From Octopus vulgaris (Eukaryota), in assembly GCA_951406725.2 (NCBI GenBank), contig OX597816.1, forward strand, positions 38,626,001 to 38,690,000: 64,000 bases of DNA. Reading direction: 5' to 3'. Positions 1 through 64,000 of the stretch are shown piece after piece; within the stretch, counting starts at the first letter, position 1; every line of letters starts with the position of its first letter. A model generated the notes under the pieces. It was given only the letters and a program-made list of their open reading frames with translations, was not told where the DNA came from and searched no databases. The position numbers and the translations under genes were made by a program.

Positions 1-139
1 TGGATGAAAATACCAAACTGGAGACGAACACCATTCCTCCATGTGATCGGCTTGAAAAATTGTTAATACAGTTTTCTTAACATGAAACCAATGGTAGCCT
101 TGATACACATATAAATCTATATATATTAAGAAGCATCCA

Positions 140-215
140 TACAGTTTCTGTCTACCACTTCCACTCACAAGGCAATAGTTGACCCAAGCTATAACAGAAA
201 GCACTTGCTCAGAGT
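140..215 (-). mobile_element. Fragment of tRNA/CORE-type SINE (same family as 9362-9526)
   Basis: cagtttctgtctacca.ttccactcacaaggc...ctata.cagaa..cacttgc resembles the reverse complement of the body of the 9362-9526 copy. Confidence 0.5.
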
Positions 216-1230
216 GTTACAAAGTGAGCAAAACTATACAGTTACAAAAACTTTACAATTACAAAAACTACAATTCAACACTATACAATTACAAAGCGAA
301 CTCAAAATCCATACAGCCATACCTGCCACAATTGTATACAACTACGAATAGACATTTAGAAAAGATGACAGTTTTTTTTTTAAACCCCTACACTCATCAT
401 CATCAGTGGTTTAATGTCCCTATTCCAATTTTTACATTGAAAATACACACCTGGAAAATCACATTATCAAATCATCCTTATCTTGCTTGTATTGTCTCAC
501 CTTTTAGCCCCCAAATAGCAAGCCAATGATCTAATAGTCACATCTCCTCCTTCCCCACTCCTCATTCCTGCTACTTTTCAGCAGCAGCAGCAGTGAATTA
601 CACATGTTCTTAACCAATATGAATGATTCTTATGCTTTAAAACTTGCAGAGATTTCTGTTTCTGAATGTTTGATAGTGTGATAATCTCTTCTTTTCATGC
701 CTTCTCATACAGACCGAAAAAAAAACAAAAAACAAACAATATAATTATGCTAATATTAAATACTAAATCAAGATCAATGATTTATGACATTTGCTATTGA
801 TCCAATCTTGGGCTTTTCCTCAATAAACCACAAATTCTTTATATTTGATGAAGGTCAAGTTAATAAATCTCAGTTAATCCACTTCCCATTATTCAAGACT
901 AATCCTTTAACTCATACATGGTGAGCCTCTAAAATTACAAGGTAGAGCTCTTTAAATTTGACCTACAAAAAATGCACTGGTCTTTACCCACAAGCAAAAT
1001 CTGGCATTATCACAGTTTTAGGATAAGCCATTCCAGGTAACAAGATTCCAAGTTCTAATCAGACTTATAATACATGATCTCGAAGGATTTTGACACACTC
1101 AGCACCAAATGAATAAACAACCTAGATCTGGAGTACAACATGTAATACTTACACACATTTTTGGTAACAAATGAATGAAAGAGAATACTGAAGGTAGAGT
1201 TTAAATATTATATATATATATATATATATA

Positions 1231-1421
1231 CATCATCATCATCATCGTTTAACGTCTGTTCTCCATGCTAGCATCGGTTGGACGGTTCGACCGGGGATCT
1301 GGGAAGCCAGAAGGCTGCACCAGGCTCCAGTCTTATCTGGCAATGTTTCTACAGCTGGATGCCCTTCCTAACGCCAACCACTCCGTGAGTGTAGTGGGTG
1401 CTTTTTACGTGCCACCTGCAC
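1231..1421 (-). mobile_element. RTE-tailed SINE, 3' part with (GAT)n tail
   Basis: Reverse complement of the copies at 2791-3083 and 4186-4401; ends in ...gacgttaaacgatgatgatg, an RTE-like tail; flanked by (TA)n. Confidence 0.85.
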
Positions 1422-2165
1422 GTATATATATATAATGTGTGTGTATATGTCAATACATTAAATTCTTTAAAATTATATGCACACAAATTATTTACAATAT
1501 GTGGAAATAATTCTATGAAGTATAAGAAATAAAAAAAAAGGAAAGATGAAAGAAAGAAGAAAAGAAAAAGAGAGATGATAGAAGGAAGTGTCTATAGCCT
1601 TATTATGTGACTAACATGGTCAACTGGTGATAATGTTACAATTAATATTTAATCTAAATTGTAAAAGATCAATAATTGGGACAGTAATTTTAGAGTGTTG
1701 ATCATTTTATTCTCAATATTAATACTAAGTCAGTCCTAATTGAGAAGATATTTGATCAAAGATATTCAAGCAGGACCAAGCCAACTTGATTTTTTTTCAA
1801 ACACAATGTATATAGAACTATATTATGCAATTATCCTATTATTATACAGGGTATGATCTGAAGGAGATCAGTTTCTAGAGCTACCAAGTCAAGTGACCCA
1901 ATAGAGGCTTGTGGTTGTTATTGTTGCTCTGCTCCAGGTCAGTCTTGATATGACAAACCTATAATCAAAGGAACCCCAGTTATAACCCTTCCATTTTTAA
2001 AATTCAGACTGTGTATGTAGAACTACATTATTCAATATGCTTTAGAAAAAAGATTGTAAGGGCAGCCTTGCAAACACTACTTGGATGCACAGTGGATTGC
2101 TTGAGTGTCTTGAAAAACATGTAATTCACAATTTTGTTATACGAGTATGACTAGTGAGATATAAT

Positions 2166-2372
2166 GATTTCATATTTTGGTACAAGGCCAGTAATTTCAG
2201 TTACATTACATTGACCCCCGCCCCCAAGTGTTCAACTGGTACTTATTTCATTGACCCCAAAAGGATGAAAGGCAAAGTCAACTTTGGCAGAATTTTAACT
2301 CAGAACATAAAGCCGGACAAAATGTCACTAAGCCTTTTGCCTGGAGTGCTAACGATTCTGCCAGCTTGCCTC
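2166..2372 (-). mobile_element. tRNA-derived SINE with conserved central domain (gcctttcatcct...gataaa..aagtaccag)
   Basis: Homologous to 11148-11362, 32535-32750 and the arrays at 35130-35915 and 45420-46275; the minus strand starts ggcaagctggcagaatcgttagc (A-box-like) and has gagtt(c)aaattc (B-box-like). Confidence 0.8.
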
Positions 2373-2790
2373 TTTTGATTAAGTAATAGCTTTAAATAAA
2401 ATATTTAAAAAAAAAAAACTTTCCATGCAAAGAGTGCCAGATTTGAGAGAGATGTGACTGCTGTCTGCAGCAAGTTGAACATCCATGTAGAGCTTCATAC
2501 ACATGATCAAAGAAGTATGAATGTAACTAACCATTTGTCCATTTATTTAACTTGAATTGCATGGAGAATTATTTGGAGAGAGGCATTTTATGACTGGATG
2601 CCCTTCCTGTCACCAAACCTACCATTGCAAGTATGAAAACAGTATTCCACTACAACTATTATATATTCAGATTTCCCTCACTAAACTTTACAATCTCTAT
2701 AAAACACACAAAAACCTACAAACAGTTCAATTAGAATTAAATCTTAACACCAAATCCTTTGGGCTCACCTCATCTCTCTCAGTAAAGTTT

Positions 2791-3083
2791 GCGTGGCCGT
2801 TGCCAGTGCCGCCCCAACTGGCCTCTGTGTCGGTGGCACATAAAAAGCACCATCCGATCGTGGCCGTTTGCCAGCCTCATCTGGCACCTGTACTGGTGGC
2901 ACGTAAAAAGCACCCACTACACTCACAGAGTGGTTCGCGTTAGGAAGGGCATCCAGCCGTAGAAACATTGCCAGATCAGATTGGGCCTTGTGCAGCCTTC
3001 TGGCTTCCCAGACCCCAGTTGAACCGTACAACCCATGCTAGCATGGAAAGCGGACGTTAAACGATGATGATGAATGATGATGA
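2791..3083 (+). mobile_element. RTE-tailed SINE with internal duplication of ggtggcac(g/a)taaaaagcacc
   Basis: Near-identical to 4186-4401 and 63709-63950; ends ggacgttaaacgatgatgatga. Confidence 0.85.
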
Positions 3084-4185
3084 TTTGAGCAAAACTCTTC
3101 ATAGGTAAGAAAGAATTTTCTTCAATGTTTATATATTAGGCTCAACAAAACTTTTCTTTTTCTAAATAAGAGGCTTGTTTAAAAAAAACAGTACTCAAAC
3201 TTCTCAGCAGCAAAGAAACTTATCAAAATTTGCAAACTTTACTAATTGATTTTTTGCTGACACAGTCCACCAATAATTTCCTCCTACTCTGGTTGGTATT
3301 TCCTAATATAAGATTGTTGCTAATTTATCTTAGCCTTATAAAATTTTAATACAACTTATGAAATTCTTTTCATTTGAAAATGTCTGCCAAAATTCCACGT
3401 ACCTCAAACAAACTGTTATTTTAACCCATTTATTATGGAAAACTATTAAAACTACAAAACAACTACTATTATCTTAACCTAGTTACAACTGTGAATTATA
3501 TACACTAATATCACCAACAAATAAACAACCTGTAAATCTGCACCATTTATAAAAAAGAGTTCTTTATTCGTCATTATCATGTTTGTAGTTTTACTAAACT
3601 GAATCTTATCTAAATTACTCAACATACTGAATTGCTCAAGACTGGGGCCATTCTGTGTCATTACGTCAACCTCAACACTTATTTTCACTCTCATAAGAAC
3701 AAAAAAAACAAAGTAAACCTTGGAGCAAAAGGATATAACCAAGATAGAACCAAATAACACGGGGAACATTTCTGAGGCACAAGTCCTCCACTTTTCATCA
3801 ATATGTGCATATTACACATAAATGCATCCAGGGGCCTTCTAGACAATTTTTGTCCTCTAGATTTAGCTCACAAGACTTTGGTCAGACGAAATCTTTAACA
3901 TGCGGCAGACAAGCTAAATGTTTTACAATACTTAATATCTTCATGTTCTGAAGTTAAATCCTGGCAAAGCTGAAGTTGTTTTCGGGATTCAAAGGGTGAA
4001 TGAAATACATACCAGACGCGTACTATGGTTGAGTTAATCAATTATGCCCTTCTCATATAAGTGTCATAAGACACTGTGCCTATGTAAAATAATCAAGATT
4101 AGGAAAAAGTTTGAAACGAGCAATAAGCACAGAATTCTAGATGTTGAGGGGACTATAAGACAGACTATAACCACAGACAGCTTGA

Positions 4186-4398
4186 AAAAGCACCATCCGA
4201 TCGCTCGTCTGGCACCTGTGCCGGTGGTACGTAAAAAGCACCCACTACACTCATGGAGTGGTTGGCGTTAGGAAGGGCATCCAGCCGTCGAAACATTGCC
4301 AGGTCAGACTGGGCCTGGTGCAGCCTTCTGGCTTCCCAGACCCCAGTTGAACCATCCAACCCATGCTAGCATGGAAAGCGGATGCTAAATGATGATGA

Positions 4399-4401
<3 letters not shown>
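4186..4401 (+). mobile_element. RTE-tailed SINE
   Basis: Matches the 3' part of 2791-3083; (GAT)n tail runs into (AT)n. Confidence 0.85.
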
Positions 4402-4445
<44 letters not shown>

Positions 4446-4467
4446 TGTATATGTGTACATATAAGTA

Positions 4468-4524
<57 letters not shown>

Positions 4525-4692
4525 CACAATTTATTTGTGATCAGGGGTGTTCCTAAACCGAGGTACTAGGTACTACTGCATAAAATGAATAGAAGGACAG
4601 GAGATAAAGCATGATATATTCGAGATGAGAAGTGTTCAAAAAGTGAGGTACTACTTTACATGTATATATATGTATATGTGTGTACATATATA

Positions 4693-4740
<48 letters not shown>

Positions 4741-4776
4741 AATGTACATACTTACATATATACATATATATATATA

Positions 4777-5416
4777 TGCATATGTGGGCACAGGATGTCA
4801 TGAAACATGTACAACAAAAAATTACAAAGTACGAGTACATGGAATATGAACTATTTTTTCGAACGAAGGGCACAAATGGAAAACAGGACAACATAAAGAA
4901 TGACCCTTCATCAGTTATTAGTTGTTTTTCTACTCTCGTCTTTCGAGCATTTAACAACAATATATGCTTTCAATGAAACGGTTTCTCCCGCAAAGCAAAT
5001 TAAATAAAATTTGGGATTTTGCGGAGGGTCAAAATTGGTAATACAAACAGGACAGTGAAAACAAACAGGAAGGGCTGCTAAACCTAAACAAGGTTGCGGT
5101 GGCGAATGTGTAAATCAAGCTTGGACAGGACACAGACAAGAACACGTCTTTCTTGTCCCAGGTACAACGGAAAGAAAGAAAGAAACACAAGTTAGGAGAA
5201 GAAAGAAAGACGACCAATGGTCACGTGGGAGCCATGTGAGCAAGGGAGAAGGAGTGAGGGAGAGAGAGTGACAGAGTAATGGAATAGAATAGTGGGAGAA
5301 GAGGAGGTAAAAGAATAAGAGAGAGAAAGAGAGAAAAACGAAAGTGTAAAAAGATCATATAGAGTGCAAATCAGAATTAAGATAAAACTTACTTGGAAGA
5401 GGATGTGTGGTGTTCA

Positions 5417-5468
<52 letters not shown>

Positions 5469-5555
5469 TATATACATATATATATGTACTTACTTACATC
5501 TATACATGTATATATATATGCATATATACATACATATATGTACTTACTTACATCT

Positions 5556-5596
<41 letters not shown>

Positions 5597-5753
5597 TATG
5601 TGGGCACAGGACATCATGAAACATGTACAACAAAAAATACGAAGGACAAGTACATGGAATACAAACTATTTTTTTAACAACGAAATGCACAAATGGAAAA
5701 CAAGACAAACAACATAATGAACGACCGTTCATCAGTTGTTGGCTGTTTTTCTA
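4777..5753. repeat. Two diverged ~160-bp direct repeats (4777-4932 and 5593-5753); possibly Penelope-like pseudo-LTR fragments
   Basis: Both start tgcatatgtgggcacagga..tcatgaaacatgtacaacaaaaa and end ttcatcagtt.tt.g.tgtttttcta; each abuts (TA)n. Confidence 0.6.
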
Positions 5754-5800
5754 AGATATAGTTATATATATATATGCATACATATGTGTGTGTGTATATA

Positions 5801-6925
5801 CAGTGGTGGTAGTCTATTCCTTATGCAGAGTTTGAGCACCTCCCGTACCTACGTCTTAGAACCATCATGCCATTTGATGTGGCTTTTTAAAACAAACGAT
5901 GTTCTGAAAAGACACTCACATAGAATGCATAAACGATTTGGAAAAACCAAGAGCTGCAGATAAGTTCTCATCTTTGTGGACCTTAAAATGGTGAATAGAG
6001 AGAAGCTGACACAACATAATCCTTTAGTAGATTCATATAACCTACACTATTTAGCTTTCCATCAACTTTAACTAGAGGGCCAACACCAAAGCTACTAAAT
6101 ACCGCCCACATCACACCCCCACCCCCCGCTTGCGCTATCTTTTTCACACATTTCGGATGGAATTCCTCGGTTGGGCGACATCTGACGTATGTTTTACCAT
6201 CTGATCCAAATATACAGAAGTGTGAGTCGTCACTCCAAAGGACTCTGCACCAATCTTCAGCCGTCCGCTGAGCATGGCTTTTTTGCAAAATTAAGGCATT
6301 TGAGTCGATTTCTTTCGGATATTATTGGCTCTTTCCTAGTGATTTGTCCATGTAGTCCAAATTCTCTCAAATGGTTGCAGATGGTTTGTGGTGTAAAAAT
6401 AACACCATTCTCGTTGAACAATTGTTTACAAATGTCAACGGCTGTCAGCATTTGGTTGCCTTCCGAAAGTCAGTGGATTCGACGGTCCAACTGCGCTGTC
6501 ATTTTACTTGGAGCGCAAGTCCTTTGCCAATCTTTATATTGACTGGTCTCCGAGTATAACTTCTACGCTTGCACGCAAATCATTTTACTGCACTTTAGTT
6601 GCTTGCTGATGTTTGAAAAGGAAACTTTTTGCTGGTGGAGTAATACGACTGTTGCTCTTGTGACTGGACTGAGGCTACATTGTTTTCCCATTATTAATCA
6701 ATTGTATAATAACGTTAAATTATAACACTATATAGTGCAGTTGGGCTAGTTGTGTGACCACCCATTTTGGCAAAAAAATTGCATACATATTACATGGTCT
6801 TAAACTAATTTTGCTGGTAAATTTGAAACGTTTATATTAATTTAGCATTAGAATTCTTCAAGTTGTATAAAAATAGTTGTCTGCATCATTCGAAAGAGAA
6901 ATAAATTCTGCATAAGGTGTAAACG
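5801..6925 (-). mobile_element. Decayed Tc1-family DNA transposon (transposase pseudogene ~6691-5983)
   Basis: Minus-strand translation MGKQCSLS...; TICNHLREFGLHGQITRKEPIISERNRLKCLNFAKK; WCRVLWSDDSHFCIFGSDGKTYVR; GGGGVMWAVFS..GVGPLVKVDGKLNS, with stops and frameshifts; TA-CAGTG end at 5799-5805 and partial inverted match ccttatgcaga/tctgcataagg. Confidence 0.9.
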
Positions 6926-7138
6926 ATAAAAATAATTTGTATGGTGTTAGTAATAAAATATTTTGTAAGAAATAGAACTTTTATCATCAGTCTTAAATTT
7001 ATTTTCGCCAGTGTAGCTTTGAGACAAAGCAACATAAAGCCTTTCCAGTAAAAATTCAAGTAAAAATACTGTGAAAATTTTGAGACTTCTTGGTTTTTTC
7101 AATGTTTGAAAAGAAGTGTCTGTCTTAATTTTTAATGA

Positions 7139-8698
7139 TATGGCATCAGCAAATAATGATTCCAACTCTGAAGTTTTTAGTCTTGATGATGTACAAAATA
7201 GAAATGGAAACAACAGAGATTTATCTTCAGCCAATTTGAATTGACATTTATGAAGCTTTGTTGCACGAGGAATATTTTGATAATGAAAGCAATGAAAATG
7301 ATATTGAAAACATTATGGTAACATGGTTAAAGATTTCTCCATCAACCACAATTCCTGATTTCATAGAAAAGACTAGAGCACAATACAGTCTACCGCCCTA
7401 TGCTCAACAATTGGACTATTTATTTTTATTTTTATCAAAAAGTCTTTTTTGAAACTGTCACGGAGGAAACAAGTATGCTCAATGCATGATTTCTATTCAT
7501 GGAATGCCCAATCCATTATGGCAGACAACTGATACTGCGGAAAAGTGAGCTTTTTTCTACTATAAACATCATGTTTGGTATCAACTGTGGAACTATTGGA
7601 ATCCTGATATAAAGTATGGTAATCCATATATTTCCAGCATTATGTCTAACTATAGTTAATTCATATACTGTTTATGTAAAAAGCCACAAGGTACCTCTGC
7701 CACCAAAGAACTACGATCATTTGAAATTCCAGGTTGACATCGCATCTTGGTTACACGAGGGCTTTTCTTCCAGAAAGCACATGACTGGGAGAAAAGCAAA
7801 ATTAACTGAGGTGCATGTTGGCAGAGAAAATATTGACTTCCATAAAGTGGAAAAGATAAATTGAAGGGAAAAGTTTGCAGACTGTGTTCACTGGAAAAAA
7901 TAAAAACTGCGAAAGGATATCAGGTCAAGACCTCATATGTGTTCGTTTTGCAAAGTGCCCTTGTGTAAAGGATGCTTTGGACAGTTTCACGATAGAAATA
8001 TGGTATAACTATATTTTGTTGCTTGATAGTAATACTATCATATATTCCTTTACTTTTATTGCAAATAATATGTGAAAATGAGAAATACATATTAATTTTC
8101 AGTATGTTACATAATTGCATTCACCTTTGCCTCACCTGTTATTGAGCTTTATTTTTATTAGATTCATTCTGTTATGTAAATGTATTCATTAAAATGTATA
8201 AGAGTACATAGCCAATGGTATATTGACTAATAAAAGAGTTTTGTACTTTATTTTCAATGAAAATGTTTGAATTAAATATATAGAAGGAATAAGATCTTGT
8301 ACCGATTATAACTGTATTTTAATTAATTCAAATTAATGTATCTCATCTTGAAAAGTGGCAAAATTGTTGGCAGTTGACATCTGGAATTATTTTAGTAACA
8401 AATCAAACAGGTAAGATGCATTAAGAATTTCAATTTTAGTGTTTATCCATAATGTTATTGCTTTTATACCTGTTAATTAAATTTACCTGCCCATAAAAGT
8501 CAAATTTAATCAGCAAGATCAGCTAAAATTACGTAACTATAATCACTGGTATATAAGCACCCACTGACAAAATTTCAAATCTGTATGTAAAAAATTAACA
8601 AAGTTACAAGCAAATATTGGGACCCCCCCCTTGAACCAAAATAATCTGAACAAATAAGCATTACATTTGACAGATTAATCTGAACACTAAAGGGCTAA
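7139..8698 (+). mobile_element. Internally deleted, decayed piggyBac-like transposon
   Basis: LDYLFLFLSKSLF/ETVTEET, INIMFGI, NYW, IVNSYTVY, HLKFQVDIA, and a C-terminal Cys-rich piece (CRLC...LCKGCFGQFH); right end ctgaacactaaagggctaa resembles the TTAA MITE terminus. Confidence 0.75.
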
Positions 8699-8699
8699 G

Positions 8700-9092
8700 G
8701 TAGTCCCAGTAACCAAGATCAGTCATGCCCTTAATTCTTATTAGTGAAAGAGGTATGATGATACCTTGTTCTCTGGACCAAAAGGTGCTTAAGATCCAGG
8801 AGCTCATCTCATGAGGTATATCAACCTTATCGTTAATGTGGGCACACCGGCTGAGATTGCTGTCAACAATAACTCCCAGGTCTCTGAAATGATTAGATGC
8901 TGTGAATGCTTCTCCTGAAGGAAGAGATTATGTTTGTTTTAGCATAGTCTTTTTCCCAAAATGGATCAATTCAAATTTTCCCTCATTCAGTTGCATTATG
9001 TTTTTGTCTGCCCATTGACTTACAGCATGTAGATCAGACTGGAGTTCAGTTGGGTTTTCTTCTTCATCGATAGTTTTCTGGAGCTTGCAGTC
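8700..9092 (-). mobile_element. Non-LTR retrotransposon (CR1/L2-like) reverse transcriptase C-terminal fragment
   Basis: DCKLQKTI...LQSDLHAVSQWADKNIMQLNEGKFELIHFG, followed by RDLGVIVDSNLS..AHIN. Confidence 0.8.
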
Positions 9093-9320
9093 AAATACAC
9101 ACACATATATAAATCCCAAAAACGGAACAAGAATGTAACGGATGACAGTGAAAACATAGACAGATAGACAATACAAATACGGACAGGGAAATCAGGACAG
9201 AGCATTCGTGGCTTATTTAAATATATATATATATTTATACACACACACACACATATCTATATACATACACACACACACTCATATCTATATACATACACAC
9301 ACACATATATATATATATAT

Positions 9321-9357
<37 letters not shown>

Positions 9358-9361
9358 CATA

Positions 9362-9526
9362 GAGGCACAGCAGTAGCTGTGTGGTAAATAGCTTGCTTAC
9401 TAACCACATGGTTCTGGGTTCAGTCCCACTGTGTGGTACCCTGGGCAAGTGTCTTCTGCTATAGCCTCGGGCCAACCAAAGCCTTGTGAGTGGATTTGGT
9501 GGACAGAAGTTGAAAGAAGCCTTTCA
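9362..9526 (+). mobile_element. tRNA-derived SINE head plus CORE-like domain
   Basis: A-box-like gtagctgtgtggt, B-box-like ggttcagtcc, then cctgggcaagtgtcttct; homologous to 62256-62412 and 28140-28270. Confidence 0.8.
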
Positions 9527-9545
9527 TATATATATATATATATAT

Positions 9546-10185
9546 CAGGTCATCCCATAAGTTCTGTCCCAATTTTGAATAAAGAAAACAAGTGATCACA
9601 TGTTATATTTAATTGAAATTTAATCATCAATGTACTTTCCCTGATTATCTATGACTTCCTTCCATCTACTTACAAGCTTTTTAATCCCATCAATGTAAAA
9701 CTCTTTTGGTTTCAAAGTGAAGAACTCTGAAATGTCAGTTTTGACCTCCTCCTGGCTTGCAAAAGTTATGTCACCCAAATGATTCTGTAAACTACAAAAC
9801 AAATGGTAGTCTCAAGGAGCAAGATCGGGAGAATAAGGTGGATGAGGAGTTTTTTCCCAACCAAGCTCTTCAATCTTCTGTGATGTGATCTTTGCAGTGT
9901 GGGGTCGCGCATTGTCCTGATGAAACATCACAGCTTTTCAATTCACTAAAGCGGGTCTTTTTCTTCAAAGCTTGGTTCAAATGCTCTAATTGCTGACAAT
10001 AGACTCGAGCACCAATTGTTGCATTAGGTGGTAATAATTCAAAGTGAATTACTCCTTTGCAATCCCACCAGATAGAGAGAAGAACCTTTTCTCCATGAAG
10101 TTCCCATCTCAGTGGTGGTTCAGCTTTTTCCCTTTTACCAAACAACTGTTTACGATGTTTAACATTTCGATAGAAGATCCTGTAC
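9546..10185 (-). mobile_element. Decayed mariner (DD34D) transposon, 3' half
   Basis: LHGEKVLLSIWWDCKGVIHFELL, FHQDNA.PH, SPDLAP*DYHLFCSLQNHL, FYIDGIKKLVSRWKEVIDNQGKYIDD; end ta|tcaggtcatcccataagttc. Confidence 0.92.
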
Positions 10186-10344
10186 TTGATGTATTTTATA
10201 TAGATATATAAATAGACACACACATAAATACATATATTTTGTTTCGAATTTGTGTGAATGTGTATAGAATAATATATCAGTTGTATGAAATTAAAACATG
10301 GTCTGGCTTTCACGTTTTTATTATGAATGGGTTTTTCCATGGCT

Positions 10345-10582
10345 ATATATAAGAATCTCTTCCAGGGGCGAATGGGTTATTCCCTTGGTTTTTGAAATAA
10401 AATAGATGTGTATTAGGATCCCTTCCAGGGTCCCTATTATTGCTTTTTTTCAACAATCTGAGTACGCCATGAGGTTTCCAGACATGCGTCAAGTTTCATC
10501 AAAATTGATAAAACGATGTAGGAGGGGTTAGCTAACAACTCCACAAACACACCCAGACAGAATTTCCCACATATGTAGTAGA
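10345..10582 (-). mobile_element. Probable Helitron-like non-autonomous element, 5' portion
   Basis: Minus strand begins a|tctactacatat...tctgtctgggtgtg (TC start after A), with a gtcaagtttcatcaaaat motif typical of short Helitron derivatives; no 3' CTRR end found. Confidence 0.45.
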
Positions 10583-10710
10583 TACACCATATATATATAT
10601 ATATATACACACCCTATATATATATATACACATACACACCATATATTTATATATATATACATACACGCCATATATTTATATACATATATATATACATACA
10701 TACACACACA

Positions 10711-10742
<32 letters not shown>

Positions 10743-10745
<3 letters not shown>

Positions 10746-11055
10746 TTTATTAGAGGATATATTAACCTCTTAAAGGGATGATAACATACAAGAATGTACT
10801 GGTTCAATACCTTATATCTTTGGGAAATATATTTCACAAAATCAATAGGTATATATCAAGCATATAATGTCTAATATTTCCCTGATGATATTTTGCTCAT
10901 AACTTGTATATGCAGATTTATTGTATAAATTTTAATTTACTGAATAAGTACAAATTGAAACAATTATAGGAATGAATGATTATCAATTTATTAATAAATT
11001 ATTATAAACCATTATCTCTCCATTTAATTCTCTTAATTGAATATGGTTTATATAT
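10743..11055 (+). mobile_element. Short Penelope-like-derived element in (TA)n with a degenerate hammerhead motif
   Basis: 5' part tagaggata..taacc...aagggat...tactggt...ttatatc is homologous to 29831-29897; contains TTCC-CTGATGA...GAAAC-AATT-ATA-GGAA. Confidence 0.55.
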
Positions 11056-11147
11056 ATTATTTATATTATAAAAAAAAATTAGAAACTTCAAGAGGTATGA
11101 AATAATTCATTTTGACTGTGGAACTGAAAGTAGATAAACCTATAAAT

Positions 11148-11362
11148 ATTGGTTTCAAATTTTGGTACAAGGCCAGCAATTTCAAGGGAGAGGCTATGTT
11201 GATTAAATCAACCCCAATGCTCAACTAGTATTTATTTTATCAACCCTGAAAGAATGAAAGACAAATTTGACCCAGGTGGCATTTGAACCCATAAGGTAAA
11301 GACAGACAAAATGCTATTAAGCATTTTACCCAGAGTGTTAACAATTCTGCCTGCTTGCCACC
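11148..11362 (-). mobile_element. tRNA-derived SINE (2166-2372 family)
   Basis: tttcaaattttggtacaaggccagcaatttc...aacaattctgcctgcttgcc. Confidence 0.8.
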
Positions 11363-11877
11363 ATAGGTAAAAACCATGGACAGAAAAATGATAGCACATT
11401 TGTCATGTTCATGGAAGATTTAGCTTCATATCCAACAAGCATCCTTTGACTTTTTTCTAACAAAGAAGTTTTTTAACCCAATATTCTACATTCTCATATT
11501 CAAAATTTTATATATGTAAGACAACATTAGGGTGCAAGCAGACAGTTTCAAAAATCTGTACACATTTCTTGCTCTGAACAGTAACAAAAAAATCAGATGA
11601 GCCAAACCAAGAAACCTCTACTTTGTCATGAAACCTACTAAAAACATCAGCCAAATATTCCTCAAATCACAACATACTGTCTTACAAAAATGCTCTTTCA
11701 TAAAGTAGCCCTTAGTGCACTGTGTCTGAGAAAAAGATGAGATGGTCACAGATGGAATGCTTTTGCTGAATAACAATAGGTACTTCAGACAATATCAAGA
11801 AGAGTAATAGAGATACTGTTAGCCTATATCAGAGACAGAGAAGTCAATGTAAAAGACAGGGTAGCATAATGCATGCT

Positions 11878-12076
11878 GAATTGTTTTGATACCACCCTGC
11901 CTACAACTGGTTCTATAATACAAACTTTCTATTTCAAAATAATCTAAATTAAAACCTTCCATTGAAAATTTCATGTTCCAAAAACCAGATTAATAGCAAC
12001 AATATTATTTTACTAAATTTGCCATTATGTTTTTCAACTGAAACAATGGCAGTGTATTTTAACAGAAAAATGGTTA
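11878..12076. mobile_element. Degenerate piggyBac-type MITE, family B
   Basis: Homologous to 41255-41477 (aattaaaaccttcca...ttattttactaaattt...ggcagtgtattt.aa.agaaa). Confidence 0.6.
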
Positions 12077-12479
12077 AAAACGAGGGGTGGGTGGGGGTGA
12101 AGAAGAGTCTAATGATACAAAAAGAATACCTATTGCATAAATATGTATGGAAATTAGTTTACATCAAAAGCTTATTTCAGATCCTGGTAAGGTCAGCTTT
12201 GCTTCTAATCCTTTCAAGGTACATTAAAAAAAAAAAAAAAAAAAGGTACCAATCAGAGGTGGTGGATTGGTGAAACTGTAAGAAAGTCAGAATGGATGCT
12301 TTCCCATATTCGCTCCAGTCCCTTGTGCTCTGAGTACAAATCCTGCTATGGCCTACTAAGGTGATAGACTCGGCCTGTCATCCAGTTTAACATTACAACC
12401 TGGCAAAATTGGTGCTTTTAGCAGAGTCCACTTTGTTGCAAGCATATGAGCTTCTGGTTTGAGGATACTTTCCTCTTAC

Positions 12480-12528
12480 CAATTTCAACAGCCATGTAAA
12501 GAAACATGGGCTTTGCCTTCCCTCCTGA
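12480..12528 (-). other. Candidate 49-nt internal exon of an unidentified minus-strand gene
   Basis: Minus strand: (t)n-atctatcttttag|tcaggaggg...gaaattg|gtaaga; two reading frames open; no recognisable homology. Confidence 0.25.
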
Positions 12529-13030
12529 CTAAAAGATAGATAAAAAAAAAAAAAAACGTGTGCATCTCTGAAAATCAATGTAATCCTTCTGTGTTTGTTG
12601 TATGAAAGGATCATGTGATATTGATGCAGATGATAATGATTTTAAAGAGCTCAATTTAGTGTGTAAGATAAAAGCCATTCAGAACTTATGTAAACAACGA
12701 AAGAAGACTAAATAGCATTGTCAATCGCAATAGGAAGAACGCTAACAGCAGTGTCAGTGTAATATTTTTAACCATAAACATTGTCAGTTGATAAACAATC
12801 TCTTTTCAAGTTCAAACAGAATAAGAATACAAATGATAAACTGCTTTTTTTTTTGTTTTCTTTTCATCTTTTTAGAATGCAGTGAATTTTTCATAGCATT
12901 TAAAGTTATTTAATTACATCTCTAGTAAAAAAAAAAAAAAAGAAAAAAAGAAAACATGAGATCTACTGATAAATAACTATCGTTATATTTATCATGTATT
13001 CGTATTCACAAAAGATGTTTTTGTGTGTTT

Positions 13031-13033
<3 letters not shown>

Positions 13034-13102
<69 letters not shown>
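13034..13102. repeat. (GA)n microsatellite
   Basis: Direct reading. Confidence 0.95.
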
Positions 13103-13801
13103 AAGAAATAAACAAATTAACAGGTCGAAAGAGATAAAAAATGATATGCTATTCAAAAGAAATGTTTTACTATTTGTACAGATGCAAAAAATGAAGTTTA
13201 TTTTGACATCTTTTGAAAGATATAAGCAAAAAAAAAAAAAAAATTAAAAGTAATCCTTTAATAATATCTACTCTCAACTGGTCAGTGAATGATAGATACA
13301 TAATAATGAGAAAAAAAATGTAAAATGTCAAAATAGTTAGGGGTTAAGAAAGTAACACAAACAAAACAATTACTTTCATTTATTAAATAATTATTGTTTG
13401 TGGCAAATAAAGAGATCATTATCTCATCTTTCCTGGTAGTAATTTTTTTTTAATGAACAAATATGATATTAATCATAACACTGACAACTATCAATATATC
13501 TAATACAGTGAACATCAAAAAGCTAACTTAAAATAATTATGTAGTGAAAAAACAAAACAAAAGAAAAACTATATAAGAAACTAATATAAGTTTCATCTTA
13601 GCAAATATGGGAGACAAATTTCAGCTTGTTCCAATCTTATTATAACCTCATCTCTAAAATATAGAGTTCACCATGCTCACAGGAAATAGTGATGAAACGA
13701 TCACTAAGTAAATGTACAAGGTTATAAACATTGGTTGGTGTAAAAGAAAAAAAATAAGTAGAATTGTTTAGAGAATAGATTATCCTGAGACACCATCATC
13801 A

Positions 13802-14005
13802 TTAACTCTTTAACATTTAAACTGATCATATCCAGCCAAAATTTTCCATTTGGTTTATGTTCAAATTTACCAGATCCAGGCTCTCACACCTACCCTACAA
13901 TGTTATTCTACATTTAACAATCGAAGTCTCAAGGATATGAGATAATGCATGATTAATTCAAAACTATGTGAATCAATAAACATAATCCGAATGCTAAAGG
14001 GTTAA
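13802..14005. mobile_element. piggyBac-type MITE, family A
   Basis: ttaa-ctctttaacatt ... aatgctaaaggg-ttaa; homologous to 24398-24619 and 41974-42196. Confidence 0.85.
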
Positions 14006-15435
14006 TATACATAAACTTTTCTTTCCCTCCTTTTTGCTCTGTCACTCATCACTTTTCTCCTTACATTTTTTCTTAGTCTTGTTTATATTTCTTGGTGACG
14101 CCTTCCTATTGTTTGAGGAACCAGAATTTAACCAACTCCATAAGCTGAGAGACTTCAAGACATTAATTAACAACATTTAACCTTTCACCAAATAGCCCAT
14201 ACACACATACACCTGACATTGGATGAGCTAAGGTGTATAAACATAAGCAATGTGTAATTTCTCAAACAGCTGTCTTGGCAGGAATAAGTAGAGTTTTCAC
14301 TTAGGAAACTCTGGTCACTTTAGCTTTAATTTTCAAACCACCACCACCATCATGGTTGCCATCACCACCACCACCACCACCAACAACAAAAATAACAACA
14401 ACTACAACAGTAGCAGCAGCACATTAACAAATCAAGTCTTCCTCAAATGACCCCACTTCTGTCATGAAAAATAAAATCAAACACGTAGTCCAAAATGTAT
14501 AATGTAGAGGAGAATGACAAGATGGTCATGGTTGGAATACCTCGGATCACAGATCTGCTCAATCAGAGTTTATCATAATTTACATAAACATTTGATTTTT
14601 TTTTTTTTTTTTTTTCGACAATAGTATGAACAATCCGGTTGGCAAATGCTGCATCATTTACTGCAGTTTAATCAGTCATTTGTAACATCCAACACTCTCG
14701 CATATTTCTTGCACTATTCCAGATGTGACCACCATCTATGCTAATTCATAGCACTGTTCAAGCTGCAGTCACACCACCACTAAAACCAATGAAACAATCT
14801 CTCCTGCACATATTGGCCAATATGCCTTTGATTCTGAGCACTAAGGGATTGCTTGGAGCCCAATAAGGTAAAAAAGTGCAGATAACGGTAAAAAGAGTTA
14901 TACTCATACTGAAATATCAAACCTAAGCCGCTAGTAAAAGTGTTGAGCATGTGAACAGAATCTTATTCTGAAGGTCAAATAGTGTCACATATCAGCAATT
15001 CTTTCCCTTCCATTTTTTCATTACCATTCTTCCTTACACACACACACATGCACCAATAGCAACAGTAAAACTAAAATGACATAAACCACCATCTCTCTTC
15101 TAAATACAGGTGAGCTGTACCAATGTGCTGGAACTACTACATGATCAATCAAGCTTCCAATGTAGCATCCAAAATCTCTAGATGACGACATTTGCCTAAG
15201 CACAAAAAAAAAACACACACACAAACACACACACTCTCTCTCTCTCTCTCTCTCTCCATGTGTGTTCTTTATTGTTGAGCAATAGTAATATCATCTTCAT
15301 CTCTCTCTCTCTGCTTTCCCGACTATCTTCTCTTATATGGACTCTCCCCTTCAGAACTTGCTATATATTTGAAACCATCTGTTACATCTGACCCTATGGT
15401 TAATATATATGTGTGTGTGTGTGTGTGATGTATGA

Positions 15436-15481
<46 letters not shown>

Positions 15482-15514
15482 ATATATATGTGTATATATA
15501 TGTGTGTGTGTGTG

Positions 15515-15549
<35 letters not shown>

Positions 15550-17563
15550 TATGAATGTATATACACATACACATGTATATATATGTATATTTGTTTGTTA
15601 CTGTGGAGTGTTTCAATAAATAAACCTAACAAGCAGAACTGGAGCCTCAATACAGACTAGTACCACAGTTCAATATACTCATATACAGTGAAATACAGCA
15701 ACTTAACAAAAATATTCACAGTTAATGCCTTAGTGGGTTTTTCTGTTTTTGTTTTTACCTTTTATATATATATTTTCATGTCTGATTTTACTGAGGAGTT
15801 AATCCAGACAGAAGTGGGTGGTGGTAGTGGTTGAAAGGGTGGGGGGAAATGGAAAAAAAAAAAAGAGAAAGACAGAAAATAGTAACAAAATTAAAAATGA
15901 AACAAAACTGAAAATAAAAGGAAAGTGTTTGCTTCCCAAAATCTCTGAGTGGAGGAATTAATAGGTGTAGGAAGGTTGAATGCAGTTCTGCTGTATCTTC
16001 AGACCAGACACAATGATAAAGAAGTGTGATAATGTAACAGGAGTCAATAACTCTTGACTATGTAGAGTACTACATTTTAAATGATAAAACATGAAATAAC
16101 ATTTGATATTCACCATAACTTGAGGGTGGTAGGATGGGTGAAAGGGTGGAAGATATAGGGAAGACTTTGGCAGAGAACGAGAGAGAGAAATATTGGATAT
16201 GGTGGAAGAGAGTGAGAGAGAGAGAGAGATCAATGAATTAGGTAAAAGAAATAGAGACAGACAGAGGAAATCAGAGAATGAAGGAAGGAGATGAAATGAA
16301 TGGAGAAAGAGGAAATAAATTGGGAAAGAGTGTGTGTGTGTGTGTGCGTGCATTAAAAAAAAGTGACTATGAGAGTGGGAGGGAAAGGATTACAGAAAAT
16401 AGAGGGGTAGGAGAAAATTAAAGAGGAGAGAAAAGTGAAAGACTAAGATATTGAACAGAGAACCCATTACAAGAGGGGGAGAGAGAGAGAGAGAGAGAGA
16501 TGAAAAGGCAGAGACAAATAGCAAAAGTGACTGAGAGTGATGAAAAGAAAGAGAAAGAGAAAGATGAAGAAAAGAGGACTTAATAACAGCAAGAAAATAG
16601 ATTTTCAACATAGGGAAATTAAATACACACAGACAGAAGCCACCATTCACCACTATCAACATCACAACCACCAATAAATACAGCAGCTGGTACCATTCTG
16701 TTCACATACACACACACACACACACACAAGAAAGAAAAAAAAAACTTGCACCAATTGCAATGCAACAAGGTGCAATCTCCAGGCAAGCAATGCTATATAC
16801 AACAGTCTGGTGTGAAACATGACACCATCCAATATTGTTGATTTTTTTTCTCTCTCTCTCTCTCTCTTTCACTCTCCTCTAACAAACAATAGCACAGACG
16901 CCAGCAGTGGAGAATGGACCGATGGAAAAAAAAAAAAAAGTGTCGGAATGGAATGGAGTTGGGGGGGTGGGGGTGGCGGAGGGAAGGATGGGGGAGGGGA
17001 GAGTGAGAGAATCATGGACCTGCTAGATTCTCTCCAAAACTTGCCTTGCTACTGATCTTCATCCAACAAGCATTTGTCGGAAATTGGATGATCATAAACT
17101 AAATGTAGATAGATGTTGCTGTAGCTGTTTTTTTTGTTGTTGTTGTTGTTGTTGTTTTTTTGTTTCTTTCTACACAAGTAACTTTCTACTTCAAGCTATT
17201 TTCTAGATGCTTCTCTCTCATCAGTTGCAGTGAATTCAGCTGTCAGTAGAAAGAGAATGTGTTAGAAAAATATGTATGTATGTATGTGTGTATGTATACA
17301 TATGCTTGCCATGTGTCCTGTAAATCAGTCAGGTTTTTCAAATGTATATATATAAAAAAAAAACAAAAAAACCCCAAGAATGTTAAAATGTTGCTTTATT
17401 TATTGCACACCCTGTAATCTCTTTGTATTTATGCATGCAAAGGTGTGTGTGTGTGTGTGTGTGCATGGATGTGTAAATGCATATCAGGAGGAAGAGAGAG
17501 AGATAAACACACAATCGTATATTTACGGAATTATATGCATGAATATACATACATGTGTGTGTG

Positions 17564-17605
<42 letters not shown>

Positions 17606-18685
17606 TACACACGCACACACACATATGCACATACATACAGATATATATATAGAGAGAAAGAGGCAGACAGAGGAAGAAAGATAGACAGATCATGTATTCA
17701 TGTATATATTTATATTTAAATGTCCACACATGCACACACATACAAGCACGCACACACATATTTGATTCCCATCAGTGGACTCATTCTTATTTTTTTCCAC
17801 TTCCAAATTATTGTTTACATACACATATAACATTTCGTTCACACTCACACGCTATTTCCTTCTCTTCACCTTTCTATCTTCATCAGCATTACATTGCTAA
17901 CATGGTTGTAATGGGCATTTTTTTCTTCATTTTTATTATTATTATTATTTTTTATTTATTTATTTATTTATTTTTTTTTTTTTTACAAATTTGTACATTT
18001 GCATATTGCTGGAGAAAAAAAATTTATGGCTGATTGCACTTGCAATCGCTAACTACTCAACTGTAATGTGGGAATGGAACCTGTTAGCAATGAGGCACAC
18101 TAATGCAACTATAGTCAATATACATAAAGGTGGCGAACTGGTCAAGTTGTTAAAGTGTCAGATAGATTGCCTTATAGTATTCCTTCCGGCTTGCTTCTAC
18201 CTGAGTTCATATCCTGCCAAGGTCAACTTTACATTTCATCGTTTCGGGATTAATGAAATAAATAACCAGTCATGCACCAGGATTAATTCTTCTCTCTCAC
18301 CACCTGTCTGTCTGTCTGTATCTCAGTGGTCAGACATGAAGAGAGACGGGTTCTGCCAAGTCGAAAAATGCTCCAAGACACATTATGGCACAATGCCCTC
18401 CATAACCTCCATAACTATCAAGAGTCGAGTGTCTAAGTAAAGCAAGGCAATTATGTACATACATCAGAAGAACAACACAATTTGCAGTATTCACGCATGA
18501 ACTCATGATCATGAATATGCCTGAGCATGTGTGTGTGTGTGCATGCACATGCAGGCAGACAATTGTTAAGAATGGGTGCAGATCAGATTGAGGAGTCAGT
18601 GTTTGTTGGAAATACAAATATATGCCTCACATGTACAAAAACAATTAGTCTTGTTCTGATTATGATACTTTGATTTCAACAATAG

Positions 18686-18947
18686 ATCATCATCACCATT
18701 GTTCGACCGTGGTCGAGACTTTCATAGTCTTTTCAAATGGCTAATAATGTGTGCACGCGCCACTACTACACACATTGGAAAGCATTGTACAACCAAGTAC
18801 TAAAGAAGATCTTTCCTCCTCCATGAAACAAAGCTGTTCCCGCTGGACGTCAAACCAGTATTTCTAAGCTACGGACCGAGTGATTTATTGTAAGGTTATC
18901 TCCCTAGATAGATTGCCTTCACTACGGCTAAGGAGCCCTTTCTACCC
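18686..18947 (-). mobile_element. Retroposon fragment with RTE-like (GAT)n tail
   Basis: catcatcacc tail and ctagatagattgccttc..cggctaaggagccc motif; CpG retained. Confidence 0.4.
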
Positions 18948-19077
18948 CAACAATAGAAGTATGTCACAATATTTACTTACTGTAAAGAAATAACATGTTT
19001 ATATACATAAATATGAAAGATCATTATATGGATCCCTTGTATATATGTATGTATATATATATATATACTCTTTTCTC

Positions 19078-19213
19078 TCTTTTACTTGTTTCAGTCATTT
19101 GACTGTGGCCATGCTGGAGCACCGCCTTTAGTCGAGCAAATCGACCCTGGGACTTATTATTTTGTAAGCCCAGTACTTCTTCTATCGGTCTTTTTTTGCC
19201 GAACCGCTAAGTG
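19078..19213. mobile_element. SINE-like interspersed repeat (tttacttgtttcagtcatttgactgtggccatgctggagcac family)
   Basis: Homologous copies at ~21357-21510, 27790-27990 and 32810-32905. Confidence 0.75.
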
Positions 19214-19574
19214 ATATATATATATCTGTTAAAGCAAATTTTCTTTGCCAACCGTCATCTGCTTCTAAGCAAGGTAATATTTTCTTCAAGGAAGATTGGA
19301 AAAAAAAAAAAGTAACACTGCTTGTAAGGCAGTGAGACTCATTTACAACTACCAACATGATGTAAAGATACAGATTCACAGACATTCACATAAATACATG
19401 TATATATACAACATACACGTGTTGATATTTATGCGCGCGTGTGTGTGTGTTTATGTCACCATCATGACACTTCAAGGTGCTACAAAGTCAGACTGAATCA
19501 CAGATCTTTAACTCCCTCCTCCATATAAATAAATAAATACACATACACACATACATATATATATATATATACAC

Positions 19575-19900
19575 ACAATAAGAGGCTTCCAAATAGGGAA
19601 GCGTTGTGCTCGAACACAAAAAGGGATAAATTCATGAAAGGAATGAAAATTAAAAACAATGGCCATCTCATGCTGAAAATAGTTAGAAACCGTCGGTCTG
19701 GGATATAGTTGAGATGGTAAATGTTTTCAATTTTCATTCCTTTCATGAATTTATCCCTTTTTGTGTTCTAGCACAACGCTTCCTATTTGGAAGCCTCTTA
19801 TTGTATTTCTATATGAATAATATACAGTCTAATGACTAATTCGCTTTTTGTGCTAGGCCACAGGTAATAATAATTTATTATTACCTTATTTTATTATGTT
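19575..19900. mobile_element. Palindromic Penelope-like insert (arms 19575-19670 and 19710-19804)
   Basis: ~95-bp near-perfect inverted arms; the loop contains GAAAC-C-GTC-G-GTC; flanked by (TA)n. Confidence 0.7.
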
Positions 19901-19944
19901 TATATATATATATATATACACACACACATACATATTGACCAGAT

Positions 19945-20195
19945 TATCAGACGTTACACACAGCTGGTCACAATGAGCTTCCTTACACTGCTGTAGCCTT
20001 CAAACAATGCTACCTTGTTGGCCAAAATGGAATGTGAGTCTGTCGTAGTGTTACCTATCTACAGCTGAGTGGACTGGAGCAACATGAAATAAAGCTTATT
20101 GTTCAAGAATACAACATACCACCAGTCTGGGAACAAAAACCCTAATCTTGCAATCATGAGCATAACACCCTAGCCAATAGGTTATGCACCTTCAT
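19945..20195 (-). mobile_element. tRNA-derived SINE (cagctgagtggactggagcaacatgaaataaag family)
   Basis: Homologous to 28535-28830 and 33345-33590. Confidence 0.7.
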
Positions 20196-23139
20196 ATTTC
20201 ACATGTACAAACTCATGTTAATTGACAATGATGACAGCCATTATAAACACATCCAGATTTTGTTTAATGAACAAACACAAAATGTGTAATGCTGCATTCC
20301 TTAGGTTTCATCCAGTGGGTTGTAAGGTCATGCTGGAGCACTGGCATCAATGCTGGAACAATCTCAATCTTCCTTATGTGATTGGAATTGGACGAATGAG
20401 GAAGTTTGATAATGCTGTTCCGCTGCCTTCTTACATGTTTCTTGTTTGGTGTAAAGACACTCATCTGCAATCATCATTATCATTTAATGTCCATTTTTCC
20501 ATGCTGATTGAACGGTTTGACAAGAGTGGCTGCACCAGGCTCCAGCCATCTGTTTTGGCATGGTTTCTATATGGCTGGATGCACTTCCTAAAGCCTACTA
20601 CTTCAAAGAATGTATTGGGTGCTTTTTATGTGATACTATTACAAGTGCATTTTACATGGTGTCAACACAGGCTGCAATCTTACACAGTAAAATATCCAAG
20701 ATGGTAGCTTATACTGGCACCACATAAAAAGCACCTGCAATCTTACATAGTCAAATATCTAACGGTTGTTTGAATGTGTTCACATCTATTTTGAATTTTA
20801 CAGTTGAAAACAGTAAAGTGCTCAATATATGCTTGCAAGGAAATATGTCATAAGTAGACTGCCACCTCCTCCCCACATACACATATTTATATTTTTAAAA
20901 AAAGAATTTCATAATGTTTTCTTGTATGTGTTTCCATGCATGTATTTGCAATTTAAACACTGCACCAAAAAGGTTTCTGTGATGTTTAAGATGAATATGA
21001 ATAAAACATTTCCAAAGGTCAACCACTTCATCATATCCAAAGAGACAGAACTTGTGCCAAACCTGATTAACAGATTTTTATCAAATCAAAGAGCAGTTTT
21101 GGGTTAGATAAGGTAATGGCTAAAGGATTAGACATCATTAAATCCAAGTTGTTGATAACTATATCCTCCACTCTGCAACTCAATTACACAATAAATAGCA
21201 TCAGGTAGATAGAAAAAAGAAATTGTGCTGATGATGGAGTCTCTACATGTAATTGCTTAACCAGCTAAAAACAGAAATTGGCTGCTTTTTCAGGTAGATC
21301 AAGCAACCACATGGTGGCTCCATTGCCAACTCAATTAGCAGATGTTATATCTTTATCTTTTACTTGTGTCAGTCATTGGACTGCAACCATGCTGGGGCCC
21401 TGTCTTGAAAGGTTTAGTCGAATTGGTTGACCCTAGCATTTATTTTTAAGTTTGGTATTTATTCTATTGGTTTCTTATGCCAAACTGCTAAGTTGCAGAG
21501 ACATACACAAACTAAGCTGAGAAGTGTGTGTGGGGGGGGGACAAAAAGCATAAATACAAAAATTACACACAATAGCCTTCTTTCAGTTTCATAGTCAATG
21601 GCACAAGTGAATCCAAAGCAGGCCTTAAGTCTTTAACAACACACAGCATTAGTAAGAGGTAGTTTGCATTTACATTATAAAGTGATATCTGACTGAATAC
21701 AGAATTTTGTTTGGACAGTTCGACTTTGATGACTGTGAAATGTGTTCACTGAGTTAATAAAAGACTAACAAGATTTCAAGATTTATTAATCCTTTAACTG
21801 CGAAATTAAATTTCATGGCTATTCCAGTAATGATGTTCAATATCAAGCAGAGAAGAAAAGAAAAAGAAAAAAACAGAATTGGTATTTTTTGCAACTCATG
21901 TTGCCTCAATAAACTAGACATATCTCAACAGAAAATAGCTTCAAACATGACATTCCTCAACAAAAGATAGATTGGTATATATAACTGCTATTTACTTGGT
22001 AAGGGAAATATAATTTTGAGTGGTTATATCTGGAAATCAAACAGTGAAAAGTGCAACCCTTCTCACCTTCCAATTGTATTGCAGCTGAATAAAATAGCCC
22101 TTCAAAAGCCAGCCCTCAGTTTAACCATAATTTACCAATTTCCTTTATATGCTTTCACTGCAAGTGGTACCACTTGTAGGTACTGATAACTTGGGCTGTA
22201 TACTAAGATGTGCCACATCAAGTTCGGGTCGTTGATAAGCAAAATGGAAAATATGAAAACAACAATTAAAATAAACAGTTTATTCTTATATTTAATAAAA
22301 TGTAGTAAACATCTTTGTGTTTTGAGATACACTTTCTATTCCTTGTAAAAAAAATTTTTTAATTCTATTTGTAATGGGCTCTCACAACACAACAGCTTGT
22401 TCATAATTGCAAATAAGTAAAGAATTAGGGCTCTAGCCAACCCTACTACTACTGTTCCTGGTTGCAAGGAAACAAGTACTAGAAGAATAATTAAAAAATT
22501 ACCATTTACTAGAGTAGATACTCTGTCCTAAGTTTGGCTGTATGAAATTTAAGATAGTTATTTTATCTGGGAATTAATAATACCTTCAAAGAGTGACATT
22601 TATTGAACACTTTTTTTTTCTTTCTTTTTTTAGGAATGTACCAATTAACTGGCAGATAATCAGTAAGCAGTCATATCAGCCTTTTGCTGATTAATCAGTA
22701 TTGGTTTTTTTGGCCTGTTTTGATAATCAACTGTTCTTGTTTTATTATTATTATTTATTATTATTATTATTATTATTATTGAGTAGCATGTATGCTGGAC
22801 AAAGAAAATTCAGAAAATTATATTGGATTCAAAGCGTTAAAGTACATAAGAAACATAATATTTCCTAGGATACACAATCTCAGCCCACCTGTGCCATCTA
22901 ACCCCTTCATGGTACTTGAAGGAACTGATTTATGCAACCAGAATTACTTGGGACTGCCACGGGGATATAATTTTCTGTAGATAAAAGGGTGTCAAAGTAG
23001 TAGAGCCACCCCATACCCTCCTGAGATGTGTTTAATTGATCTTTTAAAAAGGAATTAATTGAAAAATTTTCCATTAATAATGATCCCGGCTATCTTAACA
23101 TTCTTAAAAAATAAAATTAGTAATCAAATTTGAAAACTC

Positions 23140-24860
23140 TTAAATTATAATGTAAAAAGAACATCAAAATGCTCTGTTTTCAAGGTACAGCTATGTTTTC
23201 TTGCAGGCTCAGTATATGTTACTTCTTGTGCTGGATACTCATTCACTTTTGACAGAAGAAGCTGGGGCAGTAAGGTACATCAAAGTAAGCTTGCTCAAAT
23301 AAGAGTAAACTTGTTTTGAATTTCTCAACAACAAAAACAGATTATCATGTTTTGATGACAAGAGTAAATCTAAATATTCTCCCATTTATTTATTGTTTCT
23401 TTCTTTGTTTTTGTCCCTTTAGGATGCCTACTCATCATCATTCTTCTGTTTACTTGAAGCTAACTTATCAAATAAATTTAAACACAATAGAGACACCCCT
23501 CCATGTTCTTGTACAATCTTTGGAAACAGAAGAATCAACTAAACTCTCTTTACATTCTGAAGCATCAGTGCTCTCCAAATTAACAGATGTCCATTCTTTT
23601 ATTTATTTATTTATTTATTTATTCCTAATATCTGTTCTTCGAAATTTCATTTTAAATCTTCAATCTAGCAAAGAAGACAAACACAAACACTTGTTTTCCA
23701 AATATGTTGAAAATCTATTCTAAATTGAAAACCAAAGTTGTACTGTGATATGAGTCCCAGCAAAGGAAATGCTTGTCTTTGCCTTTAATAGAAATGATTT
23801 CATAGTTTGAATTGGGATAATTATTGAAGAAATGGCTTCTTGCTCACTTCCTCAATAATTTCATTGAATGGTTTAATAAGTTCGACAATTTTTTTTTTTC
23901 TGTAAGAGTCCACTGATAAGCACTTAACGTAGGGATGTTACTATCTATAGTACATGTAACAAGGGCTTTTCGCTGTTCATTATTTCTTTCCAGCTTGTAG
24001 TACATTGAATTCCAGTGTGTAGACACATCCTGAATTAATTTGTGTTTCTTTAAACCCAGCTGTTCATGTAATTCTGTCAACTTGCTTGCAGCTACAGCAG
24101 AATAATTAAAGTGCTTAACGATATTTGTATTAGTCGTGATAATAGTTTTTACAGCTTGCTGAGCAAATATAGGTTCACTCAATGAAAAGCGAACTGTATA
24201 AATGAAGCATGATAGTGACTTTGCCACAATTCCAGACTCCACCAATCATACATGCTTCAGAATCGTGCAACATGAAGAAAATATCATTTCCAAATTAGTT
24301 AATTTGTGCACCCATGTGAGTGTCTTCAAAAGGAGCAATTTGCAAAAGTTTTTTTTTTCTTTTTGAAACTGATCTGTCAACTGGTGACTTGTTATACTTA
24401 ACCCTTTAAACTGGCTATATCCAGCCTAAAATGTTCAACTTGTTTTATGTTCAAACTGACCAGATCAGGCCTCTTACATCTACCCAACAATGTCGTTCAA
24501 ATTATAAACAATCACATCATTGAAATCTCTAAGCTATGAGATAATTCGTGATTTATACAAAACAATATGAATGAATAAGTATTACAATTGACAGAGTAAT
24601 CTGAAAGTTAAAGGGTTAAAGAAAGAAAAGTAAAGAAAAACTAGTGACTTAGACTAAAAAGTGGAGAATTATTTGTAGTAGCTGTCCAAATGTCAGTGGT
24701 TAAAGAAATATGGATGGCATCAATAACAAATTTCTAAATTTTTGCTTGTATTTTCTGATATATATATATATATATATAGCATTGTTACCAGATGGAGGAA
24801 GTTTTACATAAGTTATGCCATGATAACATGAAGCAATGTATTACTATAAACACCATTTAC
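23140..24860 (-). mobile_element. Decayed hAT (Ac/ZBED-like) transposase
   Basis: ISLTTDIWTAT (24678-24709), SFLSITSHQL (split by a MITE), KLIQDVSTHWNSMYYKLER, and dimerisation-domain LSKLTLMYLTAPASSVKSE (~23242-23300); many stops. Confidence 0.9.
24398..24619. mobile_element. piggyBac-type MITE, family A, nested in the hAT transposase
   Basis: ttaa-cccttta ... taaaggg-ttaa; removing it restores the hAT reading SFLSITSHQL. Confidence 0.9.
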
Positions 24861-24977
24861 TCCTGGTATTTTGTAATTTTTTAAATATTGTGTGGATCAC
24901 AAGATCACTTGTTTTGTGTCAATGCACAGCCTCTTCTGTTTAACATAGGTTGTTAAACCTATACCCTAGTCCTGTAA

Positions 24978-25773
24978 ATGTTTTCCAACTTGGAGCCATG
25001 GCTAAGTTCAGCAAGGCCACAGAAAAAGTTTGGAATTGGGGAGGCACAGAGAGAACAGGTTCAATAAAGGGGGCCACTACTGTTTCTTCTCAAAATTTTT
25101 TCTTATTGTCTGTATTTCTTTAAAATTTACAAAAACATACACACATACATTTCTATATACTATGTTCTGTCATGACAAAAAAAAAAGTGATTCCTTTGGC
25201 AGTTCAATAATAATTTACCATTGATAATATATTAAGTTGGTATTGTGCTCAAAAAGTAATTATTTTTCAGAAATTATAAAATTTTCAGTGTGTCAAATAC
25301 AAGTTTTTTGTACGATTCTAAATAGTTGTTTTATTTAAATCACAAAATATTTTTTGTTTTTGTGAAATAAAATAATGGAGAATAAATGTGCAATTAATTA
25401 ACACTGATATTTTTATGGAGTTTATTATATTAATGGTAGAAAACATTACACCTTTGAAAAAGAATTTTTTTTAACACTTATTTATTATTATGAATTTTTG
25501 TTTAAAAGTTGTTTACAAGTTATCAATTTTTAAATATTTGTTGAAATAAATTTCATGATAATTAAACTAATTTAAAACAATATTTAAAATTTCATTATTT
25601 GATAAATTTCGCAAATTTTATCTTTATTATGGGTTTTAAAGGTGACCTATTTCTACTAAGAATCATTTATTACAAAACTGAAATGCTGTTTTTTGATAAC
25701 ATCTAGGGGGCCACAGAAAAATTGAAGAAACCCAGAATTCCTAGTATAAGCCAAAAAAAGTTGGAGACCACTA
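24978..25773. mobile_element. Probable hAT-like non-autonomous element
   Basis: Ends tgttttccaac... and ...aaaagttggagaccact; subterminal ggggccac motifs near both ends; AT-rich interior. Confidence 0.45.
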
Positions 25774-25829
25774 CTGTAAATCATTCTAGACAAAGAATAT
25801 GATGACCTAAGATCTATTTTTATTCAGAA

Positions 25830-26225
25830 CTAGCAGTATCGCCCGGTGTTGCTCGGGTTGTAAGGGAAATAACGATATAAGCATTTTTAGAGAGTTATAG
25901 CCAAAAAATAGCAAAAAAAATGCATTAAAAATTGAAAAAAAATTAAGGTAAATTTTTTTTTAAATCGTTGACACATCGTAGATATTTTTAGAGAGTTACT
26001 TCCCTTATATAAAAGCGAAAAAAATGCATTAAAATGGAAAAATATGATGGTAAATTTTTTTTAAATCGTAGACTCATCGTAGACACGCGCTAATACCCAG
26101 AAGGGCTCGATATGAATCACGACTATAAGATACCTGCTTTTGGTTAAACTGCACCGCAAAATGTGGGAGTAATTACGAATGTAAATCGAAGGGGACAGAC
26201 ACACAACTTCACTCTTATATAAAGA
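25830..26225 (-). mobile_element. Non-autonomous Helitron
   Basis: Minus strand a|tctttatataagagtg ... cccgagcaacaccgggcgatactg-ctag|t (5' TC, 3' hairpin plus CTAG, A|T target); same family as 57691-57984, with an internal duplication. Confidence 0.9.
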
Positions 26226-27005
26226 TGCTTTTTTTTTTTCAGTCATAGAGTTAGATTTATGAAGGTCTTCAGTAGAAAATCCTTCGAATTCTGACTCGCT
26301 GCTTGATATAATGAAATTCGTATCCATTTTTTGTCAGAATTACAAATTTTGAAAACACAATAGGAACAAATTTCGGAAAAAAATCTCCCATAATTCACGG
26401 AATTAAAATTACACTTCGATTTTTGTACCAAACTGTATTTGAAGTGTTTACGAAGTATAATACGTGTTTTCACGAATGTACTAAAGAGATTTACTCTGAT
26501 ATTCTCATTTAAATATGAATAGGTAAATTCGGGCGGTTTGGTAACGAAAGGGTTTATATAAGTGTCGTCTGTTTATACATAAACACTGTTTCATAGTTTC
26601 AGTTTAGTCTTCCTCAAATCACTGTCGCTAATTTACTCTCTTCCAAGAACATTTTCACTCACTGTTATCTGTTAGCTTCCCATACATTTTACTCATGTAT
26701 CTATCAGCGTGATAGACAGAAACAAATATTACATTTACTTTCATTTTATTCGTTGCCCACTGTGTGTGTGCGTTTGCGTGTGGTGTAAACCAGACTAAGA
26801 AAAGCATTTGACACACACACCAGAATGTGAGTTTTCTGTAAATTTTGCTTACTTGGAGTTTAAATTTTAAAAACTGGACCTGGCATGACGCGATGCATTG
26901 TACTCTTAAAACTGCTAGGTAAATTGTAATTGAAGAAATCCTATATTGTAGATTTGTATAACTCCCAAAGGGAGGCAGATAAAATCTGCCTTTTATAATA
27001 AGAGA
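26226..27005 (-). mobile_element. Second Helitron 5' segment carrying a piggyBac-type terminus (26226-26552)
   Basis: Minus strand a|tctcttattataaaaggcagattttatctgcc start; internal ccctttcgttacc TIR and acidic MDTNFIISSSESEFEGF ORF start. Confidence 0.6.
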
Positions 27006-28015
27006 TGATACAAGCTTTCATTTTTAGATGTATATAAAAAAAAAAAAGAAAGAGAGACACCCTATCTGTATTAGGCATTGTTGGAGGATATTCATCCTTT
27101 GTCCATTTAGACAAGGAATCCAGGCTCCTAGGAACTTTCAATCCCGAGGAAATTATGAAATCACATTTATTTTATACTCTCAAGTTTAAAAAAACCCTTA
27201 TATCATAGTTGTATAATCACTGCTTAATCCAAAGATGTAGTCAAAACATCTTAAATAAAAGGTGAGCTAAATAGAGAAATATGAATATTTTCTGAGCCGA
27301 TGTGAGGGTGTTGCATGGTGGATTGAAACATCATGTCTGCTACCCTTCAAAAACATGTAATCAAGGCAGTAATCAACTGCACCCTTACTAACCAGGCAAT
27401 ACTCTTGGGGATCCACTTTACCAATCAGCTTAGCATGAGTCATGATACCTTAACTCACGGGTAGAAGAGAATGAAGACATTAAGTTTAGATAGCTAATAA
27501 GTAACATGCTTACAGTCATACTAAATATTGCCTCCTATGCATGTTTGGTTAATTACAGCATTTTTTTTTCTCCTCCATTTCTGGCTTTATGCCAGTATAA
27601 CACCCAGACTACACATGATTAAACAAGACAGAAACTTATGTGTAAGTACAGAATGTAGAGTATGTTGTGTACAGAAGAATGCACCCTTGAATGACACAGT
27701 TCAATAGTAATAAAAAGCAGAAACTATGGTAAAAAAACCAGCCTAATTCTGTCATCATGTACTCTCAATTTGTAACCCATAACTTATATTTTTTACTCAT
27801 TGTTTCAGTCATTGGACAGCAGCCATGCTGGGCACTGCCTTGAAGAGTTTTAAACCAAAAAAATGACTCCAGTACCTATTTTCTAAAAGTTTAGTACTTA
27901 TTCTAGCAGTCATCTTTGCCAAACTGCTAAGTTACAAGGACATAAACAAATCAACACCAGTTGTCAAGCAGTGGTGGACAAACACAAAGACATGCACATA
28001 TACACTATTTATATA

Positions 28016-28270
28016 TCATCATTTAACGTCCACTTTCCATGCTAGCATGGATTAGACGGTTTGACTGGAACTGGAAAACCAGGGAGCTGCACCAGGTTCC
28101 AACACACACACACACACACACACACGCCAGGCTTTCACATACATTCTGTCTTCTGAATTCGCTCACAAGATATTGGTTGGTCTGGAGCCATAGGAGAAGA
28201 CACTTGTCCAAGGCACTGCACAGTGGAACTGCCCCAGAGCATGCTTCTTAACCACACACCCATACCTGCA
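28016..28270 (-). mobile_element. SINE: tRNA/CORE head plus RTE-like tail
   Basis: Tail catcatttaacgtccactttccatgctagcatgg; head gaagacacttgtccaagg...cttaaccacac. Confidence 0.75.
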
Positions 28271-28534
28271 TACACAGCCATGCCTATGGTTAATCATGAA
28301 ATATTATAACATATCACCTAAAATTAATCTCAATACTCATTATCATATCACAATACATAATAAATACATTATAATAACAAGAGGTTGATAAATTGCTAGC
28401 AACCTATAAAGCAAGACCAATTAATTAGTAAATGGTAATCAGCCCTCTTTTTCTTGTTCTATCTAACAGATTAGTTAGCTTTTTGATGTAACAGGATGCA
28501 TTAATATAGATAACTGACACTCCATTGATTAAAA

Positions 28535-28830
28535 CTAGGGTTCCAGGTGATCCAATCAATGGAACAGATTGCTTGTGAAATTAACGTGCAAGTGGCTGAG
28601 CACTCTACAGATACATATATTTCTTAACATAGTCCTCAGGGAGATTCAGCGTGACACAGAATGTGACAACGTTGGCCCTTATGAAATACAAATACTCATT
28701 TTTGCCAGCTGAGTAGACTGAAGCAACATGAAATAAAGTGTCTTGCTCAAGGACACAACACACCACCAGGAACTGAACTCCCCTTATGATCGTGAGCCAA
28801 ATACCCTAACCACTAGCCACATGCCTTCAC
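28535..28830 (-). mobile_element. tRNA-derived SINE
   Basis: aagtgtcttgctcaaggacacaac...ccctaaccactagccac (tRNA head on the minus strand). Confidence 0.8.
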
Positions 28831-29600
28831 AAATATAGATAAACACACACACACACACACACAAACAAAGTGCATCCAGTAGTGGAGCCCTGGTTTGGAA
28901 GTTACAATGTTTTGGAAGTTCCAAGGAAGGTGGAACCATCTCTTAGCTGCTATTGTTCCCAGGTCTACTCTGAACCAGTGTAGACCTTGATAATGGACGG
29001 ATAAACAGGCAACAAATTGTCAACAGTCAGTATCAACCAGTGCAGTTAGGGAACCACTGCTATCATCTGTAATCATGATATGTGCAGATGAGATAAATCA
29101 GCTAGTGAAAGACTAATGTGACTAAAACCCAAGCCAGATTTTCATTGCTATGAAGAAGACACCTGATCAGATGATGAAGATGAAACCATAGCTGTTATTC
29201 AGATTCAAGTATGACTCGGTATAGCATGTACCATGCTTTCAATAATTATTTTAGGTGTTTACATAGTCAAAAGCAGACACAGACAACCTCTTACTACGCC
29301 CACCTTTGAACCATTGAAACATCCAGGATATGACAACTAGATAGAAAGGATATACCAACATTCAAACTCAATGCAAAGACCTAGAACAAAAATGCTGCAA
29401 TAAATGCATTTTATCCAAGATTCCTCAATACTGCAAATCAATCACCTTTATATATATATATATATCTTCTAGCAAACTCGATGAGAAGAAGTTGGTCAAC
29501 CCAAGGTTGCAAAAGAAAACACTTGAAGTGTTCTTCAGTAGAATAGAACCAAAAGGTAATTATTTGAAAAGGAAACCTCTTTACAACATAGCAATGCACT

Positions 29601-29635
<35 letters not shown>

Positions 29636-29767
29636 GTTCATGTCTTAAGAATTTAGAAACTTAAAGGGAATGCAAAATAATTTGTTTTTAACAGTTGAAC
29701 TAAAAATAAAGTTTTACATAAGAAACATGTAAATGTTGGGTTAAAAAACCCTTATGGATAGAAGTTG

Positions 29768-29816
<49 letters not shown>

Positions 29817-29821
<5 letters not shown>

Positions 29822-30124
29822 TAGTTGAGTTAGAGGATAAAATAACCATCTAAGGGATAAAAGTATTCAAAATACTACTGGTATATAACATTATATCAAA
29901 CAAGGGCAAAAATGTTATGCTCATAAATTATAGGTAAAGACAAGGATAAACAGGAGCTTATAAGGAATCAAAATTTAAAGGAAACAAAATGGTGATAACA
30001 TTGATGAACAACAATTGATTTGCATCAATTATTATTTACTAATAATTTAAATTCTTTTTGTACATTATTAATAAATAATAATTGATGCAAATCAATAGGT
30101 GTTCATCAATGCTATCTCCATTTT
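29817..30124. mobile_element. Penelope-like-derived insert with terminal palindrome (arms 29986-30046 and 30064-30124)
   Basis: 61-bp arms with about 5 mismatches; 5' part homologous to 10751-10818; flanked by (TA)n. Confidence 0.65.
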
Positions 30125-30143
30125 CTTTATATATATGTATACA

Positions 30144-30174
<31 letters not shown>

Positions 30175-30339
30175 TTTAAAGCAGCAGAAAATTCAACAAA
30201 ACCTGTTACTCTGAGTTTCCCGGCAACAGAGTAACAGGTTTTGTTGAATTTTCTGCTGCTTTAAATAAAGCATATTACTCTACCACTGGTATTTGAGTAC
30301 TCTTTTTTCCACCTTGTTTCACATTTATGTGTTTACTCC

Positions 30340-30341
<2 letters not shown>
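30175..30341. mobile_element. Palindromic insert with perfect 39-bp arms (30175-30213 and 30227-30265)
   Basis: Exact inverted repeat with a 13-nt loop; the minus strand reads GAAAC-TCAGA-GTA at the turn; flanked by (TA)n. Confidence 0.75.
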
Positions 30342-30387
<46 letters not shown>

Positions 30388-30686
30388 TTGATGTCTGCAT
30401 GCTTGTTTTGATGTCACCATTTTACCAAATTTCATAATGAGGTTCAGGTGCAATTTAGAATAACGCATGCACACACACAAAAAAAAATAATCCCGGATTC
30501 AAGGTCCTCTTAGAAGACAGATTCAAGAAAAGAAATGTTGAAAAACTGATAGTTGTAACAGAGTGGTAAGCACTCCCCACTTTCTCTATGTCTCATGTTA
30601 ATTCTCCTCTCACCACCACCACCACCACCACCATATGAATAAAGAGATTTAAGTACAAAAATTGTATTAGGAGTGTGACAGGTTTC

Positions 30687-30737
<51 letters not shown>

Positions 30738-31432
30738 CAACAAAAAACAAATTAATGCAAGAGAGAGGGAAATAGTATGAGAACCAAAGAATGTCCATAG
30801 TTAGAAACAAGTGTGTGTGCACCAGGATTTAATTTTAGGATAGATCTAGTCTACTAAGCTGTCAACTTCTATATTCACATGTATGTATTTTATATCAAAA
30901 GATGACAACAAAACCGTGATAATATTAAAAGTATATAAAAACAACAAAATTGTAGCAAAAAACCCAAAAAAAAAAACTATCTTCTAAATGCAAAAGAAAC
31001 TGCTGAATCACCTGAAACATGCACATAATAGTCACACATAGAAACATATATCTGTAGTGTTACACACACAAGCACATCAGTGCAAAAAGAAGGTGGAGAA
31101 AATAGCAGCTAGTGAAGTCTTTTCAGCTTAAAAGAAAGAAACAAAAAAAAAAAGAAAGAAACACTATACATCTTATAGTCACACATACAAACACATTTAT
31201 TTATTGTCTGTGCTATTCTAAAACTGGGATATAAAGAGAAAATTCATGCACACATACACACATGTATGTATATGCATATATTTATATGAATATATAGTGT
31301 ATATATGCATATAAATATATATTCATATATATATATAAAAATATAGAGAGTATATATACATATAAATATATAAATAAATAGAGAGTATATATACATATAA
31401 ATATATACATATATATATATATAAATATAGAG

Positions 31433-31463
<31 letters not shown>

Positions 31464-32534
31464 ATATATGCATATGTGTGTGTATATATATATGCATATA
31501 TCTGTGCATATAAATGTATACATATGTGTGTGTGTATATATATATGTATATATATATACACACATACACTGACATGTATGTATGTGTGTGTGTGTTTGAG
31601 AGAGAGATCATTATCTTAGAACCACTACCCAAGCTGGTATAAGCTGGACAGGTATAACCAGTCCAAATTGGTTCTCATTTGGAGTTACTGCCCTCTTAGA
31701 TTGGAAGAAGAAATCTCTTTGGCACATTCTATTTTGATAAGGTTTCTACAGCTGGAAGCTCTTCCTAACACAAACCACTTTATACAGAATATACTGACTG
31801 CATGGTGCCAGCACTAGAGAGGTTGCTATGTCCTCAACAGAACAAGACTAAAGGATCCTTCTCAAAACTACATTTTAACTTCGTCTGCCAGCCCCTTTAC
31901 AAAGTGTATGAAGTATATTATATTGTGGCACTAGCAAGCTGTTCCATTGATTGGATCAACTGGAACCCTAGTTGTAATCGATGGATTGCCAGTTATCTAT
32001 ATTAATGCATCCTGTTACATCAGCTGTAGAAACCAAGCCAAAATAGACTGGACCCTGGTGCAGCTCTCTAGCTTACCAGCCCCAGCCAAACTGTTTTGCC
32101 CATATCAGCATGGAAAATAGACATTAAATGATGATGTTAATAAGCAAAGTAAATACAAATAACAAAAACCAACCAAGTCCAAGGGACATTGACAGTTACT
32201 GTTATGAGACTGACACTCAAGCAAGGGAAAAAAAAGTTATAAAGTTAAAGCATATTGTTTTGGACCTGATCCTTTGTTGGATATTAAAATAAAAGCCTAG
32301 GGGAGACTGGGGAGAGATGGAAGGGAGGAAAGGAAATAAAATGACAGGTAGGGAAAATGCATGGGTTATGCTCACATGTTTGACTTCTGACTAACCGGAA
32401 GAGTGAGAGATAATTGTGGTTTTAATGGTAAGAAAATGATACAGGAGTGTCCACTAGCATGTCTGAGTGTACTTATGTGTAGGGTGCTTGTATGTAGAAT
32501 GTGCATGTGTGTAGGTGCATGCATGCACATATAT

Positions 32535-32748
32535 ATTTCAAATTTTGGCACAATGCCAGTAATTTCAGGGGGAGGGGGATAAATCGATTACATTGACCCC
32601 AGTGTTCAACTGGGATTTATTTTATTGACCCCCAAAAGGATGAAAGGCAAAGTTGACAATGGTATAATTTGAATTCAGATCATAAAGACAGATGAAATGA
32701 TGCGAAGCATTTTTGCCCGGCATACTAACAATTCTGCCAGCTTGCCAC

Positions 32749-32750
<2 letters not shown>
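32535..32750 (-). mobile_element. tRNA-derived SINE (2166-2372 family)
   Basis: tttcaaattttggcacaa...ccccaaaaggatgaaaggcaaagttgac...attctgccagcttgcc. Confidence 0.85.
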
Positions 32751-32795
<45 letters not shown>

Positions 32796-33344
32796 TCTTT
32801 TATTCCTATTCTTTTACTTGTTTCAATCATTTGACTGTGGCCATGCTGGAGCACTGCCTTAAAGGGTTTTAGTTGAAGAAATCAATGCCAGAACTTATTC
32901 TTTGTAATATTCTTTGTGTGTGTGTGTGTGTGTGTGTATTAGCCCACCTTTCATCACCATTCTCATGTTAACACATGTTCTGCCATGCTCGCATGGGTGG
33001 AGGGGCCTTCACCACTCTGTGGTCACTAATTGAAAGTTTGTTGTCTCTTTTATTAGATACAATATCTCAGGATCAGTCTCCACCACTTCGCTCTGAGTTT
33101 TCTTCAGTCCCCATCTTTCTGCATGTTCATTCCCTACATCTTATACACTTTATCTCATTCTTCTTGTAACCAGCTTTTTCTCTCAGCTCATTTGTATTCC
33201 ATTGGTCATGTACACTAACACTGTACATTTGGCAGAACACATTTACTTAATTTCTTTCTAGTCTTTGCAAGTTCTCTGCATTCAATGAGGCACTGCACTT
33301 TGTACACAATCGCATGCATACATATCCCTGTATCAACCACACTA

Positions 33345-33590
33345 TCAGACACTGTTATAAACTGCTGGTCATAATGTGCATCTTCACACTGTTGTAGCTT
33401 TCAAACGATGCCAGCCCACTGACCAGATGGGCAGGCCAACATTGCCCCTGAATGGAACTCATCTATAGCTGAATGGACTGGTGCAAGGTGAAATGAAGTA
33501 CTTTGCGCAAGAATACAACACACTACTGGTCTAAAAATCAAAACCACGATCGCAAAATGCTAAGTGCATCACCTCACCACTAGGCCACAT
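33345..33590 (-). mobile_element. tRNA-derived SINE (19945-20195 family)
   Basis: Homology to 19945-20195. Confidence 0.7.
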
Positions 33591-33611
33591 GCTTTGTGTG
33601 TGTACATGTGA

Positions 33612-33664
<53 letters not shown>

Positions 33665-33737
33665 TATATAATACACACATATATATATATACACACACTC
33701 ACACACATATACATACACACACACATATATATATATA

Positions 33738-33880
33738 TCATCATTTAACATCCATTTTCCATGCTGGCATGGGTTGGACACAGCTTGACAGGAACTGGTA
33801 AGGCCAGGATCTGCACCAAGTTCCATAATCTGCTTTGAGTTGGTTTCTATGGTTGGATGCTCTTCCTAATGCCAACCACT
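33738..33880 (-). mobile_element. RTE-tailed SINE fragment (similar copies at ~20471-20740, 39368-39590, 40360-40560)
   Basis: catcatttaacatccattttccatgctggcatgggttgga...ggatgctcttcctaatgccaaccac. Confidence 0.75.
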
Positions 33881-33927
<47 letters not shown>

Positions 33928-34164
33928 GAGAGAGAGAGAGGTAGAAGTTTGAGAAATAGAATTCAGTATTCTAGAGTATGGATATTCTGTTTAGTTATAA
34001 AGCAGCAAGTGACTCAACGTCTGAGAGTTTTGTTCATTGTGAACCATGTGTACATTATGTATTAATGTGTGTGTGAAAGTGCATGTGTGTGTGTATATGT
34101 ATTACCTCTCTCTCTCTCTCTCTATCTATCTATATATATATATATTCACAAATATATGCATGCA

Positions 34165-34195
<31 letters not shown>

Positions 34196-35129
34196 CCATT
34201 CACACAAAGCTATTCATAAATACAAATTCACATGTTTACATAGCCACTGTCATAGAGTTATTGACACAAAGACATTAGTTACAGGACAGTAAAAAACATA
34301 GCAGTCAAGTCAAACTCTGTTGGTAGATACAACTGAATGCCAACAAGATCTCTATCAAATTACACAATATCTTGTAACTCTGAAAATTCAAGTACACCAC
34401 CAACTACATATGGACACGTGAGCAGCACAGAGTCTAGTTGGTTCCCAAATGTTTTAAATTCAATCCAGTTCAATTCACTCCATTTCATTGCATTTCATTG
34501 AATTTCATATCTTGATATTTTGTTACTGACACAGCCTTAGAGTTTGTGGCGTTTGTTTTTCAAAGCACTGAATAGCTTCACTAAAGAGACTAGTTGCTAG
34601 AAATGATACTAAGAAGTACCAATAAAGTCACATACTAATAACTACTAACTGTAGTCTCAGTCTAGACGTCAGTTGGGCTGCTGTGCAGCAGTAATTTCAA
34701 ACAGCTAGTGCATGTACTCAGCACCTCAATCAAAGGAAAGAGTAAACCCATAGTACATTATTATACTGCTGTCTGTCTATCGAGTGAAGTCTGCTCCAGG
34801 GTAGTACTGGTGATATGGTAGGGTCTAGGGAGGTAACGGTTGCAGACAAATAACCTTTCACATCCATAAATGCATCTATTTGAGTAGGAAATTAAATTAT
34901 ATACACACATTATACACCATGTGTAAGATAGGATAAACATCTATATATAGGTAATAAATACAGACACGCATATATATATACCAACATGCACCTTAAGAGA
35001 GACAAATATATATATAAATATAACTACATATATACATATACTTATTATATACAACACACACATGTATATGCACATGCACACACAAATATACACATATATA
35101 ATTCTTGCTATTATTATCATTATTAGTTG

Positions 35130-35915
35130 AGTGTTGAACTGGCAGAATGATTAGAGCATTGCAACAAAATGGGTGCAGTATTTGCTCTATCACTTACATT
35201 CTGAGTTCAAATTCCAGATCTAAACTTTGTCTTTCATCCTTTCAGGGCTGTTAAAATAAAGTACCAGTCACCTACTGAAGTGAAGAGTTTGATTACATTA
35301 CCCTTTCATTACTGATGGCCTTGTGCCTAAATTAGAAACAAATATTACTCTAATGAACTAATAGAATAGTTAGAGCTGAAATAGAATGCCTTGTGGTATT
35401 TTTTCTGACTTTTTACATTCTGAGTTCAAATCCCACTTGGTTCAACTTTGCTTTTATCAGTGATAGATTGGCATGCCTCTTTCATCCATATTTCTGGTCT
35501 TGTATCTAAGTTAAAAATCATAATTATTCCAGTTATTAAGGCAGTATCATTAAAATGTTGGACAACATGCTTGGTGTTATTTGTTCCAGATCTTTATATT
35601 CTGAGTTCAAATCCTGCATTTCCTCTCTCCAGCTTTGATAAAATTAAGTGCCAGTGGGGCAATGTAATCAACTAACACTATCCCCTCAAAATTGCTGGAA
35701 TTATACCCAGTTATTTTTATAAGGTGGGCAGAATCCTTAGTGCTTTGGACAAAATGCTTAGCACATTTCTTTCCGGCTCTTTACATTCAAATTCTGCCAA
35801 GGTTAACTTTCATTCTCTCAGGATCAATAGAAGAAAGCACGGGTGAAACACTGGAGTTGATGTAATCAACTAGCTCCCTAAACCCAAATTTCAGGCCTTG
35901 TACCTACAGTAGAAA
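35130..35915 (+). mobile_element. Head-to-tail cluster of old, CpG-depleted SINE units
   Basis: Repeated ttacattctgagttcaaat / gccttgt.cct units. Confidence 0.75.
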
Positions 35916-37105
35916 GAACTATATTATGGTAAGCATTCTGGTAAGCCATGCTTAGCTTCAGCTCCAGAAAATTTATAAATAAACTGATGTTTCACCCTGA
36001 AATTCACTGTTTCTTGTTGATTTTTGAATGATGGTGGGGAGTAAGTGATCCACTAACTGCTTATGAGTTCCTTTTGATATAAAGTTTCCATTTCTTGGGA
36101 GACTTTCCAATATAATCTTTGCATCAAATGGAAAACTGTTTTCCTTTCAATTTTTCATCATAGATTCAAAATAATCTTCAAGGGAAGAAGGTACATCAAT
36201 GAATGAAGAGGAGAGAGAAAAGAGAGTAACATTAATATTATGAGGGAGCAGGAGAGAAAAACGGTAAGCAGTGTTGCTGTTGAAAGAAGTGAATCTGTAT
36301 GGTTTGATCGCGAAGCAGACAATGGAATCAACAACATGGACAATATTGACAAATTTCCATCTTTATCAACAAGCCACATCCCAAAATTTAGACCTTTACA
36401 ACCATCAACCTAATCACTTCATGCACCACCATTGACACCATTCGCTTTGGCCTCTGGAAACACTACCATGACCACCACCAAAAACAACAACGGCACACAA
36501 CAACTCCAGCAGCATGAGCTGCAGAAAAATAAACAACCACGATAACACCGACAACAACAGTAGCAGGGGTGATAAGCAGTGCAAACCAAGGATGAGTTAT
36601 TCCACAACAACTACCTTCATAAGCAGGACATGTTGGGCATGCAGATAAGTGTCCTTTGAGTTCAACAATTCAGGGAATCAACTACACCCACAACCTACAG
36701 ATCCACTTTTTATTCCTGGTATGAACTTGGTGGATACAGAAAGCTTATCGTGATGTGGAGAATATGAATCCATCACAAAAGACATGATTGAAGGGGGACA
36801 ATAGGGAGACAACACTTGAATTAGTGGTGAGGGTGACTGGCTTTGTGGAGTTTCCATGAGTAGCCTTTAGAAGCCCCTATCTTTGGGGGAATTATTACTG
36901 AAATTTATGTAGCTTATTCTTTTCTTTATGTACTCTTTCTTATAATCCCACATTGGGGATAGTATAGAACAATAGTTCTATACTATCCCTAATGTTTTCA
37001 TGAACCCTTAGTGGTTAATAAGGACATTAATATTTATTTATTTAGCAACACACTATTACAGATAAAGAGATTCTCCTGTGTCATTTTTTGAAGATCAGTG
37101 GTATC

Positions 37106-37318
37106 ACAGTTCTATATATTTAAAAGATGAGAAATTATGTACATTATTTACATTTGACAGATATTTGTCCTCATTTTGTTTGTTGTTAACACAACGTTTC
37201 GGCTGATATACTCTTCAGCCTTCATCAGGTGTCCTGATGAAGGCTGGAGAGTATATCAGCCGAAACGTGTTAACAACAAACAAGATGAGGACAAATATCC
37301 GTCAAATGTAAATAATGT
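37106..37318. mobile_element. Palindromic Penelope-like retro-insert with 12-bp target-site duplication
   Basis: Inverted arms 37140-37229 and 37233-37319; direct repeat atcagtggtatc at 37094-37105 and 37319-37330. Confidence 0.85.
37188..37233 (-). ncRNA. Minimal type I hammerhead ribozyme
   Basis: Minus strand: GACAC-CUGAUGA-A-GGCUG(aagaguauau)CAGCC-GAAAC-GUU^GUGUU; stem I GACAC/GUGUU, stem II GGCUG/CAGCC; stem III replaced by the palindrome AACGUU. Confidence 0.8.
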
Positions 37319-37569
37319 ATCAGTGGTATCCATCAACATGTGATCAATTAGATCGTTTTCTTTACGAGGAAGGAAAGTTGATTATATTCACCCGAGTGCT
37401 TCACAGGTACTTATTTGTTGAACCTTAGACATTTGAAAACACAGCAATTGGAACTCAGAACAACCAAGGTCATAACTGAATACTACAGAAATGCTTTTTG
37501 TCTGATGTTCTAATAGTTCTGCCACTCTATTGCTCAATATTTACTCATTCATTCATGCATGCATGCATA

Positions 37570-38500
37570 CATAAATTACATGCTTTTTTATATATTGGTA
37601 AGACAGCTTTTCCTTTGATATATTGCATTAAAAAACATGACTAGTCTATTTTTAACATTTTTCTTTCTTTTTTATCAAGGTTACATCATAATTGCATGTA
37701 TGTTCCTCAGAATTTGTTTGGAACAGTAAAGTTCTTAAATCCATCACCAACATTTCTAAATTTTCATAGTCTCTACTTCAAATGTTGGCGCCTCTTTATA
37801 GTCGGCAGGGCCAATGTGATTAGTATAGAAATTATCACCAGAATTAAATTTTTGTTTTTGCAAGTGTTAGATTTTCTATATCACCAGTTAGGTGTTTCTT
37901 TTCATTCTTGATTTTTGTATATGGTCTGTGTGTTTATGGAAGCACTGTGATATATATCATGGCCATTGTTAATCATCTAAATTTGAAGGAAATTCTGTAA
38001 AGTATAAACATGTAGCCTCCTGTTTTCCTGTCTACTTTCGTCTTGTGTAGAGTCATGCATTGCAGGTGCTTCTTGCTTTCAGTGCATAGTGAGCTGGCAG
38101 AAAGTGTCTTATGTGTATGGGCAATATAACAGTTGTAGTCATGAAGTTAATAACTTTTCCATTTACAATCAAATTTATAAATGACATTGGTCACTAACAA
38201 CTTGCCTCCTGGTTTGTTATTGATAAGGTTAACAATTGTAGTGCTTTTTGCAGTATATTTTAGCACTAATTTCTGATTTGAAATAATGCATTTTGTTCTG
38301 CTTCAAGAGGTCTTTGATCAGGTCTTCTTTCATTTGTTGCATAGTGTGTATTTGATTCATATAGAACATTTTATATATGGTTTCTGTATTTTTAACAGAT
38401 GTGGTTTACGTGTTTTTCTGTATAATATTAATAGGTGTGGTTCATGTATGGTTTGTCTATTTTTAAAACAAATTTGCATTTTTCACAACACTCATAAGGT
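37570..38500 (-). mobile_element. Decayed Penelope-like retroelement ORF C-terminus with GIY-YIG endonuclease
   Basis: Minus strand IYKMFYMNQ...EDLIKDLLKQN, then NVIYKFDC(38190)...CYIAHTHKTLS / QLTMH*KQEAP; stops and frameshifts; boundaries approximate. Confidence 0.75.
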
Positions 38501-40312
38501 TCATGGAACCAACAGATGATGATTTAGAATTTGCATTAACATTATATTTCAAAGAAAATAGACCGAGATTGTCTTTAGCTTTGCTTATTTTCAAAAGAGT
38601 TTGCATATCAAACACCACATTCTTCCCAATTTCTTGCCAACAAAACACTGGCCTATAACTTTCTTATAAGTTCTGGTTTCTTGTTCACAGAGAGGGCTAC
38701 ATGCCTCTTTCATTACATTATTATTCTCTTTTGAAATCATGATGTAAAACACAAGACTAAATGAAGTCTAATCAGTTAAACATCTGCAAAAATTGCAGAA
38801 TAATACAACACGGATACTTGAAAACAGAGGTGGAAGTCAATACTAGTAATATCTCGTTTCACACACAAGAAGTCAATACCAGTAATATCTCTCTTCACTA
38901 ACAAGCTTAAATGAGTATATTTGTATAGTAAAGATGGAACTGGAGGATTCAGTGTCTAACAATGATCTCTGAGAATCACACAAATATACATGGATTATAA
39001 CAATACACTGATACAAATATATGTCTCAATACATATAAATACATATAAGTAAAAAATGGTTGTCACTTTGGTTGAATAGAGAAGGATTCAAGTTATTTAA
39101 TCAACAGAATTACCTCTGCATTATATTATAATGGTAATGACATGAGCAGACATTTGTAACCCTAGCATAATCTTCAGGTAAACTTAGTAACACAGAAGTA
39201 CAGCTACAATCTATTCATAAGACTTTCAAGCAGCTTCAATGTTCCTTGTTTCACACATAAGGCTGAGGTAAATACAAGTTTGCTGTTCAAAGCAAAGTGC
39301 ATTACTGGACTGAATCTAGAAACTACAAATTCACAGCAGACCTTTAAACCAATCCATCATGCTGACATCATCAATTAATGTCCATGTTCCATACTGGTAT
39401 GGGTTGGATGGTTTGACAGGATCAGATGGGTGCAAGGGTAGCATTGTGCTCCATAGTCTGCTTTGGCATGGTTTCTATAGCTGGATGTCCTTCCACATGC
39501 CCACCACTTTACAGTATGGACTGAGTGCATTTTAGGTACCACTAGCACTATTGAGGTCACTATGCAGCTCACAAGATTATGAAACCCCAAAGTGGAGGGT
39601 ACTGCTTAATGAAAGATAAGGGTTAAAGCGTGAGAGAAAGGAGTGGGACAGAGCAGGTGGTTGTTGTAGGAGCTATATGTCTACTCACAATTATGAGAGT
39701 GAGAAAGAAACAGTAAGAGCTGCAATGAGATAATTAGTGAATGATAAACATACATGCTGCACAAGCATTTATGTACTACATACACTATTTATTGTGGGAA
39801 TTGTAAAGTTCAAGGTCTCACAGTAACCAAAAGCTTCACCCAAGAGGGAATATGAGTTGATGGTGCATAAAGAAAATAGAGAGATTTTTGCAGAATTTAA
39901 GGATAGTGTAGGTGGACTGGGGAAAATTTTTTTTTTTTTCTGAGAGAAGGGGAATGTTGGTTTCATTATTTTTAGCTTATTTAGTTTCTTTATGTAATTT
40001 TCCACCAGCTTTTAAATATTTATGTATGCTGTTTGGATGTGCATACATGTATGTGTGTTTGTGTATCAGGGTGTATATGAGTGTAAATTTGTATGAGGCT
40101 ACTTGTGTGTTCAAGGGTGGAGTTGGTGGATGATTAATTGAATCAACTTTGAAATTTTTTTTTATTTTTATCATTGATAGTAGTTAGATTTCAGATCTCA
40201 GAAATAACAAGGAGTGGATAACAGATGATGGCCAGGAAGAGTAAGTGTGTGTGTGAGTGTAATATGTATAAGTGTGCTCTTCATTCACTTGGCTGCACAT
40301 GTTTCTCTGTAT

Positions 40313-40354
<42 letters not shown>

Positions 40355-41254
40355 TATTATTGTCATTTAACATCCCTTTTTTCCATACTGGCATGGGTTG
40401 GATGGTTCAACAAGAACAAATGACCCAGAGGGCTCTGCCAGGGTCTTTGCTTTGGCATGACTTCTACAGCTGGATGCCCTTCCTAGCACCAATCAGTTTA
40501 CAGTGTGTGCTGGGTGCTTTTTACATGCCACCATCACAGGTGAGGTCACCAAGTGCCCTCAAGATAAAACTCCTCAACTGAATAGGGTAGAGACTGGAGA
40601 AAGAAACCATGATAGAGGAAGAGGTGCATATATGGCTTGCCCACCAGAAAAGTGAGAAAGAGTGAGAGAAGAAAGAGGTGTGAGGTCCAGGTACAATGTG
40701 AATATGAGACAGAACAGGGAGTGCACTGAATAAAAATAGTAGGACGTGATTAGAGATAAAGGAATGAGTTCAACAAAAAAATATCAGTTCAGTGTAGAAG
40801 GAAGAGAAGAAAGTAGATGAGTTGTGGAGGAAGGCTTGACAGAGCCTCAATACCACACACACAGACAACACACATTTTGTTCGTATTTGTGTATGCAATT
40901 AAAGACCAAAAACGTTAACAAGCTGAATAGTGTGTGTACACATTTGTGTGTGTGTGTGTGCTCACTTCTCTGACCACACCATTTTCAAATTCAATATTAC
41001 AAATATACCTCTGACTACATGATACTACAGCAAACAATGGTTTGTGCAAATATCACAATCCCATGAATCTTGTACATGCACAAACCTGCCAATGTTGTAG
41101 GCAATGTGCAAATGTATTAATGTCCATATGCAACAATGCAGTACAAGTGGAAGACAATATAAAGCTGCTGTCAATAAAAAGGAATTTGGGAGAATTGGAA
41201 GAAGGTGAAGAATATGGAATACACGAATAACAACATGAAAAAATTTACAGCTTT

Positions 41255-41477
41255 TTAATCCTTTTCATAGCAACCAGCTTAAAACTGGCCATGGTTATAT
41301 AAACTTCCAGCTATGAAATTATCTGAATTAAAACCTTCCACCAAAATCCCATGTTAATTTGTTCCAAACACCAAACCTATATGGACAATGTTATTTTACT
41401 AAATTTTTCATTATTTCCAAAATTAATTGAAATACAGGCAGTGTATTTCAATAGAAATATGGTAATGAAAGGGTTAA
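41255..41477. mobile_element. piggyBac-type MITE, family B
   Basis: ttaa-tcctttt ... ggtaatgaaaggg-ttaa. Confidence 0.8.
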
Positions 41478-41973
41478 AGGATTTACTGCACTTCATTATC
41501 AATCAAGAAATTGTTCTTTTGCAAACATCAATTAATCTCACAAGCAATATCCTGTTCTGGCATGGCTCCCTTTAGATTACGATTCTTATTTGGAAAATTT
41601 TTCACAAGCAAAATAAAATGATGACAACTGCAATTGCTGTGATCTTCCAAATCATTGTCAACAAAGAAAGATAAATCCAGCTAAAAATTGACAGAGTTGC
41701 AGACTTGGTTTCCTTCAACGTTATCTTGGATAACATTCACTTTCTGACAAGAACAATAATGAAATTCATTACACTGATATATTTTTATCCAATTTGCTGC
41801 TATTGTTATTTAGACTCAGATCAAATTTGATCAAGTATCTCAGCTATAACCCACCTATTATTATTTAGGGGTATGTAGCACTACCTCATCTAATATACCT
41901 ATCTTTTATTTAAGATGGAAGGGTGTGATTTACAGGATATATGGTTGCTCTTTCCAACAGATTAGAGCACCAT

Positions 41974-42196
41974 TTAATCCTTCAGTATTTAAACTGGCCA
42001 TATCCAGTTCAAATAATCTACATGTTTTTTGTTCACACCAGTCATATCCAGTCTCTCACGCCTATCCTACAATGTCCGTCTAAAAATAACAATCACATCA
42101 TCAAGCTCGCAAAACTGCAAGATAATGCATGATTAATTCAATGCTATTTGAATAAACATTATGTTTGACAGAGTAATCTAAATGTGAAAGGGTTAA
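41974..42196. mobile_element. piggyBac-type MITE, family A
   Basis: ttaa-tccttcagtattt ... aatgtgaaaggg-ttaa; homologous to 13802-14005. Confidence 0.85.
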
Positions 42197-45100
42197 AGGA
42201 TTCTTTATTGACCCAGCCAACCAACAATGCATTACTGTGATAACAACTGTGGGATAAAGGTTTTATTATTGACTACAGATATCAATTCAAACAATGGATA
42301 TGTTTGAATGTCTTATAAGGAAAGCCAGATAATTTTGCATGCTCCCATCTACATGAATAACAACTTACACTTAGTTTGCAGTTGAAAGGTAAGCTGGAGA
42401 AAACTTTTGTTTGGTCATTTATTTCTACCTTTTCCATATAAACATGGGTTGGATGGAGTCTAGATATGATATTGTCACAAACCTTTAGCTGTTTTTTAAA
42501 TGAGGGATTTTTTTCTACAGGTTTTTGAAAACATAGACAAGCTGGTCATAATGTGAACATGGAACATAAATTTCCTATTGCTTAGAAAGTGTCAAGTAAA
42601 GTTGTGGCATATTAACATTCACACACAACAGACTGCCTATAATCTCTTTGTGACACATTCACTCATAAGACATCTAACAATAAAACAATTGTTCTGTTCA
42701 GCAAAAACCCACCCCTAGTAATAGAAGAAAAAAAAAAAGATTTTTTAACCAAGAAGAAAGGCAATCTCAATGACTCTTTACAGGATTCTTTGAGATTAAT
42801 GTAAGGAAGAGAAGAGGGTATTCTGAAACCAGAGACATGACCTAAATGCTTACAACTAAGTGTACTCTGCTAAAAGAGTCCAAGGAGTAAGATGGTGGTG
42901 TCAAACTGAATGATAGATCATACCTACCTACCAACCAAGGATATTGTGGAATTTGAACTTAAAACAGAAAGCGTTAGAACAAATATCACAAAGAATCAGT
43001 CTAACATTCTCACAGTTTTCTCAGTCTATCACTTTCAAAATATGGAAAGAGAAACGATAACAACAAAGTCTTGTTCGCCCAGGTTAACGTTCTAGAGCAG
43101 ATTTATGGTCAAAGGCTTTCCAAGTGTCTTATTTTGAGAAATTGCATATCTGAGAATAGCTTATCCAGTGATCTTACGTATTATGTATATATAATAGGCA
43201 GACAGCAAAAGGGGAGGAAAACAATTGCAGTAAACCAGTCTTCATTTCGTAAAAAAAAAACGCCCATACTTTATGTCTCTGAAAACTCTTGCTACGCAAA
43301 CTCTTGAAAGTTGTGAAGATTGTCTTAAAATCCATGCATGCCCTTTCCATTTTGTCATTTTGTTCGCATGTAACGCTATGCCGTTTGGGATCCACAAAAT
43401 GTGGACTATGGTTTTATCGTGTAATATTTAGTCAAGCAGTTGTATTGTTTCGCTTTGTTGTACCATTATATGTACAAATAACGAAAGATCGTTGATTTTT
43501 TTTTTTTTTTATCTAATGTATCCTTCCGTTTTTTTTTTTTTAATGACTAGTATAGTTTTGAGGGAGTTGTGGCTGTTATTTCTAACTGCAAAGTGAACCA
43601 CGTTTTAAGACTCTCCCAACTGGCTCGAAAACTAAATAAGGTTGGGTGGGCAGAATGTGCTTTTGTCGAAGTATTAACTTCTCACTGTATAAAGAGTTGT
43701 CTTCATGCTCCAACAAATGTTTAAAAAGTTGCTAAACTACAAAAACAGCTTGCCGTGTAATTTACTAGCAAAAAAGAAAAAAAAAAAAAAAAGCAACATC
43801 AACAGAACGGAGAGCAATCCAATTCTATAGTTCGAAACGTCTATTAGTTTCTGCTAGAAATAGTAAGGAGGGAGCCCCTCTAAGTAGTTGTTCAACGTGC
43901 TAGAAATAGCAGTCAAGGCAATGGATAACGTGTTCCTGGATACACTTTTACTGAAGAAACGACAGAATGGTTACGGTAGAAATACATTTGATCAAAGGAC
44001 TACTGCTCGATCAGGATTGATCTGGGGCTCAACAAAAAACAATGACATTTTCCGAAATAAGGGTCTGCGGGGGTTTCGCGTCCTACTGGAAATAGCAGTT
44101 ATATCTCTTATATATCACACACTTCCGATTTAAAGATATGGTCATAACACAATTGTTAATGTAGTTCTAGATATACTATGCCTAAATTTTTTTTTTTAAA
44201 AGACGGGATGGTCATGATTAGAGAGGCTTTGATTATGATCAAAGTTATCCAGACGAATAATCACTGTGAAAGTGAGAAAAACTACAAATATTCATTATTT
44301 TAATTTAATTAATGGAGAGTAGGGGGTGAGTAAAAGGCAAGGTGGAGTATAACGGACTTTTTTGTTTCTTAATAAAGCATTGCCTTTGATTTATATAAAT
44401 AAACCTGCAATCGCATTCATAAACACCAATCCCACCTACACATTCATACAAGCATGTATACGCACGTACACACACATACACACACACACACGCACACACA
44501 CACACATACACACACACACACACACACCCGTTCTTTAAACTCTTGGAGATAGAAGCCGCCATACCTTTGGAAGCCGGCACAGCTTTCCGGTTTTGTAAAT
44601 TTTTGTGTAGGTGATAGTGTGTGTGTGTGTGTATGTGTGCGTGTGTGTGTATGTGTGCGTGTGTGTGTGCGCGTATGTGTGTGTGCGTATGTGTGTGTGC
44701 GTGTGTAAGTATGATTAAGTGCGTGTGAATGGATGAACATAATATGTGGTATAGTATGCAAGGCAAGCCTGAACTGAAAAATATGTATATAATCGCTTGT
44801 GTTTGTATGTGTGTGTGTGTGCGTGTAGCTTTGTACATAATTGAATAGATTAACTGTGTGTGTGTGTGTGTGTGTGTGCGTGTGAGAGAGTACGTGCAAA
44901 CATCCTAGCAAATATATCTGCGCACGTGTACACACCTGTGAGTAGAGAGCTATGTGGGTGTCACGAGAAACATCCGTAGTTGTTTGTCTAAATGCCTCCT
45001 GCCTTTTGTGTCTAACAGTGTTTATGCGCGCGCGCGCGCGAAAGCATATGCGTTATATGCAGCCCTGGATTAACAAGTGAAATGAGCACGTGCTTTAGGG

Positions 45101-45419
45101 CTCCAAAGGAGGAAGGGTGGGGTGGAGTACTAGAGATTTTTATGCTTTTTCTCCTCTTTCTCGCCACCAGTGGCTGATTTATTACCATAAAAACAAATGT
45201 GCAGATGAACCAAGGGGCTCTACAATAAATGAGAAAAAACAAACATATATACTAATAGAATATTATCTTCTTGATTCAGGATTGATATTATTCCTGGTAG
45301 AATTTAAGTGAGTAGCGGGTTACTATCTGTAACTTAAGCTGTCCCCATGATTTCATTCAGCCATCAAGTACTTAAAACCCTTCTGATGATCTTCCTGGTA
45401 AACATTATTATAATTATTA

Positions 45420-45918
45420 TATTTACGTTCTGAGTTCAAATGCTGTCGAGGTCGATTTCGTCAGTCATCCTTTCAGGGCCGACAAATGAACACGACGAGA
45501 GTCGGCGTAAACGGGTAGCCCTTCCTCCAAAATTTCAGGATATGTGCCTAGGATCGTCAGAAAGCCGGGCAAAACGCTTAATGCACTTCGTCCAAATTCC
45601 GCCGTGGTCGACTTTGCCTTACATCTTTTCGGGGTCGATAAAATTAGTACCAGTTGATTAACTGAGGTCGATGAAATCGACTTACCCGCTTCCACCGAAA
45701 TTGCTGGTCTTGTGACAAAATTTGAAACCATTATTATTATTATTATTATTTCGCCCGTCGCTACGTTTCTGGGTTCAAATTTCGCCGAGGTCGACTTTGC
45801 CTTTCATCCTTTCTGGATTGATAAATCAAGTACCAGTGAAACACTGAGGTCGATATAATCCCCCCACACACACACACAATGGCTGTCCTTGTGGCAAAAT
45901 CTGAAACCATTATTATTA

Positions 45919-45961
<43 letters not shown>

Positions 45962-46275
45962 CGCTGGGGTCGATGAAATAAGTGCCAGTTGAGCACTGGA
46001 GTCGATGTAATCGACTTATCTCCTCCATTCGAAATTACTGGCCTTGTGCCAAAATTTGAAACCGTTATTATTATTATTATTATTATTATCATTATTATTA
46101 TTATTATTATTATTTCAGATATAATGCCTTGCGGTATTTGTTCCGGCTCTGTGTTCTGAGGTCAACTTTGCCTTCCATGCTCTCGGAGATCGATAAAATA
46201 AAATGCCAGTCAAGTACTGTGATCAATGATATCGACTATACCCACTTCCCTCAAAATTGCTGGCCTAGTGTCTGA
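45420..46275 (+). mobile_element. Head-to-tail array of ~5 SINE units separated by (ATT)n
   Basis: Recurrent gttcaaat..gccgaggtcgactttgcc, ggggtcgataaa, gtaccagt, aaatttgaaacc(att)n. Confidence 0.85.
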
Positions 46276-46401
46276 ACACACACACAAACACGTATATATA
46301 TTCTGAACACGGGAATACAACAAAATTGGATTCTGGCAACTGGCTGGCACACAGAAACCTCTGCCGTGAGCCAGTGACAGTTGTACGTCAGTCACTGTTA
46401 G

Positions 46402-46461
<60 letters not shown>

Positions 46462-47968
46462 GGGAGGGAGGATATCAAGGTCTGTCTTAGTCTCAATGTA
46501 GCTATTGAATGTTGTAAGCTTGTGAAATGCTGTAATCTGTAGTTTGTTCATTGCTTACGTAAAACACTCAAGTAGTAACACGGATCGTTAAAATACACCT
46601 CGAAAATTGGAAATACAGACACACACACACACACACTATCATTCTTACATGCATGTCATTTTGTTCATGTACAAAATTTTGGGTGAGCTTTTCGAACTTA
46701 AGATTGCTTGATCTATGCTAATGACTCCAAGTAACAACCTAAGTTACTGACTTTGCCATTAAATTAATTAGTTTATATTTACAAAAATAAGAAGGTATAT
46801 GATATTGTATCTAACTATAATATAAACATAACACGTTACTCTCTCTCTCTTCATATATATATATAGATAGATAGATATATGCAAAAATTGGTTAAATAGC
46901 AATAGATAGCAATTGTAGGTGACAATATTTGAATGTTACCAAAAGTAGAGGAGAATGGCTCACATAAATTTTTAACATTAAGGACATAAATCGCACAGAT
47001 GAGCTTTCATTCTTAGCTGAAGCATTTGAAAATCCCAGCAGAATAAACTATGCAAACAAGACAACCTGGATACTTTGTCTCTGTAAAGTATAGCAGCAGA
47101 TTAATTTTGAAGACTTTCCCCAATTTTAAACAAAAACAAACAAACAAACAAAAAAGCAGCAGAAAACTTTTTTAAAGTATAAAATAAAGTTATAAGCCAG
47201 CATTTTAAATCTTTTTAACCATATATGTTGAAATGAAATTATGTAATTTCAAGGTTAGAAAGTTGTTTCGTATAAAAAGAAATGGTTCGGTAGAATGACC
47301 CCCCGTGCCCCACCCTCAAAAATTACCACCAGCATCGATTAATCGCTCTTAGTTTCCCTTAAAAACAGGGTCTTTTTTTTTAATAACTGTAAAGTGTTGA
47401 GAAATTTGCATCGCCGACCACTTTCTGTTGCTTACACTGCGTAAGACTATTTTAGTATTTGAATAAATTTAAAGAAAAAAAAAAACTAGTTATATTTCAA
47501 TATTGTTGTGGGGGTCTGACCAGGAAGAATTTTTTTTAAATTTTATCTATCATTTCACATTCAGCAGCACTTAAGTCAGTTGTACAATGAAAAAGTCGAG
47601 AGGAGATCTACTGCTGGACTGAGGGCTTAGGGCATCAGATGGCCTTAATCCGGGCCTGAGTAAACAAATGTGTGTGTGTGTATTGTGTCGAGAGAAAGAC
47701 TGCGTTTATCTAACTGCGTGCATATGAAAGCGGCTGTGTGTGTAGGTGTACGTTCATGTGCGTACATAAATGCCCGGGTACGGGTGGGCACAAGTACGTT
47801 AATACGTGTGTACACGTGTTTTGATGTAGACGTGTATTTGTGAACATACGAGCGTACAGAGAATAAAACAGTAACAGCTACAGTTGTTGTCAGAGTAAGA
47901 GAGAGTAGAATGATAGAGAAAAGAAGAAAAACATGGAGAGAGTGAGGGGGGCAGTGATGGTGAATGTG

Positions 47969-48005
<37 letters not shown>

Positions 48006-48036
48006 AAAGATAAGAAAAATACGGTAGGCGAAATGG

Positions 48037-48091
<55 letters not shown>

Positions 48092-48184
48092 CAGATAGAT
48101 AGATAGACAGACAGATAGATAGATAGACAGACGGACAGATAGATAGATAGACAGACGGACAGATAGATAGACAGACGGACAGAT
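48037..48184. repeat. (GATA)n/(GACA)n compound microsatellite
   Basis: Direct reading. Confidence 0.95.
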
Positions 48185-48854
48185 AAAGGAGCTAGGAAGC
48201 GGTTCTTCAAAGAATTTGGACAACTCCGTTGAGAGAACCTTAGACTGAAATGTCAGAATCTTCACTAATCGCAGCAACTTTACTGACAGACACCTACAAA
48301 TTGTTGGATGGTTTAAACAAATAGAAGAAGGAACAGGTCCCCACCATCTGCTTCGGTTTTGCTTGTTCCTTCTCAACCAGCATTTTCGGTCCTTTGAAAT
48401 GGGTTTTCCTAACTACCTTGGCGATAAGATGGGGGAAGGACGATAAGGGATATCCAACACCAAAACTGTCATCTTACAGCAGACATACCTGTCACTGGGT
48501 TGTGTGTAGAACATGGATGGAAGGAGAGATAGAGAGAGAGAGGAGGGAAAGGAGAAATGGCAATGCGAATGTGAAGGGGCGAAAAGGGTAGGAGAAGGAT
48601 AGAGAGCACCCAGTCAGAGAGTTGTGATAGCGAAAAAGATACGGACAAAGAGACGTGGTGAGTGGAAAATGAGAGAGTAAATTAGGCAGAGCGTGGGAGA
48701 GCAAGGAAGAATTAGGAATCAAAGCGTGTGTATACTTGCATCCGTGTGTGTACGGATGAATGTGCACCCGCGGGGAAAGCAAGAGACGTGAGTGGAGAGT
48801 GAGATGAACACGTCTGCGACGGGAGAGATAACTCTCTCTCCCTCTCATATATAC

Positions 48855-48885
<31 letters not shown>

Positions 48886-49359
48886 TGGGAGAGGACTGTA
48901 CGCAAGGCAGGATAGTGTGTGTATGTGGGGGGAGAGAGAGGCAAGAAACACACACGTACGTGTGTGTGTATGTGTTTATTGGTAAAGAGATAAGGCGAAA
49001 TGAAAGGATAAAAACAAAATATATAAACTTAAGGTGGGAGAAAAACGGTAATATAACGTGATAAAACCTATGTATAGCAGGACACATGTGTGTGGGGGGG
49101 GGGGAGAGGAGCGGGGGAATACAGGCACCAGGGGAGGGGGGGTGGAGGGTTTACAGAACAAATGATAGTTCGGTATGGAAGCTTGAACGTATGTACGTGT
49201 ATGGGTGTCTGCATGAAAGACAGAGAAAGATACAGCGAGTAGATAGTGTATGAGGTGATAGATAGATAGATAGCAAGAAGAAAGAGAGAATAGACAGAGC
49301 AAGAGAGGATGACAGAAAAAGGTAGAAAGCGAGGGAAAGAGAGAACAGAAGAAGCGATG

Positions 49360-49435
<76 letters not shown>

Positions 49436-49749
49436 CGCAGCGAGAGAGAGAGAGAGCGAAAATGGATAGATATATGTAGAAAGAGGGTAAAAAACAAGAG
49501 CGAAATAAACAGACACAGAAGGATGACAGTTTTTTTTTTTTAACACGAAAGACTGAACGTACAAGATAGATGTTCTGCATATGTCTACGTGTATGGGTGT
49601 ATATGGGTGCTGAGGTATGTACGATTACGTGTGCACGTTGGTTGTGTGTGTGTATATGTGTGTGCAGAAATACCAACTCAGTGGAGCGATATATAACGCA
49701 GTTTCAATGACAGACCTACATATATTAACTTGTATAGATATGAATACTT

Positions 49750-49783
<34 letters not shown>

Positions 49784-50048
49784 ACCAAAACACTCGTCTC
49801 TCGGTCGTCATTAAGCCTTAACTATAACCATCAGCAGTCACACACACACAACTAAACACACACACACACACATATATACACATACATGTCGGCGTTGAGA
49901 CACAAAACACTTTTGTCGACGTGTGGGTGTGTCCGTGCATGTACACCTAAGTAGCATGTAGGAATGTGGCCTGCATTCACATACCAAACTGCTATGTGGA
50001 ATCATGCAAAGTCATTCTACAGCAATGTGTGTTTGATAGGTTTACACA

Positions 50049-50100
<52 letters not shown>

Positions 50101-50551
50101 AACACACTCCAAAAGTTAGAAAAAGGTACAAAATACGTAGAAATACTTAAGTCAAATGTTAAGGGAAATCATAAGGACACGAATCGTACACACACACACA
50201 CAGAGTAAGTAACAAATACATTCACATACCGTGTAGGCAGCTCGGGGCTAAATAAACCGAAAGATAATGATCAAGATAGGTAAAACAAAAAACAAAAAAA
50301 AAACCCAAAAAAACAGACTAACACACATACATATACACATACATACATAAAGAGAGAGAGAGGGAGAGAGAGAGAGACTGGAAACCCGAATGGCAAACAC
50401 TAAAACGACGAAGGACCGAGGGGCCCAACTTGACAAAAGCTTAGCTAACTGTACAGTCGAGTCTTCTTCTCTCCTTCAAAAAATCGCAACACTCAAAAAT
50501 ACGTACGTACCCGGCCACATCCACACACATATATACATACTTGGTTCTTAC

Positions 50552-50765
50552 CTGATGCGGGTGGAAGACGACAAACATTTGGCTTCTCCACGAAACAAGA
50601 GAGAGAGAGAGAAAAGGGAGAAAACGGTCGGCGCTGCGCCTGGTTCGCTGCGCACACCTACCTACATGTAATGCATGTATGTATGGCGAACAGAAAGCGT
50701 TTCACTGCGTGTCCTCTATCCGATATTAAGCTCGTGGTGTCGCCCAAACCTGCTTCGTCTACTTC
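50552..50765 (-). other. Candidate first (5') exon of a minus-strand gene in a CpG-rich region
   Basis: Consensus donor CAG|GTAAG at 50552/50551; non-repetitive CpG-rich sequence; possible ATG (MFVVFHPHQ); 5' boundary guessed. Confidence 0.3.
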
Positions 50766-51170
50766 TTTCTTTCTTTCTCTCTTTTTTTTTTTTTTCTTTC
50801 ATAAGTCACACGCTAACACATAGAGCGTACACGCACTCGTCGTTCTCTCTCTCTCTCTTTCCCCCTCCCTCTTTCTTTGGGCCCATCCTCACCTTCTATC
50901 ACGAAGTATGAATGTGTATACACACACACACGCACACACACACACGCGTCTATAAAATACACCCGCTCGCACGCACGCACGCTCACACATACACGCCGCC
51001 AGCACGCACATTCATATATGCACATAAATACCATACACACACACACACATACATACACAAAGCTAAGCTTTCCTATTCACGTCACCTTCTCTCCTCCTAC
51101 CCCCTTCTCCTCCTCCTCCCGTGCGTGCCTGAGCGAGTAAGTGCGTGCGTCTGAATATGTCTCAGACAAC

Positions 51171-51211
<41 letters not shown>

Positions 51212-51470
51212 GCACACACACAAACAATCATACACATACATAGAAGCAAGACAAGCACACGTACAATATCATACGTACACACATATATCTACTGCTACTA
51301 AATAGTTATAGCTGAGCCGCTGATAGCAATCCGTTTGTTGCCCAACAAGTCTCTACAGCACACACACACACACACACACCGCCGTCATCGTCACACAGCC
51401 CACTCACCCTACTCACCACCAAGGCGCACCGGATGGCTAGTAATACATGTTGGATTCCTTTCTCTCTCTA

Positions 51471-51509
<39 letters not shown>

Positions 51510-51709
51510 TACACAGAGGGAACAAACCAATATTAATATTTATTTCCATTTGGTGTACATTTTTTGCGCCTCTCTGTGTGCATATATGTGTGTGTGGTAT
51601 ATAAATAAGTGTATATAAATACACAAACACTTATACATTAGGTGTATAGAGAATTTTGTACAGATGAATGAATCGTATAGTGTACGCCAAATAAATGTGT
51701 ATGTATGTT

Positions 51710-52788
<1,079 letters not shown>

Positions 52789-53621
52789 CATATAATGCAT
52801 ACAGAATGTCTGTAATGATTAATTACTCTACAAGGTTGTTTAGCACCAGGTCAGCTAGAGTCGAGTAGAAAGCACCAACTTGTCATTTTAGGATAATGCA
52901 GGTCTATATTATCCAATGTGTCTGTTCGAAGCCCTAAGACGGTATGTGTGGATTTGAGAGAGAGATTTGACTGCTGTTTCTAACGTGTTCAGCCCAATGA
53001 CCACAAACAACCACTCGCTGGTGGTTCACGTACAAGGGTTTTCGACTGCTATTTCTAGCACGTTTAGCGAACATGTAGAGAGAGGCTCCCTCGTAGGCTC
53101 GCGCACAAAGGTGTCTGCCGAATGCCATAGGTGTAGCTGGGATGATATAATGTCTACTGGTATATATATATATAAATATATATATATGAGTGTGTATATG
53201 TGTGATATTGTTTGTTAACGTACATGCAGTGTGAGTGCTGCCTTTTAGAAAAATCAATTGATACACACACACACACACACACACATATCAGTTTGTGCCT
53301 ATGGTTCATTGTATAACAGTGGTGCCGGTGATGGTAATAAAGTGTGAAATAGTTATCAATATCTGAGCGGGGTATATCTTTATTCGAGATACATGTGTAT
53401 ATTTGCATATATGCATGTGTGTGTATATGTGCGTGAGTGTGTGTGTGTAGAGAGAGAGACAGACATACAAACACACACACACACACACGTACAGTATGTA
53501 CACATACATATATGCATGCATCGTTATCTATGCAGAAGACACGTACAGAGCAAGAGTGTGCATTTTTGAATCGTGTGTGTATACATATACACACACACAT
53601 TATATATACATATATATATAT

Positions 53622-53787
53622 ATGTCTATGTTGGGCATGTATACGTCTGGATAAATGATAGCCTCCCGATGTATGATATATATACACACACACATATTAC
53701 ATATACACACACACATATATATATATATATATATGTCTATGTTGGGCATGTATATGTCTGGATAAATGATTGCCTCCCGATGTATGT
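53622..53787. repeat. Local duplication of a ~54-bp unique motif
   Basis: atgtctatgttgggcatgtata.gtctggataaatgat.gcctcccgatgtatg occurs twice, separated by microsatellite. Confidence 0.85.
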
Positions 53788-54959
53788 CTCATTCATTATA
53801 TGTAAATATGTCAGTGTGTAAGTATGTCAGTATATAAATATGTCAGTATGTGTGAGAGAGAGAGTGTGTGTGTGTGTATGTCTACGGTCTCAATACTATA
53901 TATCTTCTTAGAATGATGTGAAGGTGTACATGTACGTGTATTCATCGACTTACGTATGTATGTATGTGTGTGTGTGCCGAGAACGATGCGTCTGTGTGTG
54001 TGTGTAACTGGCCAGGAACGGGGTGAAAATGTCGAGACAGGCTTGCATCAGTCCAGACAAAGCAGACAGCTTCCATTCGGTTGCAATGGCCGATACTCGG
54101 ACACTTCTCTGGTCGAAATATGTCGTCTGCCAGCATATTACAGCTTGTTGCTTTCCACCACACTACACAGTGGAGCAACGCAGAGAGGGAAAAGCCCTGT
54201 AGCATATACCAATAATATCATTCATATACACACTGCATCGCACACATACACATACAGCAGATACCATAACTACATCACAGAAACCATATCGCAGACATCA
54301 CATACACACCATACAGATTGTGATATCACGTTTATATATATATTACATCACATTACATCACGCACACGTTTAATACATTATTGCATGCACATATATAATC
54401 GGGTATATATACACATTACATCATATATATATATATATATATACACATACACAACAAATGTACACACATACACAACAAATGCAGATAACTACATACACAT
54501 ACGTACGCATTGCACACCACACATACACACACATATTGACATGATTATTAAAATATATAGAAACCTTCAACACGCGCTACATATACATATAGTATATAAC
54601 ACATACATTGACATGATTATTAAACAGCATATACATACATACACACACACATACGCGCACACACACACACACACATACATACATACATACATACATACAT
54701 ACATACATACATACATCATACATACACACACACACACACATACATACCTCTTGCACTACATACACAATAAATAATCCATGCGTCCTCTCCCTCCCACATA
54801 TTGACATAATTATTAAACAGCATATATATATTTATACACATACACACCCTTTGCACTATATACACACAGTATATAATTCCACGCACATACCACTCGACAA
54901 CACGTACACAGTATACACACAGAGAATATATATTCATAGATACACACACAAGCTACATC

Positions 54960-55001
<42 letters not shown>

Positions 55002-57690
55002 ACACAAGCTTTACATACATACATACACACACACACACAAAATGACACATAAAGTAGACACCCACACATTACACAAACAATTACCAAACTCCCCAACACA
55101 CACACACACACACATACAATTCACAAACGTACACCAACAGACACTGAAACTAAACATCAAACAGTCATATCTAATACAGTTGGAACCGCTTCAGTTAGGA
55201 GGAAGATGCTGCGAAAGAAAGAAAGAAAAAAAAAGGATGAGGGAAAGAAAAAAGAAAAAAAAGGATGGAAAATGAGAGGGGAAGAAAAAAAAGAAAGAAA
55301 AAAAAAGGAAAAAAAAAACATGCACGTCACAACTTCCTAGTTATGTATCACTTATGTAAAAATCTAAATATTACAGGAATCATCAGGATCGATATTGACA
55401 CGATTATATTTGATTATCATTTTCATCGAACACCCATTTAGTAGGCCTGTCTGTGTGTATACAAGTATGTAAACACAGCACACACACACACAGTCGTTGT
55501 GTGTGTGTGTGTGTGTGTGTGCGTGTGTGTATGTATGTGTGTATATGTGTGTGTGTGATGCAACACACAGCATGGGCAGAAACGAAAAGAGGTTGAAAGT
55601 AGAAGGGCATTGAATGAACGGCTTGTTTTGTAAACACAATTTAGAAAGACACTGAGACGCCAAAATTACGGCGGGGTTCCTGGGATCAGCCGTGTCAGTC
55701 CCCAGTCGAAGCGCCCCTTAATGTGTGTGTGTGTGTGTGTGTGTGTTTAATATTTGTTGGGGTGGACAAGACAGACATGGGCTGTTTTAGCTGGCAGCGA
55801 GCAACCCAGACAGAGGAAAAGAACTATACGAAAGTGATGGTGCATATACAACTGGTGTGTGCGTGCGTGCATGTGAGCGTGCGCGCGCGTGTGTGACTAG
55901 TCGGAGTTGGCTGGTTTGATGGTGGATGGAGGGGAACCTGTGTCTGCACTGGCAACTGGCTAAGGTGAACGTGTGTGTGTGTATGTATGTATGTGTAAAC
56001 AGACATAAATTGACTCTATACTTTTTTAGTTATGAGCGTGTATCGAGCATTAAAATATATTTGAGCCGAAAAAAAAAAAGTATGGACTCTATTACATTGC
56101 ATTTATGATTTGGTCTGCTTATCTCTCTGATATATATATACGACACACATACACGCATGTAGGTATGTATGTATGTATGTATGTTATATATTTAAACTTG
56201 GCTACCTATTAGTATATGCATTACGACATACATAATATGCATATAGGTTAGCTTGCATGTTAAGACTGGTAATAGGCGCGTGTGTTTGTGCGTGTACACG
56301 CACGCACACACACACATAGTTGGCAGAGAATGTATAAAATACTTGAGATAGGCAGAATACGCAACAAAAATTCAACTTAGATCAGTCATAAGCAACACGA
56401 CAGCAGCAGTGATCGCTATGTGTGTACCCTGAGTAAGGATTAACTGATGACAATGAAAGGATGGCCATTTTTATGAGGCCTTCTTTCAGACCATCGCAAT
56501 ACCAGCTGAGAGATATTGTCATCATGGCTGTTTATTTCAGTGGACATAGCGAGCAATGCCATGATGGCTACTCTAATGTACATGCAGGCTGCGGTTACTG
56601 TACATGGAATAAAACGGAACCAAGGCTCTCGGAGTTCTGTGAGACAAATAATAACCTAACCATCTGCAACACTAGCTTCAGGAAACCAACCAATCAGATA
56701 AGAACCATTCAAGCCAAATCGCCTTCATTTTGTCACCGGGAAATGAGATAGACAAATAGTTGTGAAGACTGTCTTTTCCCCCATTGAAGAATGAACCCAA
56801 CACAACAGCAATTTGCGATTAGTGGTATTGGAGTAAGAGACAGACGGACTCGGAGACACACAAGACAATCCGGAAACTCAAAAAATATTTCGGTCAAACG
56901 TAGGTTCAAAGAACTAGGTGAGGCGTAACGAGAAGTCGGAAGAGACAGAATAGTAACACAGAAGGTAATGAATAGCCTCAACCAAAAGACCTTGCAGCGA
57001 GCCGTAAGGCAAGATCAGCAGATGGAGCAACTTCCAACTTTGCATAAAGTGAAATGCAGTGAAAAGTGTGGCAGAGCTACCAAAGCTGAGAGACAAGGAG
57101 GGTGAGGGTGGGACAATGCGAGAAACTAGACGCCGGGTACACTTAGCAAATAGAGAAGCGGACAGTAAAAGGTTTGCCGATGTTCTGCAACGTTAATGTC
57201 AGAGGCGTGGTGTTCCGGATTGCAAATCAGTATGTCAGTGCGAATTAAAACGTTGTTTGGGAGAAAGTGTGTACGAAATTAAAGCGACACACTGCCTTGA
57301 CTGATGCAAAGGGAAGGCTTAGAAATGCATGTTACAAGAAACTGCTGGACAAATGGAACATATGAGAAAGTAGGACTACTCTGAATAAGCTTAAATTGGG
57401 ATCAGTTACTGAATTTAGCTGTTTTATCGTCGAAATAGCCAATAAGGATAAGGGCAGAGAAAGCGGTCGGACCATTAGGGATAGTCGCTGAGGTGCCGTA
57501 AATATCCGGTGAAGTGAGGCATACTGGTCACTCGCATAATCAGTTAAGAAGTACAAGAAGTGGTCATTTCTAATGTCTGATCACCAACTGCTACAAGCAT
57601 ACGGTAGAAACACGGTCAAGCAAGAAGCAGCTACTGGGACATCAAAATGATGAATCCAGTTATAAAAATAACAAAGATTACGAAGAGAAA

Positions 57691-57984
57691 TCTTTATATA
57701 TAAAAGTGAAATTGTGTGTCTGTCTCCTACGATTTAGATTCCTAACTACTCCCACATTTCGTGGTGCAGTTTAACCAAAAGCGGGTATCTTATAGTCGCG
57801 ATTCATATCGAGCCCTTCTGGGTATTAGCACGCGTCTACGATGAGTCTACGATTTAAAAAAAGAATTACCATAATTTTTTCCCATTTTTAATGCATTATT
57901 TTGCTATTATATAAGTAACTCTCTAAAAATGCTTATATAGTTATTTCTCTTACAAACCCGAGCAACGCCGGGCGATACTGCTAG
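57691..57984 (+). mobile_element. Complete short non-autonomous Helitron nested in the RTE LINE
   Basis: a|tctttatatataaaagtg ... cccgagcaacgccgggcgatactg-ctag|t. Confidence 0.92.
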
Positions 57985-58230
57985 TTTAATATAAATGAAA
58001 CGTAGTTCGGATCTGTGTCAGAACCGAGTACCACTAGTGAAACAACTAGTAAAAAGTAAACCACCATACGTAACATTTGTTACCTGGAGGCAGTCTACGA
58101 TAGGGTACCACACCTTGTAGAGGTTTGGCGCTAAGGAAACTTGGCTGTAGTGGAACGGCTTGTGAAGGCCGCGCAAATCATGTACAGAACTACAACCAGT
58201 AAGGTGAGAATTAGCAATGAGTTCAGCGAG

Positions 58231-58348
58231 GAATTTAGCGTACAAGGTATCGGTTCCCAACACCCAACTGTTCCTTAAAATTTTTCTTGGAATTTAGCGT
58301 ACAAGGCCTCGGTTCCCAACACCCAACTGTTCCTTAAAATTTTTCTTG
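58231..58348. repeat. 59-bp tandem duplication inside the RTE RT region
   Basis: gaatttagcgtacaagg..tcggttcccaacacccaactgttccttaaaatttttcttg x2. Confidence 0.9.
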
Positions 58349-59324
58349 AGAACATAACAACGGATATTAAGACCGGTTTTCCATCGCAACTCCTGTACGT
58401 CGATGATCTGGTTCTCAAAGATCAATTTGTTCAAGAATTAGATAAGAAATTCCAAACATTTAGAACCGAGAGTTCTTCAAGTAAATGTAGCCAAGACAAA
58501 AGTTGTAGCAAGTACGAAATAAGACTAACTACAGTGTCAGCAGGGAAATGGTCATATAAGATATGTACAAACGGAGTAAGATGTTTGAATGTGACAATTG
58601 TGAGGGAATCGACATTCCTAGCCCAGTGGAAGATTATCAGCATCTATTTAGGCAATTTATGCACAATATGAGGAAGTATAAAATATAGTGATACAATTTA
58701 ACAGAAAAGAACTTCGAGTGTAGCAGACGTGCAGGAGAAATTAACAGTAAGAACATCATGAAATAATGCTTTTCCAAATACTCAAAAGGCTCCCGTTCCC
58801 AAGAAGCAATGATAGATTCTGTTACCTAGGTGACCAAATTAGCTGTGGTGGAGGGTGTCCCGAAAGAAAAGTTCATGCGGGTTATTACCCCTGCTGACAA
58901 CAAAGAGATTCTCTCACGATGAGGCGCAGATTGTAAAGATGCTTGCATATGAAGGACAATGTTGCATGCCAGCAGCGAACCTTAGAAGACATGGCAAGAA
59001 GTGATGAAGAATAATCTCAGAAGACTGAACCTCGCGAAGATGAAAGAAGATGGTAACAAATAGAGAGATGGTGAACAAGGCCACTGCACCCTATATATGC
59101 ACACACACAAAAAAAGAGTTAAAATACATACATATACCTACCTACCTACATACATACCTAGATACACACACATGCATACATACATGCATACATACATATA
59201 TATACACACACATGCATACATACATACATGCATACATACATACACACATGCATACATACAAAGTAGATTTTCTTTTAGATTTTGATTGAAATTTCCTCGT
59301 GTATGTTATATATATTTCCTCGTG

Positions 59325-59356
<32 letters not shown>

Positions 59357-59520
59357 CGCACGCGCGCACACACATATTTACATACACCCATATATACATG
59401 AGACACACACACACACACATGTGTATGTGGAAGAGAGAGGATGCGTGATATATAGAGGTGAATCAACACAGTCTGAACTTCGTTAATTATCTACGAATGT
59501 GGATAAAATGTAGACATACA

Positions 59521-59555
<35 letters not shown>

Positions 59556-59957
59556 TACGTGTACGCGCGCACATGATGGTGAGGCGAAACATTTGTATTT
59601 ATGTCTATACACGATTCTGAGTCGCCACCGCTATCATTTGGCTGGACCGAGTTGTGACTTAAGTCCGCCAACACCACCACCACCACCACCACCTCTACAA
59701 TAGATTACTAACTGTAGGTGTGATAAACAAGGAACCAGTGGTAAGCTTTAGTACCTGCTACAGGTATTTCGGTGTGAATAACACACACACACACGCACAC
59801 ACAACTAGTAGTTGGTAAAATTTAGTGAGACAGGAATAATGGTACACACCTCAGAATGCATCTGTCTATCTATCTATCCCCCTTTCGTTGCTGTGTATGC
59901 CTGTTAGCCAACGTTTTATCTACCAATCCTATATAACATACCCGCCATACACAAATA

Positions 59958-60023
<66 letters not shown>

Positions 60024-60418
60024 CACATATTCATGCACAGACATTCTATTAGTCTTTAACTTTGACACTGATTCTACGCATTTCACCTCACAATCACCTC
60101 ATACATGTGAGAAAGTATATGCATATATATTTTTAGTGTGTGTGTGTGTGCATGAATATGTGTGTTTATGTACACACACACACACACACATAAATATATA
60201 CGCATATAAACATGTATAAATGTCTATACACATAAGTGTGTGTATGTATATATATATATATATACACACACACACAGATAATCACTAACACATTCATATA
60301 TACACATTTTATTCTAACTTTGTCACTGAATCTACGCATATTCACCCCATATTCTCTCTCACTATTTCACCTGTATGCACGCATGTGTGTGTATGTGTAT
60401 GTATATATATACATACAT

Positions 60419-60497
<79 letters not shown>

Positions 60498-60914
60498 CAT
60501 ACATACATACATACATACATACATACATACATACATACATACATGCACACACAAATTTAATAGCATCTCTCCTTCGAAATCACTCTCTCCCTCTCTCTAT
60601 ATATTTCCATCGCCCACCTCTCTTTCTCACCACCATAAACTCCCTCTTCCTTCACCCTCTTCAGCTACACCCTCCTCCCTCCCTCCCCCTTCTTCCGCTA
60701 TTACATTGACCGGACAATCTGTCCACTGCTACAAAACCCTGCTGCCAATACCTTACCATTTCCATATGCAAATATCGGAAACATGACGTGTATGCATATA
60801 CGTGAGAAAGTGCGTATACAGGTGTGTGTGTGTGTATACGTGCATAAATATATGTCTGGCTGTATTGCCAGCACGTATATGAATTTGCAATGAAGCATTA
60901 GTGCGTGTCTGAAT

Positions 60915-60960
<46 letters not shown>

Positions 60961-61999
60961 TCATGTATCTCTCGAATTACCTTATACACACGGATATATA
61001 CTAACATACAACGAGCGAGTGTGTAGTTCGTGTACATTGCGTGTTAAGGTGCGTACAACCCAGCGCCTACCGCGACCACGACCACCATCAACACCGCCAC
61101 AATCGCCGCCATCACCACCACCACCACCACCTTCAATCGCAGCAGACGGGGTGCAAAGAACATTCAAAATGTCTATTCTACGATCGGTGTGCTCGCGTGA
61201 AAAATACTGTGTGCGTTTGGGTGTGTACTACTGTGTTATAAAATTTGAGAGAGATAAATACATGCATATGTGCGTTTGAAAGCAAGAAGCTATATTAGTG
61301 CGTTTTGGCAGACTGCAGGTGTCCGTCTGGCCCTGGATGGAAGACCAGTAATCGCAAATCTATGTTGTGCGTTTGTGTGTGTGTGTTCGTGCACGAGCAG
61401 ACATATCTATGTGTTTGTGTTTATATGTAGATGCATATTGCTAATGTGCATGTATGGGAGAGGAACAGGACAAGAGTGAAAAGGGGGAAGAGCAGGCGTA
61501 AACAAGAGGGGACTGGTATGAATACAGTGGTAAATTTATGCGTATGTAGACAGACATGCAAAAAAATACATGACTTAAAATAAAGAGACACATACACATC
61601 TTTACTCGCATTCTACTGAACTACAAGGAAGCCTCTAAGTGCTTGCTAGAAACGGCAACTAAATCTCCCTCAAAGTATACTATTGCCCCTAAGAAGCAGG
61701 GACACTGGAAGCAATATAGTCCTAGCTGGAACCTCTTTGAGCAAAGATTTGCTCCATCAGGGTTAATTTAGGGCTCAACATTAAAAACTACCCAGACAAT
61801 AAGAAAAAAAATGGACCAAGTTCAATAAGTTGACTAATTATTCCAGAACCACTAATATGCTAATTATTTAATTAATAATGATTCCTAACTTTAACAAAGA
61901 AAACATATTTGATCGGAAGGATATCAGATGGGAGACTGAGAGGCAGAGTCAATTCTGGCAAGATTTGTACTAAGAACATAAAGGGCCCTAGCTAAAAAT

Positions 62000-62412
62000 C
62001 ATCATCATTTCATCATTGTTTTAACGTCCACTTTTCCATGCTTGCATGGGTCGGATGGAATTTGCTAAGACGGATTTTCTGTGGGAAGATGCCCTTCCCA
62101 TCACCAAATCCCCCACCTGCCTCCAAGTAAAGGTAATATTTTATCCTGACAAAGCAAGTTGTCACGAAAGATTGGAAACGAAGGACCCTACTTGTATGAC
62201 GGTGACACTTGTTTACAACTACCATGCAATGTCAGAGCAAGGGGACAGTAACACACAGATAAGGGTTTCTTTCAGTTTCCCTCAACCAAATCCACTCTAA
62301 AGGCTTTGGTTGGCCCAGGGCTAAAGTTGAAGACACTGCCCAAGGTGCCACGCAAGGGGACTGAACCTGAAACTGTACAGCTGGGAAGCAAACTTCTTAC
62401 CACACAGCCATG
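62000..62412 (-). mobile_element. Apparently full-length SINE: tRNA head, CORE-like domain and RTE-like tail
   Basis: Head catggctgtgtggtaagaagtttgcttccc...ggttcagtccc (minus); tail ggacgttaaaacaatgatga. Confidence 0.8.
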
Positions 62413-63708
62413 ACCGCTCTCCAGTATCAGTCAAGCACTGGGTTTGTTTAATTGATTGTTATTTCCATCATGAAGGGTCTAGTACCTAACAAATCAATAA
62501 TGATAAATTCAAGATGTGAAGGGTTATGGCATATTAAATATAATGCAAACTAAGGAAAATAACTCAATCAGGTCAATGGTATGAATTTGAAGAGATAACA
62601 AAGGATTTTTAAAAATGCCATATGAAAAAAAAAATTTTTTATTTACCTCTTAGTTGGAGAAAGAAAACTAAAACCTAGAAATAATGGTTAGTGAATCTGA
62701 AAGAAGTGGTGATAATTTCAAGAAATAAAGAATTAAAATATCAAAGTAAATTTACATATTTGAAGGTTGGTAACTGATTTTGGGATACAGGTAAGAGGGA
62801 CAACTATGGACCTTTTTGAGTCTACTAAGCCATCATTAGTTGAATATAGTATATTGGTAAGAACATACAAGGCAGTCTACCAATTCTGCTTTCATTTAAT
62901 CAATAATATAATAATGTTTAATAATAATTAGCACAAGACTACTCATTTACAGAGGAAAGGTATAATCAATGAATCATCCCCCTCTCCAATATATAACTGG
63001 TACTTATTTTTTATCAACCTCAGAAAGACAAATCAATGAGGAAACCTCTACATCAATCATGGGCAGTTTATGGCTCACAAGACTTTCTAAATGGCATGCT
63101 TAATGATGAGCTATGTCTTATGCAACATGCTTCTGAAAAAAGCTTGCCCTATTCTTCATGGTCACTCGATCTGCTAGAAATAGCTGCTAAATTTTCTTCA
63201 TATCACACTCTACAGCCTTAAAAAGTGAAGAACAAAATGAATAATGTAGTCCTAGATATACTGTGTTTATAAAACCAGAGGGGTAAGATTACAATTGGAA
63301 TGACTTTGATCATAGGTTTGTTCAGTCAGGGCTAATCTAAAGCTAAACAATAATACTCACAAAAGGCTCAATGAATAAAACTGATTCCAGGAAACCAACC
63401 CTATTGTATGCTTGGTACTAAATTTTTCGAGCCTAAAATGATGAACATTAAAATAAGTAGCAGAATGATTTGAACTCAAAACAGGAATTTAATCCATCAC
63501 ATAAATAATTTCTACAATTCCATGATTCTTTTAATAAACATTTTTCACATTGGCGCAAAGCCACATACTTTGGCAAGAGCTGCAAGTACCTGGCTAATGT
63601 TTAGTTTATCAACTCCTGAGATATGAAAAGTAAAGCCAATCCTAGTGGGATTTGAACTCAAAGAAGACCTGAAGTTGACAAAAAGTAAAGTGCTGTATGT
63701 GCCATATA

Positions 63709-63950
63709 CATCATCATCATCATCATCGTTTAAACGTCCGTTTTCCATGCTAGCATGGGTTGGACGGTTCGACCGGGGTCTGGGAAGCCAGGGGCTGCAC
63801 CAGGCTCCAGTCTGATCTGGCAGAGTTTCTACAGCTGGATGCCCTTCCTAACGCCAACCACTCCGCGAGTGTAGTGGGTGCTTTTAACGTGCCACCTGCA
63901 CAGGTGCCAGAGGGGTCTGGCATCGGCCACGATCGGTTGGAGCTTTTAAC
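63709..63950 (-). mobile_element. Young RTE-tailed SINE
   Basis: Near-identical to 1231-1421, with CpGs retained; (CAT)n at the left end. Confidence 0.88.
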
Positions 63951-64000
63951 ATAAATAAATATAGTAAACAATTTTGCTTGTACCCAATACAATCTATCTC

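Follow-up and report, generated by a model that had tools for sequence, protein, structure and literature searches.

Inverted insertions of pLTR sequences have been described for the Penelope and Poseidon elements, namely for Pen2a of Adineta (PMC3846280) and for Poseidon of Anolis (PMC11167929), with a general scheme in PMC8557442, as far as the accessible text of these papers goes. The available portions of PMC8557442 and PMC11167929 treat the origin of the inverted ends as an open question, and the latter reports that cleavage is dispensable for insertion in vitro. Opposed minimal hammerheads on the two strands, 100-700 bp apart, are described for Schistosoma in the accessible part of PMC4209133 (Cervera and de la Pena 2014). 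Non-LTR retrozymes (PMC7229834; bioRxiv 10.64898/2026.07.22.740005) are, in the portions of those sources at hand, head-to-tail tandem repeats with mostly canonical ribozymes that are expressed as circles.

The locus considered here lies in a 64,000-nt stretch of Octopus vulgaris DNA, which was analysed whole and is called the window below. It is a known kind of Penelope-like element (PLE) insertion; the tRNA-derived head found in the pLTR of its family is a new feature. We consider it very likely that the unit is a head-to-head pair of 5'-truncated PLE pLTR copies flanked by a 12-bp duplication and probably written in one insertion by an RT-endonuclease, a reading carried by the observed family identity, full-length parent, arm asymmetry, TSDs, variable centres and common subfamily marker.

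The palindrome and its hammerhead cores

The initial annotation described a palindromic mobile unit of about 210 bp with hammerhead cores on both strands. The features assigned to the locus are the following:

37094-37105, left copy of the TSD, 12 bp, an exact direct repeat
37106-37233, minus strand, long arm, a 5'-truncated pLTR copy covering family positions about 157-282, with 93% identity to the majority sequence of the family
37106-37139, minus strand, PLE 'tail', a 34-bp 3' extension on the long arm only, family positions 251-282 with a 2-nt insertion here
37188-37233, minus strand, predicted complete minimal type I hammerhead: stem I of 5 bp, CUGAUGA, an extra A, stem II of 6 bp, GAAA, palindromic ACGU
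37226-37237, junction at which the arms meet head to head and overlap by 1 nt, located on a small imperfect hairpin pre-existing in the pLTR
37233-37319, plus strand, short arm, a pLTR copy without the tail covering family positions 161-250, 96% identical to the family majority sequence
37234-37271, plus strand, defective hammerhead core with a 3-nt deletion at the predicted cleavage site and stem I absent
37319-37330, right copy of the TSD, whose first base doubles as the short-arm end

A near-perfect palindrome of about 180 bp is indeed present. Its inverted arms occupy 37140-37319 (180 bp) around a 3-nt loop at 37230-37232, its segments are complementary at 96% and 87%, and the minus-strand RNA has a predicted minimum free energy of -137.7 kcal/mol (z -21.2), which none of 200 shuffles equalled. 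A correction to the annotation is the 34-bp tail of the minus arm, which is unpaired. The 30-40-bp tail in the accessible text of PMC11167929 and PMC3846280 is a match for this tail.

The CUGANGA...GAAAC cores lie at 37196-37228 (minus strand) and 37234-37266 (plus strand); the loose core pattern alone is not rare, with two matches in 12 of 100 shuffles. On the minus strand the annotated complete minimal hammerhead holds up in folding: stems I and II form in the isolated 46-mer 37188-37233 (z -3.67), with 6 bp in stem II and not the 5 bp first given, and the predicted cut after GUU, between 37193 and 37192, follows from reading the sequence. The plus core was rightly described as lacking stem I and the 3 nt after GAAAC (z -0.47), and because these 3 nt are missing from the plus arm the base at its cleavage position is G. 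Hammerhead cleavage triplets obey the NUH rule. The plus strand fails it, leaving the minus strand as the only one with all the sequence and stem features of a hammerhead, and the plus core cannot serve as a dimer partner. A dimeric hammerhead fold reaches -25.1 kcal/mol versus -13.4 for the monomer, while the lowest-energy fold of the dimer (-31.0) is a different one. An Rfam search, offered as a check in the annotation, gave no match of the unit to the hammerhead or tRNA models and just generic hairpin models below the cut-off; such motifs were likewise found with a custom descriptor, according to the accessible part of PMC4209133.

The annotation further proposed that a discrete palindromic retrozyme moves as a unit and, inside a host intron, switches between dsRNA and self-cleavage. 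In favour of this model stand the confirmed palindrome, TSD and single complete core, together with one head-to-tail array of pLTR units of about 215 bp at another place in the genome and the abundance of the family sequence among RNA reads from a related organism (9,400 and 7,744 reads). Against these points, a read-through minus-strand RNA would have the complement transcribed ahead of the ribozyme, and stem II in this RNA is predicted at a probability of about 1e-20 and stem I at about 1e-34, versus 0.99 in the isolated 46-mer; there is no known trigger for a switch. The same RNA reads have no pile-up of ends at the cut site, a weak test with fragmented libraries. Hammerhead core positions, the CpG of ACGU included, decay like the remaining sequence, and the one frequent non-CpG core variant, T166A, falls at the free position 7. 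The intron was not established either: a Pfam scan of 133 of the 206 candidate open frames identified no host gene and matched only a piece of a mariner transposase (9873-10376, minus strand, PF01359, E 2.9e-22).

The centre of the palindrome also speaks against a discrete unit. The 21-nt junction motif of the window occurs three times in the genome, and the other two occurrences (L361 and L363) are single arms, so that among these three sites the window alone has both arms around the exact junction. One further locus, represented by the duplicate pair L014/L017, has the window's centre with mismatches. A paralogue search with the unique right flank returned short repeat matches away from the junction and none reaching it. 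As centres vary among copies, the model of a retrozyme switch is largely refuted, and we regard it as highly improbable. The window locus itself is an ordinary dead transposon stub. Its hammerhead would be a passenger of the pLTR, predicted silent here, where it is buried in the hairpin; in the parent, cutting would require a second copy and probably protein too.

In the single arms L361 and L363 (both at 1500-1521), a perfect 9-bp inverted repeat stands in place of the imperfect hairpin upstream of the core, which suggests that template switching may take place at the spot of the window's junction. A separate hairpin with 21-bp arms and a 4-nt loop lies at 36950-36995, 100 bp left of the unit. 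Metagenome scans for relatives returned none and then nine distant loci, of no use for stem covariation.

A decayed Penelope-like family

Judged by sequence, both window arms are 5'-truncated pLTR copies of a decayed PLE that is old and abundant. In the surveyed genome (2.8 Gb, 227 contigs), the unit as query gave 4,405 candidates, of which 40 were scored. Exact family motifs number 2,686 in intact form and 332, as 30-mers, with the 3-nt deletion, and the T166A variant has 1,089 exact matches. Allowing any gap fill in the motif, there are at least 5,146 arms, a high copy number; a rough extrapolation from 3/37 and 2/90 gives 33,000-120,000. The loci sampled below were the first-listed exact matches on contigs 1-4 or the top BLAST matches, which biases them towards well-kept copies. 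Arms diverge by 4-6% at non-CpG sites.

More than 20 loci run upstream from the repeat into coding sequence whose translation is the end of a PLE protein, with a motif that we take to be of the GIY-YIG type. A direct Pfam scan of three stop-free pieces of this ORF matched no family. Twelve homologues were found among 163 candidates; all 12 contain PF26215 and nine contain RVT_1 (PF00078), and the best nine of the twelve are 57-65% identical to the family ORF. The ORF would thus encode an RT with a C-terminal GIY-YIG domain, an assignment that leans on the homologues and known motifs. No zinc-finger linker between RT and EN is visible in the family translations; the family may belong to the Penelope/Poseidon clade, which lacks one. 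One full-length copy (L301, about 2.7 kb) has the order pLTR-RT-GIY-YIG-pLTR with direct pLTRs. Its reading frame begins with an ATG in the pLTR and continues through hammerhead and tail, which places the hammerhead within the first codons of the PLE reading frame. The earlier idea of mobilisation by a PLE protein is supported. A separate non-coding retrozyme is not, since the sequence belongs to the pLTR of a PLE that has an ORF. No intact ORF was found among the 150 scored of 6,943 candidates, and as their longest open frame has 569 aa, the family looks dead.

Other, younger PLE families, found by a genome search with the Pfam GIY-YIG domain, were rejected as partners, with no shared sequence in the 30 loci compared. 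One unrelated family (L081-L089 and L098; e.g., L084:468-1904 and 1826-4168, plus strand) is young and has many open 781-aa RT and GIY-YIG frames. Canonical PLEs have one ORF; this family has an overlapping open frame of up to 479 aa ahead, without a clear Pfam family. A pattern search revealed no convincing hammerhead at its ends.

Inverted pairs and the deletion at the predicted cut site

Ninety-four motif-selected loci were fetched for a census of pairs, and 91 were left after three duplicates had been dropped. Head-to-head inverted pairs make up 51 of the 91 and the other 40 are not such pairs, which bears out the association of PLE-type minimal hammerheads with inverted partial copies that the annotation mentions. 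The pairing is asymmetric: 47 of the 51 pairs are long+short, with a tail of about 32 nt on one arm, and none is long+long. In a larger set (n=112) the counts are 100 long+short, 7 short+short and 5 long+long. The 3' ends cluster at family positions 247-256 and 279-282. The exact direct repeat of the window is a real TSD by the standard of the family, in which 36/51 pairs have a TSD of at least 10 bp, versus 5/300 control (shuffled) pairings. Targets have an AT content of 75% against a background of 61%. The palindrome centre differs among copies and the 5' reach may be longer in either arm; nine pair centres contain a GCCC-NN-GGGC mini-palindrome. Between a fifth and a quarter of long arms, approximately, have a 9-nt in-frame duplication (family positions 236-251) where short arms end. 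Some RT-related loci (L090:1621-2386 and 4018-4783; L346:1-122 and 1428-1549) have 100% identical inverted copies in a similar layout and are recent insertions.

The long inverted repeat and the TSD could also be expected of a MITE or fold-back DNA transposon. The ends are asymmetric, though, the 5' ends vary and an inverted pair is missing at 40/91 loci. The continuity of the sequence with an RT-endonuclease ORF refutes this origin, and we give it practically no credence.

The two arms of a pair resemble each other in their subfamily marker. T166A is present in both arms of nine pairs, in one arm of three and in neither arm of 63, and because nine of the 12 carrying pairs have it in both, the arms are taken to come from one source. 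Position 166 agrees in 35 of the 38 informative cases (7/10 of those with an A) among 51 pairs selected for the 3-nt deletion. In the insertion we propose, the GIY-YIG endonuclease would cut AT-rich DNA with a stagger of about 12 bp, and reverse transcription would be initiated at internal positions of the RNA: one end would use the distal site and the other a site about 32 nt further in. Synthesis of both strands would stop early, and the two would then be joined head to head at a microhomology, which at the window would be the small stem I hairpin, so that both arms would derive from one source element. Either the whole PLE RNA or a short one that begins at the tRNA-derived head would have served as the template; the window copy is too truncated to tell.

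The 3-nt deletion of the window's plus core recurs in the family. It is found in 8 of the first 100 matches, in 14/129 unselected arms and in 25/178 arms. Among 44 pairs selected for the deletion, both arms have it in nine, the partner is intact in 29 and the partner has another indel in six; a smaller comparison gave p 0.014. Sharing in 9/44 exceeds the background of about 11%; as an in-frame change, the deletion could have been present in some sources. It shows no linkage to T166A (16/77 vs 35/226, p 0.29), and this, together with its sharing in only 9/44 pairs, led us to reject a pure subfamily mark. It is mostly arm-specific and possibly a scar of hammerhead cleavage: an RT jump across the cut, with the cDNA end pairing with the GU just upstream, would yield a 3-nt deletion. 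Simple slippage is a rival to such a jump. A general indel hot spot at the cut site beyond the 3-nt deletion was not shown, other indels there being no higher than at other repeat-like spots, and truncation at the site was not convincing as a sign of cleavage, with only 4/73 arms stopping at 194-204. In the literature, as far as accessible text goes, we found nothing on point about a cleavage-site scar.

The pairs might instead arise by snap-back and not by twin priming. The long-arm cDNA would fold at the small hairpin and copy itself to about position 250, later deletions in the unstable palindrome would vary the centre, and the 3-nt deletion would be DNA-level slippage unrelated to the ribozyme. 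Junctions on natural mini-palindromes (at the window, and GCCC-NN-GGGC in nine centres) fit this course, as do T166A common to both arms and the non-3-nt indels at the cut site (18/178), which are not above those in a C run (22/160) or in the AAC repeat (19/187); the accessible part of PMC3846280 also argues for self-priming. Post-insertion events would however be needed for the further 5' reach of either arm and for the deletion in the long arm alone (16/44 pairs). The deletion, moreover, is present in 25/178 arms with just 2 nt of microhomology, as against 10 events of 3-nt deletion in the AAC repeat (203-212), and focal arms with the deletion have diverged as much as intact ones (4.2% vs 4.0%). 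We hold snap-back in this full form to be a serious alternative with somewhat less than an even chance. Two primed cDNAs and a single cDNA that folds back on itself cannot be told apart with these data.

The loci L125-L130 (G000:C2:2734243-2736003) form the head-to-tail array of about 215-bp pLTR units, which run from the AAT repeat to the tail, with a short inverted arm ahead. Seven units have the 3-nt cut-site deletion; the layout is retrozyme-like, with mostly defective ribozymes.

The tRNA-derived head and comparison with known systems

Read 5' to 3', the family pLTR opens with a GCCC-AC-GGGC mini-palindrome and a 73-nt head; an AAT repeat and a linker follow, and then the hammerhead and the tail. 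The tRNA-derived head is absent from the window copy. Aligned without gaps to the genome's own tRNA-Arg(ACG) gene, the head is identical at 45/73 positions (shuffles: mean 18.8, maximum 33). The gene was located with a pattern built partly from the head, and in the first 33 nt, which lie outside the pattern, 20 are identical against a shuffle maximum of 18. ARAGORN called no tRNA in 14 loci and the Rfam tRNA model no longer calls the head either.

The 5' ends were sampled in 73 arms of 70 loci, chosen with a motif that lies downstream of the ribozyme; duplicates and arms close to a locus edge were dropped. Thirty-four of the 73 arms extend to head positions 1-20, and by eye from the printed flanks 23 of these stop there and 11 continue towards the ORF. 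Another 15 ends are scattered over positions 101-214, and 17 arms are lost in the AAT repeat. The pile-up at the head fits a short Pol III RNA or a fold-back at the mini-palindrome.

These observations raise the question of where the short copies come from. The tRNA-Arg-derived head could be a Pol III promoter for an RNA of about 290 nt (head, AAT repeat, hammerhead and tail) that is copied in trans by the PLE protein, in other words a PLE-dependent SINE. The alignment to tRNA-Arg(ACG), 45/73, speaks for it, as do A-box and B-box motifs that look intact against the consensus though the tRNA is no longer callable, and the 23/73 arms ending at head positions 1-20 versus 15 over 101-214. The sense strand is also free of runs of four T, but the ORF strand likewise has none in 1,838 nt, so that this character does not discriminate and was dropped as evidence of Pol III. 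At the six positions checked, head-start arms have no private subfamily markers (T166A is present in 26/113 head-start arms and in 3/31 ORF-linked arms). Their start coincides with the GCCC-AC-GGGC mini-palindrome, a possible fold-back hot spot, and 17/73 arms cannot be traced across the AAT repeat. We rate the chances of a PLE-dependent SINE as evenly balanced. It is compatible with the paired insertion preferred above and alters the template only; many of the short copies may well have spread in the manner of SINEs, as passengers. The accessible literature yielded neither a PLE-dependent tRNA SINE nor a tRNA-bearing pLTR; Repbase, Dfam, SINEBase and subscription papers were outside the search, and the family may be catalogued there.

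A bolder account joins these strands. A Penelope element would have captured a tRNA-Arg-derived Pol III promoter in its pLTR and spawned a Penelope-mobilised hammerhead SINE; RT would start at two places 32 nt apart on RNA from one source; and the arm-specific deletion would be an RT jump over the ribozyme cut by GU microhomology, that is, cleavage in vivo during transposition. Taken whole, this account is speculative and rather unlikely. Two leads from this family can be tested: mobilisation of a SINE by a PLE, and a scar that cleavage may have left. Minimal PLE hammerheads cut poorly in vitro, and a cleavage scar, if the deletion is one, would attest to their activity in vivo. In host transcripts, pairs of this kind would also readily supply dsRNA. 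The thousands of short paired insertions are a natural data set on how PLEs make inverted ends, and their strict long+short pairing exceeds the in-vitro result, in which there was no strand difference in start site according to the accessible text (PMC8557442/PMC11167929).

The closest systems, as they appear in the accessible portions of the sources cited here, are the Penelope and Poseidon elements. Shared with them are the head-to-head inverted 5'-truncated copy, the 30-40-bp tail on one arm, the TSD and the junction palindrome, as well as a pLTR that overlaps the ORF start, two fixed 3' ends and AT-rich targets. The TSD is mostly 10-15 bp here versus 8-10 bp in the rotifer Penelope examples. 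The octopus pLTR further differs in holding a tRNA-Arg-derived segment and an AAT repeat, and most sampled copies consist of the pLTR only. An ORF link, direct pLTRs, an inverted copy with a tail and a TSD, as in EN+ PLEs, were all found.

The hammerhead resembles the minimal PLE hammerheads of PMC4209133, as described in the accessible part, in the extra base between 9 and 10.1, in G10.1-C11.1, in the palindromic 15.2-16.2 without loop 3 and in a long stem II and short stem I. In contrast to the motifs there, the two cores abut here, and the recurrent 3-nt cut-site deletion is not seen in the text available. Like non-LTR retrozymes (PMC7229834; bioRxiv 10.64898/2026.07.22.740005, in the portions at hand), the unit is short, PLE-related and has a type I hammerhead and a TSD of more than 4 bp. 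Unlike them, it consists of two arms placed head to head, its ribozyme is minimal and one of its cores is dead; head-to-tail units each with a complete ribozyme are not present at the window locus. Finally, as far as the accessible sources describe them, LINE-sharing tRNA SINEs and Helenus, with a tRNA inside its LTRs (PMC10886601), have a similar order of an A/B-box head followed by the partner's 3' recognition region; the octopus OR2 is a CORE SINE with a different body (PMC4758252). In the family described here, the partner is instead a PLE, an autonomous element that has the head within its own pLTR.
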